64,000 nucleotides of DNA from an uncultured candidatus Porisulfidus sp. (GCA_965116025.1 OZ220480.1:960001-1024000), one strand, 5' to 3'; positions 1-64,000 are shown, counted from the stretch's first letter. Notes: generated by a model not told the origin, from the letters alone. Made by a program: numbers and translations.

Positions 1-1
1 C

Positions 2-835
2 GATGGCGCGCTGGAGCGCTTGCTGCTTCTGGGCGAGCCGGAAGCGGTGGCGGCGGTGGTCCATGCGCCGGGCCTGACGGAGGAGCTCGCGCGACGGGCA
101 TGGTGGGCGGAGCCGAACGCGGAGCACGCCCGCCGGATGCTGGATAGCGCGGCCGTCTCTGACGGCGCGCTGGGCGCGACGCTGGTGGAATATCTCCTCG
201 AATTCTTGCCATTCGAGGAACAGCCTGGCGACGTCATCGCGTCGCTGCGGCGCCTGCTACCCCATCCATCGCTAACGGAAGAGCGCAGAGCGGATTTGTG
301 GAAACGGACCCAGCGACAGTCCGCTTACTTGGTCGGATTCTTATCGGCCGGGGCTGAGAGTCTCCCGAAGACGCATCCGTCGCACCCGAAGGTCGAGGAA
401 ATTCGGGCGGGCCTCGAAGAAAATCCAGAGGGTCCTCTCGCGGCGCGTCTTCTATGGGCGTTCGGGGCCTCGGGTCAGGGGTTTCTCGCGGCGGCCCGAA
501 AAGCGCTCGCGCGACCGTCCAACCAGGACGTCGCGGTCGCTCTGTTGAACGCGATTGGAAAGGCGTTCGCCTTGCCCGAAACGACCGCGTCGTTCCGAAC
601 GATCAAAGCGTTGGAGGCGGACGCTGAGGCCGAGCCGAGTGGATCTCCGTGGGAGGAGAAGAAAGGTTTTTCCGAATTCCGCCGCTCCGCGCTGTGCTTA
701 GCTCGGGTCGGGGAGCGCCTTCTCGATCCGATCTTCGGGGTGAGCGACGCGGTGGGATCGGTCATGCGTCGTCGCATCGAGCCGGTCGTTCTGCCGATCC
801 AGCAATACCTGGAGCGTCTGTCTGGCCATGAATGA
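2..835 (+). CDS. dsrS: DsrS-family sulfur oxidation protein (5'-truncated by window edge)
   Basis: Frame open from base 2; LLLLGEPEAV..PGLTEELARRAWW..NAEHARRML..LLEFLPFE resembles DsrS as I recall it. Confidence 0.75.
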   Translation, partial: DGALERLLLLGEPEAVAAVVHAPGLTEELARRAWWAEPNAEHARRMLDSAAVSDGALGATLVEYLLEFLPFEEQPGDVIASLRRLLPHPSLTEERRADLWKRTQRQSAYLVGFLSAGAESLPKTHPSHPKVEEIRAGLEENPEGPLAARLLWAFGASGQGFLAAARKALARPSNQDVAVALLNAIGKAFALPETTASFRTIKALEADAEAEPSGSPWEEKKGFSEFRRSALCLARVGERLLDPIFGVSDAVGSVMRRRIEPVVLPIQQYLERLSGHE

Positions 836-1679
836 AAACCTGAGAATGACCCTGCCGGACGGGCGGGCGCTGGCCTACGCGGAATATGGGGCGCCCAATG
901 GTGGCGCGGTTTTAGGATTGCATGGCACGCCGGGGACCCGGCACATCTTTTCGCTGGCTGACGCTTCGGCTCGCGAGCATGGGTTGCGCTTGATCGCCGC
1001 GGACCGGGCGGGAATCGGGGACTCGGAGGATCGCCCAGAGCACAGCGTCGCCGGGCATGCCGAGGATGCCGTGGCGTTGATGGATCGCCTTGAAGCGAAG
1101 AAGTTCGCGGTTCTGGGTTTTTCTGGCGGAGGACCTTACGCGGTGGAGGTCGCGCGGCGGGCGGGGCGCAGGATTCTGGCGGTGACGCTGGTTAGCGCGC
1201 ACGCGCTCGACGTGCCGCCTGGCCCGGCGCACCAAGCCTTGATGAGGCTGGCCAGCGCCAGCGTTCCGACAGCCCGATTGGCGTTCATGGCGATCGCGCT
1301 TCCCGCGGTTGCCGTACCGGTTCTCGTACGCTTGCTGGTGGCTTCCGGGCTCACTCGGCGTGATCGAAAGATCATGAGGAATCGGGAGATTCGTCGTTGC
1401 CTGACGAAGGGAATCGCCGGAGTCCTTCGGGGTGGGCGAGCGACCGCTTGGGAAGCGAGGAATTTTTATCGCGAGCGGCCTCCCGCGTCAATCGCGCTGG
1501 ACGCGCCAGCGCGGATCTGGCACGGGACGAAGGATCGGATCATTCACCCGGAGGCGGCGCGTCGCTATTCGCGCATGTTGCTGGGCGCATCTCTGAACAT
1601 GATTCCGGGCGGCGGTCACCTGTGGGGCTTGGCGGCCTACGATCAGGTGCTCAAGGCTTTGGCGGAAGACATGCGGTGA
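828..1679 (+). CDS. alpha/beta fold hydrolase
   Basis: LPDGRALAYAEYG, HGTPG, nucleophile elbow GFSGGG, WHGTKD, C-terminal GGH. Confidence 0.85.
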   Translation: MNENLRMTLPDGRALAYAEYGAPNGGAVLGLHGTPGTRHIFSLADASAREHGLRLIAADRAGIGDSEDRPEHSVAGHAEDAVALMDRLEAKKFAVLGFSGGGPYAVEVARRAGRRILAVTLVSAHALDVPPGPAHQALMRLASASVPTARLAFMAIALPAVAVPVLVRLLVASGLTRRDRKIMRNREIRRCLTKGIAGVLRGGRATAWEARNFYRERPPASIALDAPARIWHGTKDRIIHPEAARRYSRMLLGASLNMIPGGGHLWGLAAYDQVLKALAEDMR

Positions 1680-1806
1680 TGACGATGGCGCGATTTTTGG
1701 CAGAACGTTCAGATGGTCGCGCGGGAACGCGCTTGGAGTTTGGAAAGCTAGGCTATGGGAGGTTGAGGCGCAATGGCTATACTGTCCTTTGGAGGGCTTG
1801 TTTCCC

Positions 1807-2301
1807 ATGCGCCAACTGATTCTCGTTCGTCACGCCAAGTCTGATCGCGATGGCCGGATGGTTCCGGATATTGATCGTCCGCTCGCTCCGAGAGGAGAGC
1901 GAGACGCGCCAGAAATGGGGCGACGGCTGGCGGACCGTCAGGAAGGCGTTGACGCTCTGTATAGCTCGACCGCGCGCAGAGCGCTGGATACGGCGGGCCA
2001 TTTCGCCGCGGCGCTGGAAATGGATGCCGCCAAGATCCGATCGCGAGAAGGCCTCTACACCTTCTCGTCCAATGACCTGTTGCGGGAGTTGCACGAGTTG
2101 GACGACGCCGATGACCGGATCGCGGTGTTCGGCCATAACCCGGCGACCAGCGGGGTGGCCGCGTACTTGACCGGTGAAACCTTGGGAGACCTTCCGACTT
2201 GCGCCGTGGTTCGGCTGGATGTGGACTGCGGCTCTTGGCGGAACTTGGGCCCTTCGGTTTGCGCTTTGCTTGAGATCGATACGCCGAAGAATCCGGCGTG
2301 A
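1807..2301 (+). CDS. sixA: SixA-type histidine phosphatase
   Basis: RHAKS motif, DRPL, SSTARRA, GHNP. Confidence 0.85.
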   Translation: MRQLILVRHAKSDRDGRMVPDIDRPLAPRGERDAPEMGRRLADRQEGVDALYSSTARRALDTAGHFAAALEMDAAKIRSREGLYTFSSNDLLRELHELDDADDRIAVFGHNPATSGVAAYLTGETLGDLPTCAVVRLDVDCGSWRNLGPSVCALLEIDTPKNPA

Positions 2302-2333
2302 TTGGGCGCGCGGGACGGAAAATCGATCCGGTT

Positions 2334-3284
2334 TTATGAGGAAGGCGGCATCCAGTATTTCGGATCGAGCACTCGGACTCCGGTATACAGTGGGTGGGTG
2401 AGTTGGAGCAATCTTTCCGTGTCGGTGACCGGAGCGCCGCCAACCAGAAGCAGGGCGTTCTCCCTCTCGCCCGGATAGGTGCTTTCCAGATAGTTCAGCC
2501 AGTCGACAGCGTCTTGCGCCTCGTCTTGGAAGTAGTAGGGTATCACCCCACCATGGCGCGTTCGCCAACAAACGGCCACTGATCGCCCGCCCGCATACGT
2601 GGGAAGGTCCGCTTGTGGGGTCGTAGGATTTCTGGCCTCCCATAGCGCGACTCTCTTGGAAAGCGCGCTCAGCCGCTCTCGCTCCTCCTCTCCACCCGTG
2701 CCGAGTTTCACGGCTTCGCCCCGCGACTCCGACCATACCGCCCAGCGATGCTGCAGATACGTGCGAGCCTGGATCTCGAAACGCATGGCGATGCTGGTCG
2801 TTTCGGTAAGGGGTTGCTGCAGTTTCATTATGTGATTGATTCCGCGATAGCCGGTCGACGCGGGCGAGGCGATGTAGTCCTTCATGCGGTAGAAGCTTGA
2901 CGAGGACTGGATGCGGTCGCTCAGGCTCCTGACCGTAGACAGGTTCTGACAGATGACCCTCGCGCCAATCACGTCATCCAGCCGGCCGAGGGAGAAATTG
3001 GTGTCGGGTCGTCCGATCTTCCGGCGGATGCTGTCGAGACGCTTGAGGCGAACGCTGACGGCCGCTTCGCGCGGAATCTGACACGCGTCGACTATCGCGA
3101 GAGTTGTCATCAGGCAACGCATGCGGAAAGCCCGGTAGTGCTGCAGATCGGCAACGCGCTGAGGGTTTTGCGCCGACTGGCAAAAAGCGTCACCGATCCG
3201 GTCGATAGCGCCAAGGCTCGAGAATGGGGGACGAGATTCCGGGACCGGGGAGCAATCCATAATCGTACGCGTGGCCATCACCAC
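2334..3284 (-). CDS. RelA/SpoT-domain small alarmone synthetase-like protein
   Basis: RLKRLDSIRRK, DDVIGARVI, DYI..TGYRGINH, FEIQARTYLQHRWA synthetase motifs; start uncertain. Confidence 0.8.
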   Translation of the reverse strand: MVMATRTIMDCSPVPESRPPFSSLGAIDRIGDAFCQSAQNPQRVADLQHYRAFRMRCLMTTLAIVDACQIPREAAVSVRLKRLDSIRRKIGRPDTNFSLGRLDDVIGARVICQNLSTVRSLSDRIQSSSSFYRMKDYIASPASTGYRGINHIMKLQQPLTETTSIAMRFEIQARTYLQHRWAVWSESRGEAVKLGTGGEEERERLSALSKRVALWEARNPTTPQADLPTYAGGRSVAVCWRTRHGGVIPYYFQDEAQDAVDWLNYLESTYPGERENALLLVGGAPVTDTERLLQLTHPLYTGVRVLDPKYWMPPSS

Positions 3285-3314
3285 GGATGAGGTGGCCGAA
3301 TCTCGACGGGGCGT

Positions 3315-4142
3315 TCAAGCGCTCTCATTGACATCGACGAACGTCTGCCGAAGTCGTCGGAAGGACTCGGCGTAGGTCTCTCCTATGCACACCGCGGGGA
3401 CGATCTCAATTCCGATAGATTCGTCCATGAGGCGTTGCAGTCGCTCGTCGATATCGGCGTGGCTTTCTCCAGTGTTTTGGTGAATCTTCTCGACAATCTC
3501 CTGGCGAGTCAGTACTCCATCGCTTTTCGGATTTCGCGCTTCGTCAAGCGCATGCAATCGTCCAGTCTGGATGATCTCACGCAAGCCAAGAATAGCCATA
3601 AGCCGGTGCTGGCCATCAAGCGCATAGAATCCGGTCTCGCTATCGTCCATATCCCAGTATGTTCCAGCGGGATTCAACCCTTGAAGAGTAAGACTATCAT
3701 TCATGGCGCGCGCGTCGGTGCCCCACCGTTCATGCCGCTCATCGTGGACCCAGCACTGATACCCGGTGAGGAGGAGTGGAGGAAATTTGTGGTGCTTGCG
3801 CACTGCCAGATACGTGGCCATTTCAATCTGGCGGCGCCAGTCAGGTTGCCGGTGCCGTATCTGCTCCATGATTTCGGGATCCGCTTGGATTCGCCTGGAA
3901 CCTTCCCCTCCTTCTTGAAATATTGGCAGATTGGCCGCGAATCGGACCTTGGTGGCGACCCACTTGAGAGTGGTGGACGTAAGGTACGAAGAAACCCCAC
4001 CCATGCGGACTTGATGCGCCAAGTGATGGTTCTTCTGGACTCGGAGCTTCTCCAGCAGATGACTGAGAACTACTTGCTCTCTTCGCTGATCCTTCGTGGA
4101 ATCCAGAATCTCGGCCATGTCCTGTTGCGGGGTTGCGCTCAT
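3315..4142 (-). CDS. DGQHR-domain (DndB-like) protein, possibly C-terminally truncated
   Basis: QHRQPDW-like RQPDW, FPPLL, ALDGQHRL, ends RQTFVDVNESA*. Confidence 0.75.
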   Translation of the reverse strand: MSATPQQDMAEILDSTKDQRREQVVLSHLLEKLRVQKNHHLAHQVRMGGVSSYLTSTTLKWVATKVRFAANLPIFQEGGEGSRRIQADPEIMEQIRHRQPDWRRQIEMATYLAVRKHHKFPPLLLTGYQCWVHDERHERWGTDARAMNDSLTLQGLNPAGTYWDMDDSETGFYALDGQHRLMAILGLREIIQTGRLHALDEARNPKSDGVLTRQEIVEKIHQNTGESHADIDERLQRLMDESIGIEIVPAVCIGETYAESFRRLRQTFVDVNESA

Positions 4143-4192
4143 TTTCGATTTCCCTTGATAATCGCGCCAAGTCTTCTTCGAGTCACACTGTC

Positions 4193-5361
4193 TAGTGTAG
4201 TGTACGTCAATAATATATATTTATGCTACACTTCGCCGGATTGCCGCGATCAGGAGGAGAACCGCATGCGCCGCGCCATTCCCATCGAGCTCAGCGCCGA
4301 GGAGCTCGCCGCCCTGAGCGAGACGGCTCGCTCGAGCCTCTCCAGCGTTCGCGACGCGTTTCGCGCTCGCGTCGTGCTGCTCGCCGCCGAGGGCCGGCGC
4401 ACCATCGACATCGCCGATCAACTGGACGCGAGCGCCAGCACGGTGGCGAAGTGGAGGAACCGCTTCGCCGAGCGGCGCCTGGCCGGGCTGTCCGACCGTC
4501 CTGGGCGAGGGCGCAAGCGGACCTACGGCGACGACGTGGTCAAGCGCATCGTCGAGGACACCCTGCATGACGCTCCCGAACAGGCCACGCATTGGTCGAC
4601 CCGTGGCATGGCTCAGCACGCCGGGGTGAGCCACGCCACCGTTCACAAGATCTGGCGCGCGCACGGGCTGAAGCCGCATCTGGTCCAAACGTTCAAGCTG
4701 TCCACCGACGAGCGTTTCGTCGAGAAGCTGCGCGACGTCGTCGGGCTGTATCTGGACCCGCCTGAGCATGCCTTGGTCCTGTGCGTCGACGAGAATTCGC
4801 AGATCCAGGCGCTGGATCGCGCCCAGCCCGGATTGCCGATGAAGAAGGGGCGCGCCGGAACCATGACGCACGACTACAAGCGGCACGGGACCACCACCTT
4901 GTTCGCGGCCCTGAACGCCGTGGACGGCACGGTGTTCGGGCGTTGCTACCAGCGCCATCGGCATGTCGAGTTCCTGCGCTTCCTGCGGGAGATCGACGGG
5001 CACGTCCCGAAGGAGCTGGAGGTCCACCTGATCGTGGACAACTACGCCACCCACAAGCATCGCAAGGTGAGGGAATGGTTCGCGCGGCGGCCGCGTTTCC
5101 ACGTCCACTTCACGCCGACCTCGGCGTCCTGGCTGAACCTGGTGGAGCGGTTCTTCCGGGAGCTGACGGAGCGGCGCGTGCGGCGGGGGGTGTTCCGAAG
5201 CGTGCGGGAGCTGACCCGGGCGATCCACGATTTTCTGGATCATCACAACGCCGACCCGAAGCCGTTCTCGTGGAGCAAGACGCCCGAGCAGATCCTGGAC
5301 AAGCTGGCGCCCCTCCGCGCCAAGCAAGTATAAATATCTCTAATTAGATTACACTACACTA
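4193..5361 (+). mobile_element. IS630-family insertion sequence
   Basis: Terminal IRs CTAGTGTAGTGTA (4192-4204) / TACACTACACTAG (5350-5362), imperfectly extending to ~36 bp; TA at both ends in CTAG context. Confidence 0.92.
4266..5333 (+). CDS. IS630-family transposase
   Basis: RBS AGGAGG; HTH region, HWSTRGMA, VDENSQIQALDR, DNYATHK, SWLNLVERFF. Confidence 0.93.
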   Translation: MRRAIPIELSAEELAALSETARSSLSSVRDAFRARVVLLAAEGRRTIDIADQLDASASTVAKWRNRFAERRLAGLSDRPGRGRKRTYGDDVVKRIVEDTLHDAPEQATHWSTRGMAQHAGVSHATVHKIWRAHGLKPHLVQTFKLSTDERFVEKLRDVVGLYLDPPEHALVLCVDENSQIQALDRAQPGLPMKKGRAGTMTHDYKRHGTTTLFAALNAVDGTVFGRCYQRHRHVEFLRFLREIDGHVPKELEVHLIVDNYATHKHRKVREWFARRPRFHVHFTPTSASWLNLVERFFRELTERRVRRGVFRSVRELTRAIHDFLDHHNADPKPFSWSKTPEQILDKLAPLRAKQV

Positions 5362-5667
5362 GCATGACCGATGTCTCCGGCCATCATAGTACATCACGCT
5401 CACGCTCGTCTTTTGAATCTTGGAGTGCTGAATGCGACAGAGATTGAAGCCGACGAAAGGCTGATGGCAAAGTCGAACGATAGGAGAGTATCGTCGTGTG
5501 CTGTATGATGCGGGGAAGCTCGTTTTACGGTTGTGGGTTCATCATTTGCTAAAGTACGGAAGATGGTTCAAACTGGTCCGGGATGGATTGAAATCAATTA
5601 AGTTTACTTCCTACCCAGAGTGGTTACTATGATCACCAAAATTCGCACTTTATGACAATTAATGGGC

Positions 5668-6477
5668 ATGAATAAAAACGCAATCCGCCTTCCTCGAGGA
5701 CGAACGCAACTTGTCCAGGTGCTGTCCATGGCCGGTGACGTGATTCGCGTCGGCGATGTGGTGATTGCCCTTCAACTTGATCGCGCCGCTGCCGCCCAGC
5801 GTTTATCTCGCTGGGCTGGACAGGGATGGCTGAGACGGGTGGGCCATGGGGCTTATGTCGCCGCTTCCATTGACACCATGGGGTCGAATCGTGTCCTTGA
5901 TGACCCGTGGGTGCTCGTTCCCGCACTTTTCGCGCCAGCCTACATCGGAGGACGTACAGCCGCTGAGCATTGGAACTTGACCGAACAGATATTCAAGGAT
6001 ATTTTCGTGGTGACCGCGCAGACTGTACGCCAGAAACGTCAAGAGCGGCACGGCACGATCTTTTCGCTGAAACACATCGATGAACGGAAGATTTTTGGCA
6101 CGAAGAACATTTGGTGTCATAAAACGAGAGTGCCCGTTTCCGACGTGCACCGTACGATCATCGACATGCTCGATAACCCGGCAACCAATGGCGGCATCCA
6201 GCATGTGGTTGACTGCTTCGCGGCCTATCTGCGACGTGATGATCGGAATGACGATAAGATCGTCGAATATGCGGTGGGATTTGGCAACGGAGCCGTCTTT
6301 AAACGCCTAGGGTTTCTGGCCGAACGTTTTTCTGGCGGTGTCGAACTGGCCCGTCTTTGTGAGCGACATCTGAGCGGTGGACACGCGAAGCTCGACCCTG
6401 TCCAGGATGGACCACTCATCGTGCCGAAATGGCGGTTGCGCGTACCGGAATGCTGGGCTCGCGCGGAAATGATATGA
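5668..6477 (+). CDS. Type IV TA AbiEi-family antitoxin / transcriptional regulator
   Basis: N-terminal wHTH (GWLRRVGHGAY), YIGGRTAAEHWNLTEQ, RTIIDMLDNP, AVFKRLGFLAE. Confidence 0.75.
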   Translation: MNKNAIRLPRGRTQLVQVLSMAGDVIRVGDVVIALQLDRAAAAQRLSRWAGQGWLRRVGHGAYVAASIDTMGSNRVLDDPWVLVPALFAPAYIGGRTAAEHWNLTEQIFKDIFVVTAQTVRQKRQERHGTIFSLKHIDERKIFGTKNIWCHKTRVPVSDVHRTIIDMLDNPATNGGIQHVVDCFAAYLRRDDRNDDKIVEYAVGFGNGAVFKRLGFLAERFSGGVELARLCERHLSGGHAKLDPVQDGPLIVPKWRLRVPECWARAEMI

Positions 6478-6565
6478 ACGCTATGGAGCTGTTTCTAGAA
6501 AAATTGTTTCCGGGCGTGGTTTGGACGGTGGGCGCTCGCGATAGATTGACAGCGCGGGTGTAGTT

Positions 6566-7438
6566 GTGGCGAGTCTGTCATTGGCGTTGGCGGTCAAGGA
6601 AGAGCCGCCGCAATTCGTCCTCAAGCGTCAGGACAATCTTGAATTTATGTCGGAACTTCCGGATGGAATATTCAAACTGATCGTCACGTCTCCACCTTAT
6701 AATCTTGGCAAGCCCTACGAGAAAAAACGCCTTTCCACGGATGAATATGTCGAAAAACAGTCAGCGGTGATACGGGAATGTATTCGCCTGCTCCATGATC
6801 AGGGTTCTATTTGCTGGCAGGTGGGGAACCACGTAGAAAATGGGGAAATCGTGCCATTAGACGCTTTGCTCTATCAGGTTTTCGCTTCCCATGGATTGAG
6901 GCTTCGGAACCGTATCGTTTGGCATTTCGGGCATGGCCTCCACTGCACTAGGCGCCTTTCCGGGCGATATGAGACCATAAACTGGTGGACCAAGAGCGAC
7001 GATTACACATGGAATCTTGATCCTATTCGAGTTCCATCCAAATACCCGGGGAAGCGTTATTTCAAGGGGCCGAACATTGGTAAGTTGTCCTGCAACCCAA
7101 AGGGGAAAAACCCGAGTGATGTTTGGGAGTTTCCAAACGTGAAAAGCAATCATCCAGAAAAAACCATTCATCCATGTCAATATCCTGTCGAACTTGTGGA
7201 ACGTCTCGTTCTCTCGATGACGAACGAGGGTGATGCCGTTCTAGACCCCTATGTCGGGGTAGGTTCTTCGGCGGTCGCGGCTCTCAAGCACGGCCGCGTG
7301 GTTTATGGATGCGATGTGGTGGAAGATTACATCCGCATAGCGAACCGGAGGATTGAGGAATTATGCGCCGGCACGCTCAAGACCCGTCCCATGGGAAAGC
7401 CGATCTATGATCCATTAAAGCCGAAAGGAGGACATTGA
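6566..7438 (+). CDS. beta-class amino DNA methyltransferase (probably N4-cytosine)
   Basis: TSPPY catalytic motif N-terminal; HPCQYP; DPYVGVGSS SAM-binding motif C-terminal. Confidence 0.9.
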   Translation: MASLSLALAVKEEPPQFVLKRQDNLEFMSELPDGIFKLIVTSPPYNLGKPYEKKRLSTDEYVEKQSAVIRECIRLLHDQGSICWQVGNHVENGEIVPLDALLYQVFASHGLRLRNRIVWHFGHGLHCTRRLSGRYETINWWTKSDDYTWNLDPIRVPSKYPGKRYFKGPNIGKLSCNPKGKNPSDVWEFPNVKSNHPEKTIHPCQYPVELVERLVLSMTNEGDAVLDPYVGVGSSAVAALKHGRVVYGCDVVEDYIRIANRRIEELCAGTLKTRPMGKPIYDPLKPKGGH

Positions 7439-8049
7439 TGGAGATTGGGGCGACGTACTCGCACCTCAATGGAATGGAGTACCTGATGGTCCATCATGCC
7501 GAATTATGGGATGAGGTCTTGGAGGTGATAGCTGGCGTGGATGCTCATGCCTGCAAAAACAAGGTTTCCAAGGAGCGAACCATGAAGGGGAAAATGCTGT
7601 ATTCCCCGGGAGACATGAATAGGGCATTTCGCTTCAGATTTGGTAATGCTGGATGGAGAGAGCAACGCGATACGTTCTGGGTCACGAAGGACGAGAAAGT
7701 CGCGCGGAAGATATCCGGCCAATCACCGGAAGTGCAAAAAGCAACCATAGAAAAAGCTGGGTATGTCCCGATAATGTCATACAACCAGACAGATTTCGTG
7801 AAAGGTCGCGTCGCTGTGGAAGTGCAGTTCGGCAAATACGCTTTTGTGGCGCACGACTTGTTCGTCAAGCACATGAGTTTTTATGTCTCTGGCGTTATTG
7901 ATGTTGGAATCGAGGTATTGCCGATGAAGTCGATGGAACGTGAAATGTCCTCAGGTGTCCCTTATTACGAAAGGGATTTGATGAATGTCGTTCGCCAAGG
8001 GCGCGGGGTTCCGGCTGTTCCTTTGGTTCTCATTGGCGTTACGCCATAG
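7438..8049 (+). CDS. BglII/BstYI-family type II restriction endonuclease
   Basis: NQTDFVKGRVAVEVQFGKY (D..ExQ active site); overlaps MTase stop. Confidence 0.85.
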   Translation: MEIGATYSHLNGMEYLMVHHAELWDEVLEVIAGVDAHACKNKVSKERTMKGKMLYSPGDMNRAFRFRFGNAGWREQRDTFWVTKDEKVARKISGQSPEVQKATIEKAGYVPIMSYNQTDFVKGRVAVEVQFGKYAFVAHDLFVKHMSFYVSGVIDVGIEVLPMKSMEREMSSGVPYYERDLMNVVRQGRGVPAVPLVLIGVTP

Positions 8050-8119
8050 CCAAGTATCTGACGTGGCGGCGGGTATCTTTTCAAGGCGTAGGATCGGTTG
8101 CGGGCTCCTGGATGTGTTT

Positions 8120-8128
8120 TGTTATAAT
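8120..8128 (+). promoter_or_regulatory. extended -10 promoter (TGnTATAAT) upstream of dndC
   Basis: TGTTATAAT ending 43 nt before ATG 8172. Confidence 0.5.
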
Positions 8129-8171
8129 CGTTCCATTAGAAGAGCTTCCATCTAGAAAATCCCACAAGTAA

Positions 8172-9420
8172 ATGGCCGTAGCTATTCAGGGAAGTCCCCT
8201 ACCGTCTGCCACCAAAAGTGTTTCTTTTCTGAAACACTCAGAAGGACTCGACCGAATTAAAGGGGGGGGGGGGGGGGGGGGGGCTAACCTCTAACGTTCC
8301 CTCCGACAATACTTTCGAGGGAATCAGACGAGAGATTTACGAAGAGTACACAGCGCTTCACGACAAGCCTTGGATCATCGGGTACTCTGGAGGCAAAGAC
8401 AGTACGCTTGTCGCGCACCTTGTAATTGAAACACTAATTTCCCTGCCGCGCAGTGAGAGGCGTAGGACTGTCCATGTAGTAGCAAACGATACGCTTGTCG
8501 AGAGTCCATTGGTAATGGAACATGTTCGAATCGGACTCTTGGAAATCGAAAAGGCGGCAAGGGCATTTGATTTACCTGTTGTTGTCGCCACCACAGCACC
8601 AGAACTGAATCAGACTTTTTGGGTCAACCTCATTGGTCGAGGCTACGCTTCGCCCAACCGCAATTTTCGCTGGTGTACTGATCGGATGAAGATCCAGCCA
8701 ACCAGTAAATACATTCGAAAACAGGCGGGAATCTCTGGCGAGGTGGTGCTTCTCCTTGGTGTTCGCCGGAGGGAAAGTGTCGCACGGGCTGGTATGGCGG
8801 CCAGGTATGACAATGGCGCACGATTGAACAGGCACAACGACCTTCAGGGCTGTTGGGTGTTCAGGCCAATACTTGAGTTAGGCGAGGACGATGTCTGGGG
8901 TTTCCTCGCGGAGCACAAACCACCTTGGGGGTGTAGCCATGATCGTTTGATCCGACTGTATCGAGATGCAGGTGGAGGAGAGTGTCCGGTCGTAACATCC
9001 GCGGCGGATGCGCCTTCATGTGGGACAACATCTTCACGTTTTGGATGCTGGACCTGCACCGTGGTCGAGAAGGACAAGAGTTTGGCAGGCTTTGTCGCTT
9101 CTGGATTCGACCACTTCACGCCGTTGCTTGAGTTTCGAGACTGGCTCGTAGCAATTCGCAACGATCCCAAGCGTAGGCTCGCCCGTCGCCGTAATGGTCG
9201 TGTGACGATTACCAAGAAAGGCGTGTTCGTACCCGGTCCGTTCAATTTAGCCACCCGGAAAGAAATTCTTGATCGACTACTGATGTTGCAAGAGTGCTCA
9301 GGGATGGCTTTGATACAACAGTCCGAGGTAGAGCGTATAAGGGAATTGTGGGCGGAAGACGCGGTGTCCAGTGTTGAGCGAAATGCTGAAGAGAGGCGCA
9401 CCCATATTGGGAGGGCATGA
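8172..9420 (+). CDS. dndC: DNA phosphorothioation sulfurtransferase DndC, frameshifted at poly-G tract
   Basis: KPWIIGYSGGKDST and NDTLVESP lie upstream of the ORF-track start 8509; RWCTDRMKI, GECP, SRFGCWTCTVV; ATG 8172 is in frame only with G21/G24. Confidence 0.85.
8262..8283 (+). repeat. poly-G tract (G22) in dndC 5' end
   Basis: Counted directly. Confidence 0.9.
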
Positions 9421-9626
9421 TGTCGAATGGTAATGTCGCGCTATTTCATAGTAAAGCAGGACGAAACCTTGTCCTTTCCAAATGCAGGGCAGAGGGACTA
9501 GATCCGAAGGTGCTTGAACGATTAGTTGCTGTAGAGATAAAGCAACAAGGAAAGCTAAAAAAGCGCGGAATAACGAGTGCTTTTGATGAAATTTTTGACA
9601 GCATAGAAGTCGAAGAGGGTGAATGA
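9417..9626 (+). CDS. small protein of the dnd operon (69 aa)
   Basis: Overlaps dndC stop and dndD start (ATGA-type coupling). Confidence 0.7.
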   Translation: MMSNGNVALFHSKAGRNLVLSKCRAEGLDPKVLERLVAVEIKQQGKLKKRGITSAFDEIFDSIEVEEGE

Positions 9627-11704
9627 TGCACCTCCGTTCAGTTGAACTAGTCAATTGGCGTTCGTATCGTCACACGCACTTTAATTTTCCAATATCGGAT
9701 GGCAATCGGAATGTCATACTTATAAAAGCACCAAACGAATATGGGAAAACTTCTTTTTTCGAAGCTATAACGCTTGGATTGTTTGGGCGTGAGGGATTGC
9801 GTTTCGTACCTAGGGCCCAACCTCGGGTTGTCACCAATGACGGCATGGAAAATTTGATCAAGATCAGCTATAGCCAATTTCTCGGTAAAGTGCTTCATAG
9901 ACGAGCTACCGAAAACGGTCCGGCGAAGTGTTCAGTGTCAATCAAAGCTGATGATGACACTGGAGTACCTATCGAACTTACGCGGATTTGGCATTTTCAG
10001 CGAAGTGGTCTCCACAAGCCAGCCGACGATGAAATTAATATTCTGTATGGCCATAAGAGGGAGCCCGTTCAACCTCCACCTGGTATTGAAGATAGTGGTC
10101 TATGGTTCCGTGACTGGATTGCGCTGCACTTTTTGCCACCGAGTTTGGCCGTGTTCTTTCTTTTTGATGGCGAACAGGTGCAACAGTACGCGAGACAAGA
10201 AATGAGCCAACAGGTGCGATTAGGGATCGAAAATCTGCTGGGTCTTAATATCTTGAACGAGCTCCGGGATTCGCTCGCAAATTATGCTCAACGAAAACGG
10301 AAATCCGTACCACTACCGGCCAACAGTGTGATTAAGGAAGTAGAGGATGATATCGCTACCATTTCGGAAGATATTGAGCGCAATCAAAAAACATTTGACA
10401 AAGCAGTAGGAATTTTGGGCGAACTTGAATTAGAGAGAGATCAGTTATCCCAAGTCATTGGTGGGCGTGATGGGACAGTAGCTGAGGTCGGAAACCTCAT
10501 GAAAGAAGAAGCCCGATATCGGGAAGAGGCGCGGAGCGCGATGAAGGCACTACTGGAATTAATCCAGGAAGACGTTGCTTTAGCTGTTGCGGGTGCTAAT
10601 CTACGGGAAAGCACGCGTGCCACCCTCATGGCAGAAGCAAAGCGTGAGCGATGGGAGTCTGGCCGTAACGAAGGCACCCAGAATCTTGACCGCTTCGCTC
10701 TTGAACTTAGAAAGTGCGTTGATGCTTTTGATCCGCCACTTAATGAAAAATATTGTGTAGCTGTGGTTGAAGCAGGCAGACAGGCATGGAATTCACTATG
10801 GAATCCAGCACCCGAAGGGTGTGCTGAGGTTTATCGCCATCCGTCCATCAAAGGCACGATGCGTGACCGTGCGATTGAGTTGCTACTATCCTTAGATAGC
10901 CATACCAAAGGAGAGCTGAAAGACCAAGTGGATAGATTCAATGTTGCCGTCGAACAGGCCGAAGCCAAAAAGCGAGAATGGCAAGAAACAGAGGCAACGG
11001 CTCAGGAAATCAGCCCTCATTTAGATCGACTTAAGAATCTATCCGAAAATATCTCGACTCATAAGGGTCAGAGGGATGAGGCTGAACGGGCGATTAGAAG
11101 CAAAAAATCAGATCTCTCTGATAAACAAGCAGAATTTGGCCGCTATGTGTCGGGCAAAGTAAAAAGTGGTCCCGCATTGAGGCATGCTACCTTTGCTGAT
11201 CGTTACGCTACCCTAATCCCCAATCTCGTAGAGGATGCTTGGCCAAATGAAGTTAACGAGGTCGCTGTGGAAATGACTAAAGCATGGAAGAAAATGGCCA
11301 ATCACCCGGAACGTGTGGACCGGATTGAGATCACTCCAGACTGCAGAGTTAGGATGCTGGCTGCAGGGGGCGGGGATTTACACGATATCGACATGTCAGC
11401 GGGTGCCAGCCAAGTGTTTACGCAGGCCTTAATTTTGGCTATAACCAAAGTCAGCGGACGGGCCTTTCCGTTTATAGTCGATACACCATTGGCTCGCCTG
11501 GGCAGGGTTCCGCGAATTGGGGTCCTGAAAACGTTTACAGACCGAGCAGGCCAAGTGATTCTCCTTTCTACTGACCAAGAAGTTGTGGATGACAAGCTTG
11601 ATGCAATTAGAGAGCGTTTGGTGGCTGCCTTCGAATTAACAGTCAATCACGACAAAGGTGTTTCAACAACAAGTGTCCTCGAACTCGATATAGGGAAACT
11701 CTAA
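9623..11704 (+). CDS. dndD: DNA sulfur modification protein DndD (SMC/Rad50-like ATPase)
   Basis: APNEYGKTS Walker A, FFLFDGEQV, long coiled coil, MSAG signature, IVDTPLARL, LLSTDQE. Confidence 0.88.
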   Translation: MMHLRSVELVNWRSYRHTHFNFPISDGNRNVILIKAPNEYGKTSFFEAITLGLFGREGLRFVPRAQPRVVTNDGMENLIKISYSQFLGKVLHRRATENGPAKCSVSIKADDDTGVPIELTRIWHFQRSGLHKPADDEINILYGHKREPVQPPPGIEDSGLWFRDWIALHFLPPSLAVFFLFDGEQVQQYARQEMSQQVRLGIENLLGLNILNELRDSLANYAQRKRKSVPLPANSVIKEVEDDIATISEDIERNQKTFDKAVGILGELELERDQLSQVIGGRDGTVAEVGNLMKEEARYREEARSAMKALLELIQEDVALAVAGANLRESTRATLMAEAKRERWESGRNEGTQNLDRFALELRKCVDAFDPPLNEKYCVAVVEAGRQAWNSLWNPAPEGCAEVYRHPSIKGTMRDRAIELLLSLDSHTKGELKDQVDRFNVAVEQAEAKKREWQETEATAQEISPHLDRLKNLSENISTHKGQRDEAERAIRSKKSDLSDKQAEFGRYVSGKVKSGPALRHATFADRYATLIPNLVEDAWPNEVNEVAVEMTKAWKKMANHPERVDRIEITPDCRVRMLAAGGGDLHDIDMSAGASQVFTQALILAITKVSGRAFPFIVDTPLARLGRVPRIGVLKTFTDRAGQVILLSTDQEVVDDKLDAIRERLVAAFELTVNHDKGVSTTSVLELDIGKL

Positions 11705-11706
11705 AA

Positions 11707-13245
11707 ATGAATGCTGGATTAGAAGATCTTATGACTTCTACATTCCGGACAACCCGGACTGCAGACAAGATTTGTGCTGATCTCAACGAAAAATTGGGTT
11801 GGAAGAGTCGGTATGTTGCTGCTCGCTTGGCTCTAGGAAGATCGCTATCCCACATTGAGCAACCGCCTGAACTTACATCTAAAGAAACCGAAGAAATGGC
11901 GACCCCCATGCGTGGCATGCAACTATTTGGCGAAGGAGCACAGGCCGCAGTTTGGCTAGCCATCATCACGGAACATAGCAGTGAAACAGAGATGACCAAA
12001 AGGAGCCTGCAGGGGTTGGTTTCACGCCACTGGCATAGGGGTGCATTTCTTCTCGGCCAAGACTGGAATGATTGTGGTTGCGCCATGGATAAATTCGTTG
12101 CGCGCTTAGCTGAACTTGCCGATTTTTCTGGAGATGGTGGTGGGAGTGATACTATTTCGGCCCCCAGTGCTCCCACGTATGCGGAAGAAATTAGATTACC
12201 GGTAGGAGAGATTGCTCACGACCTCCAATCAGGCGAGCAAGTAACATTCTCATTGAATGGAGAAGGCGGTAGCCCACATATGGCCATCATGGGCGGGGTT
12301 GGATCTGGTAAGACCAGGACCGCCGTCCACATGCTTCGCATGTTGCGCCAATACTGCGAGCTCCCGCTTCTCGCATTCGATTTCAAGGGCGACCTCGCCG
12401 ACCGCCTTGTCGCTAGTTTTGGTGCCACCGTGGTTTCCCCGCCAGAAGAAGCCATCCCACTGGATGTTTTGTATATCACATCTCGTGATGATATATTGAT
12501 AAAAACCTCTGCCGGTCGCATTCGGGACTCGATAGCCAAAGTGAAACGGGGCAGAGTTGGTGGTATCCAGCTAGAAGCGTTACGCGAAGCGGTTGAATCA
12601 GCTCTGCGCCATGGGCCAGCATCTACGCCAGCGACCCTTCCCGACGTTGCCTCAGCACTGAAGTCCGGGTATGAAGACCGCAATCGGCCTCCAGACGAAT
12701 TGACGGTGACATTGAACGAGCTAACACAGTTCGTGCTTTTCGAACCAAAGTTTTCACCAGCCGAATTCTTTTCAAAAAGTTGGATTATTCAGCTTCCACA
12801 AGGTGGCTCTGAAGAAATGAGGCGGCTGATTATCAATCTGACACTTGACGCATTAGACCGTTGGATCAACTCTCAACCTGATGCGCCAACGGATGATCGA
12901 GGCGTTCGCGCTCTCCGCCATTTGACCATGCTTGATGAAGCTCATGTGATCTTGTCAACGAAGCTTCCCGCTCTTGGAAATCTCGTTCGCATGAGCCGGT
13001 CCAAGGGTGGTTCTATTATGTTGATATCACAATCGCCTGATGATTTTGAGCGTGCCGAAGATGGTTATTTGGATAATATGGGTATGACCTTGGCCTTTAA
13101 TACTCAAGCTAAGCCTGGGCCAATAAAACGCATTTTCGTTGACAATACCTGCCGCTTAACGAGTTTGAAGGCTGGTGAAGCAATGTGCCGGCTTCGTTTG
13201 GAGGCCCGAACACAGAAGATTCTTTGCTGGAAGCCTGAAGATTGA
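11707..13245 (+). CDS. DndE-like N-terminal domain fused to HerA/FtsK-type ATPase
   Basis: N-terminal ARLALGRSL..HWHRG DndE-like segment; HMAIMGGVGSGKT, FDFKGD, LTMLDEAH, RSKG..SQSPDD. Confidence 0.7.
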   Translation: MNAGLEDLMTSTFRTTRTADKICADLNEKLGWKSRYVAARLALGRSLSHIEQPPELTSKETEEMATPMRGMQLFGEGAQAAVWLAIITEHSSETEMTKRSLQGLVSRHWHRGAFLLGQDWNDCGCAMDKFVARLAELADFSGDGGGSDTISAPSAPTYAEEIRLPVGEIAHDLQSGEQVTFSLNGEGGSPHMAIMGGVGSGKTRTAVHMLRMLRQYCELPLLAFDFKGDLADRLVASFGATVVSPPEEAIPLDVLYITSRDDILIKTSAGRIRDSIAKVKRGRVGGIQLEALREAVESALRHGPASTPATLPDVASALKSGYEDRNRPPDELTVTLNELTQFVLFEPKFSPAEFFSKSWIIQLPQGGSEEMRRLIINLTLDALDRWINSQPDAPTDDRGVRALRHLTMLDEAHVILSTKLPALGNLVRMSRSKGGSIMLISQSPDDFERAEDGYLDNMGMTLAFNTQAKPGPIKRIFVDNTCRLTSLKAGEAMCRLRLEARTQKILCWKPED

Positions 13246-13301
13246 GAACAAGCATCTTGATGGCTTGAAAGCATCTCACCTTGAGCTTGATGTCGGTCCT
13301 G

Positions 13302-15083
13302 TCAGAGACGGATCCCGTCCACGTGTTGCTGCAGCCAACTTTCTAAGGCCGCCGCGTGCCACAGAAGGCTGCCGTCCAGAGCCGTCCGATGCCGTAGCGG
13401 TTCCTGAAGCAACCGGTTCAGATATTCTCCCCGGAACAATCCCCGCCCTCGGCATTCTGGGCGGTTCAGGGTCTCCCGTGCCCAGTCCAGAAACGACCCC
13501 CGCACGTACTTGAGGGCGGGCACCGGGAAGTATCCTTTCGGGCGGTCGATCACCTCCGTCGGCAGTCGGGACCGCGCCAGGGCGCGTAGCGGATACTTGC
13601 CGCCATCGCGCAATTTCAGTTCCGCCGGCATTCCCGCGACGCATTCCACCAGTTGATGATCGAGGTAGGGCACGCGCGCCTCGAGGCCCCAGGCCATGGT
13701 CATGTTGTCGACGCGCTTGACCGGGTCGTCGGTGATCAGCATGGTCGCGTCCATGCGCAGCACGGAATTCAGGAACTCGACATCCTCGCCACCTTCCAGC
13801 CGTTCGGAGAGCAGCGTCCGGGTGTGGTTCTCGCCGACCCATTCAGGCGCGAGAGCCGCGCGCAGGTCCGCGTGAGAGCGGTCCAGGTAATGGCGGCAGA
13901 AGGCGTCCAGCCCGTCAGCCCGCTCCGCATGCATTTTCGGATACCAGGAGTAGCCTGCGAACACCTCGTCCGCGCCCTGCCCGCTTTGCACCACCGAGAT
14001 GTCCTGCTTGACCTGCTCGGCCAGCAGAAAGAACGCCGCCGCGTCCTGCGCGACCATGGGTTCGCTCATGCATCCGATCGCCTCGTCTAAGCGCTCTAGT
14101 AGCTGGTCGTCGCGGATGAAGTAGCGGTGGTGCTCGGTAGCGTAATGCCACGCCACCGCGTCCGAGTAGTCGAATTCGTGCCCGGCCTCGCCGCCCGCGT
14201 CCTCGAAGCCGATGCTGTAAGTTCGGATGGGCGAGGAGCCGCGCTCGGCCAGCAGGGCCACCAGCAGGCTGGAATCCAGACCGCCGGAAAGCAGCACGCC
14301 AACCGGGATGTCCGAGGCTTCCGCGCGCTTGCGCACGGCCTCTCGAAGCTCGACATGCGCCTGCTCCACCCATTCTTCCGCGCTACGTCCGGGATCTGGA
14401 TCGCGCGCGTCCAGTTTCCAGTAGCGTCGTTCCGTCACCGAGCCATTCGCGTGGACGGTCAGGTGGTGCCCCGGAGCGAGTTTGCGGATCGAGCGCAGCA
14501 GGGTGCGCGGCGCCGGGACGACCGCGTGGAGACTTAGGTGATGATGCAGGGCGACCTCGTCGAGCGCGAGGTCGACGTCTCCGGTGGCGAGCAACGCTTG
14601 CGCGCTGGATGCGAAGCGCACCGCGCTGGAAGTCCGGTGGTAATACAGCGGCTTGATGCCCAGCCGATCCCGGGCCAAGAACAGCCGCTCCGCGCCCGGG
14701 TCCCACAGGGCGAAGGCGAACATGCCGTGCAGACGCCCGACGCAGTCCTCGCCCCATTCGGCATAGGCTTTCAGGATGACCTCGCTGTCTCCCGTCGTGC
14801 GGAAGCGGTGGCCGCGCTCTCGGAGCTCTTCTCTCAGTTCCGGGTAGTTGTAAACGCAACCGTTGAACGCCAGAACTCTCCCGGAATCGGGATCTTTCAG
14901 TGGCTGGTGCGCGCGGGGATGCAGATCAATGACTGACAGGCGGCGGTGTCCCAAGGCGACGCCGCCTTCATTCCACTGGCCTTCGTGATCGGGTCCGCGC
15001 CGCGCGAGCGGGCGAAGCATGCGAGCGACGCGGGCCGGGTCGGCGGGCCTCCGAAAATTCCGTTCTCCCGCGAATCCGCACAC
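13302..15083 (-). CDS. asparagine synthase-family amidotransferase (N-acetylglutaminylglutamine amidotransferase-like)
   Basis: GTG-CGFAGE Ntn start, RRGPD, LLSGGLDSS, SGQGADE, DDPVKRVDNMTMAWGLEARVP. Confidence 0.88.
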   Translation of the reverse strand: MCGFAGERNFRRPADPARVARMLRPLARRGPDHEGQWNEGGVALGHRRLSVIDLHPRAHQPLKDPDSGRVLAFNGCVYNYPELREELRERGHRFRTTGDSEVILKAYAEWGEDCVGRLHGMFAFALWDPGAERLFLARDRLGIKPLYYHRTSSAVRFASSAQALLATGDVDLALDEVALHHHLSLHAVVPAPRTLLRSIRKLAPGHHLTVHANGSVTERRYWKLDARDPDPGRSAEEWVEQAHVELREAVRKRAEASDIPVGVLLSGGLDSSLLVALLAERGSSPIRTYSIGFEDAGGEAGHEFDYSDAVAWHYATEHHRYFIRDDQLLERLDEAIGCMSEPMVAQDAAAFFLLAEQVKQDISVVQSGQGADEVFAGYSWYPKMHAERADGLDAFCRHYLDRSHADLRAALAPEWVGENHTRTLLSERLEGGEDVEFLNSVLRMDATMLITDDPVKRVDNMTMAWGLEARVPYLDHQLVECVAGMPAELKLRDGGKYPLRALARSRLPTEVIDRPKGYFPVPALKYVRGSFLDWARETLNRPECRGRGLFRGEYLNRLLQEPLRHRTALDGSLLWHAAALESWLQQHVDGIRL

Positions 15084-15124
15084 GATGGCATATAGTAACG
15101 CTTTTTTTGGGAGCCTCTCCGCCC

Positions 15125-16177
15125 ATGTCCGAGTCTTTGCCGGATCTTTCGCGAGCCATTCGCCGATGGGGGCGGGAGCTGGGCTTCGACCAAGTTGGCA
15201 TCGCTGATTTGGACTTGGGCGAGCACGAGACGCGTTTTCTGGACTGGCTGAGGAAGGGCCGGCATGGCGAGATGGACTACATGCGCCGTCACGGAGTTCG
15301 TCGCTCGCGTCCGGCATGGTTGGTGCCGGGCACGCGGCGGGTGATCTCGGCCCGGATGAATTACCTTCCCCACGGGCTTGAGCGCGCGGAACGGGCGTTG
15401 GCGGACCCGGACCGTGGATACGTCTCCCGGTACGCTTTGGGCCGAGACTACCACAAGGTGTTGCGCGGCCGACTTCGGCGGCTGGCACGGCGCGTCGAGG
15501 AGGCGGCGGGTCCGTTCGGCTTCCGGGTATTCGTCGACAGCGCTCCGGCGCTCGAGAAAGCGTTGGCCGAGCGCGCCGGGCTGGGCTGGATCGGCAAGCA
15601 TACCAACCTGTTGGCTAAGGACGCGGGCTCCTGGTTCTTTTTGGGCGAGATCTATACGGATTTGCCGCTGACGCCGGACCCGCCGACCCGCGCGGGGCAT
15701 TGCGGGGATTGCCGGGCTTGCATCGATATCTGCCCGACCCGGGCGATCGTCGCGCCCTACCAGCTGGACGCGCGTCGGTGCGTCTCGTACCTGACGATCG
15801 AGCTGAAGGGCTCGATTCCCGCGCCGTTGCGGCCGCTGATCGGAAACCGGGTCTACGGTTGCGACGATTGCCAGCTGGCCTGCCCGTGGAATCGCTACGC
15901 TCGGCTGGCCGCGGTGAAAGATTTCCAGCCGCGCGCGGCGCTTGATGGTCCGTCACTGGTGGAGATGATGGCTTGGGAGGAAGCGGAGTTCCTGCGCCAC
16001 ACCGAGGGCACGGCCCTTCGCCGAATCGGCCATATCCAGTGGCTGCGCAACGTCGCCGTCGCGCTGGGCAACGCCCCGCGCGGAGAGATCGCGGTCACGG
16101 CCCTGGAAGCCCGGGCCGTCCATTCCAGTGAACTGGTCCGCGAGCACGTCGCGTGGGCGCTGGAGCGCCACGCGTGA
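15125..16177 (+). CDS. queG: epoxyqueuosine reductase
   Basis: SRYALGRDYH, VDSAP, CGDCRACIDICPT, YGCDDCQLACPWN. Confidence 0.93.
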   Translation: MSESLPDLSRAIRRWGRELGFDQVGIADLDLGEHETRFLDWLRKGRHGEMDYMRRHGVRRSRPAWLVPGTRRVISARMNYLPHGLERAERALADPDRGYVSRYALGRDYHKVLRGRLRRLARRVEEAAGPFGFRVFVDSAPALEKALAERAGLGWIGKHTNLLAKDAGSWFFLGEIYTDLPLTPDPPTRAGHCGDCRACIDICPTRAIVAPYQLDARRCVSYLTIELKGSIPAPLRPLIGNRVYGCDDCQLACPWNRYARLAAVKDFQPRAALDGPSLVEMMAWEEAEFLRHTEGTALRRIGHIQWLRNVAVALGNAPRGEIAVTALEARAVHSSELVREHVAWALERHA

Positions 16178-17891
16178 GCGCGGTCTCTGGGCATCTCCGG
16201 ACGCTGTATCCGGACGCGGACGCGGAGGAGTTACGGCGAAGAATCGCGGAGAGCTTCGAAAGGCATCCGTACGAGTCGCTCCGCCCGGACCGGGACTGGT
16301 CGGAGCGCGACGCGATGCTGATCACGTACGCCGACACCTTGATCGAGCCGGGAGCGGCACCGTTGCGCGTTCTGGCGGATTTTCTGGAAACCCGTCTGCG
16401 CGCCGCCTTCAGCGCGGTTCATTTGCTGCCGTATTTCCCGGCCACCTCGGACGATGGCTTCGCGGTTTCTTCCTATCGGGACGTGCGGCCGGATCTGGGA
16501 GATTGGGAGGATATCTCGCGCATCGCGGAGCAGTTCGACCTGATGACCGATCTGGTCCTGAATCATTGCTCGCGGGAGCACCCGCTGGCGCGGCGTCTAT
16601 GGGCGGGCGACGCTAGCGCGGAGTCTTGGTTTCACGTGGTCGATCCGGGGGTGGACACGTCCGCGGTCGTTCGGCCGCGGGCGACTCCGTTGATCACGCC
16701 TCTTCCGAAAGATCCGCGGGGTCGCGGCGTCTGGACCACGTTCAGCGCCGACCAGTTGGATCTCAACTACCGCAATCCAGAAGTCTTGCTCGAGGTCATC
16801 GACGTGATGGCGCGATACCTGTCCGCCGGCACGCGCTTGCTACGGCTGGACGCGGTCGCCTATCTTTGGAAGGAGATCGGCACCAGTTGCATCCATTTGC
16901 TCGAGACGCACCGAATCGTGCGGTTGCTTCACGCGATCCTTCGGGAACATGCGCCTGGTTGCCGGCTGGTCACGGAAACCAATGTCCCGCAGCACGAGAA
17001 CCTGAGCTATTTCGGGGCGGGAGACGAGGCGGACCTGGTCTACCAGTTCGCGTTGCCGTCTTTGGTTCTGCAGGCTCTGCACCGTGGCAGTTCCGTCTAC
17101 ATGAACCGATGGTTGCGCGACTGGCCGGAATTGCCGACGGGCCGCACGTTCCTAAACTTCCTCGCGTCCCACGACGGAATCGGCGTGCGTCCGGTCGAGC
17201 GGATCGTTCGCCCGGAGGAGCTGGAGGATCTGCTGGAGACGATGCGCCGCTTTGGCGGGCGGGTCAGCGCCCGGGCTGACGGCGATGGGCGCGAGCGTCC
17301 CTACGAAATCAACATCACGCTGTTCGACGCCTTGCGTGGCACCCGCTTCGGCGAGGACGATCTGCAAATCGCCCGGATGCTGTGCGCGCACGTTATTCTT
17401 CTGTCCTTGCCCGGCATACCGGCGATCTACATCCATAGTTTGCTGGCATCGCCGAACGACGAGAGCAAGATGCGGGAGACCGGCCGCGCGCGCTCGATCA
17501 ATCGCGGTCAGCTGGATCGGGTCGAACTAGAACGGCAGCTTGACGAGCCCGGGCATCCGCGCCGGCGGACCCTGGAAGCGTTGCTGGGCTTGATTCGCCT
17601 TCGGCCGCGCAACCCGCGTTCGCGCCCCAGGCGAAGATGAAGCCTCTGGCGCTCGGCTCCGGGCTTCTCGCCCTGACGCGCGAGGCTCCCGAACAGGCGA
17701 TTCTCCTGCTGTGCAACCTCACTCCGAGCGCGCAGCGAGTAAACTTGGACACGAGTCCGCTGGGGCGGCCGCGCTCGGCGCGCGACCTGATCGGGGGCGG
17801 GCGTTTTCGGGCGTCTCAAAGCCGGCTGGCGCTGGATCTGGCTCCGTACCAGTGTCTTTGGCTGACGGAGAACGGCGCCAGGAGAGGCTGA
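16174..17891 (+). pseudogene. GH13 sucrose/glucosylglycerate phosphorylase family, single frameshift near 17603
   Basis: MLITYAD, DDGFAV, DLVLNH, WTTFSADQLDLN, RLDAVAYLWK, SHDGIG; the C-terminal AQPAF.. segment continues in another frame (ORF 17637-17891). Confidence 0.75.
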
Positions 17892-18014
17892 GAGGATCGT
17901 CAGAATTCGCGGGGTTTGATAGGATTCCCAAGGTGGGCGCATCCAGCATAGCGGGCGCATGCCTGATTCAAAAACGGATTTTAGAGACGGCCGCGGGATC
18001 GGCAAGGAGATATT

Positions 18015-20318
18015 ATGGCGTATTGTGGAACGATCTGCATGCAGATCTGCGGGTTTTCCCTCTCGGGGCTGTTGGCCGTCATGGCGTTTTTGCTAACGAC
18101 GGTCACCGCGCACGCGCAGGAGGTCATCACGGTCTTCGGCGCCCGGGCGGTGTTCCAGCACGCTGGCGTTCCAACGGACACGCCGAATCTGATCCGGCTG
18201 GCACCCGGCGGCGCGGTCAACCGAAACGGCGCCCTGACCAGCATCCCGCAGTATCGGGGCATGCATACCTACCGGGTCCAGACCCATCTGGACGGTCGTC
18301 AGCCGCACACGGCGGGGCCCAACTGGATGGACAGCCCGTTGCATTACATGCCCAGCTCCCTCATGGACGTGGTGCAGGTGCATCGTGGCATCGCCCCGGT
18401 TCGAGTGGGCCCCGCGCTCGGCGGCTATATCGAGGCGGATTCACATACCAGCCGCTACAGTCTGTCCGAGGACTACGAGTTTCGCGCGCGGGTGACGGCC
18501 GACAACACCTCGCGCAACGACGGCAACAGCGCGAGCGCGTTCTTGTCGGCGTCGAACGATCAGGCTCGCTACCACGCGTACGGCGCGCGCGACGAGGGAG
18601 ACGAGGCCAAAAGCGGGGACGGGAGAGTTCCGGCCTCGCGCTATGAGCGGGATTTTTTCGGATTCGGCATGGGCCGCCAGTTTCGGCAGGGCGAGCTGAC
18701 GTTCGACTACGCCCGCAACAACACCGGGGAGTCCGGAACGCCCGCGTTGCCGATGGACATTGATTTCTACCATACGGACCTGGTGAATCTCCGTTATCGA
18801 GGGGACCTTGGCCGGTGGCGCGTGGAGGCGCAGCTCCACTATCAGAACACTGACCACCTAATGAGCAACTACGGGCTTCGCGCGCCGCCAGACTTCAGCA
18901 TGTCGATGGCGGATATCTTGCCGCCGTTCCGGGGGGCGGATCGCCGCTTGGTGTTCGTCGAGGGTCGGTCGGTCGGAGGCAAACTGGTCGGAGACCGTCC
19001 ATGGGGCGACGGGACCTTGCGCTTGGGCATGGACCTCCGGCAAAGCGAGAATGACGCGACGGTGCGCGACCCGGACGCGGCCCCGTTCTTCGTCGATAGC
19101 GTCAGCGACGCGACGACGGACGAATACGGAGCGTTCGTCGAATGGAGCGGCGCGCTCGGGGCCTCGTGGGAAGGAGACTTCGGGGTTCGGGTGCAGCATA
19201 CTCGCGCGGACGCCGACCCGGTCGACCACTTCCGGCCGACATGCCAGATGCTGTTGCGAGCCAACGCCAGTTCGGATCATCGGAAGTACGGTCGGGATGG
19301 CTCGCTCGCCGCGCGGGGGTGCGACGACCCGACCCTGACCCCGATGGATTGGATGCCCGCCCCGGCCATGTCGGTCGGGAGGCTGAGCGGACGCTACAAC
19401 CAAGCGGACCGAAGTCAGGAAGACACGGAGATCGACGCGACCGCCGTGCTGCGCTATCAATGGGGGGAGTTGACCGAGCTGGAGTTCGGCTTGGCGCGCA
19501 AGACCCGAGCGCCCGCCTATATGGAACGGTACGCGTGGGTCCCGCTCGAGGTAAACGGGGGGTTGGGAGACGGCAACAACTACGTCGGCGACATCAATCT
19601 GAAGCCGGAGGAGTCCTGGCAGATCGAACTGGGCTTAAACTGGGGGGATGGGGGTGGGAAGTTCTCGCCGCGCGTCTTCGCGCGGCGAGTGAACGACTAT
19701 ATCACCGGGGTTCCGGCCGAGGACGAGCATGCGATTCGGGTCAGCGAGGTACTCAACGGCGATCCGACCCCGATCCGGTTCGCCAACGTCGATGCCGAGT
19801 TTTACGGGGCCGACGCGGTGTTCGGGTTTCCGTTGAGCCGGGACTGGCGGCTGGACGGCACGGTCAGCTACGTGCGCGGCAAGTTGCGGGAGTCTTTCGA
19901 GAGCCAGAAGCGGGCGGACGGGACGACCCGGACGATTCGAGACGATAACGTCTACCGCATCCCTCCGCTACGCGGGCTGTTGTCCGTCTCGCGCGCCCTG
20001 GACGATTGGGTGGTGGCGGTCGAGGTGGACTGGGCCGCTCGCCAGTCGAAGGTGTCGAAGCTGTTGCTGGACGATCCTCGAAATCCGAAGAATCACGACC
20101 GCCCCACTTCCGGCTACGCGCTGTACAACCTGCGAGCGCAATATGCCAGTCCGTCCATGGGGCTCACCCTGTCGATCGGGGTGGAGAATCTGACGGATCG
20201 CATGTACGTCGACCACATGAACGGATTCAACCGGGTTGGCGGGGAAGACCTGGCGGTCGGGGAGCGTCTTCCGGGCCCGGGGCGCAACGCGTACGCCCGG
20301 ATTAATTGGGAGTGGTGA
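18015..20318 (+). CDS. TonB-dependent outer-membrane receptor
   Basis: Signal peptide (AHA-Q), plug region, LKPEES, GVENLTDRMY, C-terminal GRNAYARINWEW. Confidence 0.88.
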   Translation: MAYCGTICMQICGFSLSGLLAVMAFLLTTVTAHAQEVITVFGARAVFQHAGVPTDTPNLIRLAPGGAVNRNGALTSIPQYRGMHTYRVQTHLDGRQPHTAGPNWMDSPLHYMPSSLMDVVQVHRGIAPVRVGPALGGYIEADSHTSRYSLSEDYEFRARVTADNTSRNDGNSASAFLSASNDQARYHAYGARDEGDEAKSGDGRVPASRYERDFFGFGMGRQFRQGELTFDYARNNTGESGTPALPMDIDFYHTDLVNLRYRGDLGRWRVEAQLHYQNTDHLMSNYGLRAPPDFSMSMADILPPFRGADRRLVFVEGRSVGGKLVGDRPWGDGTLRLGMDLRQSENDATVRDPDAAPFFVDSVSDATTDEYGAFVEWSGALGASWEGDFGVRVQHTRADADPVDHFRPTCQMLLRANASSDHRKYGRDGSLAARGCDDPTLTPMDWMPAPAMSVGRLSGRYNQADRSQEDTEIDATAVLRYQWGELTELEFGLARKTRAPAYMERYAWVPLEVNGGLGDGNNYVGDINLKPEESWQIELGLNWGDGGGKFSPRVFARRVNDYITGVPAEDEHAIRVSEVLNGDPTPIRFANVDAEFYGADAVFGFPLSRDWRLDGTVSYVRGKLRESFESQKRADGTTRTIRDDNVYRIPPLRGLLSVSRALDDWVVAVEVDWAARQSKVSKLLLDDPRNPKNHDRPTSGYALYNLRAQYASPSMGLTLSIGVENLTDRMYVDHMNGFNRVGGEDLAVGERLPGPGRNAYARINWEW

Positions 20319-20787
20319 GCGCGCCGGGCGGGGGCCGACGCTGGATACGGGCTTTTCCCGAGTAGGGGGGGAGTTTATCCTGGCAGTCTCCGCAGATGCC
20401 GTACAGGTATAGAGAGTAGCTTTGCAGCTCGAAGTTCTTTTGTCGGGTGATTTCCCGGAGTTGCTTGACGATCTCCCGATTCTCGAACTCGATTACGGCG
20501 CCGCACTCCGTGCAGATCAGGTGCTCGTGCGGCGATTCGTCGTTGAGTTCGTAGACGGCCCGATCCGCGTCGAAGGTGTGGCGAACCACCACGCCGGCGC
20601 GGGCGAACTGGGCTAGGACCCGATATACGGTCGCGATCCCGATATCCTCATCCGCGTCCAGCAACTTTCGGTAGACGTCCTCGGCCGACATGTGCCGCAC
20701 ATCGCTGCTTTCCAGCGCGGCCAGCACCTTGAGTCGGGGGACGGTGCTCTTGAGCCCCGCCTTGCGCAATCCGGCATCGTTCGGCAT
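20302..20787 (-). CDS. fur: Fur-family transcriptional regulator
   Basis: LRKAGLKST.PRLKVL, HMSAEDVY, IGIATVYRVL, HEHLICTECG. Confidence 0.9.
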   Translation of the reverse strand: MPNDAGLRKAGLKSTVPRLKVLAALESSDVRHMSAEDVYRKLLDADEDIGIATVYRVLAQFARAGVVVRHTFDADRAVYELNDESPHEHLICTECGAVIEFENREIVKQLREITRQKNFELQSYSLYLYGICGDCQDKLPPYSGKARIQRRPPPGALTTPN

Positions 20788-20865
20788 GCGGGTATTATCG
20801 CTGATTGAACATGGCTAAATACTCTAACACAGGACAGGGGACGAGATTCGGTCGTTTGGCGGCCG

Positions 20866-20954
20866 CCGCTCTCCCCGCGCGCCCAGTCCAGAGGACGCGG
20901 CCCGAACGGCGCTCTTCTTGTTCGACCCGCTCTCCCCGCGCGCCCAGTCCAGAG
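20866..20954. repeat. 28-bp perfect direct repeat x2 with 33-bp spacer
   Basis: CCGCTCTCCCCGCGCGCCCAGTCCAGAG at 20866-20893 and 20927-20954. Confidence 0.85.
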
Positions 20955-21195
20955 CCGAATTTCGGTGGTTGAATTCCGGTGAGTCCGCCTCATGGCATGG
21001 GCGGTCCTCGACGACGTTATTCCGACTGATCGCGCCGCTTCAAGCATGCTGATTTGCTACCATGGACATTAGGCTATGAGCGATTTCTCGTGCCAAAGAT
21101 CGGTCAGGTTCACTCACGTCATCTGAGAGCCGATTTTCCGTGAGCGGGTCGTTTCGATCTATCGCGTCCCGAGCCATCCGAGTACGATACGACGC

Positions 21196-22023
21196 ATGAC
21201 CGGCTTCTTCCAGACTCCCCGGATCATGGGGATCCTCAATGTCACGCCCGACAGTTTTTCCGACGGCGGGGTCTATCCCTCGACCAGCCGGGCCTTGGCC
21301 CGGGCTCTGGAGATGGTGGAGGAGGGCGCGACGCTGATCGATATCGGGGGCGAGTCCACGCGGCCTGGCGCCGACCGCGTGGACGCGAGCGAGCAGAAGC
21401 GGCGCGTTCTGGATGTGGTGGAGCAGGTCAGTCGGGCGGTTCCGAAAGAGGTGCTCGTCAGCGTGGACACGACGTTGGCCGACGTGGCCCGCGCGGCTCT
21501 CGACGCGGGCGCGGGCATGGTCAACGATGTTTCCGCGGGTCGCGATGATCCAGAGATGTTCTCGCTGGTAGCGGAGCGCGGGGTCCCGTATTGCCTGATG
21601 CATATGCGCGGCGCGCCCAAGACCATGCAGGACGATCCTCAGTATTCCGACGTGGTCAAGGAGGTGCGGATCTTCTTGGAGGAGCGCGCCAACTTGGCGC
21701 GGCGCGCGGGCGTCGCGCCCGACGATATCCTCGTCGATCCGGGAATTGGCTTCGGCAAGCGCACGGAGCACAACCTGCGGTTGATCGCGCGATTGGGTAG
21801 AATCGTGGATTTGGGCTACCCGGTGTTGCTCGGAACCTCGCGCAAGCGTTTCATGGGCGAGGTGTCCGGGGCCGCTGACCCGGGCCATAGAGCGCCCGCG
21901 ACCGTGGTGACGACCGGCTGGGGGCTATGCGCGGGAGCGCGCGTCTTCCGGGTGCATGACGTGTGGGAGAACCGGCAGGCCTTGGACGTGACGCGGGCTT
22001 TGCTGAAAGAGGAAGGCGACTGA
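21196..22023 (+). CDS. folP: dihydropteroate synthase
   Basis: MGILNVTPDSFSDGG, DIGGESTRPGA, DPGIGFGK, SRKRF, RVHDV. Confidence 0.95.
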   Translation: MTGFFQTPRIMGILNVTPDSFSDGGVYPSTSRALARALEMVEEGATLIDIGGESTRPGADRVDASEQKRRVLDVVEQVSRAVPKEVLVSVDTTLADVARAALDAGAGMVNDVSAGRDDPEMFSLVAERGVPYCLMHMRGAPKTMQDDPQYSDVVKEVRIFLEERANLARRAGVAPDDILVDPGIGFGKRTEHNLRLIARLGRIVDLGYPVLLGTSRKRFMGEVSGAADPGHRAPATVVTTGWGLCAGARVFRVHDVWENRQALDVTRALLKEEGD

Positions 22024-22054
22024 CCGCCGAGAGGCTTTCGGGCGGGTCGCGGCG

Positions 22055-22582
22055 TCAGTCGAGAAACGAGGCGAAGAACTCCATGGCCTCCGGCGAGTCC
22101 CACTCTCGTTCCCCGATCGCCCAATAACGAGCGCGTCCTTCCGCATCGATGAGGAACGTAGCTGGAAGCATCGGGACTTTCCAGTTCTCCAGAGCCAGCT
22201 CCGCATCCACTAGAACCGGAAATCCCACCGTGGTCTCCTCAAGAAACATCTCGATTTCCGCGCTGGGCCCCACGTGGACTCCGATGACCTGAAAGCCCTC
22301 GCCCGCCATGGCCTCATGGAGGCGGGTGAGCGCGGGCATCTCGCGCCGGCACGGCGCGCACCAGGTGGCCCAGAAATTGATGAGCAAGACTTGGCCACGC
22401 GCCTGACTCAGGGTCCAGGGCTCGCCGTCCAAGTTTGGGAGCGTGAAGTCGGGAGCGGGTTTCCCGGATGCCACCTCCATTAATCGCGGCGCGTCATCGC
22501 AACCGGCCGCGGCCAAGGCGAGCAGGCCGCAAAGCAGCGCGGCGCGCGGGCGTCGCGCGTTAATATCCAAGCGTTTCTTCAT
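22055..22582 (-). CDS. TlpA-family thiol:disulfide oxidoreductase (probable lipoprotein)
   Basis: AAGC lipobox, APDFTL, NFWATWCAPCRREMP; start uncertain. Confidence 0.85.
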   Translation of the reverse strand: MKKRLDINARRPRAALLCGLLALAAAGCDDAPRLMEVASGKPAPDFTLPNLDGEPWTLSQARGQVLLINFWATWCAPCRREMPALTRLHEAMAGEGFQVIGVHVGPSAEIEMFLEETTVGFPVLVDAELALENWKVPMLPATFLIDAEGRARYWAIGEREWDSPEAMEFFASFLD

Positions 22583-23924
22583 GCGCCCAGTTCGGGTCTT
22601 CCGGCCCTAGATCGCCGATCGGGGCGGCGAAGGCATCGGCCACGATTTCCGGCACGTTGGCGCCGGTCAGGGACCGCAGGAACGATTCCAGATCCTCCTT
22701 CTCCCGCTCGCTGAGGCTGAGTGGAACGATCAGGGGCGAGAGCAGCTCGTTCGGGATGCCGCCCTGGTCGTAGAAATCGATCACTTCCCGGAGAGTATCG
22801 AATTTTCCGTTATGCATGTATGGCGCGGTCAGCGCGACGTTGCGCAGGCTCATGGTGCGGAATTTCCAGCGGTCGTTCGGATTCTCGGTGACCCGATACA
22901 GGCCGAGGTCGTTGGGAAGTTTCTGCTGCGAGACCGACTCGATCTTCTCGTTCGAGATGTCCACGAACACGCCGGGCGCGAGCTGCACGCGGGTGGTTCC
23001 AGACTTCCCGCGGGAGCCCCTGTCGAATGACACCGAGAAGCCCAGGCCGGTGTTGTGGAATTTCTGGTCCGTGAACAGGGCGTGGTCCTTGCTCATGGTA
23101 TGGCATGCGACGCACTGGCCCTTTCCGGAGAAGACGCCGAATCCTCGCTTGACGGATTCATCGACCGCATCGGTCTGGTTGCCGAAGTGCCAGCGATCGA
23201 ACGGGGAATTGGCCGCCAGCAGGGTGCGCTGGTAGCTCGCCAGGGCCTGGCCGATGGTCAGGATGTTCGGTCCGGTTCCCTCGAAGGCTTTCTCGAACAG
23301 GCCGTCGTAGTCGCGCATGCGACGGATCTTGTTGATGATCCAGCCGATGGATGGCGCGGCCATCTCATTGTGCGCGGTGATGGGTTGCCAGACCTGATTC
23401 TCCAGGTTGATCTCGCGTCCGTCCAGAAACAGCCGCCTCAGGTAAGCCACGTTATAGAGGGAGGGGGAGTTGCGCAGGACGGAGCGACCCTCCACGCCGA
23501 TCGCGGTGCGCATCTCGTTGTTGGTGAAGCCCTGCTCCGGGATATGGCAGATGGCGCAGGAGAACGTGTCGTTGATCGACAGGCGACGGTCGAAGAACAG
23601 TTTGCGCCCGAGGTCGATCTTGTTCCGCGTCAGCGGATTTTCCGCTGGAATCGGCACGGGGGGAAGGCCCAGTGGCGGGCTTTGCGCGAAGCGGATCAGG
23701 TCCTTCTTGATTCCGCGCCGCTTCAGCAGGCTTCGCGACCGGGTCCGGTAGTCCTCGCTTTCGTACCCTTCCTTGATATCGCCGGGGCCCTGGGTATGGC
23801 TGGCATCGAATTCCTCTCGCGTCTCCAGCTCCCCGCTGGTTCGCGCGAAAGCCGGAGCGCAGAGACTCGCGGAGACAAGCGCCGCGGCGAGGGCGCGGCA
23901 ATGCCTCCGTGCCGATGGGCGCAT
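22560..23924 (-). CDS. MauG-like di-heme cytochrome c peroxidase
   Basis: CAICH and CVACH heme motifs, LGRKLFFD, LRNVALTAPYMHNG; downstream of mtoX. Confidence 0.88.
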   Translation of the reverse strand: MRPSARRHCRALAAALVSASLCAPAFARTSGELETREEFDASHTQGPGDIKEGYESEDYRTRSRSLLKRRGIKKDLIRFAQSPPLGLPPVPIPAENPLTRNKIDLGRKLFFDRRLSINDTFSCAICHIPEQGFTNNEMRTAIGVEGRSVLRNSPSLYNVAYLRRLFLDGREINLENQVWQPITAHNEMAAPSIGWIINKIRRMRDYDGLFEKAFEGTGPNILTIGQALASYQRTLLAANSPFDRWHFGNQTDAVDESVKRGFGVFSGKGQCVACHTMSKDHALFTDQKFHNTGLGFSVSFDRGSRGKSGTTRVQLAPGVFVDISNEKIESVSQQKLPNDLGLYRVTENPNDRWKFRTMSLRNVALTAPYMHNGKFDTLREVIDFYDQGGIPNELLSPLIVPLSLSEREKEDLESFLRSLTGANVPEIVADAFAAPIGDLGPEDPNWAHEETLGY

Positions 23925-23932
23925 AGCGGGAT

Positions 23933-24625
23933 TCAGCCGGAGGGAGACTCCAGGAGGAGCGTTTTCAAGTCGTTGATCAGGATGTCGGCATGCAGGAACG
24001 CGACGCTATAGATATTGCGAACGCGCAGTTCCCGGTCAATCAGGAACACCCGTAGCGTGTGGGCGATATCTCCGGTATATTCGCCGCTCTCGTCGTACTC
24101 GCGCAAGGTGTACTGGCCGTAGTCGTCGAGAATGGGCTGGAGAGCTTCTCGGTCCTTGGTGGTGAGAAATCGCCAGTCGACACCGTCGCCGCCGAGACCT
24201 TTCCCGAACTCCCGCATGGCCTCGGGGGTGTCGCGCTCCGGGTCGAAAGAGATGGACAGCAGGCGGGTGGCCTGAGCCACTTCCAGACGTTTCCGCAGTT
24301 TCGCCTGAAGCTTGTGAAGCACCGCGTTGGCGAGAGGGCAGCCGTTGATGTCGTCGCACTTGGTATAGATGAAGCTGAAAAGAACGAGACGGTCGCCCAT
24401 CAGGTCGAACAATCGGGATTCCGCGCCATCCTCAAGCAACACGGCTCCGTCGGCCGCGACGGTGATGGGGGGCAACCGATAACTGCCCGCGGGAGGAGGC
24501 GCGTAGCTCAGGTTGGTCCACCCGGGCGCGAGGATATCGTCTCGCGCCATGGCGTCCGCGCCGCCGGCGACCAAGCCGAGGGCGGTGAGCCAGACGAGCG
24601 CGCGAGGGCTTTTTGATCGATCCAT
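23933..24625 (-). CDS. SCO-family copper chaperone
   Basis: FIYTKCDDINGCP, SISFDPERDTP, conserved His (IAHT). Confidence 0.85.
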   Translation of the reverse strand: MDRSKSPRALVWLTALGLVAGGADAMARDDILAPGWTNLSYAPPPAGSYRLPPITVAADGAVLLEDGAESRLFDLMGDRLVLFSFIYTKCDDINGCPLANAVLHKLQAKLRKRLEVAQATRLLSISFDPERDTPEAMREFGKGLGGDGVDWRFLTTKDREALQPILDDYGQYTLREYDESGEYTGDIAHTLRVFLIDRELRVRNIYSVAFLHADILINDLKTLLLESPSG

Positions 24626-24676
24626 ACAGGTATTATAAGAGTAGCTCTGGGTCGCCAAGTTCCGTTTTCTTGGGCC

Positions 24677-24710
24677 GAAAAAGAAAGCCGCCCTAGGTAG
24701 GGCGGCTTTC
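24677..24710 (-). terminator. Rho-independent terminator after mtoX
   Basis: GAAAGCCGCCCTA..TAGGGCGGCTTTC hairpin followed by T-run on minus strand. Confidence 0.8.
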
Positions 24711-24741
24711 GATCAAGCGCGCGGCCTTGGGCCGCGATCGT

Positions 24742-26085
24742 TCATTCGGCCATGGAGACCCGGGTGTCGCCGTCCGGGCGTTTTCCGTACAGGGCGTAGG
24801 CGCCGAAACGCATCTGGTGCGAGCGGCCCAACTGCTCGGCGTAGAAGTCGACCGTCCACTGGTGCGCCAGCTTCTCTCCGTCCCAATGGTAGAGCTTGAC
24901 GTATTGCTCGTCCGCGTCCCCGGTCTTGTCCCAGTTGTTCAGCAGGGAGCTGGAGAAATACACGCGCTCGCCGTCCCAGCTCTGGGAGACCATGTTGACT
25001 TGGCTGCCGATCGCCTCCTCGAAGACCTGCTTGGGGGCGTGCGGGTCGGAAATGTCGAAGAAGCGCGTCTTACCGTCCATGAAGGTGTTGACCCACAGGC
25101 CGGTGTCGTCGGCGGTGATGGAGATGTCGACGGGCAACGGAACCTCGGCGGGGTTGCCGATCACGGCGACGTCCTTGGCGCGCCATTCGCCGTCCTCGCC
25201 CTCATACAGGAGCCAGATCTTGGAGGTCAGCGCCGTGGTGGTGAAGCAATAGCGGTTGTCCGGGCCCCAGGCGCAACGAATCTCCAGCGGAGCGCCCGGC
25301 ACGTCCAGCACCTTGAGTGGCTTGCGGGCATGCATGTCCCACACCACCATGGTGTTGCCGAAGCGCTGCATGGCGGTGCTGTCCTGCAGCATCTGGCCGA
25401 AGTCCATCATGTAGTTCGACCAGCCGGTGAAGGACGACGTCAGCATCACGTTGCTTTCCGCCTTCACGCGGATGTCGTAGCCGTAGCCGTCGGCATGCTC
25501 GCCGGTCTTGACCGCGCCGCGGAGGTCCTCGTCCGTCGGCATCCAGTGGGAGGCCACGAACTCGCCGGCGTTGTTGTATTCGGCCAGGCCCGTGCGTCCG
25601 CCGTGGTCGGCGTTGTTGGAGAGAGCCGAGATCATCACGCGCCCGGGCAGGGCGAAGAACGTGTGCGGGCCGACCATCCCTCCAGTCTTCTCCACGAAGT
25701 CGGTGATGACCTTATGCAGCTTGGGTTGCCGTGGGTTGGAATGGATGTCGAACACGAAAATCTTGTTGGAGTCCAGTCCGCCGGCCCACAGGTAATGGCG
25801 GTCGTCCGACAGTCCGGAATGGTGCGCCTCATTGCGCCCGCCGACCGACAGGACGCTGACCACTTGGCCGAAGGTTTGGGAATCCGGGCTGGTGTCGATG
25901 GTGACTAGCTTGTCCTGCTCGTCTCCCATGCCTTCCACGCCTAGGGTCCAGACGTACACGTAATCTTCCTGGCCTTGGATCTTGGCGATGTACGGCGACA
26001 TGCAGGTCTCGTCCGCCAGCGCCGGAACGGTCCACGCCATCGCGGCCAGCGCCGCCAGACTCGTGCGGAAAGTTGATTTTCTCAT
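24742..26085 (-). CDS. mtoX: methanethiol oxidase (SBP56 family)
   Basis: Signal peptide then DETCMSPY..GQEDYVYVWTL, EAHH, GPHT, SSFTGW, SSLLNNWDK; clustered with SCO and MauG genes. Confidence 0.88.
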   Translation of the reverse strand: MRKSTFRTSLAALAAMAWTVPALADETCMSPYIAKIQGQEDYVYVWTLGVEGMGDEQDKLVTIDTSPDSQTFGQVVSVLSVGGRNEAHHSGLSDDRHYLWAGGLDSNKIFVFDIHSNPRQPKLHKVITDFVEKTGGMVGPHTFFALPGRVMISALSNNADHGGRTGLAEYNNAGEFVASHWMPTDEDLRGAVKTGEHADGYGYDIRVKAESNVMLTSSFTGWSNYMMDFGQMLQDSTAMQRFGNTMVVWDMHARKPLKVLDVPGAPLEIRCAWGPDNRYCFTTTALTSKIWLLYEGEDGEWRAKDVAVIGNPAEVPLPVDISITADDTGLWVNTFMDGKTRFFDISDPHAPKQVFEEAIGSQVNMVSQSWDGERVYFSSSLLNNWDKTGDADEQYVKLYHWDGEKLAHQWTVDFYAEQLGRSHQMRFGAYALYGKRPDGDTRVSMAE

Positions 26086-27104
26086 AAGGTTCCTCGTGGA
26101 GTTGAGTTATTTCGCGGGCTATCAGGACCGCGCCGCCACGCTAACTCCGGCGGCCGCCTCAATCGCCTGCTCCAATTATGGACGAAACTGCCCGCCCGTC
26201 AAGTTTCCGCTCCCATCTCTTCGAATCGCGACCACGCCCGATGGCTCAGGCGCGGTGACATGATTTTCAGCGGGGGAGCCCGCCAGAGCGAGCGCGACGC
26301 TTTCTCGGCGGCCTTAAATAAGGTGAGCGCCCGGCGGGTGTGGGGGTCGCCTGGGCGCTCTGGGGTGGCGCGGCGGGCAGGCCGCGCCTAAAACGACCGC
26401 GCGTTCGGTAGGGCGCGACAAAGCGGCCTGACGGTGCGGGACGGGTAGACGCGCGAGCCGCGCTTCTACCCAATGCTCGCTATTCTAACATGGAAACGTG
26501 GCCGGCGTACGAGCACGTCGTTTCCCCGAACTCCAACCGGAGGACGAAGAATGGCCCCGCTTCGTCGCCGGGATTGAGCCAAACGTCGTCTATGCCGAAA
26601 CAAACGGTCTTTCATGCCGTCGTTTTCATGCGCCAGCAATGTAAGGCTTCTTGTCTGCGAGCGGAACAAATCTGGGAGAACCGTTCGTCTGTATGACATA
26701 GTCAAAGGTCACCTCGTCATGGTCATCACTTCTAGTATCATCCTTGATTCCGAGCACCTTAATTGCTGCCCAATATCCATTCTCATTTTGTAATACGGCG
26801 ACTTGCCCAATGTTGGGTCGGCGGATCCTTGATGATCCATCATATTTACGAGCGTCAACGATGTTCTCAATTTCGCTACAATCCTTAGCAATTGCAATAG
26901 TACGAATACTACTCGGATCTTTAAGAATCTGTATATTCCGATCACTTGATTTGCTGAAAGCAATTTCAAACATTTGCTTGCCGCTACCTATGCAATAGCG
27001 GCCATTGTTATTTGTGATGGGATGGTTCGCCCCGCTTCCCTGCTTGGCCTTGAGCGGGCACAATGAGAGTACAACCAACCCATCGCGAAAGCGGGACGAC
27101 CCTT

Positions 27105-28151
27105 ATGAAGCAGACTCTACATCAACTCGCCATCGCCCATCTGGGCGTGGACCTGGGCAAGCAGGCGTTTCACGCCTGCGGCATGACGCGCGCCGGCAAG
27201 ATCGCGCTGGAGAGGCGCTTCACGCGGGCTCAGCTGGAACGCTTCGCGGAGGAGCTGCCGCCATGCCGGGTCGGGCTGGAGGCCTGCGGCGGCGCGCACC
27301 ATTGGGCGCGGCTGTTCCGTCGTCATGGGCACGACGCGCGGCTGATGGCGCCGTCCTTCGTGAAGCCGTTCGTGAAGTCGAACAAGAACGACGCGCGCGA
27401 CGCGGAGGCGATTTGCGAAGCGCGGAGCCGTCCGAGCATGCGCTTCGCGCCGGCACGGTCGGAGGCCGAGCAAGCGATCCAGCAATGCCATCGGACGCGG
27501 GAGCGGCTGGTGCGGAGCCGCACCCGGCTGGTCAACCAGTCGCGCGCGTTCCTGCAGGAGTACGGGATCGTCATGCCGAAAGGGATCGGGGTCTTTCGCG
27601 CGCGGCTGCCGGAGATCCTGGAGGACGGCGAGAACGGCCTGCTTCCGGAAGTCCGCGAGGCGCTGGCGGAAGGCTACGAGGAGGTGCGGGCGCTGGATCG
27701 GCGGGAGGGGGATTGCCGGGCGCGGATCCAGGCGCATGCCGAGGCCGATCCGGGCTGCCGGCGGCTGATGACGATCCCGGGCATAGGCGCGCTGACGGCC
27801 AGCGCCCTGGTCGCGAAGCTGGGCGACGGCGGCGAGTTCCGCAATGGGCGGGAGGCGGCCGCCTACCTCGGCCTGGTGCCGCGGCAATACTCCACCGGCG
27901 GAAAGCCGAAGCTCGGAGGGATCAGCAAGCGGGGGGACCGCGCCTTGCGCGGCCTGCTGATCTTGGGCGCGAAAGCGGTATTGCGCGTCTCGGACCAGCG
28001 CGAGGACGCGCTCGGCGCTTGGCTTCGCGGCCTGCGGGAGCGCCACCACGACAACGTGGCGGCGGTCGCGTTGGCGAACAAGAACGTCCGCGTCGCCTGG
28101 GCGCTGCTCCGGCGCGGCGGAACCTATCGGGAGGAAGCCCGCATGACATGA
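27105..28151 (+). CDS. IS110-family DEDD recombinase/transposase
   Basis: GVDLGK, GLEACG, KNDARDAEAI, GLVPRQYSTGGK. Confidence 0.93.
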   Translation: MKQTLHQLAIAHLGVDLGKQAFHACGMTRAGKIALERRFTRAQLERFAEELPPCRVGLEACGGAHHWARLFRRHGHDARLMAPSFVKPFVKSNKNDARDAEAICEARSRPSMRFAPARSEAEQAIQQCHRTRERLVRSRTRLVNQSRAFLQEYGIVMPKGIGVFRARLPEILEDGENGLLPEVREALAEGYEEVRALDRREGDCRARIQAHAEADPGCRRLMTIPGIGALTASALVAKLGDGGEFRNGREAAAYLGLVPRQYSTGGKPKLGGISKRGDRALRGLLILGAKAVLRVSDQREDALGAWLRGLRERHHDNVAAVALANKNVRVAWALLRRGGTYREEARMT

Positions 28152-28199
28152 GGCTTCCCTCCGTATCCCGGCGGGCTCTGCCCGCCGATCGGTTGCGGG

Positions 28200-28375
28200 G
28201 AAGAAGCGAAAAGATGGCGGAACAGGTCGGACCGACGCTCCGAGACCTTGGATTTGATACAGGCCTTCGAGGCCGTTATTGTGATAAGGACGGAGCGTGC
28301 GAAACCCATCGGGGCCCGGGAGGCGACGTCCTCCCATCAAGAGGCCGGATATATGTGCGCAGCCGATCGACCGTC
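28200..28375 (+). ncRNA. putative bridge/seek RNA of the IS110 element
   Basis: Stem-loops with loop segments matching target flanks and IS ends (see findings); boundaries approximate. Confidence 0.55.
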
Positions 28376-29259
28376 GCTTCAGCTTCCGACTTGCAGGGAG
28401 GGGGCGAACCATATATAATCAAATGTGACGTGCCCCTTAGGCGATGAAGAGACATATTTTTCTGAGCTCGGCATGAATCTCTGATTCGAGAATTGCTTTA
28501 TCGTTTCGAACGGATTGTCGCCTATTGGAGGAACTGGGAGGATAGGCTCATCCAATAGTGACCTAAGCAATTCTTCGTATTTTTCCTCATACCTTAGATC
28601 ATCTCGAAAATCCACATAGAAGCGTCCCATTAGAAAGGTTGGTGTTGGTGCTAAATCAGTATTTGTATTATCACGAATCACCGGGATCACGTAATCCGCG
28701 CCTAGATCGGCCATTATTTTCGCCGTCATTATCTGTTTCTCATAACCTACGCCACCTTCCGTTGAGGTAGCCTTTCGCACGTAATTCTCTGAGCAGATGC
28801 ACAGTACACGATCGGATTCAGATAATCCTCTCTCGATAAATTCCGCCACGTCTTTTCCTAGGCTAAGGTTCCACTGATCCAATATCGCGTTCACTCCGTT
28901 ATGACGCAACCGTGTGGCCAACTGAAGCACCCAAGTCTTGTGGTTTTTGCTATCGTGCGAGTAAGACACGAATACTGACGGGGCCATTTTGCAGTTCCTT
29001 CTTGTTCGGGTTGTATCCCAGTATGGCGCGGTTGTTGAGTCTTGGCCTGCCCCTAGCGACTGGCCCAGTGTGAATTTTAGTGCATTGACGATTTCTCTGT
29101 CAAACTGGCGGTTTGCCTCGATATTCGAGCATCCCGAACGCGTGTCCACGCCCAATCGCCGGTTCCCGTCAGCGGGCGCCATAGTCGCACCAATTTTTCG
29201 CGGACCGCGTTTCATGGGGGTATCATGGAATCCCTCATGCGCGGCGCTCACATGATCAA

Positions 29260-29580
29260 ATGCCGGACTTTTTAACCTTGACGGCGGCGGCGGCGGCCCG
29301 GATCCGGGAGCAGTTGCCGGAGAGCGAGAAGGGCGTCGCCCTTCGTTTGGCGGTCCGCGCGCTCGAGGATGGCGGCTTCCAGTACGCGATGGGGTTCGAC
29401 AGCGAGAGCCGCGAGGGGGACCAGAGATTCCGCTCGCGCGAGATCCCGGTGGTGGTGGGGGCCGACAGCCTGGCGCTGGCGAGAGGCATGACCGTCGATT
29501 TCGTGGAGCTCGAGCCGGGAGAGAAGCGGTTCATTTTCCTCAATCCAAACGATCCGTCCTACGTGCCTCCGAAAGATTGA
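29260..29580 (+). CDS. dsrR: DsrR-like IscA/HesB-fold protein lacking cysteines
   Basis: LRLAVR..YAMGFD..TVDFVELEPGEKRFIFLNPNDPSY; no Cys. Confidence 0.7.
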   Translation: MPDFLTLTAAAAARIREQLPESEKGVALRLAVRALEDGGFQYAMGFDSESREGDQRFRSREIPVVVGADSLALARGMTVDFVELEPGEKRFIFLNPNDPSYVPPKD

Positions 29581-30500
29581 TGTCCGGGCTGGAGTTGTCG
29601 GGGTGGATCGCGTCCGGACTGCTGTCGCTGGCGCTGGCCGCTTTCCTGGCTTGGGCATATTGGCGCAGGCTGGTTCCCTACGAGGCCGTCCGGCGGTGGG
29701 CGTTCCGGATGCGCGGCGGCGATCTGTCGGCCCGGATTCCGGTGCCGCGGAGAGGGGGATTCGAGGAGCTCGCGATCGACCTGAACGCGCTCGCGGAAAT
29801 GATCCAGACGCTGTCGCGGGATACCGAGGAGCAGTTGCAGGAATTCAGCGACTACACGGCGATGAGAGAGCGCGCCCGATTGTCCGCGGAGCTGCACGAT
29901 TCTCTGGCGCAAACCTTGGCCGGCATCAAGATGCAGGTGCGGGTGCTGGACGAGACCCTGCATCAGGGCGACGAGGAGCGGACTTGGCAGGAGATCGAGA
30001 AGATTGAGGAAAGCCTGGAGGAGGCCAATATCGAGTTGCGCGAGCTGATCGCGCATTTTCGCGCCCCGGTCGGCGAGGCGGGCCTGTTGCCGGCGATCGA
30101 GCGCGCGGTGGAGCGTTTTCGGCGAGATTGTCCGGACGTTCGCGCGCTTCTGCAGGTCCAATGGGAGAATATGAGTTTGTTGGCCGAGCATGAGTTGCAG
30201 GTCACGCGCGTCGTGCAGGAAGCCTTGGCCAACGTGCGCAAGCATGCCCACGCGAGCACCGTGAGGATATTGCTATCGGGAGACGCCGAGACTGGACGTT
30301 GCCGGGTGCTGGTGGAAGACGACGGGGTGGGGTTCGCGGATCCGCCACGGGAAGGAGGGGGCGCCCACATCGGGATGAGCTTGTTGCGAGATCGGGCGGC
30401 GCGTCTGGGCGGACGGATTCAGGTGGAGAGCGAGCCGGACGAGGGCGCGCGGGTGGCGCTGGAGTTCGACGCGACGCCGCGAGGGCGGGAGGCCGCATGA
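29580..30500 (+). CDS. NarX-like sensor histidine kinase (HAMP, HisKA_3, HATPase)
   Basis: ERARLSAELHDSLAQ, QEALANVRKHA, EDDGVGF. Confidence 0.9.
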   Translation: MSGLELSGWIASGLLSLALAAFLAWAYWRRLVPYEAVRRWAFRMRGGDLSARIPVPRRGGFEELAIDLNALAEMIQTLSRDTEEQLQEFSDYTAMRERARLSAELHDSLAQTLAGIKMQVRVLDETLHQGDEERTWQEIEKIEESLEEANIELRELIAHFRAPVGEAGLLPAIERAVERFRRDCPDVRALLQVQWENMSLLAEHELQVTRVVQEALANVRKHAHASTVRILLSGDAETGRCRVLVEDDGVGFADPPREGGGAHIGMSLLRDRAARLGGRIQVESEPDEGARVALEFDATPRGREAA

Positions 30501-31186
30501 CGCTCACGGTGACGATCATCGACGACCACACCCTGTTCCGGGAGGGCCTGCAAGGCTTGCTGGAGCGCCATGGGCTGAAAGTGCTGGACTCGGTCGGGGA
30601 CGCGGAGGCCGGCCGCGAGGCGATTGCCAAGCGTCGCCCGGAGATCGTCCTGCTGGACTTGCGGATGCCACGGGTTGGCGGGCTGGAGATCCTCCGAGCG
30701 CTGAGGGAGGACGGCGAATGTCCGCCAGTAGTGATGCTGACCACGAGCGACGAGGAGCGGGACTTAGTCGAGGCGCTGCGTTCCGGGGCGAGCGGATACC
30801 TTCTGAAGGATATGGAGCCGGATGCCTTGGTGATGGCGTTGCGCTCCGTGGTCAAGGGGGAGACCATCGTGGCTTCCAGGCTCACGCCGGCGCTGGCGCG
30901 GGTGGTGCAGGGCCACGAGCCGGAACCGCCAACGGCGGAGGAGGATCCGTTCGATGTTCTGACGCCCCGGGAGAGAGAGATTCTGGGTCTGCTCGCGGAG
31001 GGCATGAGCAATCGGGGGATCGGGAACGATTTGGGGATTTCGGAGGGAACGGTCAAGGTGCATGTGAAGGCGATCCTGCGCAAGCTCGAGGTGAAATCCC
31101 GGGTGGCGGCGGCGGTGCTCGCGGTGGAGCGGGGCTGGGGAAACCGGAAGCCCGCCGGGAGCGAAGGTGAGCCCGATTCGAATTAA
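30497..31186 (+). CDS. NarL/LuxR-family response regulator
   Basis: IIDDH, LLDLRMP, GYLLKD, LTPREREIL..TVKVHV. Confidence 0.92.
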   Translation: MTLTVTIIDDHTLFREGLQGLLERHGLKVLDSVGDAEAGREAIAKRRPEIVLLDLRMPRVGGLEILRALREDGECPPVVMLTTSDEERDLVEALRSGASGYLLKDMEPDALVMALRSVVKGETIVASRLTPALARVVQGHEPEPPTAEEDPFDVLTPREREILGLLAEGMSNRGIGNDLGISEGTVKVHVKAILRKLEVKSRVAAAVLAVERGWGNRKPAGSEGEPDSN

Positions 31187-31394
31187 GCGCTTAAAAGTTT
31201 GATTTTCTGATTATTTTTTGGGACGTGCGCGCGGCGTCGTGGCGGACGGTCGCGTCCGTCGGGAGGAGGAGAGGCGGTTGGTGGGGAACCGCGGTGGAGC
31301 GAGGCCGGTTCCAATATTCTTGTAACATCTCGCGCATACCATGCGCGCTCGGAATTTCCAGAATTTCGTCACAATCTTTACAAAGGAGGCCCCC

Positions 31395-33143
31395 ATGGTC
31401 ACGTGGAAATCAAGGTTCGCGGTTCCCGCCGCATTAATGCTCGTCGCGTCGTTGCCGGCTTCCGCCTTGGCGGGCGCCAGCGAGGAGATCGAGCATCTCA
31501 AGCGCGAGAACGCTCAAATGAAGGAGATGCTGATGCAGATGCAGCGGCAGCTCCAGGATGTCATGATGAAGACCAACGCCATGGAGCGGCAGGCGAGGAA
31601 GGCGGCCGAGGTGGAAGGCGAGAAGAAAGGCGGCACGGTCGCGTCCAAGAAGGAAGACATCACCATTTCCACGACTGGCGGCGGCATCAAGGTCAAGTCC
31701 AGCAATGGAAACGAATTCAAGATCGGCGGACGATTGATGTTCGACTTCGATTCCTACGATGAATTCTGGGCCGAAGAGAGCGCCGAGGAGAACGAGATTC
31801 GCCGCTCGCGTTTCACCCTCAGCGGCAAGGTTGGCAAGAACTGGTCCTACAAGTTCACGACCAACATCGATCATGAGGACGATGAGGCTTCTGTCGATAC
31901 CGGCTTCTTGAAGTACTCCAGCAAGCCGGTGTACATGAGACTGGGCAAGTACAAGCGTCCCGGCATGCTTGAGATGCGCACCAGTTCCAAATGGATCTCG
32001 ACGATCGAGCGCTCCATCGTGGGCGAGCTGGCCAGCGCCACGATCGGGAAGCCCGCGTTTGGAGGCATTGAGATCGGCTACGCGAGCAAGGGCGACATGC
32101 CGGTGAGCGGAGCGTTGGGCGTCTATGACAACGAGATTGACGAGACCGACGGAGGCGACGTTTATGGCGTTGGCGGGCGATTGTCCATCATGCCCAAATT
32201 CGGCGACGACTCTTTTCTGCATGCCGGCGCGTCGTTCTACAACGCGGACTACAATGGCGCGAACCACCGCATGCGCACGCGCATGGGCGTGCATACCACG
32301 GGTCGCCCGTTCGAGACTGATAACCATACGAGCGACGATGTCACCCAGTTCGGCGTGGAGCTCGCGTACGTCAACGGTCCGTTCTCGCTGCAGGGCGAGT
32401 TCATGAACGTCGAGTCCGACGGGACCGACAACAACAAATGCGCCGCGGCTGGCGAGTATACGCCCGGCGTGGTCGCAGTCGATGAGAAAATCGTGAATTC
32501 AGCCTATTTGACGGATGCGAACGGCCACAAGATCCAGGCTGCGAACGTCTTCGCGGATCTTACGGCGGAGCAATTGAAAAAGTCCGATGGCACGTCCTAC
32601 GACGGTTTGCAGGCCAAGTTGAATGATCTGTACGATGGCGACACCAAGACGTTTCCAGGATATACCGTAGTGAACGAGCATAAGAAGAAAGCGAAAATGG
32701 CGATGTACAAGGATATGTATAAGAACACTTGCGATCTCGAGATGGACGGCTTCTACGTCCAGGCCGCGTACACGCTCACGGGCGAGACCCGTGGCTACAA
32801 GTCGGGTTCCGGCGCGTTCGCCGCGATCAAGCCGAAGAACCAGGGCGGCGCTTGGGAGTTGGTCGCGCGCTACGAGGACTCGGAGGTCGATATCCCAGGC
32901 AGAAGCCTGAGCGCGGAACTGGAGCGCATGGTCCTGGGCGTGAACTGGTACGTCAACAAGAACGTCAAGTTCATGATGAACTACGTGGATTCCGAAATGG
33001 ACGGATGCGACGGGGGAACCAAGATGTATACGGCGGACGAAGGCGTGACCGTGCCGACTGATCATGGTATGAAGCATAAGTTCAAGAAATGCAGCGAGAA
33101 TGACGGGGACGCGGTCTCGCTTCGCGGCCAGTACGTGTTCTGA
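31395..33143 (+). CDS. OprO/OprP-family porin with large insertions
   Basis: RBS AAGGAGG; signal peptide, coiled coil, IRRSR, SSKWISTIER, GPFSLQGE, GAWELVARY, GVNWY, terminal F. Confidence 0.85.
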   Translation: MVTWKSRFAVPAALMLVASLPASALAGASEEIEHLKRENAQMKEMLMQMQRQLQDVMMKTNAMERQARKAAEVEGEKKGGTVASKKEDITISTTGGGIKVKSSNGNEFKIGGRLMFDFDSYDEFWAEESAEENEIRRSRFTLSGKVGKNWSYKFTTNIDHEDDEASVDTGFLKYSSKPVYMRLGKYKRPGMLEMRTSSKWISTIERSIVGELASATIGKPAFGGIEIGYASKGDMPVSGALGVYDNEIDETDGGDVYGVGGRLSIMPKFGDDSFLHAGASFYNADYNGANHRMRTRMGVHTTGRPFETDNHTSDDVTQFGVELAYVNGPFSLQGEFMNVESDGTDNNKCAAAGEYTPGVVAVDEKIVNSAYLTDANGHKIQAANVFADLTAEQLKKSDGTSYDGLQAKLNDLYDGDTKTFPGYTVVNEHKKKAKMAMYKDMYKNTCDLEMDGFYVQAAYTLTGETRGYKSGSGAFAAIKPKNQGGAWELVARYEDSEVDIPGRSLSAELERMVLGVNWYVNKNVKFMMNYVDSEMDGCDGGTKMYTADEGVTVPTDHGMKHKFKKCSENDGDAVSLRGQYVF

Positions 33144-33188
33144 CCGGTCTCCCGTATCGGGAATCCTAGATTCCTGATCGACTCCACG

Positions 33189-33229
33189 AAAATCCGCCGC
33201 TTCGGGAAACCGGGCGGCGGATTTTTTTT
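33189..33229 (+). terminator. Rho-independent terminator
   Basis: AAATCCGCCG..CGGCGGATTTTTTTT. Confidence 0.85.
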
Positions 33230-33289
33230 GCGCTCCGGGCCGGGCTTCGGTCAGATATTTCGGAATCCGGAAGCGGTCTCGCCGGGCCT

Positions 33290-34462
33290 GTGATAAACTC
33301 AAATTCAAGATCGAAGAACCCGTCCGCGGACGGACTCCCAAAAAGGAGGTGGATTCTGGAACAGTCGCCTTCACCAGCCTTTCCAGGTCGTCCGCCCAGA
33401 ATCCGCGGATTGACCTTCCCTCCCTCGTCTCGTTTTGGCTATCCGCTCGCGTGCGCATTCCTTAGCCTGTCTCTCGCGGCCTCGGCCCAGGCGCTCTCGG
33501 AGAACGAGATCGACCGTCTGGTGGACGAGGGCGCGCGCATGAAGGAATTGATGATGCGCATGCGGACTCAGCTAAGCCAGTCCACCACGATCAGCGACCG
33601 AGCGCTAGGTTTTCCGGGGCGGAATGGCGAAATCGGATTGGGCGTGGCGGACGATTCCCCATGGGCCTCGATATCGGCGATGCTGGATGGCTCGGCGCGG
33701 GAGCGATGGTTCCGGATGATCGAGCGGGGAGTTTTGGGTCGCTTCGCCGGCCCTTCCAGCGGCCGGGACCAAGACGCTCTGGCGCCCGCGGTGGTGGGTT
33801 TCGTGCATGGTGAGGAGATTCCTTGGTATGGCTCGCTGCAGTTTCGTGGATACGAGGATCGCTCGGGCGAGGCGGATTCCTCTGAGGTGCAGGCGCGGCT
33901 GATGGTGGCCCCGCGATTCGAGGACGGGAGCTTTCTGCATGTGGGGTTGTCGTTTCAGTCGTTCAGCTATTGGGGGGACGACACGGGTCTCGACTTGTCG
34001 CTTGGCGAGGAGTTGGAGTCACGAGGCTCCGGTCGGCATCTGGCGTTCGACGTAGGGTATTCGGGAGAGTCCTACGCGATCCAGGCTCAATTCCTGAAAT
34101 CCCAGATTCGAGCGGAAGTGTTTCCGTTCCGCGGGCGGGCGAAGGCGCATTCGGATGGCTTCCATATTCGGGGCGCCTGGAGGATCACGGGCGAGCGGAC
34201 GCGGAGCAGTTACGCGCCGGGCCTGCTGGCGTATATCGAGCCTAGGGACGAGGAGGGGATTTGGGAGCTGGTGGTGCGCTACGCGAACCTCGCCGACGCG
34301 CCGGACGCGCTGGACGGAAATCCGGATTCCATGCTGCTGGGGATTCATTGGCGCGCGGACTCCACGCTGGCTTTGGAACTGGACTATGTCGAGGGGAACG
34401 GGGAAGACTTCCGGGCGCTTAATGACGGCGGCCTGACCCTTCGCGGCACCCTCTCGTTCTGA
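33290..34462 (+). CDS. divergent OprO/P-like porin paralog
   Basis: SFLHVG, GFHIRGAWRITGE, GIWELVVRY, TLRGTLSF; start uncertain. Confidence 0.65.
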   Translation: MINSNSRSKNPSADGLPKRRWILEQSPSPAFPGRPPRIRGLTFPPSSRFGYPLACAFLSLSLAASAQALSENEIDRLVDEGARMKELMMRMRTQLSQSTTISDRALGFPGRNGEIGLGVADDSPWASISAMLDGSARERWFRMIERGVLGRFAGPSSGRDQDALAPAVVGFVHGEEIPWYGSLQFRGYEDRSGEADSSEVQARLMVAPRFEDGSFLHVGLSFQSFSYWGDDTGLDLSLGEELESRGSGRHLAFDVGYSGESYAIQAQFLKSQIRAEVFPFRGRAKAHSDGFHIRGAWRITGERTRSSYAPGLLAYIEPRDEEGIWELVVRYANLADAPDALDGNPDSMLLGIHWRADSTLALELDYVEGNGEDFRALNDGGLTLRGTLSF

Positions 34463-34478
34463 TCGACGCGAGCGCGGG

Positions 34479-35870
34479 ATGAGCGTGGCGCGTCGCGCGC
34501 GCGGGGTTTTCCGGGCGTTGGTCCCGGTTTTTTGGTTCGCCTTGGCGGGAGCGGGACACGCGGCGGAGCCTCGGCTGTCTTTGGTCGCGACTTGGGTTTC
34601 GGGCCAGCCTGGAGGAACCGAGTCGCTCTCGTATCAACCCAAGTCCCGCATGCTCGCCGTGACCGACGGCGAGGCCGGGAAAATCTATCTGGTGTCCCTG
34701 TCGAGACCGGACTTTCCGGTGGACGCCGGAGAGTTGGCTTTGGACCTGCCGGACCGCCACGTGATCAACGCCGTCGCCTTTCACCCGAATCAGGACGCGC
34801 TGGCGGTCGCCGTCGCCGGGCCGGTCGGTTCGGTGGGCGAAATACTGTTGCTGGACCTGCGGGGAAAGGAACTGGCTCGGTATCCCGCCGGGCATGGGCC
34901 GGATGACGTTCGATTCAGCCCGTCCGGGAAGTGGCTGGTGGCCGTGAACGAGGCCGAGGAATATTGGAGGGAAGAGGGCGCGTGGCGCTCATATCCGGGA
35001 AGCGTGACCTTGGTCGATCTCGCGGAGGGGCTGCTGATCGGGGCCGCGCGCGAGGTCCGGCTTGACGCTCTTTCGCGGCGGCGCGGCCTGACGGCCTTGG
35101 AGGATGGCAGATTTCTGGAGCGGGAAGTGGATGGCGGGGAGGTGGAGATTCCGCTGGACTCCCGAGATCCGACGAGCTTGGAGCCGGAATGCGCCGCGTT
35201 CGCCCCGGACGAGACGACCGTTTATGTCAGTCTTCAGGAGAACAATGGAGTGGCGGTGATCGATGTGGCGCGCGCCGTGGCGCGCGACGTCATCGCCTTG
35301 GGAACGACTGAGCATTTGGCGGATCTGAAGGACGACGGACGGGTCTCGTTCACGGATTCCCTGCGGGCTTTCCGGGAACCGGATCAAATCGCGGTGACCC
35401 CGGACGGACGATATCTGGTGACGGTGGACGAGGGAGACACTGACCCGAAAGCCTCGAGAACGTGGAAAGGGCCGGCGGGAGGGGGGCGGACGCTCAGCGT
35501 CGTGGACTTGACGATGGGCGAGGTGATTGGCGACACTGGCGGCCAACTGGACGAGATGGCGCATGCGGCGGGAGTCTATCCGGATGGGCGAAGCGATAAC
35601 AGGGGGTCGGAACCGGAAGGGGTGGTGGCGTTCGAGTCGGGAGGGGGATTCTGGGCGGTGGTCGCGCTGGAGCGCGCCGACGCGCTCGCGCTCGTCGACC
35701 TTGGAGAGCCCCGCGACCCGCGGGTGCGGAAAGTGATCTCCCTGCGCCGCGAGGGAGAGGGTCGGCTGGGGCCGGAAGGTATCGTCTCTTTCGAGCGGGA
35801 TGGCGCGCGCTACGTGGCGACCGCCAACGAGAAGTCGGGCACGGTCAGCGTCGCGCGGGTGGAGTTCTGA
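34479..35870 (+). CDS. secreted beta-propeller protein (choice-of-anchor I / alkaline phosphatase-associated type)
   Basis: Signal peptide; LEPE, SLQENNG, EPDQI, DGRSDNRGSEPEG, ANEKSGT. Confidence 0.7.
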   Translation: MSVARRARGVFRALVPVFWFALAGAGHAAEPRLSLVATWVSGQPGGTESLSYQPKSRMLAVTDGEAGKIYLVSLSRPDFPVDAGELALDLPDRHVINAVAFHPNQDALAVAVAGPVGSVGEILLLDLRGKELARYPAGHGPDDVRFSPSGKWLVAVNEAEEYWREEGAWRSYPGSVTLVDLAEGLLIGAAREVRLDALSRRRGLTALEDGRFLEREVDGGEVEIPLDSRDPTSLEPECAAFAPDETTVYVSLQENNGVAVIDVARAVARDVIALGTTEHLADLKDDGRVSFTDSLRAFREPDQIAVTPDGRYLVTVDEGDTDPKASRTWKGPAGGGRTLSVVDLTMGEVIGDTGGQLDEMAHAAGVYPDGRSDNRGSEPEGVVAFESGGGFWAVVALERADALALVDLGEPRDPRVRKVISLRREGEGRLGPEGIVSFERDGARYVATANEKSGTVSVARVEF

Positions 35871-35908
35871 AAAAAGACCCGGCCACGAAAGGGTTCATGG
35901 CCGGGTTA
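35869..35908 (-). terminator. Rho-independent terminator (U-tract on minus strand; possibly bidirectional)
   Basis: ACCCGGCCA..TGGCCGGGT hairpin followed by TTTTTT on minus strand. Confidence 0.75.
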
Positions 35909-35986
35909 GAAGCGTGAGCGGCCGACATCCGTGTCGACCTTTGACCGGACGTCCTGTCCGGCGTAGCCTCACTGGAGGAATAGGTT

Positions 35987-36058
35987 TTAGTCCAAGTAGC
36001 CCAAGTGGATCACGGTGAAGACCGCGGTCCAGATCATCAAAGCGGCGATAATTTCCAT
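35987..36058 (-). CDS. putative 23-aa hydrophobic peptide MEIIAALMIWTAVFTVIHLGYLD
   Basis: Lies between a consensus promoter and a terminator; one TM-length hydrophobic stretch; weak RBS. Confidence 0.45.
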   Translation of the reverse strand: MEIIAALMIWTAVFTVIHLGYLD

Positions 36059-36112
36059 GCGTGTTTCCGGTGGAGTTCTCGGAAGCCGCCCCGCGCGGCT
36101 TTCCAATAGTTC

Positions 36113-36142
36113 ATAATATAAGGATATTTTCATATATGTCAA
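36113..36142 (-). promoter_or_regulatory. sigma70 promoter overlapped by an AT-rich palindromic operator
   Basis: TTGACA-18nt-TATTAT on minus strand; ATATAAGGATATTTTCATATAT matches its reverse complement at 16/22. Confidence 0.65.
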
Positions 36143-36476
36143 GCCCCCATGTCGCGGGTCCTGCGCATGGTGGAGTCAAGAGCTGGGAAAATCAGGTTTT
36201 TCTGGAGGATTCCGCGCTGGCTTTCCTGGCGGGAAACACCGGTATCCCCTACATTTCCGGACGTTTCCGTGACTGCCGCCCTCGCGCGCTGGAAAGCGGT
36301 CTGGGGGTCGCGAGTCTATTCCGCCCGATCCTGGTCAGGATGGGTTGGATGAGGCCGGGCGCTCGCGCGCTATGATCGATTCGGTCATCTCGACCGGGAT
36401 CGCGCCGCTCGCTCGACGGAGATTCCTTACCGACGATGGAGAGCGGACGGAGAGATCGCTCGCTTTCGGCCTCGGG

Positions 36477-37085
36477 TCAGTCTTTCAGCCGCGGCGCGAG
36501 ATAGATCCCTTGCGCCAGCAGGAACAGGACCGGCAGGCCCAAGGCGAGGCCGAACAGCTTGAACTGCACCCAGATCTCTTCGGAGAATCCATACGCCACG
36601 TATAGGTTGAGGATCCCGCAGACCAGAAAGAATCCGACCCACGCGACGTTCAGTCGCCGCCAGGTTCGCGCGTCGCTCAGAGAGAACGCCTTGCCGAACA
36701 TTCGCTCCACGAGGGTGCGGGAGCCGATGTATCCGGACGCGAGGAATGCCGCCGCCAGTCCCCAGTAGAACGCGGTGGGCTTCCACTTGATGAACGAGGG
36801 GTCTTTCAGAAGAAGGGTCAGCCCCCCGGCGACCAGGACCACGGCCAGCGCGGCGAGGTGCGTGTTTCCCAGATCTCCCATCGCCCACAGAACTCCGCAC
36901 TGGACCAGCATGGCCGCGATCAGCGCGGATGTGGCAAAGTAGATCCGGTCCCCGGACTCCCCGACGGTCAGTTCCAGGGATGTCGCGTCGGAGAGCGCCT
37001 CGACCCAACCGACCGGCAAGTCGGGGTAGAAAAAGTACGCCACCACGAAAATCGTGATGGGCAACAGCTCGATGAACAGTTTCAT
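36477..37085 (-). CDS. yciB: inner membrane protein YciB/IspZ
   Basis: MKLFIELLP, FIKWKPT, WRRLNVAW, WVQFKLFG. Confidence 0.88.
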   Translation of the reverse strand: MKLFIELLPITIFVVAYFFYPDLPVGWVEALSDATSLELTVGESGDRIYFATSALIAAMLVQCGVLWAMGDLGNTHLAALAVVLVAGGLTLLLKDPSFIKWKPTAFYWGLAAAFLASGYIGSRTLVERMFGKAFSLSDARTWRRLNVAWVGFFLVCGILNLYVAYGFSEEIWVQFKLFGLALGLPVLFLLAQGIYLAPRLKD

Positions 37086-37109
37086 GATCGCGCCATTATA
37101 AGGAGCCCC

Positions 37110-37727
37110 ATGACCCAGCGTTTCTCGATCCACCCGGAGAACCCCCAGTCTCGCCTGATTCGCCAGGCAGCGGACGCGTTGCGGGACGGCGGATTGCTCG
37201 TCTATCCGACCGATTCCTGCTACGCTTTCGGTTGCTCGGTCGGAGACAAGGCCTCGATGGAGGCGATCCGCCGCCTGCGCGAGCTCGGTCCCAAGCATCC
37301 GTTCACGCTGGTTTGCCGGGATCTTTCGGAGCTTTCCCTGTACGCCCGGATCGACAACGCGGCGTACCGGATCTTGAAGGCTCACACGCCGGGGCCGTAC
37401 ACGTTTCTGCTAGGGGCGACGCGAGAGGTGCCGAGGCGCCTGATGGAGCCGAAGCGGCGCGTCATCGGACTGAGGATCCCGGACCATGAGGTGGTGCGGG
37501 CCTTGCTGGAGGCGCACGGCGCCCCTCTGATGAGCTGCACGCTGATGTTGCCGGACTTGGAGGACCCTCCGGTGGAGGCGGGCGAACTGTACGACCGGCT
37601 GAGGGGGCGGGTTTCCCTGATCATCGACAGCGGATTTTGTCCGAGCGTGCCGACCACCGTGGTGGACTTGACCGGTGGCGCGCCGGAGGTCATTCGTCAC
37701 GGCGGAGGCGACTTCCCCTTGCTATAA
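37110..37727 (+). CDS. yciO: Sua5/YciO/YrdC-family protein
   Basis: IHPENPQ, YPTDSCYA, TPGPYTF, TTVVDL. Confidence 0.88.
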   Translation: MTQRFSIHPENPQSRLIRQAADALRDGGLLVYPTDSCYAFGCSVGDKASMEAIRRLRELGPKHPFTLVCRDLSELSLYARIDNAAYRILKAHTPGPYTFLLGATREVPRRLMEPKRRVIGLRIPDHEVVRALLEAHGAPLMSCTLMLPDLEDPPVEAGELYDRLRGRVSLIIDSGFCPSVPTTVVDLTGGAPEVIRHGGGDFPLL

Positions 37728-37784
37728 TCCCATGATCGTGTCCAACCTCCCGTTTTCTTCCGGTTGGCGCCCGCCCTGCCCGTG

Positions 37785-38426
37785 ATGTCCGTAGCGCAGA
37801 CGCTGGCGATCTGGGCGATACCCGTTCTGCTGGGGATCACCGCGCACGAGGCCGCGCATGGCTGGGTCGCGAATCGCCTGGGCGATCCGACCGCGGCCCG
37901 GGCGGGCCGGCTGACCCTGAATCCGTTCCCGCATATCGATTTTCTGGGGACTCTGGTGTTGCCCTTGATCATGGTCACGTCCCTAGGGGTGGCGATAGGC
38001 TGGGCCAAGCCCGTTCCGGTCGACGCGTCTCGCTTGCGCCGGCCTCGGGAAGACATGGCCTGGGTCGCGGCGGCCGGTCCCGCCTCCAACGCTCTGATGC
38101 TGATCGCCTGGGCCTTGGTCGCCCGGATTGGCTTGGCGATCGATTCCGAGGCGGGCGTGATTTTGCTCGCCATGGGGCAGGCCGGGATCATCATCAACTC
38201 GGTCCTGATGCTGCTCAACCTGATACCCATCCCGCCGCTGGACGGCTCGGTCGTGCTGGCCCGGTGGCTGCCTCCGGATCTGGGAAGAAAATGGATGGCG
38301 TTCGGGCGTTATGGCCTGATCCTGGTGCTGGGCCTGTTCTTGCTGGGAGCCATGCATGGGGTCATCAACAAGCCGCTGATCGCGGTCATCGGGGCGGCGC
38401 ACCAGTTCTTCGGGCTTCCTTGGTGA
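37785..38426 (+). CDS. site-2 protease (M50)
   Basis: HEAAH, AAGPASN, NLIPIPPLDG. Confidence 0.9.
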   Translation: MSVAQTLAIWAIPVLLGITAHEAAHGWVANRLGDPTAARAGRLTLNPFPHIDFLGTLVLPLIMVTSLGVAIGWAKPVPVDASRLRRPREDMAWVAAAGPASNALMLIAWALVARIGLAIDSEAGVILLAMGQAGIIINSVLMLLNLIPIPPLDGSVVLARWLPPDLGRKWMAFGRYGLILVLGLFLLGAMHGVINKPLIAVIGAAHQFFGLPW

Positions 38427-38433
38427 GTTTCTG

Positions 38434-39648
38434 ATGGAGAGCGACGTTCCCGCTGGCCAGCGCGTCGTGTCCGGCATGCGTCCGACCGGGCGTCTGCACT
38501 TGGGGCACTACCATGGCGTCATCAAGAACTGGGTGACGCTTCAGCGTAGCCACGAATGCTTCTTTTTCGTGGCCGATTGGCACGCGCTAACCACGCACTA
38601 CGGGGAGTCGGACGACTTGGAAGACCATGCGTGGGAGATGGTGGTGGACTGGCTGGCTTGCGGAGTCAGTCCGGGAGCCTCGACCCTGTTCATCCAGTCA
38701 AGGGTTCCAGAGCATGCGGAGCTGCACCTGCTGCTTTCCATGCTCACCCCATTGAGCTGGCTCGAGCGGGTGCCGAGCTACAAGGAGATGCAGGAGCAGA
38801 CGGATCGCGATTTGGCGACGTATGGTTTTCTGGGCTACCCCCTGCTCCAGGCGGCCGATATTCTGACGTACAAAGCGCAACTGGTGCCGGTGGGCGAGGA
38901 CCAGGCCGCGCATGTGGAGTTCACGCGCGAGGTCGCCCGCCGCTTCAACCATCTGTATGGACGAGAGGAGGATTTCGCCCGACGAGCGGAAGGACTGATC
39001 GACCGCTTGGGGAGAAACGAGGCCCGCGTGTACCGAGACTGCCGTCGCCGTTTTCAGGAGCGCGGGGATTCGAACGCTCTGGATGTGGCGCGCGAGACGT
39101 TGCGCGGACAGCGAAGCATGTCGCTCGGGGACCTCCAGAGACTGGAGGGCTACCTGGAGGGGGAATGCCGCATGATCCTCCCGGAACCGAGCGAATACCT
39201 GACGGCCACCCCCAAGGTGCCGGGAGTGGATGGTCGCAAGATGTCCAAGTCCTACAACAATATCCTAGGCCTGCGCGAGGAGCCCGACGCGTTGCGCGGC
39301 AAATTGCGGGGCATGATGACCGATCCGGCCCGCAAGCGGCGCGACGACCCGGGCGATCCGGATAAATGTCCGGTCTGGGATCTGCACAAGATCTACTCCG
39401 AGCCCGCGACTCTCGAGTGGGTGGAGGAGGGGTGCCGGAGCGCCGGCATCGGGTGCACGGACTGCAAGCGCCGGCTGCTGGACGTGATGGTGGCGGAGTC
39501 GGAGAGGATTCGCGCCAACGCCAAGGAGTATCTGGCGGACCGGGCGGGAGTGCGCGCGTTGGTCAACGAGGGCTGCGAGGCCGCGCGCGATGTCGCGCGC
39601 GATACGCTGGAGGACGTCCGCGAGGCGATTGGGCTGGATTATGACTGA
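38434..39648 (+). CDS. trpS: tryptophan--tRNA ligase
   Basis: SGMRPTGRLHLGH, VPVGEDQ, KMSKS. Confidence 0.95.
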   Translation: MESDVPAGQRVVSGMRPTGRLHLGHYHGVIKNWVTLQRSHECFFFVADWHALTTHYGESDDLEDHAWEMVVDWLACGVSPGASTLFIQSRVPEHAELHLLLSMLTPLSWLERVPSYKEMQEQTDRDLATYGFLGYPLLQAADILTYKAQLVPVGEDQAAHVEFTREVARRFNHLYGREEDFARRAEGLIDRLGRNEARVYRDCRRRFQERGDSNALDVARETLRGQRSMSLGDLQRLEGYLEGECRMILPEPSEYLTATPKVPGVDGRKMSKSYNNILGLREEPDALRGKLRGMMTDPARKRRDDPGDPDKCPVWDLHKIYSEPATLEWVEEGCRSAGIGCTDCKRRLLDVMVAESERIRANAKEYLADRAGVRALVNEGCEAARDVARDTLEDVREAIGLDYD

Positions 39649-40477
39649 GCCAGGACGGGATGGGACTCCGGCGCAACGGGAGATGCCGCTGGCCTTGGTG
39701 CATGGCCAGCCGGTGGTCGATCTCCCGGAAGACTTGTACATTCCGCCCGAGGCCCTGGAAGTCTATCTGGACGCCTTCGAGGGCCCGCTGGATCTGTTGC
39801 TGTACCTGATCCGTCGGCAGAATTTGGATATCCTGGATCTGCCTCTGGTGGAGGTCACCGATCAGTACTTGCGCCATATTTCCCTGATGGAGGAGATGAA
39901 GCTGGAGCTGGCGTCCGAATACTTGGTCATGGCGGCGATGCTGGCCGAGATCAAGTCGAGAATGCTCTTGCCGATGCCGGAGGAGGAGGGGGAGGAGGAG
40001 GACCCGCGCGCCGAGCTGGTCCGCCGCCTGCAGGAGTACGAGCGCTTCAAGACCGCCGCGGAAAGCCTGGCCGATCTGCCGAGGCTGGAGCGGGACGCGT
40101 TCGAGTTCGCCTTAGATACCCGCGATCTCGCGGCGCCTCGCCCGCTACCTAAGGTCGGCATGCAGGATCTCCTGATGGCCCTGGAAGCCATGCTGGTGCG
40201 GGCCCAGTACAACGTGGCGCATGAGATCGAGACCGAGTCGCTGTCCGTTCAGGACCGGATGGCGGACATCCTGGACAAACTGGACGCCGGCGAGAGCCAC
40301 CTTTTCACGAGCCTGTTCACGGCGGGGGAGGGACGCCAAGGCATGGCGGTCTCTTTGCTGGCGATCCTCGAGCTGCTCAAGCTCGGCATGATCGATTTCC
40401 GTCAGCGGGAGTTCGGCGGCCCGATCACGATTTTCCGTCGCGCGCGCGGAGCGACCGAGGACGCGGGCCATGCCTGA
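39641..40477 (+). CDS. scpA: segregation and condensation protein A
   Basis: FEGPLDLLLYLI, EIKSRMLLP. Confidence 0.93.
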   Translation: MTEPGRDGTPAQREMPLALVHGQPVVDLPEDLYIPPEALEVYLDAFEGPLDLLLYLIRRQNLDILDLPLVEVTDQYLRHISLMEEMKLELASEYLVMAAMLAEIKSRMLLPMPEEEGEEEDPRAELVRRLQEYERFKTAAESLADLPRLERDAFEFALDTRDLAAPRPLPKVGMQDLLMALEAMLVRAQYNVAHEIETESLSVQDRMADILDKLDAGESHLFTSLFTAGEGRQGMAVSLLAILELLKLGMIDFRQREFGGPITIFRRARGATEDAGHA

Positions 40478-41132
40478 GCCCATGATTCGGAACGCGATCC
40501 AGGCGGCGCTGATGGCGGCGGACGGTCCATTGTCCGTGGACGCCTTGCTGAAACTGTTCGGCGCGCGCGAGAGCCTGTCCCGAAAGGAGGTGACGGAGGC
40601 TCTGGACGAGCTCGCGCGCGAGTGCGAGGGGCGGAGCTTCTCGCTGACGCGGGTGGCCAGCGGCTGGCGCTACCAGATCGATCAGGATTACGCCGCGGTC
40701 ATCGGGCGCCTCTGGGAGCAGCGTCCCCCTCGCTATTCCCAAGCTTTGCTGGAGACGCTGGCGTTGATCGTCTATCGGCAGCCGATCACGCGCGGCGAGA
40801 TCGAGCGGGTGCGCGGAGTCGCGCCCAGCACTAGCATCATGCAGACGCTGACCGAGCGCAACTGGGTGCGCGTGGTCGGCTACAAGCAGGTGCCGGGCCG
40901 CCCGGCGCTGTACGGCACGACCCGGGAATTCCTGGACTATTTTTGCTTGAAAAGCCTGAAGGACCTTCCGCCGCTACCGGAGCCGCGCTCGCGGGAAGAA
41001 GTGGACCCGCAGATGAAAATCCAGGAGGCGTTCCAAACCAAGCCAAATCTGGACCCGGGTCAGGCCGACGCCGCGGTTCCGGAACCTCGGGAAGATGGCT
41101 CGGCTCCAGGCCTTCCGGAAGAAGCGACCTGA
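40470..41132 (+). CDS. scpB: segregation and condensation protein B
   Basis: LETLALIVYRQPITRGEIE, PGRPALYGTT. Confidence 0.93.
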   Translation: MPEPMIRNAIQAALMAADGPLSVDALLKLFGARESLSRKEVTEALDELARECEGRSFSLTRVASGWRYQIDQDYAAVIGRLWEQRPPRYSQALLETLALIVYRQPITRGEIERVRGVAPSTSIMQTLTERNWVRVVGYKQVPGRPALYGTTREFLDYFCLKSLKDLPPLPEPRSREEVDPQMKIQEAFQTKPNLDPGQADAAVPEPREDGSAPGLPEEAT

Positions 41133-41133
41133 C

Positions 41134-42003
41134 GTGTCGGGCAGCCCTCCGACGCGCCTCCAGAAACTCATCGCCCAAGCGGGGCTCGCCTCGCGCCGCG
41201 AGGCCGAGACGTGGATCAAGGAGGGAAGAGTCCAGGTCAACGGCAGGTTGGCCAGACTCGGAGACCGGGCCGTTTCGGATGACGAGGTGACGGTCGACGG
41301 GCGACCGATCCCGGAGGGCGAGAAGGCTTGCTTGGCGTTGGCTTATCACAAGCCCGTTGGGCAAATCACCAGTCGATCCGACCCACAGGGCCGCCCGACG
41401 GTTTTCGACGCGCTTCCCGAGCCTCCGCGGGGGCGCTGGATCGCCGTCGGGCGGCTGGATTTTCAGACTTCGGGTTTATTGCTGCTGACGACCGACGGGC
41501 AGCTGGCGAATCGCCTCATGCACCCGGGCGGACAGGTTCAGCGCCGCTATTTGGCTCGGGTCCGAGGCGAGCCGAGCCGGGAGCAGCTGGAACGCCTGGT
41601 CGCGGGCGTGCGACTGGAGGACGGGGTGGCGCGGTTCGAATACGCGCGCGCGAAGCGGGGCGAGGGGCGCAATCGCTGGCACGAGGTCGCTTTGCGCGAG
41701 GGGCGCAACCGCGAGGTGCGCAGGCTGTGGCGGGCGGTTGGCCTGGAAGTCGGACGCCTGATACGGATCGGTTATGGGCCGATCTCATTGTCCCGAGACC
41801 ATGCCGCGGGTGAGGCGCGTTGGCTGTCCGCCAAGGAAGTTCGGGCGTTGCGGGAAATCCGCGACGACGCGCGAGGGGGAGAGACGACGGTCAGAATGCC
41901 GACTGAATCCGTTCGTGGCAGGGCCGGGGATCATCGTCGGCTTGATCGGGGTTCCGAATCAAGGCGCGCAAGCGCTCCACCGCGTCCTCGAAGTCGTCAT
42001 TGA
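41134..42003 (+). CDS. rluB: 23S rRNA pseudouridine synthase (RluB-like)
   Basis: S4 domain RLQKLIA, VGRLD, EGRNREVRR. Confidence 0.85.
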   Translation: MSGSPPTRLQKLIAQAGLASRREAETWIKEGRVQVNGRLARLGDRAVSDDEVTVDGRPIPEGEKACLALAYHKPVGQITSRSDPQGRPTVFDALPEPPRGRWIAVGRLDFQTSGLLLLTTDGQLANRLMHPGGQVQRRYLARVRGEPSREQLERLVAGVRLEDGVARFEYARAKRGEGRNRWHEVALREGRNREVRRLWRAVGLEVGRLIRIGYGPISLSRDHAAGEARWLSAKEVRALREIRDDARGGETTVRMPTESVRGRAGDHRRLDRGSESRRASAPPRPRSRH

Positions 42004-42499
42004 TCACGCAGTGCTCGAATTCCTGACAGCGCAGGATGTCAGAACGGGCCTGGGCTAGTCGCCGGGCGATTACGTGATCGGCGTCGGCGCCTCGGTCGCG
42101 CAGGCGCGCTTCCAGCGCCGCGAGAGAAGGCGGCAGAATGAAGATTCCGATGGCCTCGGGCGCTTTCCGTCGCACCAGCCGCGCGCCTTGCCAGTCGATC
42201 TCGAGAATCACGTCCAGATTCTCGCTCCGAAGTCGCTCCACCTCCGCGCGCGCGGTCCCGTACAGATGATCGAACACTTCCGCGCGCTCCAGAAATCCGT
42301 CCCGCTCGGCGATTCGCCCGAATTCCTCGGGCGTGACGAAGTGGTAATCCACCCCGTCTTTCTCTCCCTTTCGCATCGGGCGAGTCGTGTGGGAGACGCT
42401 GACCGCGAGACGTTCCTCCCGGCGCAGAAGCTCGCGGAGCAGGGAAGTCTTGCCGGCTCCGGACGGAGCGGTCACGATGAACAGTCGGCCCTCACTCAT
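41891..42499 (-). CDS. gmk: guanylate kinase
   Basis: APSGAGKTS, SHTTR, LEIDWQGA. Confidence 0.95.
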   Translation of the reverse strand: MSEGRLFIVTAPSGAGKTSLLRELLRREERLAVSVSHTTRPMRKGEKDGVDYHFVTPEEFGRIAERDGFLERAEVFDHLYGTARAEVERLRSENLDVILEIDWQGARLVRRKAPEAIGIFILPPSLAALEARLRDRGADADHVIARRLAQARSDILRCQEFEHCVINDDFEDAVERLRALIRNPDQADDDPRPCHERIQSAF

Positions 42500-43385
42500 C
42501 GGTCTTCGCGCTGGAGGATTTCGGTTCTGGAGCGGAATCGGATTCCACGGTGTCCAGCTCCGCGTCCATTTCCTCTTCGCTCATGGGCCGAAACCGATTC
42601 TCTTCGGGAGCCTCGTCTCGTTTTCGGACCACGATCCTCGAGAATAGAATGCCGATCTCGTACAGCAACCACACCGGGATGGCGAGCAGGGTTTGGGAGA
42701 TGACGTCCGGTGGCGTCAGCAGCATGCCGATGACGAACGCGCCCACGATCACGTAGGGTCGAGCCTCGCGCAGGCGCTCGGGAGTGGTGAATCCCAAGAA
42801 GACCATGGCGACCGTGATGATCGGGACCTCGAACGCGATCCCGAAAGCCAAGAAAATCTTGACCACGAAATCCAAAAAGCGGTTAATGTCGGTCATGACC
42901 GCGACGCCCTCCGGCGCCGTGCTGACGAAGAAGCCGAACGCGAGCGGAAACACCACGAAATAGGCGAACGCCATGCCAAGATAGAACAGGACGATGCTGG
43001 ACAGAAGCACGGGACCTGCCAGGCGCTTCTCGCGCCGGTACAATCCCGGCGCGGCGAAGGCCCAAGCCTGATAGAGGGTGTACGGCACGGTGATCGTCAG
43101 CGCCAGCAACAGGGTGAGCTTGAACGGGGCGAGAAACGGAGAGGCCACGTCGATGGCGACCATCGTATGGCCTTCCGCGAGGCTGTCGAGCAACGGCGCG
43201 GCCAGCATGGTGTACAGCGTGTTGGCGAATGGCAATAACGCCAGCAACGCGACGCCGACCACGATCAGAGCGCGCAACAGACGGTCGCGCAGCTCGATCA
43301 GATGACCCAGAAAGGGCCGTTCTGGATCAGTTTTCTTCACGGCGCGGCGCGGCCCGCTCGCGAGCGGGGGCTTCTGACTGGACAT
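42492..43385 (-). CDS. tatC: Tat translocase TatC
   Basis: HLIELRDRL, APGLY, AFEVP, TPPDVISQ. Confidence 0.95.
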   Translation of the reverse strand: MSSQKPPLASGPRRAVKKTDPERPFLGHLIELRDRLLRALIVVGVALLALLPFANTLYTMLAAPLLDSLAEGHTMVAIDVASPFLAPFKLTLLLALTITVPYTLYQAWAFAAPGLYRREKRLAGPVLLSSIVLFYLGMAFAYFVVFPLAFGFFVSTAPEGVAVMTDINRFLDFVVKIFLAFGIAFEVPIITVAMVFLGFTTPERLREARPYVIVGAFVIGMLLTPPDVISQTLLAIPVWLLYEIGILFSRIVVRKRDEAPEENRFRPMSEEEMDAELDTVESDSAPEPKSSSAKTDE

Positions 43386-43683
43386 CGCCCCGCTCTTCAA
43401 GCTGTTTCTCGATCGCGTCGACCAGGGGGGCGTCCGAGTCATCCTGATTCTGGACGATATCGCGCAATTCCTTGATTTCGTTTTGCTGTTGGCGCAGGAC
43501 TTCCTTGAGCTCTTCGGCCTGCAACTCCTGCTGGACGCTCTGGCGAAACTGGTGGGAGAGGCGCCGAAGGTTTCCCAGCCATTCGCCCACTTGAGCGGCG
43601 ACTCGGGGCAGGCGTTTGGGTCCGACCACGATCAGGCCCACGAGCATGACCAGAATCAGTTCCCAGAATCCAAAATCAAACAT
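43327..43683 (-). CDS. tatB: Tat translocase TatB
   Basis: MFDFGFWEL..VVGPKRLP. Confidence 0.9.
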   Translation of the reverse strand: MFDFGFWELILVMLVGLIVVGPKRLPRVAAQVGEWLGNLRRLSHQFRQSVQQELQAEELKEVLRQQQNEIKELRDIVQNQDDSDAPLVDAIEKQLEERGDVQSEAPARERAAPRREEN

Positions 43684-43867
43684 GGCCAAGAGCCCGTCAC
43701 GACAAGTCCGCGCCTCAATATTATGACGCGCAATGGTTCCAGGGGAAACGTCGTCTCGGTTTTGAGCGTATGGGAGGGGAGATTCCGGCCTCGCCATCAA
43801 GGTTTCGGTGGCGATTGTTGTACAATTCTCCACCACGTATTTAACTCATCGTAATGAGGTGACCCAG

Positions 43868-46800
43868 ATGAAAGCCAGTCTTTCCGTTTCCAATATCATC
43901 CGCGCCGCGCTTCGCGGGGCTTCGTCGTCTTCCCGCATAGGGGGGGGGGGGGGGGGCATAGCCTCCATTTCCTGACCGTTCTGGCCGGATTCACGGCCAT
44001 TCTCGCGGTTCCGCACTCCGCCGTCGCGGTGAACGAGTGCGGCGCTACCAGCCCGGTCACCTGCGGCGACGCGAGTTACACCTCCACTAGCGACTCCCCG
44101 ATCAAGTATGAGAATCGGACCGGGGGGCTGACCTTGACCGTGAAGCCTTCCGGGGCGGGCACGGTCACCATCACTTCCAAGAAGCTTCCCGCGGACGATA
44201 CCGAGGAGTTCCCGGGGATCCACCTGGATGGGGAAGGCACCCTGAAAGTCGTTCTGGATGGCACCGTGAAAGTCGTGAACGGAGTGCCCCGAACGACGGT
44301 GGAGGCCACGTACGACGGAGAGAAGCAATCGTTCATTCGCCCGGAGCACAAGCGTGGTTCGCAAAACGACGGGGTGTACGTGGCGTACGACAAGGATGAC
44401 GACGCGGGGACAACGAAGGGCATGGTGGAGGTGATGGTGGGGAAGGGCGCGATGATCGGGAGCGCGACGGTGCCGGCGGGACGGTACGGGGTTCACGCCG
44501 CGTTCGTGGACGCGGACGGCGGCGGTTATCCGGCCGGGAAGCTCAAGGTGACGAACTCGGGGGAGATCTACGGTCATTTCGCGGGGATTTACGCGAAGCA
44601 CGACGGGGCGGGGGACATCGAGATCGAGACGTCGGAGGGGAGCGTGACGTCGATGGGGATCCGGGCGATCTCGAACAAGGCGAACCAAGCGGGTCGGGGC
44701 GGGAACGTCACGATTCGCCATCATGGCGCGATCATGGTGAAGAATCCGCCCCGGTACGCGGACGAGATCATGACGACGGGCGCGCTGACGACGGCCACGC
44801 CGGTGGAGATGGACAAAGTCAGCTTTGCCGACCGGCACCGAGCCGGGATCTACGTGGAGCATTGGGAAAAGGATGCGCCCACGGGCGCGAAGCCGAGCAG
44901 CTCGATCCTAGTCCAGTCGAGCGGTGATATCACCGCTTATGAGAACGGTAGCAAGGGCAGAAGCGCCATTTACGTCATCACGCGGGGAGCCTCCGGTTCC
45001 GTCGTGCCGGTCACGGTCGACGTGACGGGGGGCGTTCTGAGGGGGAGTGAATCGTTCGGGATTTACGTCTATCACGGGAACCACAAAGGCGGTTTGATCA
45101 AGGTGGACCTGGCGGGCGAGATCGCCCGGACGGGGAGCGGGATGAGGAACGGGAAGGATGGGATCGGGCTTTACCGGGGCTCCACGGTCGATCACGACGT
45201 CTCGGTTAATCGGGACATTGAGGTGACGCTGAGGTCCGGCGCGCGGATCGGAATGGAGGGAGACGAGCCGACCGTGGTCAGGGATGGCGTGAACGTTCGC
45301 CAGCAAGCGGACGGTGGGACGATCCGGGTGACCATCTCCGAGGGGGCGAGGATCGGGACTACGGGGACTCCGGTTGGCAGGCACGGCGTGTTCACTGATA
45401 CGGTCAACGCTGATGACGAGACTGACATCATGGTCACCAACGAAGGCTTCATCCACGCGAAGGGCTCGGGGATGGCCGCTTTGAATCTCGGTTGGGGCGA
45501 CGTGGTCGCGAAGCACTTGAAAGGCGAGATCGTCGTGGTCGACGCGCGCGATATCTTGGAATCCTTGATATCGGAGGATCACAAGCCGCAACTGGCGGAC
45601 CTGAAAGGCAGAACCGCCGGCGTTCTCGCCGTTCATGGGGGTGAGCGACCCCAAGCGGCTTCCGACGAGACGGCGGCCGACTATCGAGACCCTTCCACCT
45701 ACGAGGCCAAGATCGGGAAGATCGAGATCACGTCGAAAGCGGACATCACGTCGAAGGGCGACGGCATTCTCGCCTATGTGAAGGACTTGGACGACACGGC
45801 GGGGATACAGGGCATTGAGACGATCGTCCCGATCATGATCGATGTTTCAGGCGGAACGATCACGGCGGATGGGTATGGCGTGTACGCGGAGACGGCCACC
45901 ACCTACGAGGACGAGGACGCGCCGAAAGCCGGGAAGATTGAGGTCACGGTGGGAGAGATGGCGACGATCCGGGCCAAGAAGGATGGCGTTCACGTCAAGG
46001 GCAAGCGAACCTTCGCGTCCGACCACGCCCGGGCGGGTGAACACGACCAGACGGTCACGATCAACGGCAAGGTGATGGGCGGCGGTGGAGACCACGCCGG
46101 CGTTCGGATGGTGAACGGCGGGACGCTGGTGGTTGGGCCGAAGGCGAAGGTGGAGGCGGTGTCCGGGACCGCGGTGAGGTCGGACGGGGGGCTGACCATC
46201 ACCATGAAGAAGGACGCGGTCGGACGCATCGGCTACGTCAAGGGGAAGATGCTCAACAGTGGAACGACGACCTTCGATGGGGTGAAGGTGGGCGGGGAGT
46301 ACGCGCTCAGCCCGGGCCTCGAGACGCGCGGCGTGTACGACATTTCCAGAGTCACCCTGAAGACGATCGAGGGCGGGCACCAGTTCGAGGAGTCGGGTCG
46401 GGCGTATCACGCCCGGGCTCGGGTGTACGAGGCGTTGCCGTCGGTGCTGCTGGAGATGAGCGCGCCGGGCGGTCGTCAGGCGCGCTTGTCGGCGACGCGG
46501 GACGGCGCGGGCGTTTGGGCGCGGGTCATGGCGAGCGACGGCGAGCGCGAGGCGGATATGTCCACGACGGCGATGGACACGGCGGGGCATGATCTGTCTT
46601 GGGACTTCGAGCGCTGGGGCGTGGAGACGGGCATCGTCGTCCCCACGGACTTGCCGGGCGTGACGTTGGGCGCGAGCGCGCACTACCGTGACGGCGAGGC
46701 GGACGTCAAGCGTGGCGGGAAGATTGAGGTCTCGGGCGTGGGCGTGGGAGCTTCGGCGACCTGGCGGGGTGAGGACGGCTGGTACGCGGACGGGGAGCTC

Positions 46801-47310
46801 TCGTACACGCGTTTCGAGGACATTGATTTGAGTTCGGAGGCGCGTGGGATGGTGGCGTCCGGTCTGGACGGAGAGGGTCACGCGATCGGCGTGGAGGTCG
46901 GCAGGCGCATGGAGATGGACGGCTTCGCGCTGGTTCCGCGCGGGGGATTGACGTGGACTTGGGCGGACATTGACGGCTTCGACGACGTTTCGGGTGTCGA
47001 TGGGAGCGGTCAGGTGTCGTTCCGCTCCGAGGACAGCGTGCGCGCGCGGATCGGGGCGTTATTGGAGAACGGCCAGACGTACGCGTCATTGGACGTGGAG
47101 CGTGAGTTCTCGGAGAGTCGGGAGGCGATGGCGTCGGGAGCGCATCTGCGCTCGGAAGCGGAGTCCACGTGGGCGCGGATTGGCGTCGGGGGCGTGATGG
47201 TCTTGGATGAGAAGGGAGAGTCGACGCTCTCGGGGGACGCTCACTACGCGGCGTCGGATGGCGACAATCATGATTACGGCGCGAGCGTCCTGCTGAAGGT
47301 TCGCTTCTGA
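43868..47310 (+). CDS. autotransporter/adhesin paralog 1, frameshifted at poly-G
   Basis: RBS GAGGTG + ATG 43868; signal peptide ending AVA needs G15/G18; beta-rich passenger; C-terminal barrel (GVWAR..LVPRGGL..KVRF). Confidence 0.8.
43940..43956 (+). repeat. poly-G tract (G17)
   Basis: Counted directly. Confidence 0.9.
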
Positions 47311-47321
47311 TGGGTTGTGAT

Positions 47322-47352
47322 CGCGGCCCCGGCGTTTCAAGCCGGGGCCGCG
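47322..47352. terminator. GC hairpin after autotransporter 1
   Basis: CGCGGCCCCGGC..GCCGGGGCCGCG; no clear U-tract. Confidence 0.5.
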
Positions 47353-47682
47353 TCAACCGCGCGCTTCGAAAGCCTTGGCGAGGCGCCAAGCCGCGGGCTC
47401 GCATGGTCGCGCGACCCAAACCGAGCATGATGGTCCGCTGTGAACTGATGACCGGGTTCCCCGACGCTATCACCGCCGTATCCGCTATCTGATCAGTTGG
47501 GCGCTACTCGGCCACTCGCTACTTTCGTCTCAACGCTGAGCTGACGCTCTCGTCAAGTCAGTGGAAAGGCGGCAATTGGGAAGCTGCCGAAGATCATCTG
47601 GGTTTTCAAGATTTTCTGATTCAGCGGTAGCGTTCGCGTCCGCGCGGAAATGTGGGTGCTCTTTCTCATGGCCTAAATGCCG

Positions 47683-48011
47683 TCACGTTTCACGTCGAGC
47701 TTTCTCTTCCAGCCCCGAGGTTCCGAAACGACGGCGCAATTCCTCTAGAACGTCGCGAGCGTCAAGGTCGCGCGAAGCTAGCAGGACCAAGGTGTGAAAC
47801 CACAGGTCCGCGACCTCATGCACGAGATGCTCGCGCTCGGCTTCGGCCGCCGCCACCGTCTCGGCCGCCTCTTCGGTGATTTTTGCCGTGATGGCGGGAG
47901 TTCCATCTCGATACAGCGCGGCGACGTAGGAGCGGTCGGGATCAGCCTCGCGGCGTTTCCGGAGCGTCTCCATCAATCGTTCCAAAACGCGTTCGGTATC
48001 GTCCGCTGAAT

Positions 48012-48015
<4 letters not shown>
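47683..48015 (-). CDS. hisE: phosphoribosyl-ATP diphosphatase
   Basis: [31 protein letters not shown]. Confidence 0.93.
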
Positions 48016-48784
<769 letters not shown>

Positions 48785-48785
<1 letters not shown>

Positions 48786-49513
48786 CACGTGGCGGTCAGC
48801 GCCAGCGCCTGTTTGAGGTCAATGCTTCCTTCGTACAGGGCGCGCCCGATGATGGCGCCGCTGATGCCTTCGTCGGCGACGGCCTGAAGGGCCTTAATGT
48901 CGTCCAAGGCGCTAACGCCGCCGGACGCGATGATGGGAATGGGAAGGGCTTGGGCGAGCGCGACGGTGGATTCCACGTTGACCCCCTTCATCATGCCGTC
49001 CCGGCTGATGTCGGTGAAGATGATGGAAGCGACTCCTTCCTGAACGAAATGCTGGGCCAGATCGATGGCGTCGTGGTGGGACAGCTTGGACCAGCCGTCG
49101 GTGGCCACCTTGCCGTCCTTCGCGTCCAGCCCGACGATGATGTGGCCAGGGAATTCCAGGCATAGCTCTTCCACGAAATGGGGCTCGCGCACGGCGCGGG
49201 TGCCGATCACGGTGTAGCGGACCCCGATATCCAGATAGGTCTGGATGGCCTCCTCGCTTCGGATGCCGCCGCCGACCTGGATCGGGACGCCCGAGTGCTC
49301 CCGCGCGATTCGCTCAATGATCGAGATGTTGGCGGGCCGGCCTTCCCGGGCACCGTCCAGATCCACGATGTGCAGTCGTCGCGCGCCTTGGTCGATCCAG
49401 CGTCGCGCCATGCCGACGGGATCGTCCGAGAATATGGTCTCGTCGTCCATCCGCCCTTGGCGCAGGCGCACGCATCGCCCTTCCTTGATGTCGATCGCTG
49501 GGATGATTAGCAT
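48785..49513 (-). CDS. hisA: ProFAR isomerase
   Basis: [22 protein letters not shown]. Confidence 0.96.
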
Positions 49514-49533
49514 GGCGTGTCCGCCTCAAGGGC

Positions 49534-50172
49534 TCAGCGCCGCCCATCCCAGTGCAGAAAATTCCGCAACAACGTCAGGCCGTGCTCCCCGCTTTTCTCG
49601 GGGTGGCTCTGCATGGCGAACATTCGATTCTTGGCGACCGCCGAAGCGAATCGCACGACGTAGTCAGTGCGACCGACGATGGCTGCCTGGTCGCGCGGGG
49701 CCGTGTAGTAGCTATGCACGAAATAGAAATAACTGTGATCGGGAACGTCCTCCCACAGCGGATGGGGAGCCTGCCCGATGCGATTCCAGCCCATGTGCGG
49801 AATTTTGAATCCTTCGCCTTTCTCGACATGCGGAGCGAACGCTCGCGTTCCGCCAGCGAGCATCCCCAGGCAATCGACCCCGTCGTTTTCCTCGCTGTAT
49901 TCCATCAGAATCTGCATGCCCATGCAAATTCCGAGAAAGGGGCGGTCCCGGGCCGCGTTCCGAACCGCTTCGGCTAGGCCTTTCTCGCGCAGGGCGAGCA
50001 TGCAGTGCCGGGCGGCGCCTTGGCCCGGGAACACGACTCGGTCCGCTTGCTCAATGACCGAGGGCTCGGTCGCGACTCGAACGTCCGTGGAGGGGCCCGC
50101 CAGGCGGCATAGCGCGTTATGCACGGAACGGATATTGCCGAAACTGAAATCGACGATGGCGACGGTCTGCAT
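49534..50172 (-). CDS. hisH: imidazole glycerol phosphate synthase glutaminase subunit
   Basis: PGQG, GICMGMQ, PHMGWN, YFVHSY, HPEKS. Confidence 0.95.
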   Translation of the reverse strand: MQTVAIVDFSFGNIRSVHNALCRLAGPSTDVRVATEPSVIEQADRVVFPGQGAARHCMLALREKGLAEAVRNAARDRPFLGICMGMQILMEYSEENDGVDCLGMLAGGTRAFAPHVEKGEGFKIPHMGWNRIGQAPHPLWEDVPDHSYFYFVHSYYTAPRDQAAIVGRTDYVVRFASAVAKNRMFAMQSHPEKSGEHGLTLLRNFLHWDGRR

Positions 50173-50193
50173 CGCGCGGCGGACAGTTCGTGG

Positions 50194-50784
50194 TTACAGC
50201 ACGCCTTTGGTCGAAGGGGTGCCGGTCTCCCGTGGATCCTGTTCCACGGCTATGCGCACGGCGCGGCCGAACGCCTTGAACGCGGTCTCGGCGATATGGT
50301 GGGCGTTGCTTCCGCGCAGGCCGTCGATATGCAGCGTGACCATGGCGTGGTTGGTGAATCCCTGAAAGAACTCGCGCACTAGATCTACGTCGAAATCCTG
50401 AATCCGAGCGCGCGGATACGGGACATGGTAGGTCAGGCCCGGGCGGCCGGAAAAATCGATGACGACCCGGGACAGCGCCTCGTCCAGAGGAACGTAGGCA
50501 TGACCGTAACGGCGGATGCCCTTCTTGTCGCCTAAAGCTTGTCGCGTGGCCTGGCCGAGCACGATGCCGATATCCTCGACGGTATGGTGCGCGTCGACCG
50601 AAAGGTCGCCGTCAGCTTGGACCTTGAGGTCCAGCAGGCCGTGGCGGGCGACCTGCTCCAGCATGTGCTCGAGAAAGGGGATTCCGGTCTGGAGGTCCGT
50701 TTGGCCGCTGCCGTCCAGATCGATCTCGATCTCGATCCGGGTCTCGCGGGTTTCGCGCTGAATGCGGGCGGTGCGGGCGCTCAT
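50194..50784 (-). CDS. hisB: imidazoleglycerol-phosphate dehydratase
   Basis: [26 protein letters not shown]. Confidence 0.96.
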
Positions 50785-50852
50785 TGGAGGGTGAAGAGAT
50801 ACGGCGCGACTCCGCGCCATTCTACTATGCTCGCGGCGGGGAGGAACTAAGC

Positions 50853-50928
50853 TGGCGCGCCCGGCAGGATTCGAACCTGCGACCCCTGGCTCCGGAGGCC
50901 AGTGCTCTATCCACTGAGCCACGGGCGC
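50853..50928 (-). tRNA. tRNA-Arg(CCG)
   Basis: GCGCCCG acceptor stem, anticodon arm CTGGC-CTCCGGA-GCCAG, GGTTCGAATCC, encoded CCA; 76 nt. Confidence 0.95.
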
Positions 50929-51056
50929 GTCACAGGGCAATTATAGTGTCTCTTCCAAAGGTTCGCCCAATTCAACGCATATGCCGGAGGCGGCAAGATG
51001 TTTCCGGTCTGCTACAATTCCCCCGCGCATTTCACTTATCAAAAGAGGTGACCCAG

Positions 51057-54000
51057 ATGAAAGCGAGTCTTTCCGTTTCCAATATCGTCCGCGCCGCGCT
51101 TCGCGGGGCTCCGTCGTCTTCCCGCATAGGGGGGGGGGGGGGGGGGGGCATAGCCTCCGTTTCCTGACCGTTCTGGCCGGATTCACGGCCTTTCTCGCGG
51201 TTCCGCACTCCGCCGTCGCGGTGAACGAGTGCGGCGCTACCAGCCCGGTCACCTGCGGCGACGCGAGTTACGCCTCCACCAGCGATTCCCCGATCAAGTA
51301 TCAGGATAAGACCGGGGGTCTGACCTTGACCGTGAAGCCTTCCGGGGCGGGCACGGTCACCATCACCGCCGAGGCGCTTCCCACGAGCGCGAGCGACGCG
51401 TTCCCGGGGATCCATCTGAACGGACACGGAACCCTGAAAGTCCTTTTGGATGGCGCCGTGAAAGTCGTGAACGGGGCGACCCGGACGACGGTGGACGCGA
51501 CGCTCGCGGGCGAGACGGGGACTTTCAAGTTCATCCACCCGGATCACAAGCTGGGCTCGCGGAACGACGGGGTGTACGTGGCGTACGACAAGGATGACGA
51601 CGCGGGGACAACGACGGGCATGGTGGAGGTGATGGTGGGGAAGGACGCCGTGATCGGGAGCGAGACGGCGCCGGCGGGACGGTACGGGGTTCACGCCGCG
51701 TTCGTGGACGGGGACAGCGCCAACGCGAACTATCCAGCCGGGAAGATCAAGGTGACGAACGCGGGCATGGTGCATGGCCACTACGCGGGGATTTACGCGA
51801 AGCACGACGGGAAGGGCGACATCGAGATCGAGACGTTGGAGGGGAGCGTGACGTCGATGGGGATTCGGGCGATCTCGAATAAAGCTGACAAGGCGGATCG
51901 GGGCGGGAATATCGCCATTCGCCATCATGGCCGGATCGTGGTCAAGGATCCGGCTCGGTACGCGGACACGCTGACGATGGCGAACGTGGCCACGCCGCTG
52001 GAGATGGATAAAGTCAGCTTCTCCGACCGGCACAGAGGAGGGATCTACGTGGAGCATTGGGAAAAGCGGACGCCGACGGGCGCGAAGCCCAGCAGCTCGA
52101 TCCTGGTCGAGTCGAGCGGCGACATCGTCGCCCATCCGATCCACGGCAAAGAAGGCGACAACAGAGCGAGAAGAAGCGCCATTTACGTCATCACGCGGGG
52201 GAACGGTGATTCCGTCGTTCCGGTCACGGTCGACGTGACGGGGGGCACCCTGACGGCGGACGACCCGAGTGGAAGAAATGGAGGGAATGGGATTTACATC
52301 TATTACTCTCAGCACAAAGGCGGTTTGATCAAGGTGGATCTCGCCGGCGAGATTTCACGGACGGGAGACATAAGAGATGGAATCTTTATTGAGAGACAAT
52401 ATGACGACGATAGCGACGATTCCAGTGATGTCAGCAGGGACATAGAGGTGACGCTGAAATCCGGGGCGCGGATCGGCATGGAGGGAGACGAGCCTACCGT
52501 GGGTCGGCGTGGCGTGTCGGTGACCCAGTCGACCAGCGGGGGAACGGTTCGGGTGGCTGTGGAGTCCGGGGCGCGGATCGGAACCGCGGGGACTCCGGTC
52601 GGCGAGAACGGGGTGGTCGCCGAGATCAGCAACGCCGATGACGAGAACGACATCATGGTCACCAATGAGGGCCACATCCACGCGAAGGGCTCGGGGGTGG
52701 TCGCCCTGCATCGCGGCTGGGGTGCCGTGGTCGTGCAGCATCTGGCGGGGGAGATCGTCGCGGGCGACCAGCCTAACGCCTTCTCCTCGCTCATAGAGGA
52801 TCACCAGACGGAGTTGGCGGACCTGAAGTCCCGGACCGCTGGCGTTTCCGCCATTCATGGGGGTTCGGAGCCCAAGCCGCTTCCCGGCAAGAATATCATC
52901 ATTAGCGATCCCTCCACCTACGAGTCCGATATCGGGGAGATCAAGATCACGTCGAAGGCGGACGTCACGTCGAAGGGCGACGGCATTCTCGCTTACGTGA
53001 AAGACCTGGACGATGTGGGGGCCAGGAGCCCCAAGGTGAGAGTGCCGATCACGATCGACGTGGCCGGCGGGACGATCACGGCGGACGGCCACGGCGTCTA
53101 CGCGGAGACGGCCACCATCTACCAGGGTACCTACGCGAATACGGAGATCACCTACGACGATGCCACCAAGGCCGGGAAGATCGAGGTCACGGTGGGGGAG
53201 ATGGCGACGATCCGGGCCAAGAAGGACGGGGTGCATGTCAAGGGGATGCGGACCTTCGCGTCCGACCACGCCCGGAAAGGGCAATATGACCAGACGGTCA
53301 CGATCAACGGCAAGGTGATGGGCGGTGGTGGAGACCACGCCGGCGTTCGGATGGTGAACGGCGGGACGCTGGTGATCGGGCCGAAGGCGGAGATCGGCGC
53401 GACGTCGGGGACCGCGGTGAGCGCGGACAAGGCGCTGCATGTCACCCTGAAGGAGAACGCGCATGGGCAGATCGCGTTCGTCATGGGGAAATTCCTGAAT
53501 AGTGGAAAGGACGCGCCGAACGTCTTCCAGCGGGAGTTGATGGCCGGCGCGAAGAAGATGATCGCCGTGGGGGACGCGGTGAAGGCGACGTCGGGTAAGA
53601 CGGGGACGCATGGGGTGTATGACGCGGTGTTCGAGCGGATGGTCACGCTGAAGTCGATCGCGGGCGGGCACCAGTTCCAGGTGGACTCGGAGAAGGAGAT
53701 CAGCCGGACGTATCACGCCCGGGCTCGGGTGTACGAGGCGCTGCCGTCGGTGCTGCTGGAGATGAGCGCTCCGGGCGGCCGTCAGGCGCGTTTGTCGGCG
53801 ACGCGAGACGGCGGGGGCGCGTGGGCGCGGGTGTTGGCGAGCGACGGCGAGCGGGAGGTGGAGACATCCACGACCGAGATGGACGATGCGGGTCGCGCGC
53901 TGTCTTGGGACTTCGAGCGCTGGGGCGTGGAGACGGGCTTCGTCGTTCCTACGGACGCGCCGGGGCTGATGCTGGGCGTGAGCGCGCATTACCGGGACGG

Positions 54001-54616
54001 CGAGGCGGACGTCGCGCGTGGCGGGAAGATCGAGGTCTCGGGCGTTGGCGTGGGCGCTTCGGCGACCTGGCGGGGGGAGGACGGCTGGTACGCGGACGGG
54101 GAGCTCTCGTACACGCGGTTCGAGGATGTCGACTTGAGCTCGGAGACTCGGGGGATGGTGGCGTCCGGTCTGGACGGAGACGGCCACGCGATCAGCGTGG
54201 AGGTCGGCAGGCGCATGGATATGGACGGCTTCGCGCTGGTTCCGCGCGGGGGATTGACGTGGACCTGGGTGGACGTCGACGGCTTTGACGACGTGTCGGG
54301 CGTTATTGGAAGCGGTCGAGCGTCGTTCCGCTCGGAGGACAGCGTGCGGGCGCGGGTTGGAGCGCTGCTGGAGAATGGCCAGACGTACGCCTCATTGGAC
54401 GTGGAGCGCGAGTTCTCGGAGAGCCGGGAGGTCATGGCGTCGGGGTCGCGCTTGCGCTCGGAGGCGGAGTCCACGTGGGCGCGAGTTGGTGTCGGGGGCG
54501 TGATGGTCTTGGATGATAAAGGGGAGTCGACGCTATCGGGGGACGCTCACTACGCGGCGTCGGACGGCGACAATCATGATTACGGCGCGAGCGTCCTGCT
54601 GAAGGTTCGCTTCTGA
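51057..54616 (+). CDS. autotransporter/adhesin paralog 2, frameshifted at poly-G
   Basis: Same RBS and leader as paralog 1; ATG 51057 needs G18/G21; identical C-terminus YGASVLLKVRF. Confidence 0.8.
51129..51148 (+). repeat. poly-G tract (G20)
   Basis: Counted directly. Confidence 0.9.
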
Positions 54617-54629
54617 CCGGCTTTCTGAT

Positions 54630-54659
54630 CGCGGCCCCGGCATGCGCGCCGGGGTCGCG
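54630..54659. terminator. GC hairpin after autotransporter 2
   Basis: Homologous to the 47322 hairpin. Confidence 0.5.
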
Positions 54660-54819
54660 TCAATTAGCGCGTTCGAAAATTTAGGCGAGGCGCTTGGCGC
54701 GTCAGCCGAAAAACCTTGGTGTGAAGCCCGCCGAAGTCACGTGGCGGGACTGGATTTTGGATCGGCGTTCCTCTTATGTTCTACAATCTATCTCCCTCAC
54801 CTATCGCGACCAGGTTCCC

Positions 54820-57717
54820 ATGAGTCCCGGGCCCCGGACCAACGAAGCCGCTTTCAACGCGATTCTCGCGGAAACCCTCCGGCATAAGCATCCTCTCTGG
54901 AGAGACAGCCTCGGAGTGGAGCGGAACAGGGTTTTCCCTCGCGACCCCGGACTTCGGCCGGATATCCTAATCGCTCCTCCGAAAGCGCAGCCCGTCGTGC
55001 TGGAGACGGAGTTCGTTCCCGGAACCACGGTGGAAAAGGACGCGAGATCTCGACTTGGCCTGTCGGTCGGGGGACCGGAAGGAGCGATAGAGCAAGCCAT
55101 AGCGATCCGGATTCCGGCGGCCCTTCGAGAGGGACAAGCGGATCTTCCAGATCGTATCGGGACGGCCGAGTTCGAGTACTGCGTCTTGTCCGGCGCCGCG
55201 GACGATCCAGAACGCTGGCCCAAGGATGGATGGCTGCGCGGCGGAGTGGACGACATCGCACGGTGCGCGGAGCAGGCGATGGTTTCCCAGCGCTTGGTAG
55301 ACGAGGGAATATCCATTTTGGAAGAGGGAGTCAACGTCGCGACTCGGGCGATCCAGGATTCCATAAAACTGGGAGATACTGACACGGATGGCGCATTGGG
55401 GCGCGCCCTGAGCCAGAGAGCTGGAGAGCAGACCCGGCGGATGGCGATGACCATCATCGCGAACGCGCTGACCTTCCATGACTCCATCGCCGGAAGTCAT
55501 GGCATCCCGGGCCTCGCCAAATTGAGGCAAGAAGAGGCGGAGAACCTGCGACCTGCTCTTTTGGGCGTTTGGGAGCGGATCCTGAACGAGATCAACTACT
55601 GGCCGATTTTCCATATCGCCTCGGACCTGCTCGCCATTTTGCCTTCTTGGACCGCGCATCAGGCGCTGAAGGGGCTCGCGTGCGCCGCGGAACGGCTTTC
55701 CCGCCTGGGCGTGAACGCGCGGCACGACTTGTCCGGGCGCATGTTCCAGAAGATGATCGTGGACCGGAAGTTCTTGGCGACGTTCTATACCCTTCCCACC
55801 AGCTCGACTTTGCTGGCGGAGTTGGCGATCAGGCGGTTGCGTTTCGATTGGGAGGATCTGGATGGATACGCGGACCTGCGTATCGCCGATCTCTCTTGCG
55901 GCACGGGAACGCTTCTGTCTTCGGCCTACCACGCGACGCTGAGCCGATACCGCCATGCGGGGGGCGATGACCGCGAAGCGCACCGCGCCATGATGGAGCG
56001 CGCCATCGTCGCCGCCGACATCATGCCGGCGGCGGCGCATCTGTGCGCGTCTCAGCTGTCAAGTTTTCATCCCGGGGTGGTTTTCGACAACACTCGGGTC
56101 TACACGCTGCCCTATGGTGTGGAGCGAAGCGCGGGAGAGGGGACCGCCATCGGTTCGCTTGATTTGATTTCCGCGAAGCAAGCCCAGTCGCTGTTCTCCA
56201 CTGGGCAGAGACGAGCCGGGGGAGGCGGCGAGGAGGAGACGCGCGATATCAAGCTGCCGCACGGCTCGGTGGATCTGGTGATCATGAACCCTCCTTTCAC
56301 GCGGCCGACCAATCACGAGAATACGGAGGCGCCGGTGCCCTCGTTCGCGGGTTTCAAGACCACGAGAGACGAACAATGCGCGATGTCGGATCGTCTGGCC
56401 GCGATCCAGAGAGATTTGATCCTCCCTGCTGGGCATGGAAACGCGGGGCTGGCGTCGAACTTCATCGATTTGGCGCATGCCAAAGTGAAGCCGAGCGGAA
56501 TTATCGCCTTGGTTCTCCCGATCACGGTGACCAAGGGGGAATCATGGCGGGCGGCGCGCGAGTTGCTACGCAGGGAATATCGCGACATCACGGTAATCAC
56601 GATCGCCACGGTTGGAAACACGGACCGGGCCTTCTCCGCGGACACCGGCATGGCGGAGGCATTGGTCTTGGGCACGAAGGCTAATTCAGGGGAGCCCCCC
56701 GATGACGACGCGTTGTTCGTGAACCTAGCGCGTCGACCAGCGACTTTGCTGGAAGCGGCAGAGGTGAGCAGGCTGGTCGGGGAGTTGCCGGCAAGCTCTA
56801 GGATGGGACATCTGCGCGCGGGAAAGCAAGGGCTCGGTGTCTACATCCGGGCGCCTCTGGACGAAGGGGGATGCGCGGCGTTGCGAGACGCGAGTCTCGC
56901 GGAGACGCTGATGGAACTGAAGCGGGGCCAGCTTCGCATGTCTCGCTATGGAGAGAGACATAGCGTTCCTATTGTGGAGTTGGGCGAATTGGGAGAGCGC
57001 GGTTTGCTGTATCGGGATATTGGATCGCTGAATCCCGGAGCTCCGCCATATCGCGGACCCTTCCGGGTCGTCGACATCGGGCCGGCCCCGGACTATCCGA
57101 TGCTCTGGGGCCATGCCGCCGACCGGGAGCGGCGTCTTGTGGTGGCTCCAGACAAACAGGGCGAAGTCCTACCGGGTTGCGAGGACCGCGCGGTGGAGGT
57201 CTGGGAGACGGCGACTCGCATGCATTTCAGTTTGAATTTTCGGCTTAACTCTCAAAGTCTCGCGGCCTGCCGCGCCTCTGGACCGATCATAGGCGGAGGT
57301 GCTTGGCCCAGTTTTCGGCTCAGCGACTCGCGGTGGGAGGATGTCGTCGTTCTCTGGGCGAATTCCACCCTGGGTTTGATGTGCTTCTGGTGGCGAGGCT
57401 CTCTTCAGCAACAGGGTCGGAGTCGCTTAACCATAAGCACCTTACCAGAACTGAGGGTCTTGGACCCGCGAGCGCTGACGGACCTGCAGCTGGAGCGGGC
57501 CGCGGAACTATTTGGGGAATTTCAGGAAAGGATCTTTCTGCCAGCGAACGAGGCCTATCGGGATGAGGTTCGCGTCGACTTGGATCGGGCGGTGATGACG
57601 GACCTTCTGGGTTACCCCGAGGCGATTCTGGAGCCGCTGGCGAATCTCCGGTTGAAGTGGTGCCATGAGCCATCCGTTCATGGGGGAAAGAGTAGCAGGC
57701 CCTCCGCGGGCGGGTAG
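54820..57717 (+). CDS. fused restriction-modification enzyme (type IIG/IIL-like; N6-adenine MTase)
   Basis: N-terminal RPDI..VLETEF nuclease-like motif; FYT, DLSCGTGTLL, IMNPPF; C-terminal TRD-like region. Confidence 0.75.
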   Translation: MSPGPRTNEAAFNAILAETLRHKHPLWRDSLGVERNRVFPRDPGLRPDILIAPPKAQPVVLETEFVPGTTVEKDARSRLGLSVGGPEGAIEQAIAIRIPAALREGQADLPDRIGTAEFEYCVLSGAADDPERWPKDGWLRGGVDDIARCAEQAMVSQRLVDEGISILEEGVNVATRAIQDSIKLGDTDTDGALGRALSQRAGEQTRRMAMTIIANALTFHDSIAGSHGIPGLAKLRQEEAENLRPALLGVWERILNEINYWPIFHIASDLLAILPSWTAHQALKGLACAAERLSRLGVNARHDLSGRMFQKMIVDRKFLATFYTLPTSSTLLAELAIRRLRFDWEDLDGYADLRIADLSCGTGTLLSSAYHATLSRYRHAGGDDREAHRAMMERAIVAADIMPAAAHLCASQLSSFHPGVVFDNTRVYTLPYGVERSAGEGTAIGSLDLISAKQAQSLFSTGQRRAGGGGEEETRDIKLPHGSVDLVIMNPPFTRPTNHENTEAPVPSFAGFKTTRDEQCAMSDRLAAIQRDLILPAGHGNAGLASNFIDLAHAKVKPSGIIALVLPITVTKGESWRAARELLRREYRDITVITIATVGNTDRAFSADTGMAEALVLGTKANSGEPPDDDALFVNLARRPATLLEAAEVSRLVGELPASSRMGHLRAGKQGLGVYIRAPLDEGGCAALRDASLAETLMELKRGQLRMSRYGERHSVPIVELGELGERGLLYRDIGSLNPGAPPYRGPFRVVDIGPAPDYPMLWGHAADRERRLVVAPDKQGEVLPGCEDRAVEVWETATRMHFSLNFRLNSQSLAACRASGPIIGGGAWPSFRLSDSRWEDVVVLWANSTLGLMCFWWRGSLQQQGRSRLTISTLPELRVLDPRALTDLQLERAAELFGEFQERIFLPANEAYRDEVRVDLDRAVMTDLLGYPEAILEPLANLRLKWCHEPSVHGGKSSRPSAGG

Positions 57718-57824
57718 ACGCGACCGTTGGGCGGAAAGAGACGTTATGCCCGGGAGATTCGGGAGCGGAAGGCGGGATCGTCGCTGGAGCACCAAGATGT
57801 ATCCCGCGAGTCGGGCGAGCTTCC

Positions 57825-58262
57825 ATGATCGCCTTGCTTCAGCGCGTGACCGAGGCCCGAGTCGTCATCGGCGGGCGAGTCGTGGCGGATGTGGACGCTG
57901 GGGTCCTGGTTTTGGTCGGCTTCCACAAAGGGGATTCACCAGAGCGGACCGAGCGGATGGCCGAGCGAATCCTGGGCTATCGCCTGTTCGCCGACGAGAA
58001 CGGAAAAATGAATCGCTCTCTGGTCGACGCGCGGGGCGAGTTGCTCTTGGTTCCGCAGTTCACGCTCGTGGCCGCCACCGACCAAGGCATGCGCGCGAGC
58101 TTCAGCTCCGCCGCGCCGCCGGAGGCCGGGCGCGAGCTTTTCGAGAGTCTTCGCGAGGCGTGCCTGCGGCGGCACGACCAGATTCAAGTTGGGAAGTTCG
58201 GGGCCGACATGGAGGTCCACCTGGTCAACGATGGGCCGGTCACCTTCATCTTGCGCGATTGA
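57825..58262 (+). CDS. dtd: D-aminoacyl-tRNA deacylase
   Basis: LQRV, PQFTL, NDGPVT. Confidence 0.93.
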   Translation: MIALLQRVTEARVVIGGRVVADVDAGVLVLVGFHKGDSPERTERMAERILGYRLFADENGKMNRSLVDARGELLLVPQFTLVAATDQGMRASFSSAAPPEAGRELFESLREACLRRHDQIQVGKFGADMEVHLVNDGPVTFILRD

Positions 58263-58278
58263 CGCCCGCGCGGCATCC

Positions 58279-59172
58279 TCAGTCCTTTTCCAGCATCGCC
58301 CGCATGACTGGCTCCAGATGGGTGGGACAGGGCGGGTCCGTTTCGGGGCACACGCTGTCGACCTGCAGGCTACGGTAGTTGTCCATCGTGAATGGTTTTC
58401 CGGGCGCCCGCTCCAGAACGCGCGCCTGCATCCGGGAAAGGAAAGGAGACAGGGGGACGATCTTGCGCTTCAGGCCAGCGGTCGAGGCGATCAGCTCGAC
58501 CAGTTCCCGTAACGTGTATATCTCCGGGCCGCACAGGTGGATGGATCGCGAATAGGTTTTCCGATCATCCAGGGAATCGCGCATGCGCGTGACGACGTCG
58601 CCGACGTAAACTGGGGCGAAGCGAGTGTTTGGGCAGGCTAGAGGAAAGAGATACGGAGCCCAGCGGAGCAGTGAGGTGAAGCGTCCGATGAGGTGATCGC
58701 CGGGGCCGAAGATCAGAGAGGGCCGAAAACTCGTGACCCTGGTGGTTCCGCTGAATTGGAGCAGCGCGGTCTCCGCTTCCGCTTTGCTGCGCAGGTAATG
58801 GCTTCGCGCGTTTCGGTCGGCGCCAAGCGCGCTCATCTGCAGCAATCTCGGGGTTTCATGCGCGTGGCAGGCGGAGACGAGATTTTGCGCCAGATCGACG
58901 TGGGCTTTCTTGAAGGTTCGCTTGCGGACGCGGGATTCGTTGAGGATGCCGATCAGGTTGACGATAACGTCCATGCCCTCGGTATGGCGCGTGAGCGACT
59001 TTCTCTGGTGGACATCCGTCTGCACCAGATCCAGGTTCGGGAGAACCAGTAAAGAACGGTGGCGAAACCTGTGCCGGGTCAGAACGCGCACGCGGTGCCC
59101 CCGCTCCACCAAATCGCTGGCCAGCGCCCGGCCGACGAAGCCAGTGCCTCCCAGAACGCATATGCGGGCCAT
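58279..59172 (-). CDS. NAD(P)-binding SDR, complex I NDUFA9-like
   Basis: GGTGFVG, NLIGIL, SALGA, YLRSK, RPSLIFG. Confidence 0.88.
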   Translation of the reverse strand: MARICVLGGTGFVGRALASDLVERGHRVRVLTRHRFRHRSLLVLPNLDLVQTDVHQRKSLTRHTEGMDVIVNLIGILNESRVRKRTFKKAHVDLAQNLVSACHAHETPRLLQMSALGADRNARSHYLRSKAEAETALLQFSGTTRVTSFRPSLIFGPGDHLIGRFTSLLRWAPYLFPLACPNTRFAPVYVGDVVTRMRDSLDDRKTYSRSIHLCGPEIYTLRELVELIASTAGLKRKIVPLSPFLSRMQARVLERAPGKPFTMDNYRSLQVDSVCPETDPPCPTHLEPVMRAMLEKD

Positions 59173-59209
59173 CCAGTCATTATAATGAGGTGGAATTAGT
59201 TCTCTCGCC

Positions 59210-59878
59210 ATGCTTCTCCACCTTCCCGAAGTGCTGGGTCCTGAAGATCTGGAGACGATTCGTTCGGAGTTGAGACGGGGCAGGTTCGCGGACGGTCGCT
59301 CCAGCGCGGGCCGTCTGGCTAGCGAAGTCAAAAAGAACGAGGAATTCCAGGCCCCCCGGTCCGAGCGGGAGCCTCTGGAGCTTCGCGTCGCGCGGGCGCT
59401 TCGGAATCACCCCATGGTGCGGCGTCACGCGCTTCCGTTGCGCGTCAGCCACCCGATTTTCTCTCGCTATCGACCGGGAATGCGCTACGGTTGGCATACG
59501 GACGAGGCCGTGATGGGCGAGGGGGGCTACCGGTCGGACTTGGCGGTCACCGTGTTCTTGAGCGACCTTTCCGAGTATGAAGGCGGCGCGCTGGTTGTGG
59601 AGACCCCCTATGGGAGAAGGACCGCCCGATATCCGGCGGGAGACGCCGCGTTGTATCCCGCCGGGCGCCTGCACCGGGTCGATGAGGTGACCGCGGGCGA
59701 GCGGTGGGCGGCGGTGCTTTGGATTCAAAGTCAGGTTCGGGATGAGCAGCGCCGCGAGATTCTCCAGACACTGGATGCCTTGCGCGAGCGGAACATGGAG
59801 AAGGATCCAGAGGGCGAGGACCTTTCGAGGCTCGACTGGGTGTATTCCCGATTGTTGAGGATGTGGGCGGATGTCTGA
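59210..59878 (+). CDS. PKHD-type Fe(II)/2OG hydroxylase (PiuC/YbiX-like)
   Basis: DGRSSAG, YGWHTD, YEGGAL, HRV, WIQSQVRD. Confidence 0.88.
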   Translation: MLLHLPEVLGPEDLETIRSELRRGRFADGRSSAGRLASEVKKNEEFQAPRSEREPLELRVARALRNHPMVRRHALPLRVSHPIFSRYRPGMRYGWHTDEAVMGEGGYRSDLAVTVFLSDLSEYEGGALVVETPYGRRTARYPAGDAALYPAGRLHRVDEVTAGERWAAVLWIQSQVRDEQRREILQTLDALRERNMEKDPEGEDLSRLDWVYSRLLRMWADV

Positions 59879-60671
59879 GCCTAAGCGGATTGACGAGCGG
59901 GGCTACGAGCGAGAGTTGGAGCGCCTGCAGGTCGAGTTGATCAAGCTTCAGTACTGGATTCAGTCCCAGGGCCTGCGCGTCGTCGTACTGTTCGAGGGCC
60001 GGGACGCGGCGGGGAAGGGCGGAGTGATCCGGAGGATCATCCAACACACGAATCCGCGTATCGTGCGTCTGGTGGCGTTGCCTAAACCCACGGAGCGCGA
60101 GCGGGGGCAATGGTACTTTCAGCGTTATGTCGCCCATCTTCCCCGAGTTGGCGAGATCGCGCTGTTCGACCGTAGCTGGTACAACCGGGCCGGAGTGGAG
60201 ACGGTGATGGGATTCTGCTCCGAGATCGAGACGCAGGAGTTCTTGGTCAGCTGTCCCCAGTTCGAGGAGATGCTTTTCAATTCCGGAATCCGGCTGATCA
60301 AGTACTGGTTCGCGATCAGTCGCGAAGAGCAGGAGCGGCGTTTCCAGGCGCGTCGAGACGATCCGCTGAAGCGCTGGAAACTCAGTCCGATGGATCTGGA
60401 GGCGCGGTTTCGGTGGGACGACTACACGCGCGCGCGCGACCGGATGTTCGAGCGCTGCCACACCGAGCGAGCGCCCTGGACCGTGATCAAGGGAGACAAC
60501 AAGAAGGAGGCGCGCCTGAACTGCATTCACCACCTGCTATCGGAATTCGACTACAAGGATCTCACGCCCCCCGCGCGCGAATTGCCGCCGAGCCCGAAGC
60601 TGAGCGGCTATCAAGGACCACCGTTGCCAGCGGGGCCGCCGCCGGTGTATCTATTCGGAAAGAAAACGTAA
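59871..60671 (+). CDS. ppk2: polyphosphate kinase 2
   Basis: FEGRDAAGKGG, FDRSWYNRAGVE, WKLSPMD. Confidence 0.95.
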   Translation: MSEPKRIDERGYERELERLQVELIKLQYWIQSQGLRVVVLFEGRDAAGKGGVIRRIIQHTNPRIVRLVALPKPTERERGQWYFQRYVAHLPRVGEIALFDRSWYNRAGVETVMGFCSEIETQEFLVSCPQFEEMLFNSGIRLIKYWFAISREEQERRFQARRDDPLKRWKLSPMDLEARFRWDDYTRARDRMFERCHTERAPWTVIKGDNKKEARLNCIHHLLSEFDYKDLTPPARELPPSPKLSGYQGPPLPAGPPPVYLFGKKT

Positions 60672-60684
60672 CCAGCGCGAGACT

Positions 60685-60888
60685 TCAGTTTTTGGAGCCT
60701 TTCTCCTCGTGCGCGAGTTGCACGACCTCCATCGCGCATTCCGCGTAGTCTTTCCGGTAGTCGCGCAACTCGGAATCTTCCTCCGGCGCGAAATACTCGT
60801 CCATGCTGACGCCTCTTTCTCGGTCAAGGGCGATGAATCGGCGTTGCATTTCTAGCAACTTCTCGATTTTTTCCTGCTTTTCGCTCAT
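60685..60888 (-). CDS. hypothetical protein (67 aa)
   Basis: Protein-like composition; fills the intergenic gap. Confidence 0.65.
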   Translation of the reverse strand: MSEKQEKIEKLLEMQRRFIALDRERGVSMDEYFAPEEDSELRDYRKDYAECAMEVVQLAHEEKGSKN

Positions 60889-61076
60889 GGCGCATAGGTT
60901 TGGTCTCGACGCGCGCTATTGTAGCAACGATTGGGTCCAGGCGCGGGGTTGGCGAGCGGGTGGAAGAGGATCGCGCCCATACCCGAAGGCGGCCCGTGGC
61001 TTCGAAGCCGCGTCGCCTGATCGGCGCCTGCGGTACAATCCACCGAAACCTCGCTCGAGAATCGGGGCGAGGAGCG

Positions 61077-61244
61077 ATGATGCGCAAGAATCAATGGTTG
61101 CTTCTGCTGGCGGCGCTGGCGTTGGCATGGTGCGCCTCGATGGGGCTGTTCCTTGCCGGAGCGTTTTCCTATCCGTGGGGATGGCTGGTGTTGCTGGTGC
61201 TGATCGGCTGGACTTGGTTCAAGGCGCGCGAGGGAGACGCGTAG
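61077..61244 (+). CDS. small two-TM membrane protein
   Basis: RBS GAGGAG; two hydrophobic stretches. Confidence 0.55.
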   Translation: MMRKNQWLLLLAALALAWCASMGLFLAGAFSYPWGWLVLLVLIGWTWFKAREGDA

Positions 61245-61941
61245 GCCGAATCTCGCTTTGGCCGCCCGCGGCGGCGCGGAGCGCGAACGCGCGCTCCCAG
61301 ATATCGTGCCCCAGTCGCCGGCCTCGACGCTCGAAATGGGTTTCTGGCCGATCCGGCAGGTCGGGCACGCTTCTCCAGAATGACGCTTCGTCCACGATTC
61401 GCTCGATTTGCGTCGCGTAGTCCGCCCAGTCGGTCGCCAAGTGGAGGAGACCGCCGGGCGCGAGACAGCGGGCGCATTCGTCCAGAAATCGCTCTTGGAG
61501 CAGGCGACGCTTCCGGTGCCGGCGTTTGGGCCAAGGGTCCGGGAACAGGATGCGGATCAGCCGCAGACAGTCGGCCGGAAACTTGGGCAGCAACGCGGCC
61601 GCGTCTCCAGAGACCACTCGCAAGTTGTTAATTCCGGCCCGCTCGGCCTTCCGCAATACGGAAAACAGCGCGGGGCGATACGCCTCGATTCCCAGCGCGT
61701 TGCGCTCCACGTGGCTCTGGACCTCGTCCAGTAACGCCTCGCCGCGGCCGAAACCGACCTCCAGCGTGATCGGGCCGGGTCGCTCGAACAAGGTCTCTGG
61801 ATGGAATCCCCGCGCCGGGATGGCTCGTCCGTAGCGTTCCAGCAGGGACGCGAATTCTTTCTCGCGATCTTTCGTCAGGCCGCGGGCTCGATGGGTGAAC
61901 GAGCGGATCGGTCGCCGCTGGCTGGCGGCGTTCCGGGTCAC
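61219..61941 (-). CDS. trmB: tRNA (guanine-N7)-methyltransferase
   Basis: [27 protein letters not shown]. Confidence 0.93.
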
Positions 61942-62720
61942 GCCAAGGCGCCTTCGGTCGGGCTGGAACTGGAGGCGAAGCGGCGTTTCGGCATGCGTCC
62001 GGAGCGCCACGCGAGGCGTCCCGCCTCGACCGCCAGACGCATGGCCCGGGCCATGCTCGCGGGATCGCCCGCTTCGGCGATGGCCGTGTTCATCAGCACG
62101 CCGTCGCATCCGAGCTCCATCGCTATGGCGGCGTCGGAGGCGGTGCCGACTCCGGCGTCCACCAGAATGGGCGTGGAGGCTTCCTCAAGAATGATCTTGA
62201 GGTTTTCTGGATTGCGTATGCCTTGGCCCGATCCGATTGGCGCGGCCAAGGGCATCACGGCGACGCAACCGATTTCCGCCAGCCGCCGCGCGGCGATGGG
62301 GTCGTCGCTGGTGTACGCCATCACGTCGAAGCCCTCCGCGACCAGGGTCTCGGCCGCGGACAGGGTTCGCGCGACGTCCGGGTACAGGGTGCGCGGGTCG
62401 CCTAGCACCTCCAGCTTGACCAGTTCGCGCCCGTCGAGCAGCTCGCGGGCCAGCCGGCAAACGCGGATGGCGTCCTCGGCGGTGTAGCAACCCGCGGTGT
62501 TCGGCAGAATGGTGTATTCGTCCGGTGGCAGCGCGTCCAGCAGGTTGGGCGCGTCCGGGTCTTGGCCGATGTTGCTGCGGCGCAGGGCCACGGTCACGAT
62601 TTCCGCGCCCGAGGCGGCGACCGCGGCGCGGGTTTGCTCCAGGTCCCTGTATTTTCCGGTGCCGACCAGCAGGCGGGACGTGTAGGAGCGCCCGGCGAGG
62701 ATTAGCGGATCGTCGGTCAC
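61938..62720 (-). CDS. thiG: thiazole synthase
   Basis: [27 protein letters not shown]. Confidence 0.96.
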
Positions 62721-62721
62721 G

Positions 62722-62919
62722 TCAGCCCCCTCCGATCGCCCGCACGATCTCGATGGAGTCGCCGTCGCGCAGGGCATGCTCCGCCCAGCGGGAACGCGGC
62801 ACGACCGCGTGGTTGACCTCCAGCGCGACGCGCCCCTCCACGCGCAAGCGCCGCGTCAGCCCCTCGACCGTGATCGCCTCGGGGAGGGCGTGGGCCTTTC
62901 CGTTGACGGTGACGCGCAT
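62722..62919 (-). CDS. thiS: sulfur carrier protein ThiS
   Basis: [16 protein letters not shown]. Confidence 0.92.
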
Positions 62920-62924
62920 GTCTC

Positions 62925-63320
62925 TCAGGACAATTGCTCCGTCAGTTCCGGGAGGCTGAACGTACCGTACACGGTTTTTAATTTTCCGTCCTCGACCACG
63001 ATGTAGTCGCAACCCCGGATCGTCACGGATTTCCCGGTCGCCGGCGTCTCTCCCAGCGGTCCTTGGTGGGTGCCGAACAGCAGCCACGGAACGGCGATCT
63101 GCCCGATGCTGGTTTCCGCCTGAGAAATCAGTTCCAGCCTCAGGTCGGGAAACGCGGCGAACAGTCCCTCGGCGTAGTCGCCGATCGCCCGCCCCGAAAG
63201 CGGGATCTCGGTGGCGGGGTCTTGGTACGTTCCGTCTTCCGCGTACAGGTCGATCACGGCTTGGGAATCGTGAGCGTCCCACGCCGCGAAATACGCCTCG
63301 ATCACTTCTTTTGGATTCAT
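62925..63320 (-). CDS. SnoaL/NTF2-like ester cyclase family protein
   Basis: AFPDL, GTHQG, PATGKSV. Confidence 0.82.
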   Translation of the reverse strand: MNPKEVIEAYFAAWDAHDSQAVIDLYAEDGTYQDPATEIPLSGRAIGDYAEGLFAAFPDLRLELISQAETSIGQIAVPWLLFGTHQGPLGETPATGKSVTIRGCDYIVVEDGKLKTVYGTFSLPELTEQLS

Positions 63321-64000
63321 TTCTCTCCTCTGGTGATGGTGCCCAGAGCCTGGTCCAGGTCGGCGATGATGTCGTCGACGTCCTCGATTCCGATGGACAA
63401 GCGGATGACCTCCGGTCCCGCGCTCGCCGCGGTCTTCTGCTCGTCGCTGAGCTGGCGGTGCGTGGTGGAGGCTGGGTGCACGATCAGCGAGCGCGTGTCG
63501 CCGATGTTGGCGAGGTGCGAGAGCAGTTTCACGCTCTCGACGACCTTCACGCCGCTTTCATAGCCGCCGCGCACTCCAAAAGTGAAGACCGATCCGGCGC
63601 CTTCTGGGCAATAGCGCTGGGCCAGTTCATGGTAGGGGCTGGACGGCAGGCCCGCGTAGGACACCCATTCCACTTTCGGATGCCGCTCCAGCCATCGCGC
63701 GACCTCCAGCGCGTTGTCGCAATGCTGGCGCACGCGCAGCGGCAAGGTCTCGATCCCGGTCAGCGTTAGGTAGGCGTTCATCGGCGACATGGTCGGGCCG
63801 AGGTCGCGCAGGCTTACCGCGATGGAGTAGACCGTGTAGGCGAGTTTCCCGAATTTGTCCACGAACGACATCCCGTGGTAAGCCGGGTTCGGGTCGGTCA
63901 GGTGGGCGTAGCGGTCGCTCGCGGACCAGTCGAAATTTCCGGAATCGATGACCGCGCCCCCGACCGCGTTGCCATGGCCAGACAGAAACTTGGTGGTGGA
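63317..64000 (-). CDS. metY: O-acetylhomoserine sulfhydrylase (5'-truncated by window edge)
   Basis: TTKFLSGHG at the edge, GIETL, HLANIGD, HPASTTH, IRLSIGIE. Confidence 0.9.
   Translation of the reverse strand, partial: STTKFLSGHGNAVGGAVIDSGNFDWSASDRYAHLTDPNPAYHGMSFVDKFGKLAYTVYSIAVSLRDLGPTMSPMNAYLTLTGIETLPLRVRQHCDNALEVARWLERHPKVEWVSYAGLPSSPYHELAQRYCPEGAGSVFTFGVRGGYESGVKVVESVKLLSHLANIGDTRSLIVHPASTTHRQLSDEQKTAASAGPEVIRLSIGIEDVDDIIADLDQALGTITRGEK

Follow-up and report, generated by a model that had tools for sequence, protein, structure and literature searches.

Can a run of guanines decide whether a bacterium modifies the backbone of its own DNA? The question is raised by a dnd locus in a 64,000-nt stretch (hereafter the window) of the genome of an uncultured candidatus Porisulfidus sp. 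(GCA_965116025.1, OZ220480.1:960001-1024000), a sponge-associated bacterium whose small genome is assembled as one contig of 2,018,984 bp with a GC content of 62.7%. In this locus the gene for the sulfurtransferase DndC carries, 30 codons into its leader, 22 consecutive Gs (G22, positions 8262-8283 of the window, plus strand). An initial annotation had proposed that this tract gates dndC between ON and OFF, and the gating is supported in silico by the logic of the reading frames, by an otherwise intact DndC and by 44 other tracts in contingency and defence genes of the same genome. We consider it probable that the locus is a slipped-strand contingency switch on phosphorothioate (PT) modification by the Dnd module, assembled here in the OFF state.

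The tract behaves on paper as a frameshift element, as it amounts to seven glycine codons plus one base. From the start codon ATG 8172, the frame runs through a variable N-terminal leader of 30 codons (8172-8261, plus strand), seven glycines and three further codons before it closes at TAA 8292-8294, so that the immediate stop claimed for G22 is indeed present and the OFF product is 40 aa long. The DndC frame itself is open from 8233 and, as had been claimed and as our own frame reading reproduced, it offers no ATG, GTG or TTG before TTG 8509, which lies 3' of the codons for the SGGKDST motif (8386-8406). When the dndC region was rebuilt by script with 18 to 27 Gs and the products were compared, ATG 8172 was the sole start that traversed the tract at any of these lengths. 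Runs of 18, 21, 24 and 27 Gs gave proteins of 414-417 aa (415 aa at G21, 416 aa at G24), every other length in the range gave 37-41 aa, and the products of G22 and G23 end after 38-40 codons. The proposal that ATG 8172 joins DndC only when the number of Gs is a multiple of three is thereby upheld, and the length of the repeat sets the reading frame in the manner of a simple-sequence-repeat (SSR) contingency locus. Chance did not produce a G run of 12 or more in any of 100 shuffles of the sequence.

The signals that would bring a polymerase and a ribosome to this start were also surveyed. The extended -10 element named in the initial annotation can be read directly at 8120-8128 (plus strand), where the candidate TGTTATAAT lies 44 nt 5' of the start codon, but a scan for consensus promoters upstream of dndC gave no sigma-70 -35/-10 pair. 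The scan for terminators returned none on the plus strand between the upstream restriction-modification (R-M) genes and dndC, and transcription by read-through from those genes is possible. Direct reading of the bases 5' of ATG 8172 found no Shine-Dalgarno-like sequence, in keeping with the lack of a clear ribosome-binding site already noted there.

The frame that follows the tract (8284-9420, plus strand; 378 codons and a stop) encodes a PAPS-reductase-type sulfurtransferase, and its assignment to DndC holds: it scores 367.5 bits against TIGR03183 (DndC), above the NCBIfam equivalog cut-off of 290.4, matches the PADLOC DndC model at 2.6e-117 and PF01507 at 1.2e-8, and has in its translation the SGGKDST P-loop of the PAPS-reductase/ATP-pyrophosphatase fold. 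Its closest homologues, mostly 413-419 aa long, are 83% identical to it. The four cysteines of the C-terminal ECP...SCG...GCWTC stretch, which we take to be ligands of an Fe-S cluster, are kept in the window protein and in all 23 homologues compared. This is the single dndC of the genome.

The part of the gene that the tract occupies is one in which homologues differ freely. Their N-terminal extension comprises 35-45 residues, is variable in sequence and is missing in some (379-381 aa), and a short poly-glycine insert in so variable and dispensable a leader should be harmless. Directly 3' of the tract the protein reads TSNVP, a motif also present in the leader of one homologue (P0014), and coding homology therefore extends to the 3' edge of the tract. 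In a locus with the same gene order and an 80% identical DndC (L012), the ORF starts 132 nt before L012 position 6001, which corresponds to window position 8305; measured to the same aligned point, the window leader and tract together span 133 nt at G22, and so would equal the 132 nt of L012 at G21. The leader DNA aligned with L011-L013 has no sequence conservation upstream of the core, and this equality of length is the informative part of the comparison. A chimeric join at the poly-G was considered and rejected, given that homology to DndC leaders reaches the tract, that the L012 leader matches in length, and that a 21.7-kb metagenome contig, described below, spans the island.

To place dndC in its genetic context, we annotated the neighbouring genes, all of which lie on the plus strand. 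Downstream follow a small protein of 69 aa without a family match (9417-9626), whose start overlaps the dndC stop and whose stop overlaps the start of the next gene; a DndD-related ABC/SMC-like ATPase of 693 aa (9623-11704); and a 512-aa protein in which a DndE domain (Pfam, residues 13-119, 28.5 bits against a cut-off of 25) is fused to a HerA/FtsK-type ATPase (11707-13245; TrwB_AAD_bind and DUF87/HerA). DndD-like and DndE-domain genes are thus found directly downstream of dndC, as befits its operon partners, and successive genes of the four overlap (ATGA at 9417-9420 and again at 9623-9626) or abut, which fits the coupling of dndD and dndE to dndC that had been asserted. The ATPase matches PADLOC PbeC at 5.2e-186 and DndD at 1.3e-62, yet it reaches only 204.5 bits against TIGR03185 (DndD), short of the cut-off of 245.85 for a canonical DndD, and no CxC motif is visible in its translation; for these two reasons we call it simply a DndD-related ABC ATPase, despite PbeC being its best model. 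The gene order is common to L012 and L061, both L032 and L061 have a comparable small ORF at the position of the 69-aa gene, and the ATPase and the DndE fusion agree in length with their L012 counterparts (693 vs 691 aa and 512 vs 511 aa). Membership in these families suggests that the DndC, DndD-like and DndE-HerA proteins form a variant that synthesizes PT.

Several partners known from dnd systems were looked for. The island contains no dndA, and six Aminotran_5 genes, of the cysteine-desulfurase fold, are located elsewhere in the genome. A genome search for DndH gave no match, and neither did the searches for DndF and DndG, which were silent in every control genome too; within the island (5662-13245), PbeA (the HKD-helicase), SspE and SBD-HNH are absent. 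As no DndFGH partner was found, a cell in which modification is OFF should not be killed by its own system.

Upstream of dndC, the island holds an AbiEi-like regulator (5662-6477; PADLOC 1e-122) and, each identified by family match, an N4/N6 DNA methylase (6566-7438) and a BglII-family endonuclease (7435-8049), which together make a complete BglII-family Type II R-M pair. The AbiEi-like gene stands at the head of this R-M/dnd island with no AbiEii toxin gene adjoining it, and its product might act as the regulator of the island in place of DndB. The GC content is about 0.50 over 6-12 kb compared with 0.63 for the genome, with the low-GC island spanning 5.6-13.2 kb, and this composition, together with an adjoining transposase gene, indicates that the island was acquired. 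The latter gene is a 632-aa ORF (3435-5333) with HTH and DDE_3 transposase domains just 5' of the low-GC island, whose arrival it may have aided.

We next consider the tract against the background of the whole genome. Its G/C runs fall into two classes: 45 measure 15-39 nt, and the others are at most 8 nt long, nine of them exactly 8 nt, which leaves the interval of 9-14 nt empty. About 24 of the long runs belong to paralogous autotransporter genes encoding some 1,150 aa, where they sit exactly 24 codons after the ATG between near-identical flanks, a family assignment that was tested on the two copies in the window. Six lie in or beside large surface proteins rich in fibronectin-III (fn3) domains, two in genes for family-2 (GT2) glycosyltransferases, and two in genes for an ABC exporter and an HlyD-like protein. 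Besides dndC, seven tracts fall in defence or modification genes, namely a Type ISP enzyme, a Type IIG enzyme, a Type III Mod, a Type I methylase, a GmrSD-like protein, an HmaC/DUF499 ATPase and a PDC-M33A-like ATPase; these runs measure 15-29 nt (for example at genome positions 11481, 154914, 605518, 666483, 772596, 1038751 and 1683699), and because the largest open segments touching each tract were scored, their position within the gene is approximate. The three remaining tracts comprise a G16 beside a DUF120-family ORF and two without a family match. The same type of repeat as in dndC is therefore found in 44 other tracts of this genome, typical contingency genes among them, and its defence repertoire looks largely phase-variable.

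The two autotransporter genes of the window (43868-47307 and 51057-54613; beta-domain matches of 1e-24 and 1e-27) illustrate the most frequent arrangement. Their tracts, G17 at 43940-43956 and G20 at 51129-51148, lie 24 codons past the ATG within the signal-peptide region, and either gene would come into frame with one more base. Unlike dndC, each has a strong GAGGTGA ribosome site. Among the 23 tracts outside the autotransporter pattern (read as poly-G), two of which evidently belong to members of that family, an A precedes the run in 16, and the sequence that follows favors CAT (C in 15, A in 13 and T in 11 of 23), in a genome of 63% GC.

Long G/C runs are a trait of the lineage: runs of at least 15 nt were found in 11 of the 15 same-genus genomes and in 10 of the 19 from a sister family, and the other families searched had them in none of their genomes (0 of 17 and 0 of 8). 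The genome encodes both MutS and MutL, and mismatch repair is therefore not obviously relaxed. The closest relatives of dndC itself are free of such repeats, since glycine or proline runs of four or more are missing from all 120 closest DndC proteins, and the DndC-like genes of four same-genus genomes, at most 60% identical, have no run of 8 or more nearby. The tract therefore arose on the acquired island, in a lineage prone to such repeats.

An acquired gene in such a lineage might simply be decaying, with dndC inactivated at a mutable run, the OFF state fixed and the module heading for loss, in which case the tract would serve no adaptive switching. That the island is foreign and adjoins a transposase would suit this history, and so would an assembled length that is out of frame, the same length being implied by a metagenome contig. 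We nonetheless find the account improbable. A second lesion is absent: dndC is otherwise intact, with all 378 codons of its core stop-free and 83% identity to homologues, and the three downstream genes are full length. Moreover, a run of 22 nt is inherently unstable, which makes a "fixed" state unlikely, and the jump in run length from at most 8 to at least 15 nt across the genome, with the long runs sitting in typical contingency genes, argues for tracts that are maintained.

Long homopolymers are error-prone on all sequencing platforms, as is generally known, and the count of 22 could be off by one. It could accordingly be proposed that the true tract is G21 or G24, that dndC is expressed with a poly-glycine linker, and that the OFF state is a sequencing or assembly error. 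Three metagenome runs (X1-X3) of one study contain the region as assembled Logan contigs, which were compared with the window outside positions 8251-8291; no RNA run contains it. In X1, a 21.7-kb contig covers 5500-13500 with zero differences and exactly equal length, which implies G22. This contig, from a second assembler and possibly from the same reads, speaks against a miscall, although X1 may be the source of the genome assembly itself and the agreement is then not independent. In X2, the contigs on either side terminate at the tract. X3 contains a strain about 95% identical over 6008-8250 (the R-M genes), and its contig also stops at the tract. These breaks in X2 and X3 lend the miscall some support; they are expected from heterogeneity in tract length and equally from difficulty in sequencing. 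Beyond 8327, nothing in X3 aligned at 90% likeness, an absence that we do not count as evidence, and the dndC of that strain may be much more divergent or missing. A scan of JGI metagenome contigs with an exact-flank pattern gave 0 matches.

The genome as a whole offers a second measure of assembly error. Judged by the longest frame across each of the 45 tracts, 12 are in frame, 18 need the loss of one base and 15 the gain of one; this near-even split, as expected from stochastic switching or from noise, reveals no systematic assembly bias toward one base too many or too few. We regard a miscalled length as unlikely on these grounds. Even an in-frame G21 would stay hypermutable, and a miscall would therefore alter the current state of the locus and leave the mechanism as proposed.

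To assess whether repeats recur at this position in dndC genes elsewhere, we examined 167 other dndC loci (7 relatives, 80 from species genomes and 80 from metagenomes), 159 of which have the GGKDS motif on the plus strand. The window tract ends 105 nt before this motif. A G/C run of at least 8 nt ending 100-109 nt before GGKDS is present in 5 of the 159 loci, where 0.19 would be expected from the 15 such runs in the remaining 1.12 Mb of the same loci; the interval was chosen post hoc, after the hits had been seen, and the five loci represent only two lineages. These runs sit at the same leader/core junction as the tract of the window.

Two of the five are Moraxella-type dndC genes (segment L061:4924-4995, with a C10 run, and segment L160:1478-1560, with a C8 run), in which the run lies 3-4 codons past the ATG. 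Both have a second in-frame ATG after the run and still before the P-loop, and the run therefore need not abolish DndC there. Over 1.9 Mb, the Moraxella MAG contains no more than three G/C runs that reach 10 nt. The other three are of Acetobacteraceae type, come from MAG or metagenome contigs and encode poly-proline (poly-C): L033 (C12, 318-329), from a MAG of low coverage whose contig ends show poly-C at hundreds of positions; L138 (C10, 588-597), with an apparent indel later in the gene; and L120 (C24, 98-121), beside junk at a contig end. We counted L033 and L120 and gave them no weight. At the same junction, a cultured Elioraea isolate carries a C7TC4 sequence that is short, interrupted and in frame (L030:5960-5970). 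Relative to the nearest start, the assembled length is out of frame in the window, L061, L160 and L033, which makes four of the six loci where the junction carries a run; L138 has an alternative upstream start in frame, and in L120, whose upstream sequence is the contig-end junk, the assembled length leaves no start that traverses the run.

Runs were also seen about 26 codons into dndD, as G15 in L032 (7406-7420), G10 in L038 (7416-7425) and G9 in L178 (1852-1860). Those of L032 and L038 are at a scaffold gap, the L032 run directly against it, and the dndD runs may mark another site in PT genes at which repeats recur, or be artefacts of assembly.

The proportion of junction runs that are out of frame bears on a further alternative, in which the tract works as a rheostat. 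A homopolymer longer than the RNA:DNA hybrid permits transcriptional slippage, a phenomenon best documented for A/T runs. Slippage of RNA polymerase at the G run, or a G-quadruplex in the non-template strand, would yield mixed or reduced mRNA and hence a low level of DndC whatever the length of the DNA tract. Four out-of-frame loci among six look as if out-of-frame DNA were tolerated, but for loci that each have a two-in-three chance of being out of frame, even all six being so has a probability of (2/3)^6, about 0.09, and the observed pattern is not far from chance. Such an effect would also add to switching at the DNA level and not replace it, and we hold it doubtful as an explanation of the locus.

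Under the contingency switch that we favor, slipped-strand mispairing at replication would lengthen or shorten the run by one base at high frequency, and cells would switch heritably and reversibly between PT-modifying and non-modifying states. The OFF state would probably also lower the amounts of the small protein, the DndD-like ATPase and the DndE-HerA/FtsK protein, given that the four genes overlap or abut; this downstream loss could come about through translational uncoupling and possibly through Rho-dependent polarity.

The consequences may reach beyond one operon. In a small and probably host-associated genome, much of the defence repertoire would be placed under stochastic control together with the surface proteins, a repertoire that takes in Type I, ISP, IIG and III enzymes, the GmrSD-like protein, the Hma-like ATPase and Dnd, and this bears on the trade-off that a symbiont faces between phage defence on the one side and DNA uptake and the cost of modification on the other. 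A bolder reading, which we put forward tentatively and think somewhat less probable than its opposite, is that PT is a true phase-variable epigenetic mark and that the junction between the DndC leader and core is a slot for G/C homopolymers that evolved convergently in at least three lineages (this sponge-associated bacterium, the Moraxella type and the Acetobacteraceae type). With the repeats near the 5' end of dndD added, bacteria would have in "PT phasevarions" a general means of hedging between modified and unmodified genomes, with dndC forming one arm of eight tract-bearing defence systems that are wholly phase-variable.

In the full-text literature, where subscription journals are thinly covered, our search found no published dnd gene gated by a simple sequence repeat, which agrees with the initial annotation, to which no described example of such a PT switch was known. 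Where a 2018 review treats the partial and heterogeneous nature of PT, phase variation is raised as an explanation, with the remark that dnd genes and their promoters had shown no simple repeats (PMC6435447). The G22-gated dndC supplies a repeat of this type, and makes the idea of PT phase variation directly testable. The module itself has a counterpart in a 2024 comparative study (PMC10853773). There, in section 16 and elsewhere, some Dnd modification systems are described as placing a DndD-related ATPase beside a fusion of DndE with a clade-3 HerA/FtsK domain and as including a small disordered protein. The set and order of genes are the same as in the window, including the position of the small protein between dndC and the ATPase, and our 69-aa protein fits the one described in that section. 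The word "phase" does not appear in the main text of the study, which thus describes no repeat-based switching.

Among known phase-variable systems, the Pgl system of Streptomyces coelicolor (BREX type 2) is reportedly switched through a G run in pglX. It shares with the window a G run in a defence modification gene of a high-GC bacterium; Pgl methylates bases, whereas the module described here is predicted to thiolate the backbone. The phasevarions formed by Type III mod genes in Haemophilus influenzae and others are, in the accounts given of them in two sources, likewise based on a repeat within the ORF that shifts the frame of a modification enzyme and so produces ON and OFF epigenomes (PMC6435447; PMC12707154). 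Those genes direct base methylation and carry a tetranucleotide repeat, while the window has a putative backbone phosphorothioate, a multi-protein Dnd module and a 22-nt homopolymer. The poly-G loci of Campylobacter jejuni, Neisseria and Bordetella, in the portrayal of one further source, resemble the present genome in having G/C runs genome-wide in surface-structure, glycosyltransferase and R-M genes (PMC8713573). The tracts of these pathogens are usually 8-13 nt long in genomes of low or intermediate GC, in contrast to 15-39 nt in a symbiont-like genome of 63% GC, with at least eight of them in defence or modification genes. The frameshift switch at a homopolymer is classical; what is new is its probable application to backbone phosphorothioation, and also so large a set of tract-bearing defence genes in a single small genome.
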